Part shown: piece by piece, positions 1-64,000 of the stretch
Layout of the letters: each line of letters begins with the position of its first letter
Numbering within the stretch: position 1 is the stretch's first letter
Assembly (NCBI GenBank): GCA_054600435.1
Contig: BAAIJX010000016.1
Span: forward strand, 186,001-250,000
Origin: Neophaeotheca triangularis
Taxonomy: Eukaryota
Direction: 5' to 3'
Length of the DNA stretch: 64,000 nucleotides
Notes under the pieces: generated by a model
The model's database searches: none
Seen by the model: only the letters and a program-made list of their open reading frames with translations
Told to the model about the DNA's origin: nothing
Made by a program: the position numbers and the translations under genes

Positions 1-864
1 AGGTTTTCGTTCACCTTCTGGGTCCAGCTCTATTGCGTTAGAAGCTCCTTTCTCTAGCGATTTCTGTCTGCTTCTATTGAATCGAGACAACTCTGAAAGA
101 AAGCGGTTTGAAATAAGTATTCCCTCTCTCGACGTGGTTTCACTCTCCACTCCTTCACTTCTCCACATCAGTACATTACCGCATTACTAACGTTACACTT
201 TACACCTCTCTTTTCGGGCGCTCGTTGCAACCTCGAGCGCCTCATGGGCCCCTAGTCTCGACTAGCCCACATCATGAGCCTCAACACCTGCTTGCACGGC
301 ACTGTTAACGCTTCCGATGACTTATACCTCACTCATGTCTGCAGTATACTTCAGTTTAGGTAAGCTTTGTTCCTATTCACCCCCTTACTCTGTCCTCACT
401 TGACGTCGTATATTTCACCTCTCTTCACCTCACGCCACCTCACCTCACCTTACCTCGTCACAATTACCCGGTTTTCACTTCGACCTCACTCTTTAGCATG
501 TGTATAAGTAGCTTGCTAATGCTGACCACTTGCCGAAAGGTACAAGTACCTCTCATGCTCCAATTCCTCCGTCTATATTACAACAAGAAGCTTCGAAATC
601 TAGATCTTCGGTAAGTTCAAACCATTCTTCTCTCGAATACCACAGGCCTCCAGAGTGAAGACGAGTGCTTGGGATCCTAACCTCCTTTCTCCAGCGACCT
701 GCCCTCGAACTGCCTCCAGAATCCTAGGAATACTACAACCTCACTTGAAATCGCCTCGCTTCTTTCTTCCCTGCCACTTCAACACCTAGTCAGGGACTCA
801 CAGCGCCTCCGACACTCATACTGACACCGTTTATGCTCCGCTCAATGGCGAGGAGAAAGAGACC

Positions 865-1410
865 GTGCCGTATACGACCCGTCTTACTTTGTCATCATCT
901 GTTGAAGGTACCCAGACCCCGCCTGTGCGTGCCACCAAGAAAGAAAGCGCCGGCCTCGAACCAGTGCCCACGGACAAGCCCAAGCTGGATGTAGTCCGCC
1001 CAGCGAAGCTGCCTGAGAGCCTCCGATACTACTTCTATCTCGCAGCTAGGGGGGTTGCCGGGAGCACGGGGAGGGCGAGGGTCTGCCGAGCGACCTAATT
1101 GTCTTTGGAGGAAAATGGGTGTGCGGTTTCTCGGCGGCTTTATCAGCAGTATACAGCGACGTGTCACGGCCAGGAATCATTCAGTATCTCCCGGTTTGCC
1201 ATTTTCAACACTGAAGCCTTTGAGCCCGAGGTTTGGGTGATCATGCGACTCAACCGGAGACTTCGGAAGGTAGTGGCCAGCTCTTCCGGACAGCCTACAC
1301 TCTGGCAAAAACCCCCCGATCAATAAGCAGATACTCATACCTTCAGCTCCATCTCTATACTCATAAAACTCCCAAGGGGACGCAACCAGCGATATCCTTG
1401 ACCACAGCAC
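865..1410 (+). pseudogene. Possible degenerate gene remnant, product unknown
   Basis: ORFs 865-1098 and 1099-1326 share a frame and are separated only by TAA; a further TAA follows at 1324. No recognisable domain. Confidence 0.2.
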
Positions 1411-1822
1411 CCACATATCACGGTCTCTAAGCGGCCGAGAGTCTTTCACAATGGCCCTTAGCGGGCAAAAGATCTTACCCTAACTTGAAACCCGATACGA
1501 TTGCATTGATCGAGACATGGAGTGGACAGCCCAGAGTGCTCGAGCGTACAAGGGCGTCACCAGCTTGGTAACAGTCACCACGGTCAGCTATACAGCTCTG
1601 GCGCTTTTGCATCCAATAACACGAGACCATAGACCACAATTTCACCTCGCCTCTACTGAATTGCTGCCGCTTAACAGCAGCTAGGTGACTACGATACGAA
1701 GAGACAGAAACAATTGGAAAACCGCAAAAGGTCCGTCACACCTCCCAAAAGTTAAGCAAAAAATCAATTACCCCGATTTATATACCCCCTCAACTCTCAG
1801 ACAGGGCAGTAAGCACTCCCAC

Positions 1823-3549
1823 CTACAAAATCCCCTCCTTGACATACATATCCATGTACTCATCTACAGCCATCCCATAAAGCTTCTTCGGGTCATTACC
1901 CAAATCCACCAACTTCTGAACATGGCTCTCACTGAAATGCGGGCCCAAGTGACGCTTGTACTTGCTCAGAATTTCGGGCTTGGCCTCCTCGCGGCGGTTC
2001 TTGTGGCCGAGCGGGGCTTCGACGACTTCTTCCTCGAGCACGGTGCCGTCCTTGAGCTTCACGGTCAGGGCGTTGGCGATGGTGCGCTTCTCCGGGTCGT
2101 GGTAGTCCTTGGTGAATTGCGGGTCCTCGACGCATTTGATCTTCTTGCGGAGGGACTCGAGGAGTGGGGAGTTGGCGGCTTCGCTGCTGTCGCTGTAGTC
2201 GCTGGCTTCGAGGCGGTTGAAGCAGAGCATGGTCGCCACCATGTATTGGACGCAGTGGTCGCGGTCGGCGAAGTTGTCCATGGGCTTGAGCTGCTTGTCG
2301 ATGATGCGGATGCAGGCTTCGTGCGTGCGGTTGGTGACGTCTTCGATGTCTTCGGCGGTTTTGCCCATTTCCTTCATTGTCACGTTGATACGTTTGGCTG
2401 CTTCAATGGCGGTTTGCGAGTGGAACTCGGCCGGGTAGGAGACCTTGAAGAGCACGTTCTCCATGACATAGGTGCCGTAGGGGCGTTGGAATTGGAAAGG
2501 CTTGCCGCCGAAGTTCACGTCGTAGAAGCCCCAAGTGGGTGCGGAGAGGACGGTGGGCATGCCGCCTTCGCCTGCGAGGACCTTCAGACAGAGGTTCACG
2601 GCGGTTTGGCAGGCGTCACCGGCGGCCCACGACTTGCGGGACATGGTATTGGGAGAGTGACGGTAGGTGCGCATGGATTGGCCGTCTACCCAGGCTTGGG
2701 AGATGGCGTCGCGGGTTTGTGCTTCAGTCATGCCGAGCATTTGGGAAACGACGGCCGTGGAAGCGACCTTGACGAGGACGACGTGGTCCAAACCGACCTT
2801 GTTGAACGAGTTCTCAAGGGCGAGGCAGCCCTGGATTTCGTGTGCTTTGATCATGCCCTCCAAGACGTCCTTGACCGTGAAAGTCTTACCGCCGCCCACC
2901 TTCTGGCCTCCTGCCTTGTTGGTCCGTGTCATCCAGTCTGCTACGGAGAGGATGGCGCCCATGTTGTCACTGGGGTGGCCCCATTCGGCTGCCAACCAGC
3001 AGTCGTTGAAATCAAGCCAGCGGATCATGGCACCGATGTTGAAAGCACCGGTGATTGGGTCGACAACGAAAGGTGTACCAGGGACACGGCTGCCATTGGG
3101 GACAGTGGTACCGGGAACGGTTGGGCCAAGGAGCTTGACGCATTGGGGGAACTCGAGGGCTTTCAGACCGCAGCCAAGGGTGTCGAGGAAGACGAAGCGG
3201 GCGGTGTCAAGCTACTCATGAGTATCAGCATATACTGTAATTTCGGTCCCGCTCCCTTCCCAACGTAGAGGTAGCTCACAGCCAACTCGGAATCGATCTT
3301 GTAGTTGTGGATGTATGAGGCCATATCAACGATGGGCTTGTCAAACTCCTTGGCGTCTGCGGGAGCAGCCATAGCATCGCTCTTGGGGATCATGGTAGCG
3401 GAGAAAGGTCGTGCGGAGTGTCTTTGGAAGGACAATGCTTGCGTTCTGAGGCTTTGCTGCGAAAGCCGTGTCGAGCTACAGAGTGGAGCTCTGCTTTGGC
3501 GGAGACCTCTGGACGTGTTGCGGAGGAGGGACCGGCTGAGGGATGACAT
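1823..3549 (-). CDS. PDH1: 2-methylcitrate dehydratase (MmgE/PrpD family), mitochondrial; 2 exons, intron 3212-3279
   Basis: Motifs MIRWLDFNDCWLAAEWGHPSDN, RKSWAAGDA, FKVSYPAEFHSQTA and NFADRDHCVQY. Arg/Ser-rich presequence from ATG 3549. GTGAGC...TAG intron joins SELA|LDTARFVFLDTLGCG in frame. Confidence 0.95.
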
Positions 3550-4124
3550 TGCCGCCGACTGTGTAGCGACGGAGATTAAAGGGCGACTCAAGTAAGTCGT
3601 CTATGAGAGGGGTGAGGTAATATGTCGAGTGTAGTAGTAAGCTAGGTGAATCTTTCTCGTCAACTTTCTTCCCAGCAACGAGAGGAGGTCGTCGACTTCC
3701 GTCCCCCAATGCGTCCCACCGCGAAGTAATGTAAAGTCGCGACAGCCGAGGTCGGCTTCTTTCGGCTCAAGCCGTTGTTGACTTGAACCTTAACCCGCAG
3801 CGACGTATACCTAGGTACATTTGATATAGGTAGGTAGGTACTGAAGAATGAAGTATTCGTATAAATGGATTGTTCTGATATCATGTAGTTGTACGATATT
3901 GTTATTCGCTTCAACGATTCAACTCGAGTAGGCGTAGCATAGGTGTGTACTTGCTCATAGTACTATTCTCAGTTTCTACATGCCAAGACTGATGTAGGTC
4001 TTATCTTATCACTTATCGCTATCCCGAACTCGTTCTCGACATTTCAAGAAGTGAATGCCAAAACCTCTCTACACCTTTCACTCTAACTTTAGTTGGCTAC
4101 GCAATCATCTAGATAAGCATACGG

Positions 4125-5945
4125 ATGCTCAATCGGGCAATATTTCAAGGTGCTCTCCAGCCGTTGCGACCTGCGTTCCTCGCCAACGCCTCCTCTTCTC
4201 AATACCTCGCCCAGCGAATTTTCCTGGCCCGTCACGCCTCCTACACCACAACTATGGCGCCCAAACTGGAGGGCCGTGCCTTCTACGAGAGTATTGGCAG
4301 TCCGAAACACATCTTAGCCCCCATGGTCGACCAGTCCGAGTTCGCATGGCGGGAGCTATCGCGGTCTTTTCTCCCCCCGGAGCTGGAAGGAACCCTATTG
4401 AGCTACACGCCCATGTTCCACGCCAGAATGTTCGTCGACAATGCCAAATACCGCGCTGCGCACTTCGAGCCACTGAAGGGTGCACCTGGTACCAAAGACG
4501 GCGGGGATGGCAAGAAGGAGCAACAGGAGGGAAACGTGTTCGGGAAGGGGGAGCCGTATCTGGACGGAAATAGGGAAGTTGGGGACCGGCCACTGTTTGT
4601 CCAGTTCTGTGCCAACGACCCAGACTGTTTGCTTGAGGCAGCGAAGATGGTACAGCCCTATTGTGACGCTGTGGATTTGAATTTAGGTTGCCCGCAGGGT
4701 ATAGCGAAGAAAGGGCGATATGGAGCTTTTTTGCAAGAGGATTGGGATACGATTTACAAGCTCATAAATACGCTACACAAGAATCTCGATATCCCTATTA
4801 CGGCGAAGATGCGCATTTTGGAGACTAGGGAGCGGACATTGGAGTACGCGAATATGATCTTGAGTGCAGGGGCGAGCATTATTACTGTGCATGGGCGGCA
4901 GAGAGATCAGAAGGGTCACAACACTGGATTGGCCGACTGGAAGACTTTGAGGTTTCTGAGAGAGAGCTTGCCGGAAGGTACGGTGATGTTTGCAAACGGA
5001 AACATCTTGCAGCACGAGGATCTGGCACGGTGCCTGGAAGAAACTACGGTAGATGGTATTATGAGCGCCGAGGGAAATTTATACGATCCGTCCATCTTCG
5101 CACCGCCGCCGAAAGAAGGAACGTTCGAAAGGGAATACTTTCGGGGCAGGGACGGCAAGTGTGGATGGAGGGTGGATGCAGTGCTTCGACGATACTTGGA
5201 CATCATCCACAAGCACGTTCTTTGCAAAGAGCCACCAGAACGAGCGCCTCTCTTCCTGCCCTCAGACAAACCCAGCGAACCCTTACGCGAAGCCTCCAAC
5301 GAAAGCTTACCAAACGACGCCCCAACGGGCAGCAAGCGCGAAGCTCCCTCGCCCACAGACACCAGCGTCCCCAAAAAGAAGCAAAAGCGCGAAGAAGGCA
5401 AGAAGCATCCCAACCGCATCGAACGCACTTCCAACCCCAACCTCGTCGCCATGCAAGCCCACTGCTTCCACTTCCTGCGCTCTTTCGTCTCCCAAAACAC
5501 CAACGTCCGCGACGCTCTCGCGCGCTGCAAAGCCGGCGACATCGAAGCTTTCGAAAACGTGCTAATCCTCACTGAGGAAGCCGTTAAGGCAGGCTTGCTC
5601 GCTTACGAAGCCGATCCTTCTGCTTTCGAGGACGCAGCCAACGGCACCACTGAAGCTGTTGACGATGAGACCGCGTCTTCTGTTGCTGCGGTCAAGCGTT
5701 GCAAGAAGCCTTACTGGGTGTGTCAGCCTTTTGTTCGGCCGCTGCCTAAGGAGGCGTTGGAGAAGGGCAGTTTGCAATTGAGTAAGAAGGAGAAGAAGCG
5801 GTTAGAGGCTGCTAAGGAGAATGAGAGTAAGGCGGGGCTTACGCCGGGTGGGACGACGGAGGTGGGGACTGTGTCTGCTAGGGAGGGAGAGGGGGAGGGG
5901 GAGAAAAAGGTCGAAGTGCCGAAGGAGGGATTGGTCTGTGGGTAG
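4125..5945 (+). CDS. DUS1: tRNA-dihydrouridine(16/17) synthase
   Basis: LAPMVDQSEFAWR, DRPLFVQFCANDP, DLNLGCPQGIAKKGRYGAFL, TVHGRQRDQKG, ANGNI and MSAEGNLYDP. Confidence 0.93.
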   Translation: MLNRAIFQGALQPLRPAFLANASSSQYLAQRIFLARHASYTTTMAPKLEGRAFYESIGSPKHILAPMVDQSEFAWRELSRSFLPPELEGTLLSYTPMFHARMFVDNAKYRAAHFEPLKGAPGTKDGGDGKKEQQEGNVFGKGEPYLDGNREVGDRPLFVQFCANDPDCLLEAAKMVQPYCDAVDLNLGCPQGIAKKGRYGAFLQEDWDTIYKLINTLHKNLDIPITAKMRILETRERTLEYANMILSAGASIITVHGRQRDQKGHNTGLADWKTLRFLRESLPEGTVMFANGNILQHEDLARCLEETTVDGIMSAEGNLYDPSIFAPPPKEGTFEREYFRGRDGKCGWRVDAVLRRYLDIIHKHVLCKEPPERAPLFLPSDKPSEPLREASNESLPNDAPTGSKREAPSPTDTSVPKKKQKREEGKKHPNRIERTSNPNLVAMQAHCFHFLRSFVSQNTNVRDALARCKAGDIEAFENVLILTEEAVKAGLLAYEADPSAFEDAANGTTEAVDDETASSVAAVKRCKKPYWVCQPFVRPLPKEALEKGSLQLSKKEKKRLEAAKENESKAGLTPGGTTEVGTVSAREGEGEGEKKVEVPKEGLVCG

Positions 5946-6869
5946 ACTTTGGGAGAAAGACAGACCACTTGCATCCGAGCATTCCCTTCTGTTGAAGTTT
6001 CGGCGCGATTTGCTTCGCTGATTGTGTTCTATTGCAGACTCATTCTGGATCAATAATACCAGAACTGTGCCTCTGCGCAACACTAGCATGCTTGCGATAA
6101 CGACTTCGCCTCGTGCTGTGTCGACGGCCTGATCGAAGATACCCTGATGCGTACCTATGGCCCGCGACAGGAAAGAAGTCCGCTGCCTATCCCACCAGCT
6201 AAAACTCCGAAACCACGTCCGGTTTGGTCACCGAATGATCAAGTTACGATGTTTCCAAGATGCCCGAAGTTGTAAGGGGATGGAACTCTTGGCAAAAGTC
6301 GGCCCCCCGCTAGCGTCAGCCTCGTGCGGCCAATGGACGGCTTTGCGTTAGGTCACGGGCCCTGAGGTGAACCATGGTTGCGGGAGTGAAGTGAAGTGAA
6401 GAGTCGATCCGCTACATAAGGGCCTGAGCCCGGGATGCTGTAGGTCTCCGGAGTCTACAAGCACTTTTCGACGCACTCTTCGATCCTCCGTGCCATCGCT
6501 TGCTCGCCAGTCAGGCTCTGTGTCGCTTGTTCTCGCATCGGCTGCGCTTTGACACTCTACCATCGCACTGGTGTTCCCTGCAGGCCAACTCGTAGTTGCT
6601 TCGACTCTGTCTCTGCTTCTGCGTAGCTCCCGTTTCTCGCCATGACGAACTTGTAATCTGTCCGGTCTCGGCCATCAAAAGTTGGTTGAGCCTCTATGAG
6701 CCGCAACCTCGATGACGTTGGTCAAGGTAGGCTTTTTAATATCTCTTGCTTTATTCTGCTCAGTGAACACGCCGCCCCCTGACGTATACCGACGTTTTAC
6801 TTCATTCTCGACACTCTGACCCCCGTCCTCCATAGCTTTCTCCCTGCTGTTTAGCCTCCCCCATTTGCT

Positions 6870-7730
6870 CAATGTACCTAGTCACTGTGCGTTTGCGTCC
6901 CCTGCTGGCCCATGGTCCCGGTAGCTCTTTCCTCGAGTCTTCTGTGGGTCTTGTGGTCGCGATAGGCTTATAGCCATCAGTGCTAGCTATTTCATGCTCT
7001 CTCTTGTCGTCCGACACTTTACAACAACCACTACCATTATCTAGACTCCAAGCAGTCTCGGTCGACTCACTTTTGTTTAACACGAGGATCCCACTTCCAG
7101 TATCACAGACTTCTCGAGGTACTGAACCCCAATGACAGGACACCCTAGTAAGCCAAACTTCAGTTCTGCCACCGCAGTTCTCTGCTTCATACAGTTTCTT
7201 CATTCGAGGCTCTTCCCTCCTTAGTTGAACGCAGAGATGACCATGTGCTCACGCTTTCCTGATTAGGCTGTTACTCAGGCCACATCTTTCGTCTGCCCGG
7301 AAAACGACCTCATTTCAACTACCACTACTTCCTACTTCTCCAAGGAGTCTCTGTCGACTCTTGTTGACCATAAGAACCCCCCCACTGTGGCTACAATACT
7401 ACTGAATCTCGACTGCAGGACGACCTGGTAAGTCCAATTTCAACCCCTCAAACGTCCTCTACGGCTCACGCAGCTGCTTCATTCGAGCTCCTGTCTCCGG
7501 ATGTGAACGCGGAGCCGATTACATGCTCATACTTTTTTGGCTAGGTTTTGCTTCTGGCTACATCTTGGTTCTCTCTGGCGACGAACCTTCTTCCAACTAC
7601 AACACCATCCAACACGATCACCAGCTCAGGCTGACCTTGAGCCACTCCTATATAGGCTCGATACCTGGTAGCAAGACTGCCCGTGTGAAATTGAGCTACA
7701 TTACCTCCTCTGCTTGGTAAATCCCCGTCC
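6870..7730. repeat. Degenerate ~280-295 bp tandem repeat, about 3 copies
   Basis: 7024-7068 caaccactac...ctccaagcagtctcggtcgactc matches 7316-7360 caactaccactac...ctccaaggagtctctgtcgactc. 7198-7285 matches 7477-7565 (ttcattcgag...tgaacgc...tgctca...tagg...acatct). GTAA(G/A) donor-like sites recur near 7148, 7428 and 7716. Confidence 0.6.
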
Positions 7731-8037
7731 ATTTCGAGCTGTGCCAATTCAAGGGACCCATGCCAGTCTTTCTGCCGTTCACTCTAATCAGACCGCGCCC
7801 AAGTTACCCACAACGATTTCCCAACAGTCTCAGTGCCCTCCCTGAGAGACAGCCTTCTCGGGGAGCAGTAACACAAGCTCTGCGGCCACTCAGACTCTTC
7901 TCATCTCACGGCATACTAACGAGCAATATCAAACCGCTGTCGCCGAGCACCTGATTTCGATCTTGAACAGGTCGAAGTTTCACGAATCGGGCGGGAACTA
8001 AAGTCGTGAACTTTGAGTGCGGGCCACGGCTGAAAAG

Positions 8038-9618
8038 ATGGCTTTAATCGAAACCAAGAAGAAGTGCATGCTAGCTGGCTTGAGGGCGAGCAATCATTCA
8101 AAAGTGTGGTATCAGCCAGGGGAGAAGAAAGATGAGGATGGTGGGCGCGAAAAGCACTTGCTCAAATGTGTCGATGGGCCTGGTTTGTACCGCGAGCCCA
8201 TGGAGTGTGAAGTTGTATGGCTGATTCACTTCGACGTGAAAACCTTTCCGTCCAACACGCTGAGAGGAAGGCTCGAGCTCCAGAGACAGTTCCTCTCCGA
8301 TGCCTATGAATACCTTGTTGAAGCCAGTCCCGATGAGGCTCGCGAGATCGAGAGGAAGACGGCCGAGGATCAACGGGACTCTAGATGGCAATCTTGGTTC
8401 GACTACGCTAAGGTGTGGAAACAGACGAGGATAAAGCGCAAAGAAGCGTATGCAAAGAGAAAGAAGATCCCAATCGAGGATGTGAGCGACGACGAAGGCT
8501 TCGATGAGGGTGACGACGATGATGCTCCCGGACCAGGCGCCGTCAATGTGGCGACACTCAAGGGTGGTATGGGTCCGCCCCCAAGATCTAAGAAGGGTGG
8601 TGGAGCCAAGCGCAAGCGTGGAAGCGATGACAAGGGAGGAAAGGGTAAGCGATCCAGAGGGGGTGCGACGCCCACTAGTGATACTCTGGTGCGCGATATG
8701 TCTCTGGGCTCGGACGATCCGATGATGAGCGGAGGCAACGACATAGTGCCTGCATTCCATTTACCACGGGCTGTTACTGGAAGGCGCACCAATCCAATGT
8801 TCATCGATGGTGACAGCGACGATGATTTCCAGGAAACATCGGCACAGGAGTTCCGCCAAGCATCGGAAGGCCCCCGTGGCCACACTCGCCAGAGCATGGA
8901 AGCAGCTCGTTGTGGTCTTCCGGAATTAGCTCTTCGAATGGCGAATCACGGGCCGAACGCCAGCGGAATTGCTCGCAAACTTCAGCGCACCGCAAGTCCA
9001 GACGAGCAGGAGGATGCCGAGGGTCTTGATGGTTTCGGCGAGGGCTTTTTGCAGGCTGGTAGTGACATTAGCACCAGGGCAGGGCGTGGTGGACTCTTTG
9101 CTGCCAGAGCGGAGTCGGCTTCTGATGAAGAGTACCGAACTCGAGCTCGTGCGGCAAACGGCGACTTCGACTACGGTGAGGCTCTAGAACGCGCAAAGGC
9201 TGCATCAATGGCACCGGAGGAGCCAGTAGACAGAGCTTTGGAAGCCGATGTTGAGCAGGCGGTTGTGGCCTCGGAGTTGACCCAGCTCCAGCACGAGAGG
9301 GACAGAGACGCTTGGGACGCCACGGTGCCCAACAGCAAATTCACTGGCGTCGCGACGGGACCGATCACACCGCTCACCACCCCGCAGGCTAGACCTGGTT
9401 CTGTTCGACCTCCCTCCTTCGGTAGGCAGACGCCACAGGGGGTTCAACCTGCACACGAGCAGCATCACACTGGCCAAAATCAGAACAAGGGCAAAGACAC
9501 GGTCATGGAGAACGACGAGAACAAAGGAGATCAGCAGGAGAAGAAGGACGATAGAGAGACCATGACCGTGGATGACAATGACAATGACAAGGAGCGGGTG
9601 GCAGATGCTGAGTCTTGA
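8038..9618 (+). CDS. Hypothetical low-complexity protein with NLS-like basic patch and two UIM-like helices
   Basis: ~526-codon ORF from first ATG at 8038 (aaaagATGg); KKGGGAKRKRG; DYGEALERAKAASM and EADVEQAVVASE. Confidence 0.6.
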   Translation: MALIETKKKCMLAGLRASNHSKVWYQPGEKKDEDGGREKHLLKCVDGPGLYREPMECEVVWLIHFDVKTFPSNTLRGRLELQRQFLSDAYEYLVEASPDEAREIERKTAEDQRDSRWQSWFDYAKVWKQTRIKRKEAYAKRKKIPIEDVSDDEGFDEGDDDDAPGPGAVNVATLKGGMGPPPRSKKGGGAKRKRGSDDKGGKGKRSRGGATPTSDTLVRDMSLGSDDPMMSGGNDIVPAFHLPRAVTGRRTNPMFIDGDSDDDFQETSAQEFRQASEGPRGHTRQSMEAARCGLPELALRMANHGPNASGIARKLQRTASPDEQEDAEGLDGFGEGFLQAGSDISTRAGRGGLFAARAESASDEEYRTRARAANGDFDYGEALERAKAASMAPEEPVDRALEADVEQAVVASELTQLQHERDRDAWDATVPNSKFTGVATGPITPLTTPQARPGSVRPPSFGRQTPQGVQPAHEQHHTGQNQNKGKDTVMENDENKGDQQEKKDDRETMTVDDNDNDKERVADAES

Positions 9619-10881
9619 GTGGCCACTCGAGGCAACATCTACCATTCGATTTTGCCCTTTCAAGGCAAAAAACGACAAGCTGCGATCTAGCATCACCTCG
9701 TCGTTTGCAGCATTGGGATAGAACGGGAAGATAGAGAGCATGGTCACGTACGTATGCTTCCAGATCCTGGAAATCTTCACTCTTACATTTGATTGAGCAA
9801 GCGAGCGAGCGGGCAAGAAACTTGCCGGCTGTGAAGCTGCTACAACATCTTGGTGGCTCGGAACAATATCTACTATCATCTATCTATCTATCACATATAT
9901 ATATAGATATATAGAAAGAAACTCAAAAATAGGGGTTATGCCTCAAGAAAGCGACGTTTCAGACCCCCTCCACCGGCGTGCGGCTTGAATTGCCCACTGT
10001 CGTCAAGATCGTAGCTATGGAATTGCAGCTCGAGTCTAGTAGCCGGAATCAAGAGGAGGTTTGATCAGTGAGAGAGCATGCCATCCTTGCCCCTTTCAGT
10101 CCTGTAGCAGTCCAAATACCGCAAGCGCATGCTAAGCTCGGTATTCTGATCGCGAGGTAGCTGCATCACTGTCCGAATGCTACCGCCGTCACATCAAGTC
10201 AGATAAAAGCACGACGTTAAGAAGCGTGCACGGTTAGCTGCGAAACTACTTCCACATAACCCAGCCTATGCCTTACTCATTCCCCGGCTCTTTCTTCGCA
10301 ACCACAAGACTTGTTCGACAACTACGTCGAAGGACAAGCTGTATAGCGACACTCCTACAGAAAGCTCAACCAGGGGATGACAGATCAGGTGAGAATGTGC
10401 TGCTATCGCACTTTTAACAAAATCGCACTCGCGGAGTAGCGAGACTGTCAATCCAACCCAGCAATGGAAGCGAACAAGGGAAGTGCCTTTCGGGCCCCAC
10501 TCGCCTAAATAATCTTGAAAGTGTTCGATAATCCGACCTCTCATCCTGCGATTTTATATCGGACCCAAGAGTGTAAACTCCGTCTTGTCCCCAAGCTCGG
10601 TTTCTCAGCTTCACCGGTGACAGCTGGAACAAGGACGTGGATTCTGGGCAAAGGATGCGTTGGGAAGAGGTGCACCCAAAGTGCTCGCACATTGTGACAC
10701 TTGCATCGAGCTCGCTTAGTGATCGAGATTTAGCAAATCATGGGAATGGACTTTGGCCAGGCAATCGAAAGCGCCGGGTATATAAGTACGGACGGAATCG
10801 CTCGGTAGACAAGCCGGAAACAACCACCACCTTACATCCTCTCCCTCCACAACCGTTTCAAAACCCGTTCAAGCCACGAAA

Positions 10882-11874
10882 ATGGTCACCGTAGCACTTG
10901 CAGGCGCAAGCACAGGTTTCGGCCTCACGATGCTACGCGTCTTCTTCGCCACGAACAAAGAAACGCAAAAGCACAAACTCGTGCTCCTCTCCCGCACCCC
11001 GCAACCCTCCCTCGCGGCCCAAGGTGTCCAAGTCCGTCCCATCGACTACTCCATCCACGCCCAACTCGTGCACGCTTTGCGAGACGTCCACACGGTTCTC
11101 TCGACTGTCGGTGGCAATGCCGAGGCCATTCTGCGCAGCCAGCTAGCCCTGCTGCGTGCGGCGAAAGAGGCGGGAGTCAAGCGTTTCGCGCCTTCAAAGT
11201 ATGGTGGCGCGGGTCCGGTGCCGGATGTTGATCTCTTTCGGCCGAAAGTGGAGGTTTGGGCGGCGGCGCAGGCTTCTGGGTTGGAATGGACGCGATTTGC
11301 TTGCGGGTTGTTTATGTCGATTTTTGCCACCGGGACACCAAAGAATGTGACCGAGGTTGGGATCGATGAGGGAGCTGCGACGGGGGAGGAAGAGGCGCTG
11401 GCTGGGCTGAGGCCATGGAACTATATTTTCAACATGCGGGCCGGGACGGTAGAGATGCCGGGGACTGGGGAGGCGGTCTTTACGGTTACGGACACGAGGG
11501 ATGTTGCGAGGTTTGTATATGAGGCGCTGGAACTGGAGAGCTGGCCAAAGGAGCTCGGGATGTATGGAGATAGACTGTCGCTGCTGGAGGCGGTGAGGAT
11601 CATCGAGGAGGTGCAAGGGCGCAAGCTTTTGATCAAGGAGAGCAGCATAGCTGATATGCAGCGGGAGATGCATGAGGATCCGTCCAAGATATTTTACAAC
11701 CAAACGCGGATGATGTTGATTGATGGCTACTTCGACGTACCAGGGGACCTGAACGGCCTGTATCCTTTAGTCAAGCCAAATACTGTCAGAGGGTTCGTCG
11801 AAAAGTGGTGGTCTGGAGTCGAATTGCCCGAGTCCGGCTGGCAGAGTGAGAACCAAAGCTTCAACTTTACGTAG
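10882..11874 (+). CDS. NmrA-like / isoflavone-reductase-family NAD(P)-binding oxidoreductase
   Basis: N-terminal VALAGASTGFG Rossmann motif, AAKEAGVKRFAPS, SGLEWTRFACGLFM, TDTRDVARFV; TATATAA at ~10779 upstream. Confidence 0.85.
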   Translation: MVTVALAGASTGFGLTMLRVFFATNKETQKHKLVLLSRTPQPSLAAQGVQVRPIDYSIHAQLVHALRDVHTVLSTVGGNAEAILRSQLALLRAAKEAGVKRFAPSKYGGAGPVPDVDLFRPKVEVWAAAQASGLEWTRFACGLFMSIFATGTPKNVTEVGIDEGAATGEEEALAGLRPWNYIFNMRAGTVEMPGTGEAVFTVTDTRDVARFVYEALELESWPKELGMYGDRLSLLEAVRIIEEVQGRKLLIKESSIADMQREMHEDPSKIFYNQTRMMLIDGYFDVPGDLNGLYPLVKPNTVRGFVEKWWSGVELPESGWQSENQSFNFT

Positions 11875-11936
11875 AGGCAGATTCGCTGTACTCGTACCAT
11901 CTTCCTTTAAAACAGTACTGTCAACATTCGTTCTTT

Positions 11937-13627
11937 TCATCCAAGCTCCATACTGTGCCTTCTCCCTTCACCCTTACGCTTGAGAGGTACTTCATCTTTC
12001 AGCTTATCGTCCTCAATTTCATCACCCTCGAGCCGTTTCTTCATTTTAGTGACGGGCCATGGCTTGCAAATGTCTATCTGGTCGCGAGGGTACATGACCT
12101 CTAGTACGCAATAGATCAGATAGTCAATCACGACCACCAGCACGAAGAGCTTGCCCGCCCAGATACCGCATCCATAGTAACGCTTGAGACGGTCGATCAA
12201 CGCGAATGAAGTTTGAGAGGGCTGGCCGTACTGTGCCCATTCGCCGTCGTAGAAGCCTTCGTTGTCAGGCGCTGAGGGAGAGTTGGTGATGAGGTCGTAG
12301 ACTCGTTCAGTTCTCCTCGCGATATCAGACCACGAGTACATCATCTTGACCTGATCGTGAAAGCGATCGCGTCGGACTGCTCGACCTCCTCCACCGCCTG
12401 TCAGTAGACCTATGGCGTCTCCTACACCACGTATCACGTCCTGTACCTCCGGATCGACGAAGACAGTCATGTTGCTCGGAAGGACTTCTGGTACGCCACC
12501 GACTCTGGTCGCAACGATCATAAGTCCACAAGATGCTGCTTCCACCAGGACAGTGCCGAATGCCTCAGTTAGCGAGGTATGTAGTAGCAGGTGCCCGCGT
12601 ACCATGACATTGCGAACTTCTTCGTGACGGATACTGCCAAGAAGAACGACCCTGGCCTGGCCTTTCGAAGTGTACACTAGGTTTGAAGGGAGAGATTCCA
12701 AGGTCTGTTCCAGGTCGATGGCTTTTGGACCTGAGCCTGCGATAATGAACCGAAGGTTGGGATGGGTCTCGAGTAGCTTGGGTAGCGCTGAGATCAACAA
12801 GTCCGTACCTTTGTTGTAGAAGAGGCGGTTGATGACAATGATGGTGATCGGGTCTCCGGGAGCAAGTGGCTTGCTTGGATCTGGAGGTGGAGGGAGCAAT
12901 GCATCTTTTGAACCTTGCATGGACAGATGTGCTTCATGCGGTTGCAATGGACGAAAGTTGGAAGAAACAACGGCGTTGGGGATAACGCTGACGCTCAAGG
13001 GGTTGAGAGAGGCCCGGAGAGTGGTGTTTTCCTTGCAAGTGTGGGACACGCATATGACATGTCCGACATCGCTCAGACTGAACTTGAGTAGCTTATTGGC
13101 CATAATACTGGCAGCGTCTGAGAAACCAAAAAGGGAGTGATCTGTGAAGATAGTGTGGAGACTCATCGTTCTGGCATGGAGGATGCCTTCGTGACAAAGA
13201 TTGCTGAGGCTTGCGTGACCGTGCACAATCTGAATCTGCTCGCGGATAAAGATCTGGCGCAGAATAGGAAAGCTGCTGAAGACCGTAGGGAACGTCGTAC
13301 TGCGGTAGACGACCAGATGAGGGATGTGGTAGACCTTCAGGCGGTTGGTGAGATAGCGGATGCCAGTTCGAGAAGGGTTCTGGTATGCATGGGTAATTAT
13401 GATGACCCGATGGCCGCGGTCTATGAGTTTCTGCAGAGAATGTCAGCGATGCTGATCTATAATCGTAAAGGGGGTTCTCCGAGAGCTTACCGAAGACAGC
13501 TGGTAGATATGACTTTCAACCCCGCCGGGCTGGGGATAGAAGAAGTCCGAAATCATCCTGATAGTACTGTCAGTATAGTCAGATTTGGTGAGCGTCATTA
13601 CTTTACTCACGCGATGTTGTACGGCAT
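11937..13627 (-). CDS. GPI3: Phosphatidylinositol N-acetylglucosaminyltransferase catalytic subunit (PIG-A/Gpi3/Spt14); 3 exons, introns 13558-13610 and 13431-13490
   Basis: Spliced N-terminus [90 protein letters not shown]; C-terminal TM helix. Confidence 0.95.
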
Positions 13628-13938
13628 CCTGGCGGTCGGTTGCCTACCCGGCCTTCAGGGGATGGTCGTGGTATATTTTCAGCCAGGAGCGAGGTGCATT
13701 CGGCGCGCGGAGCACCTCGTCGATATCGTCAAAAGCGCGGAGGTAGCGTCCATGAGCGTCTGCGAAATGTGATGAGATGGACCAAAACCATATGGGAAGC
13801 TATCGTGGTAACGTTTAGGCGAAGCAAAGTACCGCAACGGAGGTCGCGCTTCCCAAAGGAGAGTGTCCGAAACAGGAAGGTACAGCCGACTTCGAGATAA
13901 CTTCATACTTCGCCAAGAAGCTCAATCCTCAAAACACC

Positions 13939-16857
13939 ATGGCGCCGCTATACAATCGCTACGTTCCGCCCAAGGCGTCAAACGCGGCCGCCGAGGCGCC
14001 AAAGCCTACTCCAAGCGATGAGTCAAACCGTAAACGGGAACGCAGCGAGGCAGAGGTGGAAGAGCGCAAAGCGAAAAAGCTGAGGAAAAAAGGCGTGGAC
14101 CCGCAGGCTAAGCCCAAGGCAGAGGAAACGAATGCGCACGTCAAGGAGGTGATCGCTCCAGCGTCAGCACCGCCAGAATCGCCTATTCTCGAGCTGCAGG
14201 AAGCTGTACAGGAAGCGTCGAAGCCTGAATCAGCTGGAGGAGAATTTGCCCACATCAAAAATGTGAAAAAGAGGCATAAGCTTGAGAAGGAGGCTCGCAA
14301 GGCTAGAAAAGATGCTGAGAAGCAAGCGAAGGTTGAGGGAATGCAGCCGGTTGGGAACGAGGTTGGTCCTGTCGCGTCGGACCTGAGCGGTGAGAAGGGG
14401 ACTAAGAACGACGAGCCTACCACGGCTGCGACTCCTGCCACAGGCTCCACCGTAGATACCATGGCAGTTGAGCCCGAGGTACCGAAGGAGAAGCAGAGGA
14501 AACGGAGAAAGGATCGAGCGCCTTCACCGGTCGAAGAGGATGAAGAGGTTCGCGGCGCAGGTGGAGAACCAGATGCTGAAGCTGAGCCGGCCACGAATGG
14601 ATCGAGGCCTGAAACCGAGATTGAAGGACATCTTGATGAGCAGCGGGGTACAAATTCTGGAGAAGCTACCACGAAACCTAAGAAGAGAAGGCACAGGCTT
14701 GAAGCCGTATTGGAGAATGGCGACGCCCCTGAGGAACGTGACGGAGAAGATGACGAACATCTCAAGAACCACAAGCGTCTCCTAGGCAAATTTCAAAAGT
14801 CTCTTAAGCTTGCAAAGGACGCGCCGGCACCGTCTGAGCCTGCGTCTGGTGATGAAGAAAAGCCAAAGCCTGTCCTCCACGACCTTGTACCTCTACCTAC
14901 AGTAGAAGCCGTTGAAGCTCCTGAGTTTAAGCCGGACTACTCTGACCTTCCTGACTGGCTCGCCAAACCTACAGTCATCTCCAGCGATGCCACACAGACC
15001 TTCGTGGACATGAAAATGTCCACGAAGGCAGTACAGCAGCTGAAAGGGTTACGATTCGAGACGGCCATGCCTGTCCAGCAGGCCTTAATACCTTTACTCT
15101 TGCCTTGCGGGGTGCCTGGATCAAGCTTCATGCCTGGCACTGAGGATATACTACCAGACATCGCTGTCAGTGCTCCCACAGGAAGTGGCAAGACGCTCGC
15201 TTACCTCTTTCCAATGGTCGAGGCCCTGAAACAGCAAGGAGCAGACATAGGTAAATTAAGAGCCATGGTCGTTGTGCCTACAAGAGAGCTCGTGCAGCAA
15301 GTAGGCGCGGTCGCTGAAAGTCTCGCAAAGGGCAGCGGGATCAAGATCGGCATGGCCAGTGGCGCGGGAGGTTTCAAAGATGAGCAGGCTCGATTAGTGG
15401 AAGCCACTCTTCGTTACGACCCCAAGCAGCACGCCGCAATCGTGGCCAAGGCCACTCGACGAGACAATCCTCCGTCTCAAGACTCCGATGAGTTCGAAGA
15501 TTGGGTTGAGGAGCAGGACAACTTGGAGCCGCAAGAGGCGCATATTCTGGACGATGTGATCGATCTGCTTCCTGGGCACATACGAGAGTACATCTCGTCG
15601 GTAGACATTCTGGTGTGCACACCTGGTCGACTCCTCGAGCATATCAATAACACTTTCGGCTTTTCCATATCGCACGTCCAGTGGTTGGTACTTGATGAAG
15701 CTGACAAGCTACTCGACCAACAGTACGATGGCTTTCTGGAGACTTTGAATGAGAGGCTCAGCAAACCTAGATCTGCAGACGAGCAAGACGCTCGGGAGCG
15801 TTATCTCAGAGCTCAGGGCATCTGGAATGAGAATAGAGAGCGGCAGGTCAGGAAGTTGGTACTTTCCGCGACCATGACAAGAGACGTCTCGAAGCTCATG
15901 GCATTGGGGTTGAAGAGACCGAAGCTTGTTGTTATCAGGGGCAGCGAACAGCATGCCGATGCCGAGGGCGGAGCAGATGAAGGAAGTGTGAAACAAACTG
16001 GTGACGGTTTCGAACTGCCGCCTACACTTGCTGAATTCTCTGTGCCTGTCGGCGATGGCAGCGAAAAGCCGCTCTTCGTAATGGAGTTGCTCGAGTCCAA
16101 GATCATTCCCAAGTCATCTTCTCTCGTCGAACCCGCGAGCCAATCAAACGATGGCGATGGCGAGAGCAGTGATTCCGACTCGGATTCGGAATCAGACTCG
16201 AGCTCGGATTCATCATCGAATAGCAGCGACAGCCCCGACGACCAAAGCAGCAGCAGCTCCTCAAACGCAGCAAGCGACGACGAAAACGCCATGGAACTCG
16301 ACGAAGCACCGCTCCCCAGCCGACAACCCATCAAACCCCTCAAACCTGCTACCCTAGCGGCACCCACGATACTCATCTTCACCTCGAGCACCGAAACCGC
16401 CAACCGCCTCTCTCACCTGCTAAAAACGCTTCTCCCCTTGCAATCATCCCAAATCACCACCCTCACCAAAAACGCCTCCAAACCCCCCCATTTCGCCTCC
16501 ACATCTCAAAGCACCCCAATCATCACAATTGCCACCGACCGCGCCGCACGCGGTCTGGACACCCTCGCCAACAACCGCCCCATCACTCACGTCATCCAAT
16601 ACGACGTCCCTCGCTCTGTGGAGAACTACGTGCACCGTGTGGGCCGCACTGCGCGAGCCGGAAGGAGCGGGGAGGCTTGGACGCTCTATACGAGTAGTGA
16701 GGCGAGGTGGTTTGTCAAGGATGTTACTAAGGCGGAAGGGGTGGGGAGGAGGAGGGCGGTTGAAAGGGTCAGGGTTGTGGTTTCGGATGAGGAGGCGAGG
16801 GAGAGGTTTGTGCAGGCGGTTGAAGGGATGCGGGACGAGGTTTATGGGAGAAAGTAG
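13939..16857 (+). CDS. DBP6: DEAD-box RNA helicase, Dbp6/DDX51 type
   Basis: [50 protein letters not shown]-terminal YNRYVPPK and long charged region; divergent from GPI3 across ~310 bp. Confidence 0.9.
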
Positions 16858-17849
16858 GGCGAAAAGAGAGTTGAGGGTGGGGGGTTGGGTAGAAGTGGTT
16901 TTGGATCATCCTTGTTGTTAGAGAATAGAGACCTGAGGCGCAAGCCTTGGATGTATCAACATTTATGCGGTCCTAATTTGGAGAAGTACGACAGGCGGCG
17001 GGAAGCTGTATTGATAGCCAGAACGAAATGTTGATTGCAGGATTTAATTCCGAGATGTCTTTTGAGCTCTCACTTTCTTCGTTGAGTATCAAACAGCCTT
17101 CCAGAGGTTGCTATAATTTTACGAGAATGTGTTGTTGCTTGGGTGACGGCGAGGTGAGTACTCCGACCTACCTGACATTTGCACTGGCGCTGACGTTTGA
17201 AAATGGTCGTCAGCTCCCTCTGGCGAAAGCATACACTTCCTACACGTTGTGTTAGAGATGTTCAGTAATCCTTAAAGACGACTTCAGATAGATTGCGCCC
17301 TGTCGGAGCTGTCGCCGTCACCCGATGAATGATGCCGGGCTTCACCACCGCCCCCGGCAACATGGCTTTCTCAAATGCCGTCTGCTCTCACCATCGACAA
17401 TACTTCCTCCGACGTTGTAGTCCTTAGACTTGATCATCATTGTGACAACATGAAACTTGGATTAACAAAAACTGCTAGACAAACCTCAAGAGTTGTTCTT
17501 CGTATAGGGCAGATGTCGTCTCGCTCTACAGTAACGTGTAGCAGCGTAGCCGTCGCCATCGCCGCCGCCAACAGCTCAAAACGCTATTCGCCAACTCGAC
17601 TAACTCTAGTCCCACACGGCCTGCTTCCCCCCCAGACCAAACAAACTAGGTAAAACCGCGGAAAATGTGCGTTGATTTCATACCTCAGGAATCCCTCGCA
17701 AAAGCCTGTAGTCATGTCATGGCATAGCGCTGGGCGAAAAAATCGCATTCTCAAAGCCATTGGCTCCCCAAAAGGTAGTACAAAGCATTATTATTCCCAT
17801 CCTCAAGCACCCATTCTATCCTCGGCTCACCCCCCAACCCCCTTCCAAA

Positions 17850-18800
17850 ATGGTTCCCCAAGACTCTGCCCCCTTCACCGTGACCCCAGTCCAAGGCAAA
17901 GGCCTCGGCGTCCTCGCCACGCAGCCCATCGCCCCCGGAACACAAATCCTCTCGGAACCCCCTCTCTTCACCACCGCCTCCCTATCAAACCCCACAACCA
18001 TTGAAAAAGACCTGGGCGCCATAGTCCGCTCCCTGCCCAAAGACTCACAGCGCGCCTTCCTAAGCCTCCACAACAACTCCCCCGGCCCGGACCCCTTCTC
18101 CAACATCATCCGCAGCAACGGCTACCCGCTCGGCCCCTCCAGCCCCATCGGCGGCATCTTCCCCCTCGTCGCCCGCCTCAACCACTCCTGCCTCCCCAAC
18201 GCCCAACACGCCTTCGACCCCACCACAAACCTCATGCGCATCCACGCCCTGCGACCCATCGCCCCAAACGAAGAAATCACCCTCGCCTACACCACCGGCG
18301 GCCCCTCCACCACCCGCAAAGCCAACCTGAAAACCTACTTCAACTTCGCCTGCACCTGCGAAATCTGCGCCCTGCCCGGTCCCCAGCAAACCACCAGCGA
18401 CGCCAACTACACGCACATGACGGCGCTGGACGACGGCATCGGCGACGCGAAACGCGTGCAGCTGAGCCCCGAAAAGGCGCTGCGCGACTGCCGCGAGCTG
18501 TTGGCTCTCTACCGCGCCGAGCGCGTCTGCGACCTCCGCTTGCCCAGGCTGTGGTACGATGCTTTCCAGATTTGCGCCATGCACTCTGACGCGGCACGGG
18601 CGAGGGTTTTTGCCGGCTTGAGCGCTCGCGCGAGAGTGCTGTGTGAAGGCGCGGGGAGCGCGGAAGCGGCGAATTGTCGCGAGTTGGCGCGGAGGCCCGA
18701 GGGGTTTGAGAATTGGGGCGTTACTAAGCGGTGGGTGAGTCGGGTTGGGGAAGGGGAGGGAAGGGAGGGGGATGAGGCGTGGCTTTTTAGGGATGCGTGA
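17850..18800 (+). CDS. SET-domain lysine methyltransferase-like protein
   Basis: GKGLGVLATQPIAPG, ARLNHSCLPNA, EEITLAY and post-SET FACTCEIC. ATG 17850 in caaaATGg context. Confidence 0.85.
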   Translation: MVPQDSAPFTVTPVQGKGLGVLATQPIAPGTQILSEPPLFTTASLSNPTTIEKDLGAIVRSLPKDSQRAFLSLHNNSPGPDPFSNIIRSNGYPLGPSSPIGGIFPLVARLNHSCLPNAQHAFDPTTNLMRIHALRPIAPNEEITLAYTTGGPSTTRKANLKTYFNFACTCEICALPGPQQTTSDANYTHMTALDDGIGDAKRVQLSPEKALRDCRELLALYRAERVCDLRLPRLWYDAFQICAMHSDAARARVFAGLSARARVLCEGAGSAEAANCRELARRPEGFENWGVTKRWVSRVGEGEGREGDEAWLFRDA

Positions 18801-20498
18801 TTTTTCGTTTTGTTTGGTTGGGTGGGGTTGGTTTCGTGGGGTTTCGGGGTTATTTGGGGTTTTGCTGGCGCTTTTGGGCGGGTTTATGTCTTTTTGGCAT
18901 TTGTGTTTTTGTTTTTCTCCTTTGCTTTTTCGGTAGAGTTGGCCTGGGGTGCCTTGCTGAAAGGCTGGACGGCTAGATTTTAGATGGTGGACGGCTAGAT
19001 TGTTGACGGTACACGGTAGACCGAGTAGACGGTAGACGGAAACGAAGCACAGCGCTAAGTACTCTAGACATACAAGCAATCACACGACTTGACGATTAAT
19101 CCTCCCTTTCCCGGAAGAGAGCGCTAGGCTCCAGGCTTCACATAGATCTTGCGCAGTTGAATCTATCTGATAAAAGGAAAGAGAACACTTGATGCTCGGC
19201 CAATCGACCTCCGCTGCGAAATGAGGCAATGGCAAAGTTCTCCTAGACCTGGGGTTCTGACCACTGTAGGCAGCGAAAGGAAGCCAGAAGGCTTGGCCTT
19301 GTCCCCGACAACATTGTCACGTGAATCCGCCGACTCTCGCAGGAAGTTGTGAGTCCGACAAGCAGTCTACTGCGGACGGCCGCCCCTCGGGCCCAAGGGA
19401 GACGAGAGGAAGGGAAGAGAGTGTCTTGTGGAATTGGAATTGGAATTGCAGACCCACGGCGACTCTTGACACCTTCGCTTACACGTCAAAGGTTGCCTTG
19501 GCTGGCTCCGCATCGTCAAGGTAGGTGATTCTCTTCAACGGAGCTGATGTTGCCTTTGCACCACATGGCATGCGCTTCGTTTCGCTCGATGGCGGCGGCT
19601 CCGCTTACCTGCTCAGCTGTCGAGCGCCTTGGCTTACTAGTTCTCGCTAATGAGGCTAAGGGAACGGATTGCTTCCGGCCGGAGACATTGCGGATGGTTG
19701 GGCGACGAGGGAAGATAGGGATTGAGTAGAGCAGCTGGCTCCCCTGGTCGAGGGCTGTGGGCGAAGTTTTACCCTTGCCCAAGCACGCGCATGCCGGCTG
19801 CTCTTTGGGCAAGAGAGCAGGGGCACTGACTTTTGAGGCAGCCGTGCCAGGGAGAAGGCTATGGCGCGGCACTTGCTGCGGTGGGCTCGACAACTGAGAG
19901 TAGCGTTGGGTAAATGAAAGCAACTGGGGCAGTGCTTGTTTGATGAGCTTGGTGTGTGTACGCGGCGACGGTCGTTGGCGGTAAATAAAAGGTTCAAGTT
20001 TCAAAAAAGCTGCGCAGAACAGCAGAGGACATGTCGATTAAAAAGTCCGTTTCTCAATGGCACTTGTTACATTTTTTCTATTATATTATTAATATTATGA
20101 TCATTATTATTGATATTCATTGTCCATGTCGATCGGCGAGTCATGCAAGGGTTGGCAATTTGGCATACGGAGGTATACCCAAGTGCATTTCAAGTCTTTC
20201 TCATGTCGATCACTGAGGTAAAAAGGTACCTAGTACCCAATCGACGTCGGCGACTCGGCGTGAGACATATCCCGTGCGTGCATGTTGCTAGAGAGACGCC
20301 GCTATAGCTATAGACCTGTGCTTGGGTTGATGGGGCGGTTACGTAGGTACCTAACTAAAAGTAATGGGAAGTATCGTAGCCTTCGTAGGTGACATGGCGA
20401 CAGCACCAGGCTACGATATGCCAGTGCAGTAGTAGTTGATAAAATGCCTGGAGCTATGTCGTTCCGTACGCCCGTACCAGTACAGTAGGCAGGGTGTC

Positions 20499-20500
20499 TG

Positions 20501-20533
<33 letters not shown>
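20499..20533. repeat. (TG)n microsatellite
   Basis: Near-perfect TG run read directly. Confidence 0.9.
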
Positions 20534-20834
20534 AGGTAGGTTAATTGTGCCGGGAAGCCGTCGAGTATTCGGTCTAGATGAAGTTCAAGTTGTTCGTCGA
20601 AATCGTGGCGTCGCTACCTGTTATAATTAGGAGGAAAAGGAAAAGAAACAGTTGGTGTTGTAGTCGTCGTCGTAAACCTACAAGGCACGGGATTTCGCGG
20701 GATGCGCGCGATGCCTCAAGAACCTTGGAATGCTTAAGGTTACTAATGCCTATGAAAGTCGGCGATGAAAGGGTCCGACTCCGGCGACAACAAGCGAGCC
20801 AATGGAAATTGCAAAGGAGACGTCTTGCGCGTGG

Positions 20835-21986
20835 AACGGTCGTACACATCTACGAAGACTCGGATTTCTGTCCCTACGGCTCCGCTTAAACTTCTATTCT
20901 TTACTTACTTACCTATAATAATTACTAGGTACGATGTGACCGCGCCCTCTTAATGCTACTGCGCCTTCTTAAAATCATGATGCGACCGCGTCCTCTTAAG
21001 ACGACCGCGCCCTCTCAAAATGCGACTACGCCCTCTTTAAAATCATAACATGACTACGCCCTCTCGATACGGCCGCGCCCTCTTAATACGACTACGCCCT
21101 CTTGAAATCATGATGCAACCACGCCCTCTCAAAATGCGACTATGCCCTCTCAAAATCATTAGACGACCGCGCTCTCTTAAAGTTATAATGCGGTCGCGCC
21201 CTCTTAAAATTATGATGTAACTACGCCCTCTCAAAACGCAACTACGCCCTGTTATGGTAGGAGTTGTCTAGTAGGAGTAGCTTCCTGCCTTCCTGCCTAG
21301 AGGGGGAGAGAGAGTGTGTACTTCTAGCTTTAGCCTTACATAGAGAGCCTATCCATCTTTTACACACCACACATACTGACCCATACTGTCGTACTGTGTC
21401 ACGCCCTCTCAAAATCATAATGTAACCACGCCCTCTCGAAATTATTATGTAACTGTACCCTCTCAAAATGTAACCGCGCCCTCTTAAAATATAGTGCAAT
21501 TAAGACCGCTACCTTAAGATATAAAGATATGATAGCCTTAAGATATAACAGCCTTAAGATATAATAACCTTGAGATATAACTGCCTTAAGAATTAAGATA
21601 CCCTAATACAAGATAGAGTACCTACCTATCATTAAGTTCCTAGGTAATAGAAGAAATATAACGAATTTCATGTTTTCCCCTACTAGGCCTATAAGAGCAT
21701 GTTCTTCTTTTTTCGAGAGGTCGTCGCATTTTGAGAGGTCGCCGTCGCAGCTCGAGAGGTCGTCGCATTTTCAGAGGTCGTCGCATTTCGAGAGGTCGTA
21801 GTAGTATTAAGAGGTCGCCGTTACATTTCGAGAAGTCGTCGCATTTCGAGAGGTCGTCGCACCGAGAGGTCGCCGTCGCATTTCGAGAGAGCTGTTGTAG
21901 GTAAGTAAGTAAAGAATACCTAGGTAGAAGTTCAAGCGAGGCCGTAGGGACAGGAATCCGAGTCTTCGTAGGTGTGTACGACCGTC
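20835..21986. mobile_element. Non-autonomous foldback/MITE-like TIR element with RIP-type mutations and GTGG target duplication
   Basis: ~85-90 bp inverted repeats (20835-20920 vs reverse complement of 21894-21986). GTGG at 20831-20834 and 21987-21990. Subterminal arrays of related 18-30 bp units in opposite orientation; TA-rich core; no transposase ORF. Confidence 0.8.
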
Positions 21987-22370
21987 GTGGGGGCTGTGTC
22001 GGTAAGTCTGTCCTGTCCCTGTCCTGTCCTGTTCCGCTGTTACTGCCGGCGCGGCAGCATCGCCCGTCCTCCCTCCTCTCCATATCATCACTCCCTCTCC
22101 CTCATCACCACTCCCTCATCACCTCCATCTGCCACCGAAAACAACACTCGCTCAAGAGTCCGACGCTCTGCAGCCAATTTGTCCACTTCCATCCACCACG
22201 GGGCGCGAGAACCCGACCGCCGCGTAAGCCTGCGACGACGCCCTCGGCGAATACTACCACGACCACCACGACTCCTTAGGCCATCAACAGGCCAACATTT
22301 CCATCACATCTTGGCCCTACAAGGCATCTAGCGTCATCGCCACACGTCTTTTGCCGCCTGTAGCGGTTGA

Positions 22371-24130
22371 ATGGCAGCCTCGCAGCAGCACTACAACGCC
22401 ATGACCAGCGGCGGTAGGCCCCACAACCTCAAGACCGAATTCGACATGGACACCTTTTTCGACTTCAACCAAGGTGGCTCCCAACCTTCGCCTGCCACTG
22501 CCTCTTCTTCAAGGGGAGGTCAAGATGCGACTCCGAAACCCTCCAACCAGGACTGGAATCTGATGAGCCCCTTTGAGCCTACCGATGAGAGGCAAATCTA
22601 CAACGGCCCCAGCCACGACTATGGTGCTCACAAGCAACATGTTGGAATGCCCATGGGCATCATGAACACCATACCTCCTGTTGGCAACGCCATGTACGAC
22701 GGCTACAACTCTGGCATGGGTGACATGAACTTCAACTCGGGCTTGGACATGGGTTACAACAGTGGCATCGACTTGGATGCAGACATGAACATGGACTTTG
22801 GCAACCCGCAACCGTCCATGCAACAACCCGCCATGTTTTACCCACCCACTACGGCTGGCCCGTCAAACAGCACCTTCATCGACCCCAACAACATCAACCA
22901 GTCAGAGCCCCCAGTCGGCCGAGTCTGGCCCGGCATGCACTCTCAACAGGCCCAACAGGCCGCCATGCAGAAGCAACAACAGGCTCAGGCCATGCAACAG
23001 CGCCAGATGAAGATTCAGGCCCAAAGCGCACAATATCGCCAAGCTGCCAACCAAGGCCAAGGGCTTCAGCAACAACCTCAAGGCCAGAGCCAAGGAAAGC
23101 GTGCCTCCCACGTCACCGAACCTCATGTCGAAGAGTCCATCTCCCGTCTACTTCACCAAATGCGACAGAATAGTGCTGTATCGTCTGGTGACGATGCTGA
23201 CTCGCCCGGAGGCGTCTTGCCGCACATTGCTCGTATGAGGAAGGAGGAGGAGGACATGGATGAAGATGAGCGTCTGCTGGCATCCGAGGAGGGCAAGAAG
23301 CTGTCCTCGAAGGAGCGTCGCCAGCTTCGCAACAAAGTGTCTGCTCGTGCATTCCGTTCGCGCAGGAAGGGTGAGTTTGTCGTCATGTCAATATCGGAGC
23401 CCAGCTGCTAACGTACTGTAAAGAATACATCTCCCAGCTTGAAGGCGAGGTCGCCATGAAGAACCAGGAGGTTCAAAACTACAAGAACGAGAATTCCGCC
23501 CTCTACCAGGAGAACGAACGCTACCGCGGCCTCATCGAGACTCTTCTCCGCCACCCAGCTTTCACTCCCTTCATCGACGATATATCGAAGAACCCTGCTG
23601 CCCTCGGACTCGGCCAACAGCAGCAGCAACAGCAGCAGCAAGCCTCTCAGCAGATGCAAACCTCGCAGCAACCGACCCCCGTCCCGCAGCAACCCCAACA
23701 ACAAGCCGCAGTGGAGGACAGCAAGCCAGACTTTCTCAACTTCGATGCCAGCCAAGTGCAGATTCCGACTCAGCAGTCCATACAACAGCAGTCTAACGAA
23801 CAAGTCGGCTTGTCCATGATCCCCGAGGAGAACTTCAGCAAGCTCAATTTGGGTGGCTTCGCGCAGCAACCGATGAACTTCAACAACTTCAAGCAAGTCA
23901 ACGCTTACGCTGTCACGTCGATGCCGCAGGGTCCTGACCCAGTCACTTTGCTCGCCAACTCTGCTGTTCACTCGCCTCTATCTTCCGCTCGCCGCGCCCA
24001 CGTCGACGAGTCTGCTTCTCTTGGTTCTGACGCCACAGCCACCGCTGCTTCCTCTCCCGACTTCTCCGTTCTCCTGGCCAAGCTCGATGGGACCGCGAGA
24101 CGTATGGGTCTAGACAGCCACGAGACCTAG
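22371..24130 (+). CDS. bZIP transcription factor (resembles fungal LziP-type factors); intron 23371-23423
   Basis: KKLSSKERRQLRNKVSARAFRSRRK|EYISQLEGEV basic region and zipper after splicing GTGAGT...GCTAAC...AAG; Q-rich regions. Confidence 0.9.
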
Positions 24131-24815
24131 CCGAGACGCACCAGGCGAAGGACAACACCACAATTAGCATGAGGCATATTCTCGAAACACAGCAAAGCGA
24201 TTGAACACTGAACAACTTCCACCTTATCTAGGCTTTCAGCTTGCACACTCACCTTGCTCGCGAGAGCACAATTGACGCGTTCTTTTTTCCTTCTTTGGGA
24301 TAGACTCGAAACCAGGCGCTGGTAGCTTTGGGCGTTTTTGGCTGGCAGGAATTTTACTCTGTATCATTTGCGGAACAGAGTAGGGAGGGGAAAAGAGAGC
24401 GTTCAGCAGTCGATGCTGCGCCGTGGGTAAGAAAGGGAAAGGAAAGGAAAGGAAATGGAGTACATTTGTTGTGTAGTTTTTAGCTAGGCCTTACGAATAA
24501 TACGAAAGTTTTGCTCGTTGGGTTTGAGGGGCCGATTTTCGAGATTTTCCACTTTGAGATGTGACATTGGCCTATCCTTAAACATAGCCGCAAGTGTTTA
24601 TTAGGTATTTGTTCGTCGACATATATAAGAAGGCGCAGTGTACCCTATGTCACGAACGACATGATTTGTAGAAATGCCAAGCATACCATGGATCTCACGC
24701 CCAACTTTCAATGCCAAAATCTTTACCGTCGTTTCATACAAGACTCTAGACGCCATTGCTATTGAATGTCTCTCCTTCATTTTTGTAAATAGACTCAACT
24801 GCATACACCGTCAAA

Positions 24816-27800
24816 TTGGCGCCCACGCGCTTGCGCATCGCTCGCATTACGACCTTAACGACTTCACGACCGGCCGTTTCGTACTCTCACGGCATTCGAT
24901 TTCTTACCTCCGCCACACGAAAAGCATCTGCCAGGCCATCGAGAAAAGACCATCCACACGACCCAGATCGGGTAAAGCAAGAGCGAAAGGTAGTGCTGCC
25001 GCAGCTTCAGTCTCTTCTCGCAGACCACCAACCAGCTACTCCAAGAGGAGACGAAGCAAGTGGGAGAGCTCCTGCGCCGCCATCACTTGTGCGCTACTAC
25101 GAGAGAGATTTCAATAGTCCCCCTATCCACTCCGACGAGCTCGTGAACCGTCACACACAAAATCGCCGCGCCCAACGCCTCTACCAAGACACGCGCAACC
25201 CCGACCCAACCTACCGCTGGCGCCACCGCAAAACCATCGGCCGCTCACGCGCTCCAGAAACAGTAACAGCACCCTCTACCAACAATGCCCCAGCAGCAGC
25301 ATCAGATCTAGAATCCGGCCACATCCTCTTCGACCCGGCAACCCACCTACCACGCCTACTTCCCTTCGGCCACACCACTAACCGCCCCTACCGCAACTCC
25401 ACCCACGTCGAGACGGCCAAAATGAAATCCACCGCGCAAATCCTCACCGTCCCCACCGCCGACACAGCTGGCACAACTCTCCTGCTGCATTTCGACAGCA
25501 AACGCTACCTCTTCGGCTCGCTGAGCGAAGGCACGCAACGCGCGTGCATCCAGCTGGGAGCGCGGTTGGCCAAAGTCGGCGACATCTTCATCACGGGCAA
25601 AAGCGAATGGCGCAATACCGGGGGTTTGATCGGGATGATTTTGAGTTTGGCCGATGTCACGGCTACGAGTCGCGAAGCTGCTGTTGCTGCTAATGGGGGC
25701 GTAGCGCCGCTTTTGAGCGAGGAGGAGGTTGTGAAGAAGGTTTTTGCGCTTGCCAGGGGGAGGAATTTGTTAGGGCCTGATGGGAAGGTGGGGGAGGAGG
25801 TTAGGAGGGAGCTGGAGGATGTTGTGAGGAAGGCTGCGGGGCTGAGGGTTACGGGCCCCGAGGGCATTGCGTATGGGCTTGCGACGGCGAGGCGGTTTGT
25901 GTTTCGCAAGGGCTTGCCCGTGGATGTGCATGAGGTGGGAAGTGGGGAGGGGTTGGAGTGGGAGGAGAAGGGGTGGGCGCCGTATTGGGCGGATGAGAAT
26001 ATTAAGGTCTGGGCTTTGAAGGTTTTGCCCGGTGATGAGGGGAGGCCGGTGAATCCGCGGAAGAGGAACAGTGATGAGGCGTTTGGGGAGGCAGGGGGCA
26101 GGGAGCAGGCTGAGGCAAATGGAAAGCCAAGGGGTGATGATTTCACGCAGAAACAACGCGATCAGCTTACCGTCAAGGCGGTCATCGGCGACATGTTCAA
26201 CTCAAGCTGGCGCATGGATAGCTTGACCGAAAGTCTGCTGTCCGAAGTCAGTCTCCCGGCCACACTTTTCCAACGAAACCCCGAAACTCATAAGATCGAG
26301 AAGTACTCCGGTCCTATGCTCGGTGCCAACCCGCCTCCAGACCCCAACATCAAAGTCCTGGTACGGAAACCCTGGCCCGGTGCGCTGGTCGATAGTCTAC
26401 CTATCATGCAGCCGAGCGAGGAAGCAATCAGCTATATCGTCCGCTGTCACACCCAGCGTGGTAAATTCAACCCCCAGGCCGCCATGGCTTTGAAAGTGCC
26501 CAAGGGGCAGAAATGGTCGCAGTTGGCGGGTGGTTCAGACGTGGTGAACGAGGACGGCGAGACCATAACACCCGAGCAAGTTCTGGGCGAGAGCAAAGAA
26601 GGAGGTGGTGTGGCCATCGTGGACTTGCCGCATGAATCCTACTGCGAGGCTCTCGTCAAGAGACCGGAGTGGAGGCAACCGGAAATCATGACGGGTGTTG
26701 GTGCCATCGTTTGGAATCTTGGGGCTGGTGTGGCGCAGAATGCGCACGTCAAGGCTTTTATGGGAGAGTTTGCGCAGCTTCAGCACATCGTCACGGGTGT
26801 GGATGTTACACCTAATACCATCAGTCTGGATTCTGCGGCTGCTGCCACTGTTCGCCTGCGAAAGGTCGACCCCAGCAGGTATGGTGTGCCGGATCATGAT
26901 AACAGTGCAGGAGCTGGGTTCGCTACTCAGCAATGGCCGGCGAACGTCCAGGTCGCGCAGAGGGGCCAGCAGGTCCAGCTCATGCCGAACTTTGAGGTGC
27001 AAAATTCTCTCGTGCGTGAGCCTTTGGACATCGCCGCTACTGAGGCCGAGGTTTCCCCCGAGGTTCTCGATGAAGCGCAAAAAGCGCAAACGGCTCTGAA
27101 CACCTCCAAATCAGCCCGTGAGGAATGGGCGGCTACGGTACCCTGCCCCGAAGCCGAAGTCATCACCTTAGGAACGGGCTCTGCTCTCCCCTCCAAATAC
27201 CGCAACGTGTCCGCAACGCTCCTTCGTGTCCCAAACTGGGGCAACGTCCTCTTTGACTGCGGCGAGAACACGCTCGGCCAACTCAAACGCGTCTTCAGCC
27301 CTACCGAGCTACGCGAAGTCCTCCAAAACCTACGCATCATCACCATCAGCCACATGCACGCCGACCACCATCTAGGCACCGTCAGTGTAATCAAAGCCTG
27401 GTACCAAACCGTGCACGCCGCCTCTCCGGCTCCCGCCCTCACTCCCGCGGAAATCCAATCCCTGACGACGGGAAGTGTCCGCGACGACCCCACGAGCAAA
27501 CGCCTCGCCGTTGTCACCGAAGCCGCCATGCAGCACTGGCTCCTCGAGTATTCGCGCGTGGAAGACTACGGCTACTCCCGCCTCGCCCCCTTAAACCTCA
27601 GCGCAGGCAACCCACGCCGTGCTAACAGCAGCCGCCTTAGCTGGTTCGTGGCCCCACAAACCCTCTCTCACCTCGCCCAAACGCAAGGAAAGACGGCCAT
27701 GCACCGCCACATCGACGCGCACCTCGTCCACCCGCACCTCATAGGCCTCCAGGACCTCCAAGCCGTGCACGTCCAACACTGCCGCGACGCGCGCGCCGTC

Positions 27801-28661
27801 GCCCTCACTTTCCCATCCTCCCTCTCCCCATCCTCCCACCATCCTTTCAAAGTCTCATACTCCGGAGACTGCCGCCCTTCGCCGGCATTCGCAGCCATTG
27901 GCGCCAACAGCACCGTTTGTGTCCACGAAGCGACTTTCGACGACGAGCTGGCCGGCGACGCTTTGGCCAAGAAGCATTCGACCACCAGCGAGGCGTTGGG
28001 CGTCGCGCAGAAAATGCGCGCGAGGGCGGCGGTGTTGACGCATTTCTCGCAGAGGTATCAGAAGTTGCCTGTGCTGGAGTATGAGGGGAGTGGGAACTTG
28101 GGCAGTGGGGGTGAGAATGGGGTGGGGTTGGGGGAGCTGGAAGCTGAGGAGGAAGACGGGGAGGAGGGTGAGGCTGAGGCTGAGGCTGAGGCGCCAATGG
28201 AAGTCGACGAGCCCGCCGCCGTTACTGATGTCGGTGGTAATGCTCCTGTCGTTGCGTCCGAGCATCTTTCCGCCCCACCTGCTACGGTTCCCTACCTGCC
28301 TGCTACTGCTAACGGCGCTTCCGACGCCGTCTTTGCTGCCAAACAACCACCTCCCGCCGGCCCGGAGTCTGTCAAGTTCAAACTCACGACCGATATGCGT
28401 GTTGCGGTTGCTTTTGATTACATGCGGGTCAAGGTTGGGGAGATTGCCGAGATGGAGTTTTTCACTCCGGCTTTATTGAAGTTATTAGAGGAGGAGGATA
28501 AGAAGCTCGAAGGGGAGGGGGCCGAGGATGGGGCAGGGGAGGGCAAGAATGGCAAAGCGGGTGGGGCCAAGAAAGGGAAGAAGGGGGGAAAGGGCGAGCT
28601 TGGGGAGAAGGGAGAGGCGAGTCGCGAGGGTAAGAAGGGCAAGGGTAGGCGGTTTAATTGA
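24816..28661 (+). CDS. TRZ1: Long-form tRNase Z (ELAC2/Trz1). First ATG at 25422; possible upstream TTG start at 24816
   Basis: PTADTAGT, YLFGSLSEGTQR, LGTGSALPSKYRNVS, DCGENTLGQ, SHMHADHHLG, YSGDCRP, HEAT, HST and LTHFSQRY. Confidence 0.93.
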   Translation: MAPTRLRIARITTLTTSRPAVSYSHGIRFLTSATRKASARPSRKDHPHDPDRVKQERKVVLPQLQSLLADHQPATPRGDEASGRAPAPPSLVRYYERDFNSPPIHSDELVNRHTQNRRAQRLYQDTRNPDPTYRWRHRKTIGRSRAPETVTAPSTNNAPAAASDLESGHILFDPATHLPRLLPFGHTTNRPYRNSTHVETAKMKSTAQILTVPTADTAGTTLLLHFDSKRYLFGSLSEGTQRACIQLGARLAKVGDIFITGKSEWRNTGGLIGMILSLADVTATSREAAVAANGGVAPLLSEEEVVKKVFALARGRNLLGPDGKVGEEVRRELEDVVRKAAGLRVTGPEGIAYGLATARRFVFRKGLPVDVHEVGSGEGLEWEEKGWAPYWADENIKVWALKVLPGDEGRPVNPRKRNSDEAFGEAGGREQAEANGKPRGDDFTQKQRDQLTVKAVIGDMFNSSWRMDSLTESLLSEVSLPATLFQRNPETHKIEKYSGPMLGANPPPDPNIKVLVRKPWPGALVDSLPIMQPSEEAISYIVRCHTQRGKFNPQAAMALKVPKGQKWSQLAGGSDVVNEDGETITPEQVLGESKEGGGVAIVDLPHESYCEALVKRPEWRQPEIMTGVGAIVWNLGAGVAQNAHVKAFMGEFAQLQHIVTGVDVTPNTISLDSAAAATVRLRKVDPSRYGVPDHDNSAGAGFATQQWPANVQVAQRGQQVQLMPNFEVQNSLVREPLDIAATEAEVSPEVLDEAQKAQTALNTSKSAREEWAATVPCPEAEVITLGTGSALPSKYRNVSATLLRVPNWGNVLFDCGENTLGQLKRVFSPTELREVLQNLRIITISHMHADHHLGTVSVIKAWYQTVHAASPAPALTPAEIQSLTTGSVRDDPTSKRLAVVTEAAMQHWLLEYSRVEDYGYSRLAPLNLSAGNPRRANSSRLSWFVAPQTLSHLAQTQGKTAMHRHIDAHLVHPHLIGLQDLQAVHVQHCRDARAVALTFPSSLSPSSHHPFKVSYSGDCRPSPAFAAIGANSTVCVHEATFDDELAGDALAKKHSTTSEALGVAQKMRARAAVLTHFSQRYQKLPVLEYEGSGNLGSGGENGVGLGELEAEEEDGEEGEAEAEAEAPMEVDEPAAVTDVGGNAPVVASEHLSAPPATVPYLPATANGASDAVFAAKQPPPAGPESVKFKLTTDMRVAVAFDYMRVKVGEIAEMEFFTPALLKLLEEEDKKLEGEGAEDGAGEGKNGKAGGAKKGKKGGKGELGEKGEASREGKKGKGRRFN

Positions 28662-29048
28662 TTTTTTTTTTTTTTTTTACCTCCCGATTTCTGGCGCTGC
28701 TCGCTTGCTTTGATGCTCCGTTTCTTCCTTGGGCTCGTCGTGCCATTTGCTGCCTGCTGCTATCGGTTGAGCACTGTACTAGAGGTTTTTCCCAACCCAG
28801 ATGTTCGTCGACGCAATGGGAATTTGCTGCCAATGGTAAAAGGGCAGTCCGAGACCCATGCATGGGGTGCTTCCGCCTGCGAGGCTTTAGTAGGTCTCGG
28901 GTATTGGGTTCTATGAAGACCCCCGCTAGTCCTTGTGTACTTTGTCGCCGGGTCTAGCGTAAGCCTACAGTGCTATTCTCCCACTCACCGTCGTCGGCAA
29001 GGTGGAAAAGACGCTTTCCATGCGGATGCTCTCCATGCTTCAAACTAC

Positions 29049-29163
29049 ATAGACCTCGTATCACTCGTTTGTGGGGAACTGTCCGAAAGCATCTGCATCA
29101 TTGTATATAGACCTCGTATCACTCCTTTGCGGGGAACTGTGCGGAAGCATCTGCATTATTGTA
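29049..29163. repeat. 58-bp tandem duplication (2 copies)
   Basis: atagacctcgtatcactc(g/c)tttg(t/c)ggggaactgt(c/g)cg(a/g)aagcatctgcat(c/t)attgta at 29049 and 29107. Confidence 0.85.
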
Positions 29164-29392
29164 GAGATCACCCTACTCGAGACGAGGCGAGGTGAGGTGA
29201 GGTCAAGACGGACTCTTCGCTTTTGGAATCGCGTCAGAGGCTGTAGCCGGCAGGTGCATCCTCAAGATATACATGCCTACCAAAGAGTCTTTTGAGCCAG
29301 ACGGCAACCCAGCTGCTTGGGCTCTAATATAGGCACCGAGGCCGGACCCAGGTTCTGGGACAAGAAGGCCGCCAGCATCGACTTTCCGCCAA

Positions 29393-30103
29393 TCAACCCT
29401 CATCGCGGGTTTCACTCTGGGTGCTGCGGGCGCCGTGAGCTTCGACGGCCGGTTTTTCGCCGTTGCGTCCAATGCCGTTATTCAAGTTCACAACATCGGA
29501 TCCATGACGGAAAACGGCCCGGATCCAAGTCTTCCAGGATAGTGCGGCGAGTTTTTGAGCCTTACGGGCTGGTGCGATGCGAAGCTCGTGCCAAATGGGC
29601 AAGAATTTGCGAATTGTGAGGCGGTGTAGACGCTTCCGCTTGAGGGTTGCGAGGACTCCGGGGCGGGCGGAAGAGTATCTGTATCGGCTTTGGATGGCAG
29701 TGGCAGGGTGCTCGACGTTTTCTTACCCCCAACGGCAGCGGCGAAACCCTGGGAGTCCACGGTTATGGACTCTGGAAAAAGCGAAATCACACCCACGCCC
29801 CTGATAGCCATAGAAGGCGGTTGGCCACCCTCCAGTCTGCGACTCTTCGGCCCTGACAACTGACAAATTTTCCTTGTAACGGAACGTCTTAATGTCTGGG
29901 TACCCCAAGTCATCATCTACTCGCTCGGCACCGAGAGCGGAACCGACGGATTCCACGGTCACACCAACCGCATGATTTGGACAGGCTGGTCGCTGAAAGG
30001 CCAGATTATAGGAACCGCCTCCTGGGATCATACATTCAAACTCTCTGGGACGCTGTGACGGGCGAGTTGTCCCGTCAGCGTTTTGGACCTCCGGGTGGCC
30101 CAA
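29393..30103 (-). other. Possible orphan gene fragment; putative intron 29679-29726
   Basis: GTAAGA...CAG splice would join ORF 29723-30103 in frame to the frame of ORF 29393-29602. Branch site is weak, the start is unclear and no domain is recognisable. Confidence 0.2.
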
Positions 30104-31386
30104 AATTGGTCCGGAAGCTTTTCACCCGATGGGGGATTCGTGTCTCTTGGCGGAGGAAAGCCTAAGAAAATCGAGGCTTGCGATGTTGAGGTGTTTGAGC
30201 CTTTGAGGTGGGATCCGAAGGATGAGGGTTTCGTCTTGGAGAGTTGTGGGGTTGTGTACTGATGGCGGTTTGGAGGATTCAGTGGCCGGAGGGTGTGGAA
30301 ATGGTGCAGGGTTCGGGGGCGTCGTTTTATCTTTGCGGGTTCTCGGAGGCTTGTGAATTTAGTCAGGTTTTGGAGGCTGTGATTATGCTCGTCCTGGGGT
30401 GTCTGATACGTGATAGAGCGAGCTTGCAGTTGCAGATAAAACGACATTGGAACGAGACTCTCGGCCAATACGATCTGGCGGCTCGTCGAGGCTTACCTGC
30501 TCGAGCCGCTTGTCCTGCTTCAGGGGCTGGCCAAGGTAGGTGGGCGGGTTCTGTATGTTGCAGGGTTAACACCACCGGGATGCTGACAGTTGCTCAGACG
30601 GTGATCTAAGAATTCTAGAATCTGTATGAGAACAACCGATCAGCACGCCATCCAAAACACTTCCCAGCGCTTTCCGCCCTTCCAAACTACTCAATCTTAG
30701 TCATATCGTTGAGGTCGTTAAGCCACTTCTCAAGATCGAAGATACTCATCGTCTTATTACCATCTCTCTACCGTACCGCCGGGATCAGTGAGACGAAAAT
30801 CCTCAGGCTCTACGAAATGTGAATGAAACGAGAGAAACAACAAGATTTGGCCAGTAAGAAGGCATCCCGGCGCTAATTTTCTGGCCTCTACTGTTTTCAA
30901 TGCAGTTGTAGCACACCCTTTCACGACAGGAGACACCCATGGTCAACCCTTGGATCACGCCTTTGACGGCCAGGATGAGCGCAAAATTTTGCGTAGATAT
31001 TGAGAAGGCCAAGAACAGATTATAATGATCACGGAACGAGGCCTTCTCGGTAGTTTTCATTGCTGAATTTAGACACCTGGTCCCCTCTAATGTAGCCATA
31101 GTGCTCCCTCACGAAACTAGATACCCATCGCCTGCCCCTGAACTATCCCTCTGGTCGCCAGGATCACCAGACACCAAACCCATAGACAGATGGAATACGA
31201 GAAGCACGTCAACGAAAAATTACAATCTCACCGAAACAACGCCCCCTGGCAGTGTTCATTGCTCAAGCTATAGACACCACGCCCCTTGATGTAGCCGCAA
31301 AGCCCTTTCCCCAAAACAACTACTACCCACAACCTACCTCTAAATTAACACCTAACCCGCCGAGACAACCACCCACTCTAACCCCC

Positions 31387-33715
31387 TCACTGCACCCCGT
31401 TCTCCTTCGCCGCCGCCGCCATCCCCCGAAACCCCGCCTCCACCCCATTCATCACCACGTAGAGCTCCTTGGCCCTCTTCTCCAACGCCAAGCCCACTTT
31501 CCTCTCCTTGAGCAGGAAAAAATTGACAAAAGCAGCCTGCACCAGCAACTGCACGCCCCAAAAGGGCAAGAAGGAAGTCTTGGAGGGGGTGAAGTTGGCG
31601 TCTCCGGCGCCGATGTTGGTGGAGGAGAAGCCGCAAAGGCGGAAGAAGTTGCCGGTCGCGGCGAGGAAGCCGGCGTAGCTACCGCTGGCGCGGTGGTAGC
31701 GCGCGAGCCAGTGGGTGGCTGAGAGGGCGGACTAGTGTCAATAGGTTAGTAATGATAGTCTAAACCAAGGCATTTGCGGGATACGGTGTACCCTCAGGCC
31801 CAGGTAAAGGAGGGGTTGTACTTACGATGCGTGGTATCTCCTCAAAGAGATCTTGGTCATAGCTCTCCTCGATGTGCTTCGCCAACGTCTCCATCCTCGC
31901 CACCACCGACGAAGGTATCTCGGGGCTTTGAGGATGGTACTTGGTAGTGAGCTCCTCGCCTTCGGCCATGAGCTTCTCGCGCCTCTTGAGCACCGCCGCT
32001 GTCTCCGTCATCTCAGCTGCACAGCGCAGACATACGCACTCGAAACCCCAGCTCCCGCGCAACTGCTTCTGCCGATCTTGTAACCCCTGCAGAGAGTGGA
32101 TGTAGTTGATGGTGACTTCCTCACCCGCCGCGATATCCCGCCAGGCTCGCACGAGCGTCACGTCGCCGATGTGCACGTTGACGGCGTTGGCTACGCAGCT
32201 GTGGTTGAGGCGGGAGGCCGTGAGCCAGAACCCGCGGCCGTTGTCTTCGTCGGTGCGGATTTTACCGCCTTCGCTGAAACCAAACTCTTCCGTGACTTGT
32301 TCGTCGAATGGTGGACGTATCTCAGCCGCGTTGTTGATGACGACGTCGCGGAGCTTGAAGGTGTTGATGGCGAGGAGCGGCTCTTTGGATTCGATGTTTG
32401 TGACGGTCGCGAGCTCTGGGAAGCATTTAATCAGGGAGGGGTTCTTGGAGAGTTTGGTTATGATCTTGGCCAAAAGAAAGCCGTCCATGTTCTGCGTCTT
32501 GTCGACGTGAGCGTTGTACTCCCGGAACAACGTGTTTCCATCGGCGGTGGGGAAGGTCGTTTCGAATGCCCTCTCGCAGAGGATGACTTCGCCAGCGGAT
32601 ATGGCTGATTTGGCGACAATGCCAGCTCCTTTACCCCGTAGCTCTCTGACGCCCACCTTGTCAGACTTGAAGTCTGCAATGTCCAGAAAAGGGTATCTTC
32701 CAGACCACACCTCTAGATGGGGGCCAAAGTCGAACTCACCTTTCGCTTCCTTCTTTCTCTCGTCAATCTTCAGCAGCAGAAAGCTGGGGTCTGGAAAGTC
32801 TGGCGTAGCGGCAGCGGCCTTATGACAGAGTCGTGCTGCTGCTGCATACTGGCCAAGAGTATAATGAGCGTAGGCAGCATGGAAATAGGCCTTCCCATTC
32901 AGCCACTGTGAGTCTTCGTCTTGGCCTTCGGTCACCGCTGCCAATGCATCTGCCAAACCCTCTACTGAACGCTCGGTCTCTTGGTAGCAGGTGGCGCGTT
33001 CCAGTAGAATCTCGGTCTTCAGAGTAATTTCGGAGATGTGAGTCTTCTCGAGAGCTTTGGTGAAGAGCTCGATAGCGCGGTCTTTGTGCTGTTGAGCCAT
33101 CAGCTTGCCCAGTTCTCTCAGCTCCAAGGCTTCGACACCGTGCTCGAAAAGACTTTTAGGCGTGCGCGGGTGCGTCGCATCAACCAGCTCCAGATCAGTG
33201 AGGTGCATGCACTTGATGACGGTTTGCTTCCTGTTGAGATGGGTGAAGAATGGCTCCTTGCAGACTATTACCTTGGAAGCTGGGACCATGGTGAAAGCGC
33301 TGAGGCGTATGTCCGCGACTGTCCACTGCAACAACTCCATGTTCCCATTCTTGTCCATGACGAGGCAGAAAATGCCGTTTTGTGTGAACTTGACAGGCCC
33401 GACCCTACGCAGCCAGAGGGCCTTGCCGGTGTGGCGAATTCCGGTGCGAAGTGCGTGCAGTGGCATATGGTCAAGCTTGTCAAATGGAGTTGTTGATGGG
33501 GCGTAGGGCTGGCCGACCACTGGCATTAGCTCGAGCGGATGGATCTCGTCGCCGTCTCGGTGCGCGCTCTCACGTTGAGCTGCCAACAACCTCTTCGGGT
33601 CTTTGGGCTGCCATGGCTTGCCACGATTCTCTTTCGTGAATTCGACGAGGCTCTTGGCTTGGTGCAGCTGAAGGGTTTGTCTGTCTGGGACGTATTCCGA
33701 TGGGGTGGAAGACAT
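31387..33715 (-). CDS. TPR + SET domain protein; intron 31732-31825
   Basis: TPR-like helices (RAIELFTKAL, KAYFHAAYAHYTLGQY), GKGAGIVAKSAISAGE, ASRLNHSCVANA, GEEVTINY, WGFECVCLRC. GTAAGT...CTAAC...TAG splice continues in frame into ORF 31387-31569. Confidence 0.85.
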
Positions 33716-35324
33716 CGCGCTGGTGGATGAGGAAGAGGAACGTAAGCAGAGAGATAGGAGTGAAAGGATTTGGAAGTGGTAAGCAAAGGCTGGGACTGAG
33801 CCTTGTGGGGTGGACAGGTGAAGAAACTGCGTGCTTGTGCTGAATGGAAGGTGGAAGCTTCTCGCAGTCGCTCGCTCCGAATTGTAGGGTCAAGTAGACA
33901 CGTGATCGATAGGAACTCGCTCACTTGACTTAACAAGGTCAAAAATCTCACTCCAGCGGAATGTAACGCAAGTGAAGAAAAGAAAAAGCCAATACCTCCA
34001 CGATCCTCAAAAGGTCAAAAAGAACCTTCGTTTCCCCTAGAGTACTGAAGGAGAAGACCATTTAGAATCATGCACCCAATATTTCGTAATATATCAGGCT
34101 GGTTTTACTTTCCAGAAACGGCGTGGATCGTGAATTGAACTCACGCCGAAACTTGAGGCAGCTAACCATGAGGAAGCGTTTGACGGCTTAACCCCGACCC
34201 CTCCCAACTACCTCGTGTTTTTTCAATCCGGTCACCGAAGTTTGGAGCCAAAGCTTACAAATCTTTCTGCAAAGGTTGTATATGTTGTTTTGGCTGCTTG
34301 GCTGCGAGTGTGGATTAAGGACTTGATGCGAGCGTTTGACAACCACTGCCTGGCTCTTTCACTCACTATTCATGATTTCTCGATCGTGCCAACTTGCATC
34401 GGCATTCGTTTGCAGAAAATGTGTCTTCCGCCCCATTGTCTGAAAATGGCATTGGAGCAGTTTGGTTTTCCATGTCCTTTTCCCGACCAATTGTAGGCCG
34501 AGATGCAGTAGCGCAACGCACGCCTCTGATTGGGGTCAATCTCAAGGCGCAACATATTTCAGTCATGGCGCTACATATGTAGTCTTGAAATGACTGGCAC
34601 AGCGTTGGACACCCAAAAATACGTGTGTTCCACATTGATTATCTGATCCGGACGACGGCGATGGGATTGAAGACCACTCGCTCATTACCAAAGCTTTTCA
34701 TTCAAGCGTGAAGGCCCATTGCCACAATGGAGGTTCGAGTTGCTGTCCGAAGTCTGGAAGGATATCTAAAGCCGGGGGCCACTGATGGTTTGATCGGACA
34801 ACACGGCAGGTTCCTCTTTGGTGGCTGGGTGATTGGACATGGACGGAAACGAATACAATAGACAGGGGGAAGCGGTGTAGACTGAAGCGCGGTAAAACTT
34901 ACACTACAACATCAAGACTTACTATGCTATGTGCGCTACAATATGTCGAAACCGACGACAGACAGTCGAATAATCCCTAAGACAGCAGAGGAAATGGGAC
35001 AGGTGAGGTTGCTCCAAAGACCAAAGGCTCTAGCCAAATTCGGCAAGCTCTCAGTCGCTAACCGAGGTACGGCCCACGGCTATTAGCGGTTCTGCTGAGT
35101 TATTCCCGACATCGTACAATCCGAGTATCTCAGGGCCATTGCTGTTCTATCACACCTCACTTGATAGAAAGGCAAACTTGGAAGACCGCAGCAACCGCAG
35201 CGCGTGAAATTAGAAGCCTCCCAACGAATTCCAGAAAGCACGTACAGTAGCATGGGAGCAAGATAGTCCGCCTCGAAGTCGATCTCTCGCACACTACACC
35301 AGCGGCACCCTATTTTTCGGAAAG

Positions 35325-37115
35325 ATGTTTGGCGTAACGTCCAGAGCTCTTAGGCGGCCGCGCCGACTATACAAACCATCGGCGCCACTCAGGTCAACCT
35401 ACCGACCAATCTCGTACGGAGCAGCGAACATGTCGGAGACTTTGGCCCCCGTCGAACCTGCCCTGTCCTCAACCCACCCAACAGACTCTTTCCAGCTGCT
35501 TCAGGAGTCGCAGAAGCCCGATGTAGAAGACGAGGTGTTTTTGCAACAAGTCAGACAGGTGCAGGAGTGGTGGTCCAGTCCTCGGTACAAAGGCATCAAG
35601 AGGCCGTATAGCGCCGAAGACGTGGTGTCAAAACGAGGAACATTGCAGCAGGTGTACCCTTCAAGTCTGATGGCTCGCAAGCTTTTCGATCTTCTCGAAC
35701 GACGAGCTGCTGCGGGAGAGCCCGTGCATACCATGGGCGCTATCGATCCGGTCCAGATGACACAGCAGGCGCCGCATCAAGAGATACTCTATGTTTCCGG
35801 ATGGGCCTGCTCCTCCGTCTTGACGACCACAAACGAGGTCAGCCCAGATTTTGGTGACTACCCTTACAACACCGTACCGAATCAGGTTCAGCGTATGTTT
35901 AAGGCACAGCAACTGCACGATCGCAAGCACTTTGACGCAAGAAGGAAGATGTCCGCTGCTGAACGGGCCAAAACACCTTACGTTGACTACTTGCGACCGA
36001 TTGTAGCAGACGGAGATACGGGACATGGTGGATTATCAGCAGTACTGAAGCTGGCCAAACTGTTTGCAGAGAATGGCGCGGCCGCTGTACACTTTGAGGA
36101 CCAGCTCCACGGCGGCAAGAAGTGCGGTCACTTGGCTGGTAAGGTTCTCGTGCCAATGGGCGAACACATTAATCGTCTGGTTGCGACTCGCTTCCAGTGG
36201 GATACAATGGGCTGCGAAAACTTGGTCATAGCACGCACAGACAGCGAAAGCGGCAAGCTCATCAGCTCTGCAATCGACGTGCGTGATCACGAATACATCC
36301 TCGGCGTGACAGATCCTAACATAGAGCCGCTGGCCGAAACACTGCAAACGATGGAACAATCTGGTGCTAACAGCAACGACATTGACGCCTACGAGGTTGA
36401 GTGGACAAAGAAGCATAAGCTAGTAACCTTTGACGAAGCCGCAGTGGCGCACATTAAGGCAGCAGGCAAGGACGCTCATGCTTATACATCCAAGATGACA
36501 GCCGAGCGCAACATCCCGCTCACCCGACGCAGGAACATCGCGGCAGAAATCGCCGGATCCCCTGTCCCCTTCAGCTGGGATATTCCGCGCACCCGCGAAG
36601 GCTTCTACCACTACAAAGCAGGCCTACCCGCCGCCACAAAGCGCGCGATAGAGTTCGCACCCTTTGCCGATCTTCTATGGCTCGAAACGGCCGACCCGTC
36701 AGTGCAAAAGGCCAGCGGTTTCGCGAAAGAGATTCGTGCAGCTTGTCCTGACAAGAAACTCGTCTACAACCTCTCGCCGTCTTTCAACTGGTCGGCTCAC
36801 GGATTCAGCGATGCGGATCTCAAGAACTTCATCTGGGATTTGGCGAAGCATGGGTTTGTACTGCAGCTCATCAGTCTTGCAGGCTTGCATAGCACGGCTA
36901 CAATCAGTAGCGAATTGGCGAGGAGGTACAAGGACGAGGGTATGAAGGCTTATGTTGAGGTTGTCCAAAGGAGGGAGAAGGAGTTAGGTGTTGATGTTTT
37001 GACGCATCAGAAATGGAGTGGAGCGCAGTACATGGATGGCATCATCGGCGCTATCCAGGCCGGGAGCAGTGGAAGCAAGAGTATGGGTGAGGGTAACACT
37101 GAGGGCCAGTTCTGA
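35325..37115 (+). CDS. ICL2: Mitochondrial 2-methylisocitrate lyase (ICL family)
   Basis: KKCGH catalytic motif, [27 protein letters not shown] rather than FITLAGLH is the methylisocitrate-specific signature. Arg-rich presequence. Confidence 0.92.
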
Positions 37116-38103
37116 GGGCTCTAGCGTACAGACTAGTAGACTAATGACGATGTGTACATTCTCACGACACCTAGCCGAGATACCAAGGCATAATGTCGTC
37201 TTTACGTTCCCTAAGATCTTACGGCTCTGTGACTTGCCTTACGAAGTCACGTGCGGTCGATAGCGGAGACCGGAGCCATCCGGTGCCGAAAAGTATACTT
37301 CGACTTCATGTCCTGCAATCTGTGGGACCATCACGACATCTCCGGAGGCTACCTTTTGAAAGCGATGTTTCCTTTGATCCTATCCTTCATTGGCAGCCCA
37401 ATTATTGAGTCAAGATAGCCCGGCCATCCTTTGGTGCGCAATTTAGGCCTAGAAATCCCTCATTGCGCAATTGTCAAGCATACCGTCTCGGACGTTGCGT
37501 CAAGCTTTCTGTCAAGGTTGATACCGATGGCAACTAAGCTCCATCATCTGGAAGCTTTTGCCCTGGAATAGTCTTTCTCCGTCACCTTCGAACTGCCGCA
37601 CCCAGCGAGTCACTCCACGTGATGGCGTGCTTGCCAGTCGACCCAAACGCCACCTCTGACATGTATTTTTTTCCATGTCAACCGAAATAGCTGGATGGGA
37701 ATTCCAAGGTTCCCACTGCAATACTTCGTAAGGACCTCGGCGGGGGGGTTGGGGGAGAGATCTTCACGAGAAGCTGCACTCAGGACCCCGGCTTTCCTCC
37801 ACGAGCGTCCCCAAATGCGCGCCCGACAGGACTGATACGCCATCATGGCTTGCGCGTATAGTGGAAGTGCTTCGAACTCTGGATACTTATTAGGTGAAGA
37901 TGAGCGTCACGCAATTTGTTAAGGGTGGCTCGTGAGTCGTGGTCATCGTACCAGCCGGCATGTAAGTAAGGAGAGTGATGTCAGGTTATGGATAGCACAT
38001 TGTACTCGCTAGTTCTTTCACTCGTGATTATTTCTCTAGCGTTATTCCGTCATCCAAGTTCCTCGCATCGGCGTTGCATTGTTTTCTCTCTCCTTTACGA
38101 ATC

Positions 38104-39754
38104 ATGGCAACCACATCGCCCAAGTTTACTGAGGAATTGCAGCAAGAGGAAGCCTTCGAGAAGCTGGATTTTCTTACAACACCATGGAGAATCTCGCCTT
38201 CGAAAACCCGATCGCACACTGATATTTCTCTATCTGTTTTGGAAGCTCTCTCCGCCAGGGGTTTAAGGATAGATGCTCGAGGACAAGTTCAATGGCGCCG
38301 GAATAGCAACCAGCACCCACGCCAGTGGAATTTGAGCCGGAAGCTCTACGACACCACCGTGATCTGCTTCATCGAGTTCTTCGTCACCATGGTCAGCAAT
38401 ACAGGTACACCAATTGCAGACGAGGCCGCACACTATTTTGGCATAAGCAGAACCGTAGCACTTGCCTGCTTCATGACCACTTATCTGCTCGGTCAGGCCA
38501 TGGGCGGCCTTCTCTTCCCACCCATCACGGAGAGCTTTGGAGCCAGAACCCTTTACGCAGTGTCCACCTTAATACACGCAGTATGTTGCCTACTCGTTGG
38601 AACGGGGCCGGGTCTTGCAACAGTCTATATCCCGCGCTTTGTCTCTGGCCTTATGTCTGGAGTACCTGCTATTGTTGCCGCTGGTAGCCTCGAGAACATC
38701 TGGGATGCAAGAGCTCGCATTTGGACGATACATATCTGGGTCGGAGGCTCCGTGGTTGGCCTTGCTATCGCACCGGCGTATGCGACGTATATCACCGTGG
38801 CACTTGATTGGTAAGATGGTGCGTCCTCTTCTAACTTCCTGCAAGTCGGCTGACTTCTCCAGGTGGTGGGTATTCTACATCTCCGCCGCAGTCACAGGGG
38901 TCCTGGCAGTACTCTGTGTCTTCCTACGGGAGTCACGGCCTTCGCAAGTTTTGAAGAGTAACGTTCGTGCCGTTATTAAAGAGACCGGCTACGAAGATCT
39001 GCCCTTCCAAGGAGAAACCCCACCCGACCTCAAAACCTTCGTCCATACCACACTCCTCCTCCCCCTGCGCCTCTTCTTCACCGAGCCTCTCGTCTTCCTC
39101 AGCGCCATAATGGCCGCCTCGGTCTACGCCATCATCTATCTCTTCACCGAAGCCCTAAACACCGTCTACCGAGGCGGCTTCGACATGGACCGTGAATCCG
39201 CCTCCTTAGTTTTCCTAGCATTCGGCGTCGGCACCATCTTCACCTTCCTACCTCGTGTCTACGACGCCCGCCACAGTTTCACCGGCCAAGCCCCCAAAGC
39301 CTTGACACCCGAAGACAAGCTCGCAGGTTTCTACATCGCCGCGCCAGTCTTAATGATAGGCCTCTGGTGGTTCGCCTGGACCGTCCCGCCCCTCATAACA
39401 GACATCTCGCCCTGGGCCTCTATCGCCGCTCTCCTGCTCATCGGCTACAGCACTGTGGAATTCGACAATGTGCTGTCCGGGTATTTGACTGACACTTACA
39501 CCTCGCACGCCGCTTCGGCCAATGCGCCCGTGGGGTTCTTGAGAGCAGTGCTGTCGGGAACTTTTCCGCTGTTCGGCAGGCAAATGTTTTTGGGTTTGGG
39601 GTCGAATGTTGCTGTTAGCATCTTGGCCGCCATGGCGACGCTTTATGTGGGGTTTGCTGTGCTCTTTGCGCGCAAGGGGAGGAAATTGAGGCTTAGGAGT
39701 CGGTTTGTGATCGCTCAAGAGGAGAGAGGGGAAAAGAGTACTGGGGTGGCTTGA
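38104..39754 (+). CDS. MFS transporter, DHA1-like drug:H+ antiporter; intron 38811-38862
   Basis: HPRQW...RKLYDT, PITESFGARTLY, W|RWVFY, RESRPSQ, PLRLFFTEP, YLTDTYTSHAASA, FPLFGRQMF; many hydrophobic helices. Confidence 0.9.
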
Positions 39755-39908
39755 AGAGAAGGCTTGTTACGCAAAACTATGTGTTGCTACCGCTCCGATG
39801 CTTCTTTGGGCGCCTTCGCCTGCACCACCCAGCATTTAAGAATTTTACAAGTCTTTGTCGATACCGTCCCTCCGAGTCAGTCAGCACCTCTGCACATCCT
39901 GTCGCCGC

Positions 39909-40582
39909 TCACTTTCCGCGAGTTTTTGGGATAGCGTCCGAGATATCTTCCGCCTCCTCATCACGAGCCTCCCGAGCGCGAGCCTCCAGACGACGAGCCG
40001 AGCCAAGGCGAAGGGCGGCGCGAGTCATCTCCATCGTCTGAGGTTCCTCGGCGAGCTCCGCGATGATCATTGCCCTGTCGCCCTCCGTCTCCTCCCTGGA
40101 CCACTTGGTACCTGGACGAAGTGGACGTTGAGCGTACTCTTCGATGTTGACTTCGCAGCCCAGCTTCCAGGATGTGGTAGGCTTGGGCTTTTTGGGGTGA
40201 GTGGAATTGGCAGGTTTGATGTCGAACGTGGCGGGCTCAGGTTCGCCTGGCTGTCGCTTGTAGGGGGGCAAATAGATGTACTCCTTCGGTGCCTAGGGTC
40301 TTCAGTAAGCTCGAAACTCTTGAGGAAACGTTCGGGGGGTGTCAAAGGCCTACCGTGTTGCTCGGCTGCCAGCCCTTGTCCCCATTCGTGATGTACTGCC
40401 TTGGTCCACGGGAGAGTCGAAGGGCGCACTCGATTTGGCCTTTGCCTTGGCGTCTCCTGACGACCTGTTCACGGCTATCAGTATTTGCAGAAACCGACGT
40501 TCAGATGGAATTCATACTCGAACGGGCGGGAGCTTGTCTTGGGTGCCTTGCTCAAGTCGTTTGTCCCTTCCGTGTTCTGCAT
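39909..40582 (-). CDS. Orphan small protein, paralog A1 (probably 3 exons; splice sites uncertain)
   Basis: Starts MQNTEGTND and ends PKTRGK*; contains RGPRQYIT and APKEYIY; paralogous to 41303-41918. Confidence 0.45.
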
Positions 40583-41302
40583 CTTGTGTGCTGTGTGCAA
40601 GGGCCGATGGCAGAAAAGGTTGAGGGTGGAAAGGTTGAAAGGGTTGACAGTGGGAGACTTGAAGCTGGAAAGTCGGAGGTGGAGAGTTTGCAAGGTGGAA
40701 GGTAGAAGCCTGAAGGTCGAAGGTGTACTATACGTGAAAGTGAAAGTATAACGTCATGTGTCAGGAGCTGACTATAGGGTGAATGATAGGTGCTTTCGCG
40801 AATTTGCGGCGGCGCCGAGCACGAACAAACGAGATTCATGAGCGAGAAGAACTTTTATGTGGTATGTTGTGGATGATAGAGCAATAGCATGATCGATGTC
40901 TAGGTTTTATGGTAACGCCATGTGGAGTAAACGAGCTTAGGAGTTGCTGCTGTGTGCAAAGGATATATGGAACAAAGGGCTCGTATGATCAAGGCAATGC
41001 CTTACGGTCTTTGTCAGCACATTGTAACCCGTGAGTGACTGCTGCTGGGCGTACAATCAACCGTCGTCAAAGCAATCTTGCGCAGAGAAGCTTCTCGTTC
41101 GAGGACTACGAAACATGACGGACGAGGATGCGTGAGCCGAGCATGGCTGAGAGAGTATTATAAGCAATCAAGGAGTACTACCCTAGGTACTGCTCTAGTA
41201 GCGGCTGCAGATCGCCTTGATATCCAAGACTCCAAGTCGGTCAAGTGATCGCTTTGCAGCTTGCAAGACGGACAAGTCAAGGCCCCAAACCCTTTTAGCT
41301 GC

Positions 41303-41918
41303 CTATTGCTCCCAGCGCTTTGCTTTCTGCCTCCGCCCAAATGCTGTTCGTTTTCCGCGAGTCTTGGTAACTTCTTCGAACATGTCGACCACCTCCTCAT
41401 TCTCAGCTGAATCAATATCTTGGGCCATGCCCTTGGTCTGGGGCTTCCCTTCGAGCTCCGCGTTCGCCATCACCGTGCCCTCTTTGGTCCCAGCGCTGAC
41501 CTTCTTGTTTGCTCGGGTAATTGTGCCATGAGGCGCAGACGCTTGAGGTTTGCTTGTCGTGGGTTCGCGGTTCACAACATAGCTGCTTCCGTCCGTAAGA
41601 TACTGCCTCTAATTTTGAAAAGGTCAATCGCCGTGTTTTATGAGACTGATTCCTAGGCTGCCACAAACATACCACGGGGCTTGGTATGCCCAAGTCTTTT
41701 TCGGGTTTTTTGGCATCCTTCTCCGTGACGTATTCTTTTGGTCCGCGAGGGACGCTTGCTGGCAGACCGGATCTATACAATGGCGTGGGCGCTCTTGATG
41801 GTCTTATCACAATGATCAGTATGTATAGAAATGTGAAACATGAGATAGCATACTTGGAGGTATCCAGGTACCCGTCTGGCGCTTCGTCCACGTCATTGGT
41901 TCCCTCGGTGTTCTGCAT
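41303..41918 (-). CDS. Orphan small protein, paralog A2 (spliced; splice sites uncertain)
   Basis: MQNTEGTND start; RGPKEYVT, RQYLTDG, TKTRGK; GTATGT...TTAG intron near 41609-41671; upstream DNA similar to that of A1. Confidence 0.45.
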
Positions 41919-42465
41919 TTTGCTTGCAGCGAGGGTTGAGGCAGGAATTGGGGAAGGAGGTGAGGTTGTGGATTCTGGCAAAGTCTGGCAAAGTCAGAGG
42001 TCAAAGGTATGCAACACGTGAAAGTGGAATTTATAAAGTAACCTGTCAGGGGTCGACTAGCGTGAACGCGGCGAATCACACAACCATTCACAAATCCGCT
42101 GGTCGGCCATACACGAACGAATGGTAAAGTGTGAGTGGCAGGCATGTTCTGATACCTAGACTATATGTTGATGCTGCATTGTCCTTTTACGGTTGAGGGG
42201 CAATAGATTCAAAGAAGATATAGGACAAAGGACAAGCCTCTTTTGCTTCGCATTATTTGTCCGCCTGACTTAAGACTACTGTTGTGCGAGACAACCGACT
42301 AAAGCTTTCGTCGTCGGAGCACTCATGCGCAGGCCAACTCCCTCTTTGGAAGACAAGGAGCGGAGGACACGACCATGAATCTCTTAGCGGGCCTCGACAT
42401 CTCGAAGACGAAGCCGACCGCTCTGTTTTCAACCAGCGTCGACGATCGCTATGGTGGCTTTGCCT

Positions 42466-43198
42466 TCAGTATGTGTCGCTGAAGGCATCGTCTACGCAAT
42501 CCCACTCCATAGAAATGCCGTCTTCGACCATGACCCAGCCATCCCTTCTCGCCTCCATCGTAGCCCTCGCTTTGACAACCTTTTTCTTCAGTGCCTCTCC
42601 CCTCGACCCATCATCCTTGATATCGCTGCCATCTTTGCCCTTCTTGGCTTTTCCGTTCCCAGAATGCTCGGACTGCTTCGAAGAGCCGCTCGAGGCGCCG
42701 TCGATGATTCCCTTGGTCAAGGTCTGTCCGAGGTTCTTGCGAGTGGGGTTTTGAATCCCCTTGATGATGGCATCCGGATCGTGGGCCTTGAGATTCGCGA
42801 TGTATTCGGCTTCGGTGATGAAAGAAATCTCCGAGGAGAGTTCGGTGACTCTTTGGAGTTTTGGGGCATGAAACTTCTCCACCGTACGTTGGTACTGGTA
42901 TAGCAGTCAGTAAGCTACGGTTGCTCGTTTTTGAGGCATATGACTTACCTCTCCCGAGAGTGCCTGGCATCTAGTGGTCTTCGTGTGGACTGGGGGAGAG
43001 GGCCAATCGTACTCGATGACAGGCGGAGCTGGCTTCGAGGAAGCTTCGCTCTTGCTAAGTTTCGTGTCGTCGGTCTCGCTAGTAGAGGGTTAGTGCCGTT
43101 CCCGTGGGATTGAAGTACATGGAAGTAGCCTACGGGAAGGTCTTCATCACGGTGACCACGTGGGGGCGGGCCTGGGTGTGGTTCATGGTGGTCTCCAT
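42466..43198 (-). CDS. Orphan ~207-aa protein with C-terminal acidic W-x-x-V motifs; introns 43079-43133 and 42895-42948
   Basis: gccaagATGg start; GTAGGC...CTAAC...TAG and GTAAGT...CTGAC...CAG introns splice into one open frame ending DGWVMVEDGISMEWDCVDDAFSDTY. Confidence 0.65.
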
Positions 43199-43822
43199 CT
43201 TGGCTGTGGGATGTGTTCTTGTCTTCGAGGTGGAAAGTAAGTTGGGGTGGGGAAGTGGTGTAGGGATGGAATATAGTAAACGAAAGTAGGAGGGAGGCTA
43301 ATTATACGCTAAGCCAAAAACGGACTAGGGAGAGTGAAGTGAAGGTCGATTCTGCTGATTTTGTGCCGGAATTTCGCATTCACGAACAAGAGAGTGCTAA
43401 GGCCATTGATGCCACGCAGCAGGGCCGAAATTGAGAATGGGATGATATATACTGATGTATTTTTTTAATATTTTTGAACTGCGTCGTCTACCGCAGGCAG
43501 CAATCAAGACATAGCTGCTAGACACATGCATGTACTTCTGCATGCTCGACTTCCGTAACACGCAGAATGAGACTTGCAGTTAAGTACACAATTCGTAAGT
43601 ACAGATAAATGCAGAATCAAAGTAACAGTGTTTCGCAAGAGCAATGTTGAATGAAAGGTTGATCAAATGGACGACGTTCAAGACTACTGTCAAGTGGAGT
43701 CTTTGGAAAACAACACCCCTTTGTTCAAAGTCTTTTTGATATGTGGTTCTGCGGTCGCTACTCGTCGATTGCTGTACGCTCGTGAACCTTCATTCTCGTC
43801 CCGCGTTTGCATCGTCCATTCC

Positions 43823-44300
43823 TTATTGAGGAGAAAGCCTATATAGTCGTTTGCTCATAACCCAATGACCCAAACTTGGAAAGCCTTCGTTCTCAGCCTC
43901 GACAAAGACCCATCCACCTCCCAATTGCTGTTTGTCCTCCTTGCATACAACGCGTTCGAACACCAGATTGCCGCCGAACTCGGTGCTTGGGCTGCCTTCA
44001 ATCACTATAGTGTCCTTCCACGTCTTCTTCCCCTTGACCCTGGCCGACTACGGCCCTCCCCAGCTCGGCTAATGTGAGTGGACCAGTGATGTGCGAGTGA
44101 TATTGGATAGTCTTAATCTCGATGGCCTCAGAGTTGGCACCGGCTGTTTGGTGACAGCTCCGAGCTTGACGATTATCACATTCGAGTCGCCGAGCGCGCC
44201 CGCTGCGTTGGTTCCAAGCAAGGATTACGTCTTTTACCTAGTATAGGTGGTGATCTTGCCCTCCACGGCCCTGGTACGCTTACGCTTCTGTATGTAATGG
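43823..44300 (-). pseudogene. Degenerate member of the W-V-x-V orphan family
   Basis: 3' part reads KQQLGGGWVFVEAENEGFPSLGHWVMS; the upstream frame is broken by stops. Confidence 0.4.
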
Positions 44301-44571
44301 GTCAGCTGAGCCTTCCATCGGCCTCGAGGTTAAGGGTGAACAAGCGAACGAAGCAGTTTGACAATGCAAGACAAGCAATGGAACTGGGCACGCTGATTTT
44401 GACTTCATGTGTGGGGTCGCAGGAAATGCAGTGAGGCACTGCTACTTGAGCGCTTTGGAGGCTGTGGTCTAGTCATAAATCAGACCTCCAGCGCCTAGTC
44501 GTTAAGCCCGAGCCTCCCTTCCCTCTAAATTTGGCTAGACCTGACTGTTCTTGCGAAAGACACAGGGTCGC

Positions 44572-45234
44572 CTAGAGATCAGTGACCCAATCCTCCAGGC
44601 CCTCTTCCTCCACGTCAACTGTGACCCATCCACCCTCGACCTCGTCGATCACTTTCCTCACACCAGTTCCCTTCTTGCTGGCGCCGATAAGATCATTGTT
44701 TCCACCTCCACTTCCGCCTTCCGCCATTCCGATCCCGAGGTCTTCACCAGCCCCCTCGCCCTGAGACTTCCTCTGAGTGTCGATATTTGCCACTTTGCGG
44801 TCGGTTTTGGCCGCCTCTTCCACAGGGCCACCCGCCAATGTGACGTGAAGACGGTTGTTGACGAGATCTGTGGCGGCGACCACCTCTGGAGCGGTGTACT
44901 GGTTGTCCGCAGCAGCTGAGTGAGGGCTCGCGACGTTGACGATAGGGACGATGGTGGTCGAAGATGTGCTCTTGGCTTGAGGGACGTTCTTGACCTTCAC
45001 ACGCTTTCGGACCTGTGGAACTTGTATCAGCCTGGCTCTGCGCAATCGATTGATTAATTGTGGCTCTACCCCTGAAGCGGTTGTGACAACTTTGGTCTGG
45101 ATGAACACGTGAGCCCCGATCATGTCACCCATCATCGTGGGGGTCGAATCGATAGACTCGGGCGTGCGTTCGTCCTTGATAGAGCTGATATTGGTCAATA
45201 TTGCAGCTGGATACAGAGGGCGGATGGATGGCAT
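44572..45234 (-). CDS. Orphan family member B1; intron 45013-45069 (start may instead be 45135)
   Basis: AHVFIQTKVVTTASG|VRKRVKVKN; ends EVEGGWVTVDVEEEGLEDWVTDL*; 57-nt GTAGAG...GCTGAT...CAG intron. Confidence 0.6.
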   Translation of the reverse strand: MPSIRPLYPAAILTNISSIKDERTPESIDSTPTMMGDMIGAHVFIQTKVVTTASGVEPQLINRLRRARLIQVPQVRKRVKVKNVPQAKSTSSTTIVPIVNVASPHSAAADNQYTAPEVVAATDLVNNRLHVTLAGGPVEEAAKTDRKVANIDTQRKSQGEGAGEDLGIGMAEGGSGGGNNDLIGASKKGTGVRKVIDEVEGGWVTVDVEEEGLEDWVTDL

Positions 45235-45904
45235 ACTAGTTCTTCTCGTGGATCTTCTCCGTGGCAGACATGTTCTTAAGAGTGCCTGTCGGGTGAGGTT
45301 CTGAGATTGGCTTGCTTTGAGGACGTGTGGTTGAGTGAGAGATTCGAGGCGTTGAGTAGACAGGGGCGAAGGCGAGTATTTGTCAAATTCGGCGCTGGGC
45401 TGAAAGTAGACTAGATCAGAAGAAGTGAATGCTCGTATCAGCCTATCATAAAGTTCGAGTTTCAGCTTGCACTGCTTGAGGACGAGAACGAGTGCGGACA
45501 TGAGCTCGAACTGTCCACTTAGCTCGAAATATACAGCGTTGAAAAAATTCAATGCCCTGTTCTGGCTAAGCTCTGCCATTGGGCAGGCAGCAGTTTGATA
45601 TATACGAATTTGGTGATGTGGCAAGTACGGATTCTCTTGAGGAAGACACAGATGTACGGAAACAGTGTAGATAAGCTTGTTGGCTGCGTTGCGTGAACGA
45701 CCAAAGCATCAAAGCGGCTTGACCTGTTGATAAAGGAAACACGTAGAGGCGCATCAAGATCGTATCATTAGGGCACTGTAGACAGGCGGAGACTGCTACC
45801 TAACAAAGCACTGGATTTCCTATTGTCAAGACGTCGAGCAATAGCTTTTTGTCCATCCAATCTCTCCGAGGGCACGATTTGTCTTGCGAAGGACAAAGCA
45901 GCTC

Positions 45905-46390
45905 TTAGAAGTCGGTGACTCAGTCCTCCATGCCATCTTCGTCCGCATCCACCGTGACCCAGCCTTCCTCCACCTCCTCCTTCTTTTCGTTGACATCCTC
46001 CAAAGCTCCGACTTTCGGGTCTTTGCCAACGGCAGCGTCATTGAACATCTCATGAGCGCCAATGTCCTCGTCCTTTTTGGTAGTGGTCGTGTTCGCGAGG
46101 CGATGGTTGGCGGCTTCCGCGCCTGCGGTCATCTTGGCAGTTTTCGTAGTTTTCTCCTGAACCTCGCACGCAAGCTTGCCATTGGCGGCGTCGGGCCTCG
46201 TGGCAGCGGTGGGAGCGTTGGCGCGGATGATGCTGGCGGAGTCGTTCTTGACCTTGACACGTTTACGCACCTGTAGACCTCGGATTAGCCCAGTTCTATA
46301 TAGCTGATTGTTATGGTAGAACTTTACCCCTGATGCCGTCGTGATCACCTTGGTTTGAATAAACACGTGGGCGGCTGGCGGAAACTCCAT
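45905..46390 (-). CDS. Orphan family member B2 with a premature stop 5 codons early (TGA at 45920-45922); intron 46271-46327
   Basis: AHVFIQTKVITTASG|VRKRVKVKN; ends EEGWVTVDADEDGMED*VTDF*; upstream DNA 46631-46710 matches 45365-45445. Confidence 0.55.
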
Positions 46391-47011
46391 GTTGTGCTTC
46401 GAAGTAATAGGTCTGACGGACGTTTTGGCTTTGGAAGAGCTGGACAAAAGTCAGTGTTGCAGCTCCTAAACGTGAAAGACACAATTCAACTGGTGACATA
46501 CTCGTATTTCTGAAGACCGTTCTCCACGGCAGGGATTTCCGCGACGGTAGTGTCAGTAGATGGACCTACGTTTGTCTTGGTCTGCAGAAGTTGGTTGTAA
46601 GAGAGTTTTGAGGTTTTGTGCAGGTGGAAAGGCGAAGGTGAGAGTAGGTCAAATTTCGCACTAGGCCGAAAGCAGACTAGATCGTAGGAAGTGAATGCTC
46701 GCTTCAGCCAATAATCGCATGGAGCACGCGGCAACTCAATATATACGGTTCCAAGAGTGTTGCAGACGGCCGTCTGGATGGCAGAGCTTCTGATAGAAGC
46801 ACGGTTTTATTACTTCGCTGTTTGTTTGCTAAGCACAAAGGCCTGGACTGTGATCACTCATAATTTACAAGGGCTTCAATGATTTGGTGCGTTATTTACG
46901 CCATAAGACTGTGCTTGGTTCTACCCTTAGTTGCAAAATGTCCAGATACGGCCTTGTTTCCCGTGATAATTCTCACGTTCTTTGCTCATCAGATGGTCTT
47001 TTTAGAGATCA

Positions 47012-47742
47012 TTAAAACTCCATGACCCAGTCGTCCGTGTCGTCCGTCTCGACGGCGACCCACTCGGCCTCGATCTCGTTCTCCTGAGTGCTGTCGTACG
47101 TGATCACAGAATTCTTTCGTGTAGTCTTTCCCTTCGCATCGCCCTCCATCAACGTGATTTCGCCACACTTGATCACCTTCTTGACCCCGACCTGCTTGCC
47201 CAAAACTTCCTTCCCCTCGCCCTTCCCGCCAGCCGTACCTTCGGCCATGCCATCTTCTCCTCCGCCATTTCCGATCTTGACACCCGCCGCCATGTGGGCA
47301 ATGACATAATCGTCCATGGTGAGTTCCTCTAAGTTGGTGTGCGCACCTTTACCGGCCCTATCCTGTGCTTTGGTTTGCTCGCTAGTGACGAGAGAGCCAA
47401 CACGAGCGGCGGATTGTGGCATCTTCACCGGGTTCAAGCTCTTGATTGTGCTGATCGAGTACCTGCGCACAGCGGGAATGCTGGAGAGATGCGCGCCGCC
47501 ATCATGCCCTCCTGGAGTGGTGACAGCAGCACCGGCAGGGTCGACGTTCTGGACGGTGGTGTTCTTGCGCGAGTAGTAGATCTTCACAGGCTTGGCTTTG
47601 ACGACTTTGGTACCCTGGCAAGCTTGGTTAGTTTTGGTCGAAACATTAAAAGCACCCGGTAAAGACTTACCCCTGAGCTCGTCTTGACCACCTTTGTCTT
47701 GATAAAGGTTGCGGGGGGGATCTCGGAGTCCGACCCCGCCAT
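47012..47742 (-). CDS. Orphan family member C1; intron 47615-47670
   Basis: MAGSDSEIPPATFIKTKVVKTSSG|GTKVVKAKP after a GTAAGT...CTAAC...CAG splice; RRYSISTIKSLNP; ends EAEWVAVETDDTDDWVMEF*. Confidence 0.7.
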
Positions 47743-48293
47743 GTTGAGACTCGAGTGGCTGACGTTGGAGATCGAGGTGTTTTGAGCGCCTCTGACGGAC
47801 TATTAGCAAGTCATACAGCATACTTTCAATCGTAGCAGTCGCAGCATACTCTTATTTTCTGTAGACGTTCTCCGTGTTCCAAAGTTTCTGAAAGTAGGTA
47901 GTGGTAGAGAATAAGTGCCAGTACAGAGCATATGGAGAACTCGAGATGAGACGTGAAAGCGTCGGATACTAAAGTAGTACTGTAGAGTTTTCACAACGCT
48001 AAGCCTAGAGTGGAACAAGTGAGTATGAGGACACTCACACTCGAAGAACAATCCATACGTTTTGGGAATGCTATACATGTGATGATGCATCATAAGAGCA
48101 GACATTGGATAACAGTATTTAAAGCTACTCAAAAGGTTTGCTATGCATGTGGCGAACGACAATGAAAACGACCTTTGATACCGCCTACCCTAGACCTTCA
48201 CCCAATCATCGGCGAGAAGATAGTCATCCGCGTCTTACGAACTCATAGCCCGTCTTTTTGGTCACGCCCTCACAACTCAGAGTCTCACTATCA

Positions 48294-49059
48294 TTAAATC
48301 TCCGTGACCCAGTCATCCGTGTCGGTGACATCTACGGCAACCCAATCAGATTCAGACCCCAGCTCGTCGCCAGTCTCAACGGCTTTCTTCAGCATCCCAA
48401 CCTCACCAAAGTTGGCCACCTCCTTCTTGATCTCGACCTTCAGGGCTTTGGAATCGCTGTCCTGGTCTCTAGTCATTCCGATTTCCGCCACCATGTTGTT
48501 GCCGCCGGTGTTCGTCTGGGCTTGGGTCGTTGGTTGGCGATTGGCGACGTACTCCGAGTGCGCGGCCGGTCCAAGACTGTTGAGAGGATTGAGGCTCTTG
48601 ATCTCAGCGATCGAGTAGCGCCGGGCGGTTGACATGCCGATTGGAGGCGAACCTTGGAGGTTCTTTGAGGCAACAATAGCAGCAGGGTCAACTTCGTTGC
48701 TGAAGGTTTTGCGTGCTTTGTGCATGACGATTGGCTTGCTTTGTGGCTTCTCAGAAAGCTGATTGCGGCGGTTAGCTACCATGACGATACCAAAGCTGAT
48801 CGTTACTCACGGCCGTGGCGGGTGCTGAGCTCTTTGTCTTCCGGATCTTGACCACAGGGTCCGGCGCAGAACCGAAGAAGTCCACTGGGGCGGAGGTTTC
48901 GCGGTTGTTGGGGTTGTTTGAACGCTGTTGCGCACTGTCCTGAAGTTAGCATGGCTTCATGTGAAATCAATTTGGAAAGTCGCAAGTTGTTCCGTACCTG
49001 AAGTTGTTCCAGCGACTGGCCATTGCAGAGTCTGCGCTGGACAGCTTGTAGAAGGCCAT
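48294..49059 (-). CDS. Orphan family member C2; introns 48935-48997 and 48759-48810
   Basis: GTACGG...GCTAAC...CAG and GTGAGT...GCTAAC...CAG introns give one open frame; RRYSIAEIKSLNP; ends ESDWVAVDVTDTDDWVTEI*. Confidence 0.65.
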
Positions 49060-49475
49060 GCTGTACTCTCGACTTTGTGTGTTTGAGGTTCGTTGCAGGT
49101 GGGAAAGGTTTGAGCTCCGTCGAGGAGGAGACTGGAAGGTGGCAGAAAGCCTAGCGTTTGCCAAGAATCGACTAGCGTCGATCAGGTGAACGAATGAAGT
49201 ATACTATTTTTGTCAAAGCTCCTTATTGTCCACTGGGACGCATTCACGAGCTAGTATATAGGCAGATAGCGATTAAAAGTTCTCAGTTGAGCTGACTATG
49301 GGAGCAAGCGTATATACTGTTGCAAAAGTTTGCTAAATGCTCTCATTGCCTCAAGAGCCAATACAAATAACGCATGTCCCAGCTTTGATTGGAATAAAAG
49401 CTTGAAGCAGATGTCTCGTCAAGAAGCGTGCATTCTGAGACAAAAGCACTTGTCTAGATGCGGCAATGCTGGTTA

Positions 49476-49955
49476 TTAAAGGCGACGATGAGGGTTGAGT
49501 GTACACACGAATAGGGATGAGAAGGAAGAGCATTGTAACACGCTGGTATACTGATTTGTAAGAGGCCCGGTAAGACTCTTCTTGGTAGCATCCCCTCGAT
49601 TCATTGTACTCAAGCCTCTACCCCTCCTCGACTCATTGCGCAGGGCCGCCGTCGCCATGGGCGACGAAAACCCAACCTCCGGATCGCCGTTCAAATCCAC
49701 CCAATCCGTATCCTCGGCTTCCACCTTCTTGTCGACTCTCTTGATGGCCGTTTCATCGCCTTCCTTCCTAGCCTTACTAACTTCCTTCAAGCTCTAGTTG
49801 TGGGTACCGCCGGAAAGCTTCTGCATTCCCGGGATGAATGGCTGTGGCGCAGATCATGCTGCATATTGCTGGTACCTAGAGGTGATGCCATTTGCTTGTA
49901 GAACAGTCTGCGCACGGGTTGACTTTGCCATCGTACTGGGGCGAGTGGCCTCCAT
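49476..49955 (-). pseudogene. Degenerate member of the W-V-x-V/L orphan family
   Basis: Frame MEATRPSTMAK...AA*SAP...HN*SLKEVSK...KKVEAEDTDWVDL carries two in-frame stops (TGA, TAG). Confidence 0.4.
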
Positions 49956-50337
49956 CGAGCGGGTGCTTGCGCAAGATATCGTTGTGAAGCTCGACGGGCT
50001 GTGGTCGGTTGAAGCGGTCCATGATCTCGCTGAGAGCGATTGAGAGGGTCTGGATAGTGAGGAGAGGATCTTGCTATTGATGATAAACAGAGAAAGGTAA
50101 CCGATGACGATTCGATAATTTCGTTCCTTCTGCCGTGTAGATCTATGTAGTGGAGAGATTCACAAACGTGGAGAACAACCCAGGTACAAATATTGTGTGA
50201 ATGAGGGTTTGCTAGAGAACAAAGTCTGCGCTGCCCCTTTGTGACATTTGTCAGGTGATCGAGGATTGTTGCGGCGATGTTGTAGCTGTTCGGTAGCAAT
50301 GACTGGCGGACCATTCCAACAACGAAAATATGTCGCC

Positions 50338-51543
50338 ATGGCGTTGCAAGACCCACGCCTTCCCGGGGTGTGGCCTTGCTGTATCATTGAGTGCATCGTC
50401 CGAGATCGCCTTGCGGATGGGTCAGTGAGCTTCGTGTGTTGGGTAGTGGTAGCAGGAGGAGGATGCATCGGCTTGGAAAAGGAGACTTCCGTAGAAAGTG
50501 GAACAAGGAGGCTGCATTGGGTCCGCAAGACAGGCTGCTTGGGAGCTAATCAACAAAAGGAGATGTGCCAGCCTTCGTGGTCGTCTCCAGCCATGTTTCT
50601 TGTACCGATATTTTGTCATACCGTAATATGCTCTTGCTTCGTTCCCATAAATCGTTGCTTCTTGCTTGATAGCGGCCGAAAAGAACGAGAATTCTAGAAA
50701 GGGGGAGTGGATGGTAGACTTGCCGCCGCAAGAACCACCGTTGGCGCGATTGCGTGGAGAAGTGCTTCAAATGCGGAACGCATGATCACTATGGCGCGAT
50801 CTGCCCTGAGCTCGGCAATGACTGGTACGTTCGCAAGGAACCTCAACGGCGTCAAGGGATTATGGCTGCCTAGCAACCTCTACCGGAGTTCAGACCAGCA
50901 GAAATGGTGCCATCCCCAGCGCAACTACCGCAACGATCACCGCCTCCAAAGCAAAAAGAGGTACCACCTCTAACGCAGCTAGCGTCACAACCACTACCCA
51001 CAGTGCAGCAATCAATACTGCCTCCGGCGCAAATGCTGCCACGACCGCGCCGTACGGGTGGCTTCACCGATATCTACCGCCTCCTTACGGATATACTGGG
51101 TGGGATCAGCAATACCAGCGATGCCAGCAATACTAACATAGCGAAATTGTCAACGGGATCGCGCGGCTACGCGGTCAAATTGCAGCCATAGAGCGGACCG
51201 CGAACAACGATCGTCAGCAGTGGGAGCAGGCGGAGCAAGATTTCGCAACTTTCAACAAGCGACTACGCCTAAGCAACAACCCATGCTGGTAAACAACAAC
51301 AGCAAAGTTGACAGCCGCGAGCATAACCGCACTGAGTCCGAGCCAGCTCCAGCTGGCGACACGAGGGGCCTTCGCGAAGTTAATTGCTTCACTTGCGGCG
51401 GCCCTGGCCACATCGTACGGGACTGCCCGCGCAACAGACGCAAGAACTGGAGTCCTGCTGGCAGTGCCGGTTGTCTTCCTCAATATCGTGGCGGTCGTGG
51501 CGGGCGTGGAGGTGGAGGAGCTGGAGGGGGAACAGCCGCCTAA
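50338..51543 (+). pseudogene. Disrupted CCHC zinc-knuckle / RGG protein gene
   Basis: *TCRRKNHRWRDC and CFKCGTHDHYGAIC (~50712-50804), then CFTCGGPGHIVRDC followed by RGGRGGRGG (51385-51520); separated by TAG stops and frameshifts. Start position is tentative. Confidence 0.6.
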
Positions 51544-53107
51544 AGGTGTTGAACGTTTTTTTTCGACATCTTCTCCCAAGTGAGTAAAGCCATCGGTGCT
51601 CTTGTCAAAGGGACTGGAGTGCTGCGCTCGACGCATGGAGACTCTTTGACGTCCTCCAATGGATTTGATTTCTGCTGCTGCGCGTGGACGCGCTCGATAA
51701 TCCTCCGCCGACTGAAATTGCTGCACACTACGCCCGGACGCCGGTCTTAATACTACTGCGCTTGACAGATTTGGAGGTGGTCTGTCGATCTCCAATAGAC
51801 TCGAAATGACGCGCCTTGCATTTCTGGTGGCGGAACGGATTAGAGGAGACAGAGGGTGGGGAGAAAGAGGGAAAGGACCGCAGCAATGGCAATGAAACAA
51901 CTACCTCAAGCCCAACTTGTTTCGTCTCGCCTTCGTATCTTGATCCACCCATTATTACTGTAGCTATATTATCCCTTTCCGGTGGGCGGTTTCCAGGACT
52001 TACCCTAGTACAAGAACGACAGCAACTCAACTTTGAAACGTAGTGAGTAGCCAGCCTCTGTGCAATTTTGGAGGCTTTGAGAAGAACTTTACGTTTGAAT
52101 TGTCCTATGAAAGGATGTGTACTGGTTTAGAGGAGCCGTTTGTGGCTACTAGGAGGTGATGTTCAGCAACGGGACGATCCGGGCAACGTCACATCAGGTT
52201 TAGTGGATCCATCTGATGTATACCATATTTCGACGACATCCGATCATTATCGAGACAAAAAAAGCATAGATAAGTACGCCCAGTGTTTCTCTCCTGTTTC
52301 TCTCCTGTTTTGGGAGTATCGAAATGGAGTATGAATTGTCTCATTTTCTCTTTCTCACGTAGCCTCCCCTCGTCGCATACACCACAAATTGTCGTTGACG
52401 AGCGTTGGCCGTTCATATGCCCTTCCTCACTGCCCCGGCAAGATCACTAGGTACCTGACCAGAATCTCGTGGCGCTGCAAGAAAGTGCCAGAACTGCTCG
52501 GGCATGGATACTGCAACTACAAAGTTCGCGGACGGTGGTGGTGGTAGGTGGCCGCCACTACAGTGGCCGTCATTCGAGAGGCACAGTGCACATAGAATCC
52601 TCATTACCGATAGGGCCTTGAGCACACCTGTCGAATGCACGCGACGCGGAGACCTCTGAAATATATAAGCGTGGACATCAGCGGCACCGCACATGTATGC
52701 TGAACTACAAGATGATCCCCGCGCCAGTCGCTGTAGAAGAATATACTAGCCCTACTGAAGTGAACGTTCTTACACCTGCTTTTCGAGCTTTCCTCTCGTT
52801 CTGCGACACCGAGATTATTAAAGCATGTTAGCAGGGTTCGTGGGGCCTCCATCTCGGACGAGGAACCGGCTCTGGGTTTTTACTTGCTTGTTGTCGATCC
52901 TCGCACACAGCCACAGAAGGTGTGATTGTGGGCCTTGAGACGTGTTCTACAGCCGCCAGGAAGGAAAGAGACTTTTCTGAATTTGGCGGAAGACGAAGTC
53001 TCTCTAGACGTGAATAGCTTGTTACTTCTTAAAGATCTCCTCTCGAAACCGCTTCTTCTTGCCATAGCACCCGCTCGCTTCTGCTCTGGTCAAATTGCCA
53101 TACCTCA

Positions 53108-54157
53108 TTACCCCATCAACTGCCCGACGTCCTTAGGCGGCCACCTCGTCTGCGCAAAACTCAAACATCGCTTCATGCCCTGCAGCATCTTCCTCGTAGT
53201 CTCATCCGTCATGATATGCGCCGCCGTGTTCCCACCATGCAGTTTCTCCCGCGCACTCCTCTCGTGAATACCCACCATCGTAACACCAATCGGCCAAGCC
53301 GCTTTCCCAATACTCAACCGCAGATATGCGTCATTGGCATGCACGTACCGCTTCTGCTGCGCCAGGTCGACAATCTCGAGAATCGGCGCTACGAGCTCTG
53401 GCTCCAGGGATGAGGTCTCGAGTTTGCGGAACAGAGGGGTGAGGTTGTCGCAGGCGAGGTGGAAGTGGCTGAGGGCTTGCTTGCCGGAGGGGGTGGCTTT
53501 GACTTCGGCGGGGCGTTGGGCGAGGGCGCGTGACCAGCTGGATAGTACGAGGTCGAAATAGGAGGCTAGTTGGCGGAAGAGGTGTGTTTGGGCTGTGAGG
53601 GATGAGGGGACGGTTGAAGGGACTTTCATCTCGGCTTCGGGCAGGAGAGTGAGGGTTGTGGGGATTGGGCCTTTGGTCCAGACTACAGGTGTTTGGGAGG
53701 AGGCTGTTATGAGGGAGTGGTAGCGGCGGAGGCGGTCGGTGTGGGTTTCGCCAAAGAGGGTGCGTGGTTCCGAGAGGTCGTGGAGTCTGATCTTCAGCTC
53801 GTCATCCGGGATTTCTTCTAAGGGTGGGGTGTCCAAGGGTTTGTCTTTGACGAGTTCAGGCAGGCCTAGTCGTTTTCGGCGTGCGGCTTCTTCTTGTTCT
53901 TCCTCTTCTTCACGAATGCGCCGGCTTTCCTCTGCTAGTCTTTTGCGCTTCTCCTCGCGGGCAACATGCTTTTCTGTTTCTTCCTCATCTCGTTTGCGCT
54001 TCTTTTCGAGTCGTTCGAGTCGTGCGCGTTCGAGTTCTTCCTGCTCGCGCTGGTATTCGGCTTGTCGTTGTGCTTCGATTTCTGAGCGCTTTTGGTATTT
54101 TTTCGCGCCGCCAGAGGATGGCGCTTTGGCGGCAGAGACGAGTGAGGCGAGGTCCAT
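53108..54157 (-). CDS. PRP18: Pre-mRNA splicing factor 18
   Basis: EPRTLFGE (PRP4-like motif) and ANDAYLRLSIGKAAWPIGVTMVGIHERSAREKL; start MDLASL at 54157. Confidence 0.95.
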   Translation of the reverse strand: MDLASLVSAAKAPSSGGAKKYQKRSEIEAQRQAEYQREQEELERARLERLEKKRKRDEEETEKHVAREEKRKRLAEESRRIREEEEEQEEAARRKRLGLPELVKDKPLDTPPLEEIPDDELKIRLHDLSEPRTLFGETHTDRLRRYHSLITASSQTPVVWTKGPIPTTLTLLPEAEMKVPSTVPSSLTAQTHLFRQLASYFDLVLSSWSRALAQRPAEVKATPSGKQALSHFHLACDNLTPLFRKLETSSLEPELVAPILEIVDLAQQKRYVHANDAYLRLSIGKAAWPIGVTMVGIHERSAREKLHGGNTAAHIMTDETTRKMLQGMKRCLSFAQTRWPPKDVGQLMG

Positions 54158-55664
54158 GCTGTGTGAGAGATGGTATGTCGGTAGATGGTGTGATTGGTGG
54201 GGTTGTCCAGGTTCTGAGAGCGTGAAGTTGCAAGGTGAACTGAAGTCTCGAGAACGACGCCGGAAATAGCACGGGAATGGGTGGGGTACCTTGCTTAGTT
54301 CTATACCGGGAACGAGAGAGACACAGCAAGTGTTTGACCTCTGCAAGTGTTTGCGATATGTCGTTAAACGTCAACACGCACTTCTCGCCAGAACTTGCGA
54401 TTCTAGTGATTGCATCAATACCGGTCTAGTCACGTTGAGAAGCCATTGATCAGACAGTAACCTTGGAATTCTACATTTGCGTTATATAGTATTTACAGAG
54501 TCTTCGTAACGGCCGACGTCTCGCACAAGGTAGGTTGCCCCTACAAGTAGGTCGAGATATGTGTTTACACACACGTTTGTCAGCCTGCCGATGATGTTTT
54601 CAACAACACCGTCAAAGGCATAAAGGACCACTGCTACGAGCGAGTGCAGAATGTCCTTGCAGAAAAGACAACGAGGGCCGTCCAACGAAACACAGCGACC
54701 ACGCCCGCCATGTCTACCCAGCTCCTACAAAACCGCCGTATCTACTAGAAGCCGCCTCGAATGGTCGCTACAAAGCTAGGTATACCTCCCAGATACCGTA
54801 TCCTCTCTCCATGCAATCTCATCATCCTCAACGCTCGGACAGCGGCGGGCAAAGAAACTTGCTTACTCGTCTCGTTGCAAAAATGATCAGCACCTAAAGG
54901 AGAGCGACTGGAGCAGATCTATCACATTGTACATTCTGACTTGAATACTTCCGTCGTTCGCCTTAAGACCAGAGATGTGATGATTCGGGTGCTGAGCATT
55001 TGAGCTTGCAGCCATTCATGGAGGCGAGAATCAACATTCGATCGTCCGAGGAGTATGTTGAAAGTCTTCGAAAACGCATTGCAGCAGTGTCAAGAATCAA
55101 GACTTTGTTCGCACTTCGCTGCCAAGGCCTGTTAAGCGAGCGAATCGTACTACATACTACGACAAGCGCTATTCAGGAGCATCTAGCAGGCAGGATGCAG
55201 TCCGACATGTTGAATACCAACCACACATCAGCCTCCACGGTCGAACGGCTTTTATTGCCGGGTGTCATGCAGCATGCTGAATACAGCGCTTAATCGTTAG
55301 CCACCCCGGGCCCCAGGGGCTAGCGCAGCGGCTCTTCGCTTAGGCCAAGGGGGGCTTAGTGACAGCTCAGGCACAACCTGCGTGCCTAAAATTTATGGAA
55401 GGGGTTGTAGCCTCACCGGTCCTCGTCGTAGAGTCTGACTCGAGCTATCTCCACCGTATACACATGTCGAGGGGCAGCCTGTGGCGGAGCTCGCGGTCAA
55501 GCTGAGCGCCGGCGTTACGCATAAGAGTGCTGAGCTTCCTCAAGGCTCGGTGCTGCAGAATCTCTATGCTGCCTTTCCCATAGGGCAAAAGGTTTACCTA
55601 AAAGTCTACGCACAAGTCACCAACAGGGAGCCTTTAAGCCCCTATTACCCCGGGATTTTGGATA

Positions 55665-57776
55665 ATGAACGCCGTGATTCAACAGGGAGCCGAGATTCTC
55701 GAGGGCACAAAAAGGATTCATGAAGCGCCTTTATCGAATCTGTGTGGACGATGTGAGGCCATCTTTAGTCGTAGCATCGAATCCTACGATGAAGAGTCGG
55801 ACGCCCGAGGCCCATGGGACGAAAGATGTAATGTCTGGGACCCAATCACTCACGTCAGGCGTGGAGTACAAGAACATAGAAATTGGCCATGCGAATGCGC
55901 CTACGAGGTGCACGACGAAGTTGCCGGATACTACACCTGTTGGTCGGCTCCATGCTGGTACTCACATCATTCGGCTCAAAGTCTACGACGGGCGGCTTCG
56001 GCAGGATGTGCGCTATGTTCCGAGATTCGGCAGACCATGCTCAAGGGCTACAGAAATAAATTCACGAACTTCCCGATCTGCTACACTTTCTCCAAAGCCG
56101 ATGTCAGCGTTTCTGGTAAGATGTGTCTTATATTCCAACGAGGCAAGCGTCGTAGGCTTCAGCGCATTTATGGGCCCCGTCATCGCAGATTCCGTTTCAG
56201 CGTTTCCGCAGATTGGAAAACCGTAGCGACGGCTGTTCTGGCGGAGGCTACTGGATCGACTGGAAGCCCTGAATCACTGGATCTCGCCAACACATGGCTC
56301 AAGAACTGCTTGAACAATCATGCGAGCTGCTCAAAAGCACGAATCCCGGACCAGTATCCCACGAGACTACTAGCACTGGATTTCAAGCAGGCCAAGCTAG
56401 TAGAATGCGCGTCAGAGCCTCCAGACGGACCATATGCGACTCTAAGCCACTGCTGGGGCACAATAGAATTCACGGTACTCAACCCTACTACGTATAGTCG
56501 TTTCCGTCAGGGAGTCCCTCTCGACGATTTTCCGCCGTCATTTGAAGATGCCATGCGTGCAGCCCTACATCTTTCGATCCGGTATATATGGATCGATTGC
56601 TTTTGCATCATCCAGGAAACTAGCGACTGGGATGTTGAAGCGCCTCTCATGCAACAAGTCTACTCGAATGCAATACTGAACATCGGGGCAACGCATGCTC
56701 GGAACCCCTTTGACGGTTGCTTTTCATCTCGTCCGGCGACTAGACGACCACGCAACGCCGTCTTCGTCGATTGGGCACACAAGACTGGAGAACGCCCAAC
56801 CAAATTTGCAATTGCACGCGAGCATGATTTCGACAGTCAAGATCATGCGAGCCATTGGATGAAAGAGTCAATCTTCACCCGGGCTTGGATTGTCCAGGAA
56901 CGTGCCCTCGCCCCGCGAATGTTACATTTCAGGGGCGACAGAGTGAGCTGGGAATGCACGACCGCAGAATACCTCGATGAAAGGGACTCCGGTATCACGC
57001 GAGTATTGGATCGAATGCCCGCCGGTAAGAAGGAGCTCAGGACTTTAGCGTACCCCGGAGCTTTGAATCCTCGGAATGCAGACGGTCCGGCGCCTTTAGA
57101 TTCCGAAACGCTGGGAAGGCTGTGGTCGGGTATCTTTAGCGCGTATACGAGAGCCTCGTTGACACGACCCAGCGATAAAGCTATTGCGATACACAGCGTT
57201 GCGCAGCGCATCGGTGACCTGGCCGGCTTTCGATATACGAAAGGTTTCTTTGTAGAGAGTCTGCCAACGGCTCTTTGCTGGCAGCGAAGAGGAGGAGAGT
57301 TGGGCTCGACACAATTGCAAGAGTCGCGAGCGCCGTCATGGAGCTGGCTATCGTTGGACGGAGATCTCCAATTCGACTACAACCCCTTCGACCATAAGCC
57401 GGGGAAGTTGCTTGCTTCCTGCCTCTGGGTTAACGAGGGGCCTTCGATGTACGTGATTGGCAAGACCTGGGATTCGGTGGAAGAAATCAACGCTCCAGGG
57501 TACTATTTTGCTCCGACCATCGACGCTTATCCGGGAGCTCCCCCGGAAGCAAGCTTCCGGAACTGTATCTGTCTACCCATACACGAGAAGGACCTTGGAG
57601 ATATTCGTTGGGAGAAGCGCAAAATCATCGGACTCCTCCTGGCGAAGCGGCCGAATGGTACTCACCGGCGGGTGGGACGTTTTGAGTTATTTGAGGGCAG
57701 ACCCTCCAAGTCGGCCCGGAGAGAGTTACTTGCCCATTTCGCAAAGAAGCGGGCGCGTGTTATGGCGATCGAATGA
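55665..57776 (+). CDS. Heterokaryon-incompatibility (HET) domain protein, TOL-like
   Basis: WLKNCLNNH, PTRLL, YATLSHCWG, YIWIDCFCIIQ, MQQVYSNAILNI, TRAWIVQERALAPR, RAPSWSWLS. Confidence 0.92.
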   Translation: MNAVIQQGAEILEGTKRIHEAPLSNLCGRCEAIFSRSIESYDEESDARGPWDERCNVWDPITHVRRGVQEHRNWPCECAYEVHDEVAGYYTCWSAPCWYSHHSAQSLRRAASAGCALCSEIRQTMLKGYRNKFTNFPICYTFSKADVSVSGKMCLIFQRGKRRRLQRIYGPRHRRFRFSVSADWKTVATAVLAEATGSTGSPESLDLANTWLKNCLNNHASCSKARIPDQYPTRLLALDFKQAKLVECASEPPDGPYATLSHCWGTIEFTVLNPTTYSRFRQGVPLDDFPPSFEDAMRAALHLSIRYIWIDCFCIIQETSDWDVEAPLMQQVYSNAILNIGATHARNPFDGCFSSRPATRRPRNAVFVDWAHKTGERPTKFAIAREHDFDSQDHASHWMKESIFTRAWIVQERALAPRMLHFRGDRVSWECTTAEYLDERDSGITRVLDRMPAGKKELRTLAYPGALNPRNADGPAPLDSETLGRLWSGIFSAYTRASLTRPSDKAIAIHSVAQRIGDLAGFRYTKGFFVESLPTALCWQRRGGELGSTQLQESRAPSWSWLSLDGDLQFDYNPFDHKPGKLLASCLWVNEGPSMYVIGKTWDSVEEINAPGYYFAPTIDAYPGAPPEASFRNCICLPIHEKDLGDIRWEKRKIIGLLLAKRPNGTHRRVGRFELFEGRPSKSARRELLAHFAKKRARVMAIE

Positions 57777-58283
57777 GCTGACCTAGGGATTGTGGTAGCA
57801 AAAGCACTGCGGAGCAGCCATTTACGTGGCAGTTTGGGGAGAGATGGCCGAAATCCAGAGGGTCTAGCATGGCTTTGTGTCGCACGTTGTCTGCTCTGAG
57901 CGCCGGGAGGAGAGGGATTTAACTTGTCGAGGAGGTGCTTTGAGTCTTACGGCCGCAGATTAATTGACACGCACGTGCACAGGTACAGAAGGAAAGAGAG
58001 GGCCAAAGAAGAAAGCTGAAAGCGAATATACGACCGAACAAATGATGTCGCTTGCGAAGACGAACATAACGAAGCAATATCGACTTGACACATCCACCGT
58101 CTGATGTACCAACAAGAGGAAGGCTTAGCATTGAAGGAAGTTCGTTCAACCATAGCATTGCTAGCACTCAACATCAGCCACCGAACTGCATCTTTTTCGG
58201 GCCTCAGGAATGTTTACCCAACAGCCCTACCCGTACGAGCATACAATCGTCATTCTACCAATCATCTTCGAGCCAAAATATCC

Positions 58284-60376
58284 TCACCTGCCCCCTACTC
58301 CTCTCAACCCCCCAGTTCCCCCAACGTCCACCCTCCGCGTCGCAGTCGGCGTCGGACTCGCACCCCCATCTCCATACAAATCCTCGCTCTCCCTACCGCC
58401 AGCCTCGCTACTTTCAAGCTCATAAGCCGTACCGGGGCCAATTTTCTCGCTGTCCAGACTTCCTGTACCAGCATTACCATGCCCTTGCTGTGAAAGTGAC
58501 TGCGGCGGGGAAGCAGCACCATGCATCACCATCCCGCCTACAGCCTCGTGCTGGCGGTTGACGAAAGACGGCGTGATGGTGGAGTTGTGCCAGGGGCCGG
58601 GACCGGGGCGTTGGGGACTTTTGGGTTGGTGGTCGTGGATTGGGGATGTGGGGGAGACGGGGGAAGTGTTGGTATTGTTTTGCGGCGAGGTGGGTGTGGG
58701 TTCGAGGGGACTTTGTAATTGTTGGGGATAGGAGTATTTGTTTCGAAAAGATGGTGGAGGACCAGGAGGAGGCGAGTGGGAGTGGGTTTCGGTTGGTGGT
58801 TGGTTGGGGTTGGGGCTGGGAGGGGTGTAGGCGTAGGCGTTTTCGAGGTCGATGGTGTTGCGTCGATTGTTTGAGGATGGTTCTTGGGGGTCGGCAAAGG
58901 GGTTGGAGGCGTGGAATTGGGATTGCCGTTGTTGTCGCTGTGGAGGTTGTTGTTGGAGGTTTTGTGAGAAGGGATTTGTTGAAGGGAAGCCGTTGTAGGT
59001 TGTTGGGGAGTCGGCTTGATTCGGGTCGTAACTGTTGTAAGCGGTCGGTGAAAATGTTTGTTGCCCTTGCGGCTGCTCGCGTGGTGACTGCACGCGGTTG
59101 TGGAAACCTGCCATCATCCCCGGTGGTGGACCTGGAGGACTCTGATAACTATTGCTTTCTGTTTGGACGCCCCATCCGTTACTTCCGACCCTCTGTTGTG
59201 GAGGTTGATACTCTCCCGATTGTGGTCTCTGCGTTCCCCAAGCCAATCCTGCCCCTTCCTGTCCACCCCACCCATTCGACGACACCCTCTGCGGACTCAT
59301 ACCCGCTACACTCTCCCTCTGACCAGGCGCAGGCGGACCAGCAAAAGCCCCAGTACCATCCTGCATGGCCTCCAGATTTGGACTACTCGAACTGCCCATC
59401 GCCCGTCGTGCTGCCAAGACTGCACGCTGGTGTCTACTCTGCGCCAGACTCAATTGCTCGTTCGTTTCAATCAACGTCTGCAAAGTATCGTGATCCGGCG
59501 CGGGGGAATCGCAGTTGATGTAGATCTGCATGCTCCGTGACGCGGATTGACATCGCTCGCTGAATTCGCGAAGCAGCTCATTCGATAGCACATCTTCGGG
59601 GGCCGTCGTCTGAACAAGCTGTAACAGGATTTTAGCCGTGTTCTTCGCCTCTTCGACCCGACTTGCCAGCTCATATGGCGGGGGAAGCTGATTCCGACTT
59701 AGCGCCCGGTGACTGCTGTGCTGATGCACAAGCGGCGGTGGAGACACCACACCCGCACCTCTTTGCACACTACCCTGTCTACTTTGTCTCCGATTAGTCA
59801 AGCTCGCCTCACTGCCTTTCTCTTTTCTCCACATCGCCAGTATTCCCTGCAACCCCTGATCATGACTCTTATTCACCTCAAACGAATCCAAGGTCTCTCT
59901 TAACAGTTGCTGCACATTCGAAGCCCTGCAATTACGCAAACAGTCCTTGACAGTCTTGACGAAAGCTTGGTCAAAAGACCTTGTAAACATCGGGCCAGGA
60001 TTGTCGGACAAGATTCGTATGAGCATGATCGCGTGATATTGAACGTCTGGCTTGGAACCATAGTCTTTTGTCAAATACTTCCGTATCTGCTGCGCAGATG
60101 CCGCCGCAGCAGTGGGTGAAGACTCGGCAGCTTCGACAATCACGGGGAGGTGGAGAACTTCGTCTTCTTGGTTGGATGGGTTGGGGGAGTCGCAGAACTC
60201 GCGGACTGCGCGCGTGGCGTTTGCTTCAGGGCTGTCGACTGGCGCATTGTTCACATTGATTTCGCGGGAGTTTTGTGAACCTGGGAGAGTATCTCTGTTA
60301 GCTAGAATGGGATAGGAGGTGACTGGCGAATTGACTTACTCTTGGTTCGGGTGAGGAGGTTGCTGAACTTCTTCAT
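58284..60376 (-). CDS. VHS-like + GAT domain protein with P/Q-rich tail and NPF motifs (endocytic/trafficking adaptor); intron 60281-60339
   Basis: EVLHLPVIVEAAESSP, ELASRVEEAKNTAKILLQ, EFSERCQSASRS, TLIETNEQLSLA; NPF twice; first exon MKKFSNLLTRTK spliced via GTAAGT...GCTAAC...CAG. Confidence 0.8.
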
Positions 60377-61866
60377 TGTGGTGGTGTCGTTGCCCCTTGG
60401 CAGGTGGGGGAAGTAGGAAGTTCGAATCGCTGCAACGCTACACAGGGGATATTAAGGGAAACAGAAACGAAGGGCGACAGTAGGGTAGGATGTTGTCTTT
60501 GTCAAGTTGTGAAGCTATGCCCAGCTCCAACCCAAGCCCTGGGTGACGTCCCCTCGCTAGCGTCAACGTGGAGAGACCCTGAGCCGTGCTGACTGCTGCA
60601 GGTGAGCGTACGCGCGCGGAGAGTGGCTTGGCCCGCCCGTGAAAGCTTGGCGCCCACCTCGCGTCCGTGGATGACTTCACTTCGCCTCCGCGACAACTTC
60701 GCCTTTCCAGAATCCTCCCATTCCCTAGGTACTAGAGGTCATATGCTCTCAGACGACGTTGTCACCGCCTCCAACAGCGTGCACACTTTAGTCAAGATCT
60801 CGTCTGCTTCCCAGGCATACGGTAAGTATCTACAACCGGCCATGTTTGTAGAGGGCCACGACAACGCAAACGCCAGAAGAGTCCGTTACGCAAGAGGATT
60901 TCGTACCTCGTCTAAGGGATCCACGCCTTTTCGCCACCAAGGCGGACCTCTCCCGGCGAAGATGCGCCAGAACTACGCTGATGCACCGACGCTCGTTCGC
61001 CATCACCCCATGGTCGGTTCGAGCCGATCGGTAGCGTGGTGGCTCGAGGGTTTGATGATGAGACTGCCGGGAACGAGAGTAAGGAAGCCGAACCTTTTGC
61101 AAGTCTAGCAACTTTGCTTTTTGGTCTGAGAGGGATGGATTGGCGGGGAAATTCCTTCTCTCGGCGGTGGTTGGATGGAAGCAGGCAGACGCTCTGGCAG
61201 TATTGTTGGCGTTGCAGGGATGAGTGGCGTAGGCTCAGGGTAGGTGGATGGCGGTGTTGAGACGGGCTTGTTGTTGAACCGAGAGGGTAATAGGAATGGT
61301 GGGAAACGCAATGTTGTATGGAACGGCGTCAATTTTCAGTGCTATCTGCGCCATCTGCTGTTGCTCCCGATAGCCTTTTCCCGCAGCCTCTTAGTCCCCC
61401 CACTTCTAGCGATCTCTACGACACTCGGCGATTCTATTATCAGACCGTAGTATAGCCTACGTATCACCGGCTAAACCGCCGAGAACACTCACTCCAACCA
61501 CAGCCAACCCCCGTTCTCGTTGTAAAACCAGCGGGGCCAGTCTCTCTGTCCTTCGCGCCTAGTATCTGCAGGCGCAAATTTGCGGGTTAGCGCCATGTAA
61601 TGGTTCCATGCGGCGCGCGAAAGTACCAACCTAGTGCTCCCGCTGCGGTAAACCGCGCTGTCCTTGCGAGCCTTGTCGTCAGACTCCACAACTCCCGCAG
61701 GCCCGTCATACCCTCCAGCAGCATGCCCGGAAGAACGCTCGCGATGGTAGCCGCGGCGGTCGGCAGCAGGGCCCAGGGGGATGCAGTTGGCGGAAGAACC
61801 CACAGACTTCTTCATCTCCTGCCCGGGCTTCTTCACAGCGCCCGAGGCAGTGACACGGTCGCCCTC

Positions 61867-62712
61867 CTAGAACGGCCTGCCACCGCCTCGGCCGCTGCGG
61901 GCCCCATACCCGCCGCCTCCATACCCCCCAGCAGCCGGGCCCGCAGGAGGTCTCTCACCCCTGTTCCAAGCACCCGAGGGCGCACCACCATACCCACCGC
62001 GACTACCACTGCCGAAACCACTCCTTCCCCCTCCATACCCGCCAGGTCCGCCGAATCCACCACGACCGTAGCCATTCTCTCTCATCCCACCAGGGTAGCT
62101 GCGTCCACCGCCGGGACCAGGGGGCGCACCACCACGCGCAGCAGGAACAGGAGCCACACGCCCGTCCGCGCCGGGAGGGTAGACAGAGCAGACAATGTAA
62201 TCGCCAATCACGAACCTCGCCTCGGCCAAGCTCTTGCCAGCATCACCTTCCAAGTCCTTGAGATCCACGGTAGCCGTCGCAGCATCCCCATCCGCATCCG
62301 TCGCGGGAAGTTCGGCACCTACTCCTCCAACCACGACGTGCCCCAGAGGCTTATCCAACCACCTTCCCTTCCCTCCAGCGTCAGGCGCGGACCTAGTGTC
62401 GGGGAAGACGAGCTTGAAAACGACTCTCGTGCCCACAGCGGGTGTTGGGAGCATGTTCTTGACTTGCGAGCTCAGCAACTGTACCAATTCACCCAGAGTG
62501 CAGTCCGGCCACGTGTAGATGTGGACGCTGTGGGAGCGCAGCGAGGCGGGGAGCAGTGCGGTGTAGTCTGGGACGTCGGTGGTGTCCTCGGGGGGCGCAA
62601 CGCTGAATTCGGAGGGGGCGAAGAGAGCGGAGCTGCGGTGGAAGACACGCAGGAGGAAGGGCGATTGTTGGGTGCGGTCGATTTTGGACGAGGGGTCGGG
62701 GCGGAGTGCCAT
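61867..62712 (-). CDS. SAP18: Sin3-associated polypeptide 18 (ASAP complex) with RGG-rich tail
   Basis: KIDRTQQSPFLLRVF, IYTWPDCTLGEL and ARFVIGDYIVCSV. Confidence 0.9.
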   Translation of the reverse strand: MALRPDPSSKIDRTQQSPFLLRVFHRSSALFAPSEFSVAPPEDTTDVPDYTALLPASLRSHSVHIYTWPDCTLGELVQLLSSQVKNMLPTPAVGTRVVFKLVFPDTRSAPDAGGKGRWLDKPLGHVVVGGVGAELPATDADGDAATATVDLKDLEGDAGKSLAEARFVIGDYIVCSVYPPGADGRVAPVPAARGGAPPGPGGGRSYPGGMRENGYGRGGFGGPGGYGGGRSGFGSGSRGGYGGAPSGAWNRGERPPAGPAAGGYGGGGYGARSGRGGGRPF

Positions 62713-63752
62713 GTTGGAGAGGGTGTGGTTTATGTGGGTGAGGTGAGTAGGGTGAGTGTAGGGTAGGTTTCGTGGTTAACTGTATTCGAAATTGATGTGA
62801 TCGCAGTATGATGTAGTGTGCGTCAGTCAATGACAGTGACGGACGTGAGATTGTGGAATAGAATAGTAGGTTGTAGGTCGTAGGGTTGCGACGCGGAAGT
62901 TGAAGTACGAGCGCGCAAAAATGTCGACTTGTTGCAGGTGAGCTTCCAAACCCAGAGCTTGGACGCGCTTATCTTAGCGCCGGAGGGGAGATACCGTCTG
63001 CCGACCGCAGAGCGATTGGATGGGCATGCTAAGCACAAAATCACAGACTCGTTCTAGTGTACAAGCGAGAGTGATTGCAACGGGTAAAACTTTCATGGAT
63101 TCTCTTAGCACTCTAATCTCCCCAAAGCTACAAATACACAACTCCACCAAAAGCCACCTTGGCCAGTAAACCCTCAAGAAGGTAGAGAAAAGAAAGCAAG
63201 CGGTCCACGTGTTGAAGCAAACCGTCAGCCCAGTCCCTCGTAAAGCTCCATTAAGAAGAATGAGCACCACACAAAGAGCTCGTTTCCTTGGGCGTAAAAC
63301 AAACAAGCGCCACAGAAAGCCCAGAGAACTGGCAACAACAGGGGTATCTTCCCATCCACAACTCCGACACATCCTTCCTCCACCGCAAAACGCTAAACGC
63401 CGCAAAAGGGTTCCGTAAAGATGCTTGGGGTGCTTGAGGAGACTTGAGGAGAGACTGTTAATGCCATTTCTCTCTAGGGATATTGGAGGGCGAGAGGTTG
63501 GATGATTGCGGCTTTGAGCCGCCGGGGAAAAGGGGAAAGCAGGTGGCGGCAGCGAGGAGAGCGCGTATCCAGCGGTCATTTGGGCTCCCTTGCCTGCTTG
63601 TGTCTTCTGTTTTCTTACCTGTGGTTAGGAAAATTCCGTTGGCTTTCCGGCAGGTTGGGAAAGGGGAGTTAGTAGGCTGTGGGTTAGTTCCGGCGGAGGA
63701 GGTCCAGCAAGCAAAGTTGTCGGTCAAAGGGGTTGTTTCGCAGTCGATAAGC

Positions 63753-64000
63753 TCAAGAGTCGGCAGCGCTGGTAGGATGAGCAGCCTCGACAGCCTCCGA
63801 AGACTTGGACTTCTTCAACGCGGGCTCGGGCTCATCATCGTCTGTGAACAAGTCTTCATCAAATTCGTCAAATGGGCGCTTGGCTGGGGTTGTTGGAGAA
63901 GCCGCAGTCTTTGCAGCCTCTTGTGCTTGATACTCGGTCGGCGTAAGATCGTCCCATACGATGTCGTCTTCTGGGCCCTCCTCAATGCTGTTGTCGAGAG
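63753..64000 (-). CDS. 3' end of an acidic hypothetical protein continuing beyond the window
   Basis: Open frame LDNSIEEGPEDDIVWDD...PAKRPFDEFDEDLF...PALKKSK...DS* from the window edge. Confidence 0.45.
   Translation of the reverse strand, partial: LDNSIEEGPEDDIVWDDLTPTEYQAQEAAKTAASPTTPAKRPFDEFDEDLFTDDDEPEPALKKSKSSEAVEAAHPTSAADS

Follow-up and report, generated by a model that had tools for sequence, protein, structure and literature searches.

The minus strand of the analysed window of Neophaeotheca triangularis (the whole stretch of 64,000 nucleotides) carries a tandem gene family, which appears to be restricted to this species and shaped by gene birth and death, and which would comprise g1897-g1900, one decayed copy and possibly the distant g1896. 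The products are predicted to be intrinsically disordered proteins of about 140-225 amino acids that are basic towards the N-terminus and end in an acidic tail, and we propose that this tail is the functional element. Its internal [EDG]-W-V-x-V-[DE] sequence most likely represents a GABARAP-preferring (GIM-type) Atg8-interacting motif, which would dock on Atg8 as an extra beta-strand with W and the second V occupying the first and second hydrophobic pockets, respectively, and the terminal [DE]-D-W-V-x-[DE]-hydrophobic-COOH sequence may serve as a second, separable docking element. We infer from this that the proteins are Atg8 binders with a role in autophagy, be it as adaptors, receptors, substrates or competitors. 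In total, we regard this explanation including the Atg8 binding of the tails as a well-founded hypothesis with a probability of about 40%, based on sequence analysis of one genome.

All seven peptide strings listed in the earlier note lie on the minus strand where that note had placed them, and the W codons of the W-V-x-[VL] motifs begin at 42537, 43912, 44628, 45961, 47062, 48344 and 49703. The resulting spacings of 1375, 716, 1333, 1101, 1282 and 1359 nt agree with the proposed distance of 1.2-1.4 kb between the units for four of the six gaps, but not for 716 and 1101 nt. The idea of seven co-oriented units holds for the strand of the peptides, but the family is reduced to four members, one relic and two units of doubtful membership. 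Reading the 64 kb window in all six frames gives 18 W-V-x-V occurrences, seven of which fall on the minus strand in the 7.3 kb considered here, so that the clustering exceeds chance (binomial P 3.6e-5, with four of the seven being paralogous and thus non-independent copies).

As judged from sequence comparison, only the units C, D, E and F (g1897-g1900) are demonstrable paralogues. Unit C is the annotated gene g1897 (44572..45271, minus strand; profile match E 2.8e-63) with exons at 45271-45237, 45184-45070 and 45012-44572 in our analysis, whereas the annotated model retains the 63-nt in-frame second intron (45069-45013). Located on the same strand are unit D (g1898, 137 aa, 45920..46390, exons 46390-46328 and 46270-45920), unit E (g1899, 224 aa, 47012..47742, exons 47742-47671 and 47614-47012) and unit F (g1900, 216 aa, 48294..49059, exons 49059-48998, 48934-48811 and 48758-48294). 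The strongest link connects C and D (tblastn E 2.8e-21), followed by E and F (tblastn E 6e-10), D and E via an N-terminal motif (BLASTP 6e-6) and C and F via the tail only (E 1e-3). Furthermore, the paralogues have an intron position after '..KTKVVxTxSG' in common, and DNA blocks in the array are 65-79% identical. Protein identity between copies is 28-36%, and the whole four-protein alignment averages 16% pairwise identity and a BLOSUM62 pair score of 0.16, in line with the high divergence noticed before.

The remaining units differ in their relation to this group. Unit B (43823..44329, minus strand) is an unannotated relic, absent among the consecutively numbered genes g1896-g1900, whose tail ORF (44047-43826) contains W-V-F-V at 43912-43901 and a second W at 43864. 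A stretch resembling the N-terminal motif ('..HYIQKRKRTRAVEGKITTYTR', 44329-44237) is followed by gtaaaag, the pieces are separated by in-frame stops and a search for an in-frame ATG in this unit was negative. With profile E-values of 0.013 and 0.041 against 1824 six-frame ORFs, its membership is marginal. Unit D stops at a TGA (45922-45920) at the position of the second W codon of its paralogues, followed by in-frame V-T-D-F and TAA down to 45905, and it has an ATC (46536-46534) aligned with the ATG of unit C. As D has lost both the terminal motif and the ancestral start codon and B is decayed, not all copies are maintained. Unit A (g1896, 207 aa, 42466..43198, minus strand) reads W-V-M-V at 42537-42526 and contains, 11 residues further on, a second W (W-D-C-V, 42504-42493), but neither the profile searches (E 2.4 in one, unlisted at E<=50 in the other) nor hhalign (probability 7%) reached significance. 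Its upstream DNA is weakly similar to that of D (43281-43355 versus 46633-46708, 66%, E 0.004), and with just the motif and such weak hints in common A is a possible distant member whose homology is statistically unsupported. Unit G (49479..49793, minus strand), an ORF without ATG upstream of the motif, reads W-V-D-L at 49703-49692 and, 29 nt away in another frame, W-V-F-V at 49674-49663. Its profile match is not significant (E 6.4) and its W aligns with the terminal instead of the internal motif; membership of G is doubtful and not supported.

To judge from their sequences, g1897-g1900 look like genuine coding genes. Synonymous differences are saturated in all six pairs (pS 0.63-0.75), pN is 0.35-0.51, and in every pair pN of the last 22 codons is below that of the rest of the gene (0.13 versus 0.39 for C-D, 0.25-0.31 versus 0.44-0.55 for the other five pairs). 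As pS of the tail remains high (0.44-0.78), recent gene conversion does not explain the conservation of the tail. Codon usage is typical for the genome, with an in-frame codon index of 0.74-0.78 for the four paralogues (off-frame 0.55-0.66) compared to 0.66-0.83 in nine Pfam-supported genes of the window, and a GC3 of 0.67-0.72. The view of an orphan family is confirmed by the lack of any detectable homologue among 1.84 billion representative proteins, of any Pfam family reaching the cut-off and of any relative in the PDB; the Atlas search gave no usable lead on the proteins either.

The description as small hydrophilic proteins is also correct, as the proteins consist of 137-224 aa with an ILVFMWY fraction of 0.21-0.26, and G, S, T, A, P, N and Q together make up 0.43-0.51 of the residues. 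The net charge changes from +3 to +6 in the first 60 residues to -7 to -11 in the last 40, and inspection revealed no signal-peptide-like N-terminus. AlphaFold2 with the four-protein alignment yielded a mean pLDDT of 33.5 and a pTM of 0.15, with all residues below 70; the final three blocks of 10 residues reached 30, 29 and 26. Thus, the motif is predicted to sit in a disordered, accessible region, with low pLDDT as a proxy for disorder. The earlier note had regarded the C-terminus as the best conserved part, and this is borne out: among the 20-column windows of the alignment the tail ranks first (mean BLOSUM62 score per pair 2.57, pairwise identity 43%), and the runner-up is the N-terminal motif with 1.12 and 29%. 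In detail, the tails on the minus strand are EVEGGWVTVDVEEEGLEDWVTDL in C (44575..44643; W-V-T-V 44628-44617, terminal DWVTDL 44592-44575), EVEEGWVTVDADEDGMED followed by a stop, VTDF and a second stop in D (45905..45976; W-V-T-V 45961-45950), EAEWVAVETDDTDDWVMEF in E (47015..47071; W-V-A-V 47062-47051, terminal DDWVMEF 47035-47015) and ESDWVAVDVTDTDDWVTEI in F (48297..48353; W-V-A-V 48344-48333, terminal DDWVTEI 48317-48297). A distance of 11-13 residues separates the two tryptophans, and the terminal [DE]DWVx[DE]-hydrophobic-COOH motif equals the internal one in its degree of conservation. This sequence conservation shows the importance of the tail and does not specify its binding partner.

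Several lines of evidence connect the internal motif with Atg8 docking. Using the xLIR regular expression (PMC5119064), exactly one match per protein was found at the homologous tail site in all five annotated proteins (A, C, D, E and F), against a background of 87 in the 93,307 residues that six-frame translation gives outside the array. By inspection, GGWVFV of unit B also fits and TDWVDL of unit G does not. The random probability of such a pattern is 1.5e-3 per position and its authors warn of many false positives (PMC5119064), so xLIR-type patterns alone are poor predictors. The narrower GABARAP-interaction motif [W/F]-[V/I]-X-V, as given in PMC5538626, is fitted by six of the seven units (A WVMV, B WVFV, C and D WVTV, E and F WVAV), but not by the in-frame WVDL of G. 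The LIRs listed there include similar sequences in JMY (ESDWVAVRP), PLEKHM1 (EDEWVNVQY), KBTBD6/7 and ULK1, and ESDWVAV of unit F is identical to the human JMY LIR over seven residues (PMC5538626). Furthermore, PI4K2A has DWVMV as a candidate GABARAP site (PMC11499380). Fungal Atg8, the potential partner, is GABARAP-like by sequence: Pezizomycotina Atg8 matches GABARAP-family chains with no LC3 among the best 60 of 112 PDB matches, and it shares 59% identity with a GABARAP-type ORF. The suggested AIM/LIR function thus gains from an internal motif that fits both patterns, is predicted to be unfolded and is the most constrained part, but not from the stricter cLIR pattern, which matches none of the five annotated proteins. 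The residues at positions -2 and -1 before the W are G/G, E/G, A/E, S/D or D/G, and in C and D the residue before the W is glycine and not acidic. Altogether, the case for Atg8 docking at the level of the motif appears stronger than originally assumed.

Acidic W motifs also serve several other machineries, and it is quite conceivable that the tail with its two tryptophans acts as a short linear motif recognised by a partner other than Atg8. Candidates would be a Claw-type domain as in Atg11/FIP200, a coat or adaptor appendage that reads acidic W motifs, the Arp2/3 complex ('acidic-W') or a transcriptional co-activator; in the last case the tail would serve as the acidic activation domain of a protein that is small, basic and possibly nuclear. 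The latter is in line with the charge distribution and with RKRVKVK, which adjoins the N-terminal motif in C and D and which we take to resemble a classical nuclear localisation signal. The FIR core psi-Theta-x-x-Gamma (acidic; bulky hydrophobic or aromatic; L/I/V) has the same pattern as the LIR core (PMC7946963), so that the internal motif, in particular E-W-V-A-V of unit E and D-W-V-A-V of unit F, would fit a Claw domain equally well. The terminal motif is conserved to the same degree and is no LIR; we tried it as a FIR and rejected it as well, since D-W-V-T-D-L, D-W-V-T-E-I and D-W-V-M-E-F have D or E at the Gamma position. Consequently, the assumed bipartite tail exists insofar as a second, conserved W motif is present, but this motif falls outside both cores and half of the conserved tail is left unexplained by Atg8 docking. 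On the other hand, the strict W-V-x-V with its beta-branched residues is better predicted by the GIM consensus, the distance between the W residues exceeds the narrower spacing of di-tryptophan coat motifs, and Pfam revealed no DNA-binding, WH2 or other supporting domain.

Two further explanations do without a docking partner. In a halotolerant black yeast, the genes might encode disordered proteins that resemble hydrophilins or are related to stress, with dosage set by copy number and the tail used for self-association or solubility. Composition, tandem arrangement and the absence of a predicted fold are compatible with this idea, as is the organism, which is described as a black yeast of saline and marine habitats. 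Nevertheless, we consider it unlikely, because W, V and V are kept position by position amid free divergence, which points to a specific docking motif, and the identity between the copies is too low for a simple dosage array. That the ORFs are decaying or were never functional, either as annotation artefact or as a dying family with coincidental motif likeness, would be in agreement with the failure of all homology searches, with the decay of B and with the shortening of D at both ends. This seems very unlikely, since saturated synonymous divergence in combination with intact frame and splice sites, typical codons and lowered pN in the tail could not persist without selection on the protein.

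Coming back to Atg8 docking, the tails share their core, the acidic surroundings and the unfolded sequence with GIM-type LIR/AIM binders as described by Rogov et al. 2017 (PMC5538626), but the carriers are unrelated, small orphan fungal proteins without other domain, and the candidate motif is located 11-13 residues upstream of a second terminal W motif. Yeast receptors of the Atg19/Atg34 type also have a W-based Atg8 motif in a disordered acidic C-terminal tail, with more than one docking element. The present proteins have no sequence similarity to these receptors and no recognisable cargo-binding domain, and the terminal motif contains no match of the Atg11-binding type (FIR core). As the terminal W and the last hydrophobic residue are 4 and not 3 positions apart, the carboxyl end also does not form a W-x-x-L. 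Pfam and PDB searches revealed neither a cargo-binding nor a membrane domain, though the proteins may contain a short cargo motif; the terms receptor and decoy are therefore guesses and both roles speculative. A lineage-specific precedent for a decoy is the oomycete effector PexRD54, which binds ATG8 and displaces a cargo receptor (PMC4775223), but is secreted, folded and active in the host, whereas the proteins described here would act in the fungus itself. The eIF4E-binding motif of Caf20/4E-BP is Y-x4-L-hydrophobic, and RRYSI[SA][TE]IKSLNP, present in both E and F, resembles this motif and its L..P continuation. We discarded this candidate, as E and F read Y-S-I-[SA]-[TE]-I-K, in which I and K replace the L and the hydrophobic residue; C and D lack the motif, and Pfam CAF20 gave no match even at E<=10.

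The most far-reaching version, in our view fairly unlikely, is that these are lineage-specific soluble disordered Atg8 binders, working as a new class of minimal selective-autophagy receptors or as tunable Atg8 'sponges' of a halotolerant black yeast, whose bipartite tail combines a GIM-type AIM with an undescribed carboxy-terminal motif; the W-V-x-[DE]-hydrophobic motif would then serve a second Atg8 site or another autophagy factor. If the tails do not bind Atg8, the genes would be ordinary fast-evolving disordered orphan genes and the conserved short motif would point to another partner. If they do, the array would be one of the few examples in which tandem duplicates of an orphan gene are organised around a docking motif for autophagy, and a compact natural system for the origin of new Atg8 interactors, in which the contribution of a second, carboxy-terminal W motif could be studied as well.

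The seven candidate units between positions 42466 and 49955 (A to G) all lie on the minus strand, in agreement with the co-orientation described in the earlier note, and every peptide quoted there was seen again in the open-frame listing and in a three-frame translation of 42.3-50.4 kb. The view of seven equivalent units has to be replaced by four genes (C, D, E and F), one relic (B) and two doubtful members (A and G). C (g1897, 215 aa as annotated), D (g1898, 137 aa), E (g1899, 224 aa) and F (g1900, 216 aa) are consecutive annotated genes of Neophaeotheca triangularis, and unit A corresponds to g1896 (207 aa). All five proteins form single-member clusters, each from one contig. With the exception of C, the exon models derived from splice signals match the annotated proteins. 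The annotation of g1897 keeps a 63-nt in-frame GT..AG stretch (45013-45069, minus strand) unspliced, so that VEPQLINRLRRARLIQVPQ in the annotated protein is the in-frame translation of this stretch; the matching intron is spliced in the models of D and E, and the unspliced stretch in g1897 is probably an annotation inconsistency.

The pair C and D is connected by tblastn with an E value of 2.8e-21 and the pair E and F with 6e-10. D and E are linked by BLASTP (6e-6) via a conserved N-terminal motif ('..HVFIQTKVITTASG' / '..TFIKTKVVKTSSG'), and C and F (1e-3) via the tail alone, which is the acidic C-terminal part carrying an internal and a terminal W motif. In their DNA, C and D are 65% identical over 494 nt and 75.5% over the 98-nt tail, E and F are alignable only over a 58-nt tail (79%), and D and E match at 66% of 80 nt in the tail and 73% of 49 nt in the N-terminal motif. 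A phase-0 intron directly after the N-terminal motif is common to C, D and E, and F also has one in the corresponding position. In addition, C and D share a block of 85 nt in their upstream DNA (45365-45449 and 46631-46715), which at 79% identity is better kept than their DNA from the C start codon onward (59% across exons and first intron); it may represent a shared promoter or 5'-UTR element, and searches with two short cores of the block gave no copy ahead of A, B, E, F or G.

When all 1824 six-frame ORFs of the window with a length of at least 20 aa were scanned with a profile of the four proteins, C to F were recovered, followed by unit B (E 0.013) and unit A (E 2.4), and unit G gave no match. 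A profile of the tail only found B with 0.041 and G with 6.4, and A was absent from its matches at E values up to 50. Unit B keeps a stretch resembling the N-terminal motif ahead of a GT donor, has in-frame stops between the pieces, shows no in-frame ATG and is not annotated, and is best read from these features as a decayed copy. Unit A carries W-V-M-V and a second W 11 residues further on, which is the spacing of E and F, as well as a 'HVVTVMKTFP' stretch ahead of its first intron; its tail gives a weak hhalign match (E 0.005, probability 7%) and its upstream DNA a 66% match to that of D (E 0.004). These hints of kinship are supportive, and none of them is significant alone. Unit G has no start codon before the motif and its W aligns to the terminal and not to the internal motif. 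As the two acidic W motifs of G, W-V-D-L and W-V-F-V, lie 29 nt apart in different frames (49663-49703, minus strand), a frameshifted or rearranged relic is suggested.

That the C-terminus is the best conserved part of the family was borne out by the alignment of the four proteins. The tail is the top 20-column window (pair score 2.57, identity 43%), compared with 1.12 and 29% for the N-terminal motif as the next-best window and an alignment mean of 0.16 and 16%, and the last 21 residues contain six of the 12 invariant columns. The case for C to F as coding genes was built on evolution and composition. Synonymous differences are saturated in all six pairs (pS 0.63-0.75) and non-synonymous differences are lower (pN 0.35-0.51). 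Over the final 22 codons, pN lies below that of the rest in 6/6 pairs, with 0.13 versus 0.39 elsewhere for C and D and 0.25-0.31 versus 0.44-0.55 for the other five pairs. Since pS in the tail stays at 0.44-0.78, its conservation is due to selection on the protein and is not explained by recent gene conversion. The in-frame codon usage of the four genes scores 0.74-0.78, compared with 0.55-0.66 in their own shifted frames and 0.66-0.83 for the nine genes with Pfam support in this window against which usage was scored; the GC3 of the four genes is 0.67-0.72.

Unit D shows two changes of a disabling type. It has ATC (46534-46536, minus strand) where C has the start ATG, with the signals of the first intron still present, and a TGA (45920-45922, minus strand) replaces the second W codon of the paralogues; V-T-D-F and a stop follow the TGA in the same frame. 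Unit D may have been truncated recently at both ends; a sequencing error is less likely as the source of the changes. Together with the decay of B, the changes in D give the picture of an old array that turns over by birth and death.

The description as an orphan family held up when 1,835,955,588 representative proteins were searched exhaustively with an HMMER profile: there were four matches at E<=0.001, all of them the proteins of the window itself. Other Dothideomycetes are present in the library used for this search, and in a related protein collection Atg8 was matched in Cercospora, Elsinoe, Aureobasidium, Polychaeton and 'Dothideomycetes sp. NU457'. Word-based searches with exon 2 of E and with the exon of A returned only the query itself (1/177 and 1/12 candidates, respectively), and none of 311 pattern matches in a scan of JGI metagenomes was confirmed. 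Nothing reached the cut-off in Pfam with ORFs and proteins (best Enolase_N, 17 bits versus a cut-off of 35), PDB sequences searched with the family and tail profiles yielded nothing meaningful, and in the ESM Atlas an ascomycete cluster without a name scored 0.88 and no named match appeared. As the nearest sequenced relatives may be distant, we use orphan in the sense of a family without a detectable relative in the protein and metagenome collections searched. AlphaFold2 with the shallow four-sequence alignment resulted in a mean pLDDT of 33.5, a pTM of 0.15 and no residue of at least 70, which is consistent with intrinsic disorder of the proteins.

The array lies in ordinary core-genome surroundings, with isocitrate lyase (35.2-37.1 kb) and an MFS transporter (38-39.7 kb) upstream and a zinc-knuckle ORF (51.1 kb), Prp18 (53-54 kb), a HET-domain gene (55638-57773, plus strand), a GAT-domain gene (58287-60335, minus strand) and SAP18 (61.9-62.8 kb) downstream. 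None of the ORFs between the MFS gene and unit A (40000-42400) has a Pfam match. Neither Atg8 nor another autophagy gene was found among the 129 ORFs scanned out of 152 with at least 110 aa (the 23 omitted mostly overlap the array or face long genes), and no link of the HET-domain and GAT-domain ORFs a few kb downstream to the array was seen. E (47429-47467, minus strand) and F (48585-48623, minus strand) also have RRYSI[SA][TE]IKSLNP in common, which C and D do not have. It resembles the N-terminus of Caf20 and the motif for eIF4E binding, Y-x4-L-hydrophobic; the core of such a motif is not present, with I-K at the two defining places, and CAF20 gave no Pfam match at E<=10.

The interpretation of the tail as a candidate Atg8-interacting motif (AIM/LIR) is plausible for its internal part and fails for its terminal part. 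The internal motif, [EDG]-W-V-[TA]-V-[DE], is the sole match to the xLIR regular expression in the proteins of A, C, D, E and F (5/5, one per protein), at a background of 87 matches in 93,307 six-frame residues outside the array (9e-4 per residue); the random-match estimate of the original paper is 1.5e-3 (PMC5119064). Furthermore, W-V-x-V equals the GABARAP-interaction motif [W/F]-[V/I]-X-V of Rogov et al. (PMC5538626), whose tables include LIRs of PLEKHM1 (EDEWVNVQY), ULK1 (TDDFVMVPA), KBTBD6 (DDFWVRVAP), KBTBD7 (DEVWVQVAP) and JMY (ESDWVAVRP), the last to be compared with ESDWVAVDV in unit F. The candidate GABARAP site of PI4K2A is DWVMV (PMC11499380), and unit A has DGWVMV. The terminal motif, [DE]-D-W-V-[TM]-[DE]-[LIF]-COOH, occurs as an ORF end three times in the whole window, in C, E and F only. 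It fails the LIR core because D or E stands three residues past the W anchor, and for the same residue it does not fit psi-Theta-x-x-Gamma, the core for binding to the FIP200 Claw (FIR; PMC7946963).

On the side of the putative partner, a short degenerate motif drew Atg8-type ORFs from metagenome contigs at 117 loci, 45 of them with complete ORFs of 110-140 aa. One of these, L041, has a Pfam ATG8 match (2.7e-51) and is 97-100% identical to many listed ascomycete Atg8 proteins. The Pezizomycotina Atg8 P0008, a 122-aa representative of an 861-member cluster, matched structures of fungal and plant Atg8 first and then GABARAP, GABARAPL1 and GABARAPL2, with no LC3 chain among the best 60 of 112 matches, and is 59% identical to a GABARAP-type ORF. 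By these comparisons fungal Atg8 is GABARAP-like, which makes a motif of the GABARAP-interaction type a sensible fit.

The most likely reading, to which we assign a probability of about 0.4, is that the internal motif is a candidate AIM that would dock as a beta-strand on Atg8. This reading agrees with the strictness of W-V-x-V, with its acidic surroundings, with the disorder and with the constraint, and it leaves the terminal motif unexplained. Acidic W motifs also serve other machineries and are read by coat and adaptor appendages, Arp2/3 and co-activators. As there are such other readers, and as the cores of FIR and LIR are one and the same pattern, the tail might bind a partner different from Atg8, a serious and somewhat less likely possibility that gains from the terminal motif and from the fact that a regex match to xLIR is weak evidence by the account of its own authors (PMC5119064). 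Only analogy speaks for a 'receptor' or 'decoy' role of the family: the searches detected no cargo domain in the proteins, and PexRD54 is a precedent for a competitor role only.

A short docking motif of the Atg8 type in a disordered tail is already well known. The family itself is undescribed, with only hypothetical proteins in the annotation and six tail hexapeptides that found no match in a literature search. What is unusual is that a tandem orphan family is combined with a tail of two parts, ending in a carboxy-terminal W motif. Based on sequence analysis of one genome, docking of the internal motif on Atg8 is a testable hypothesis in a little-studied organism.
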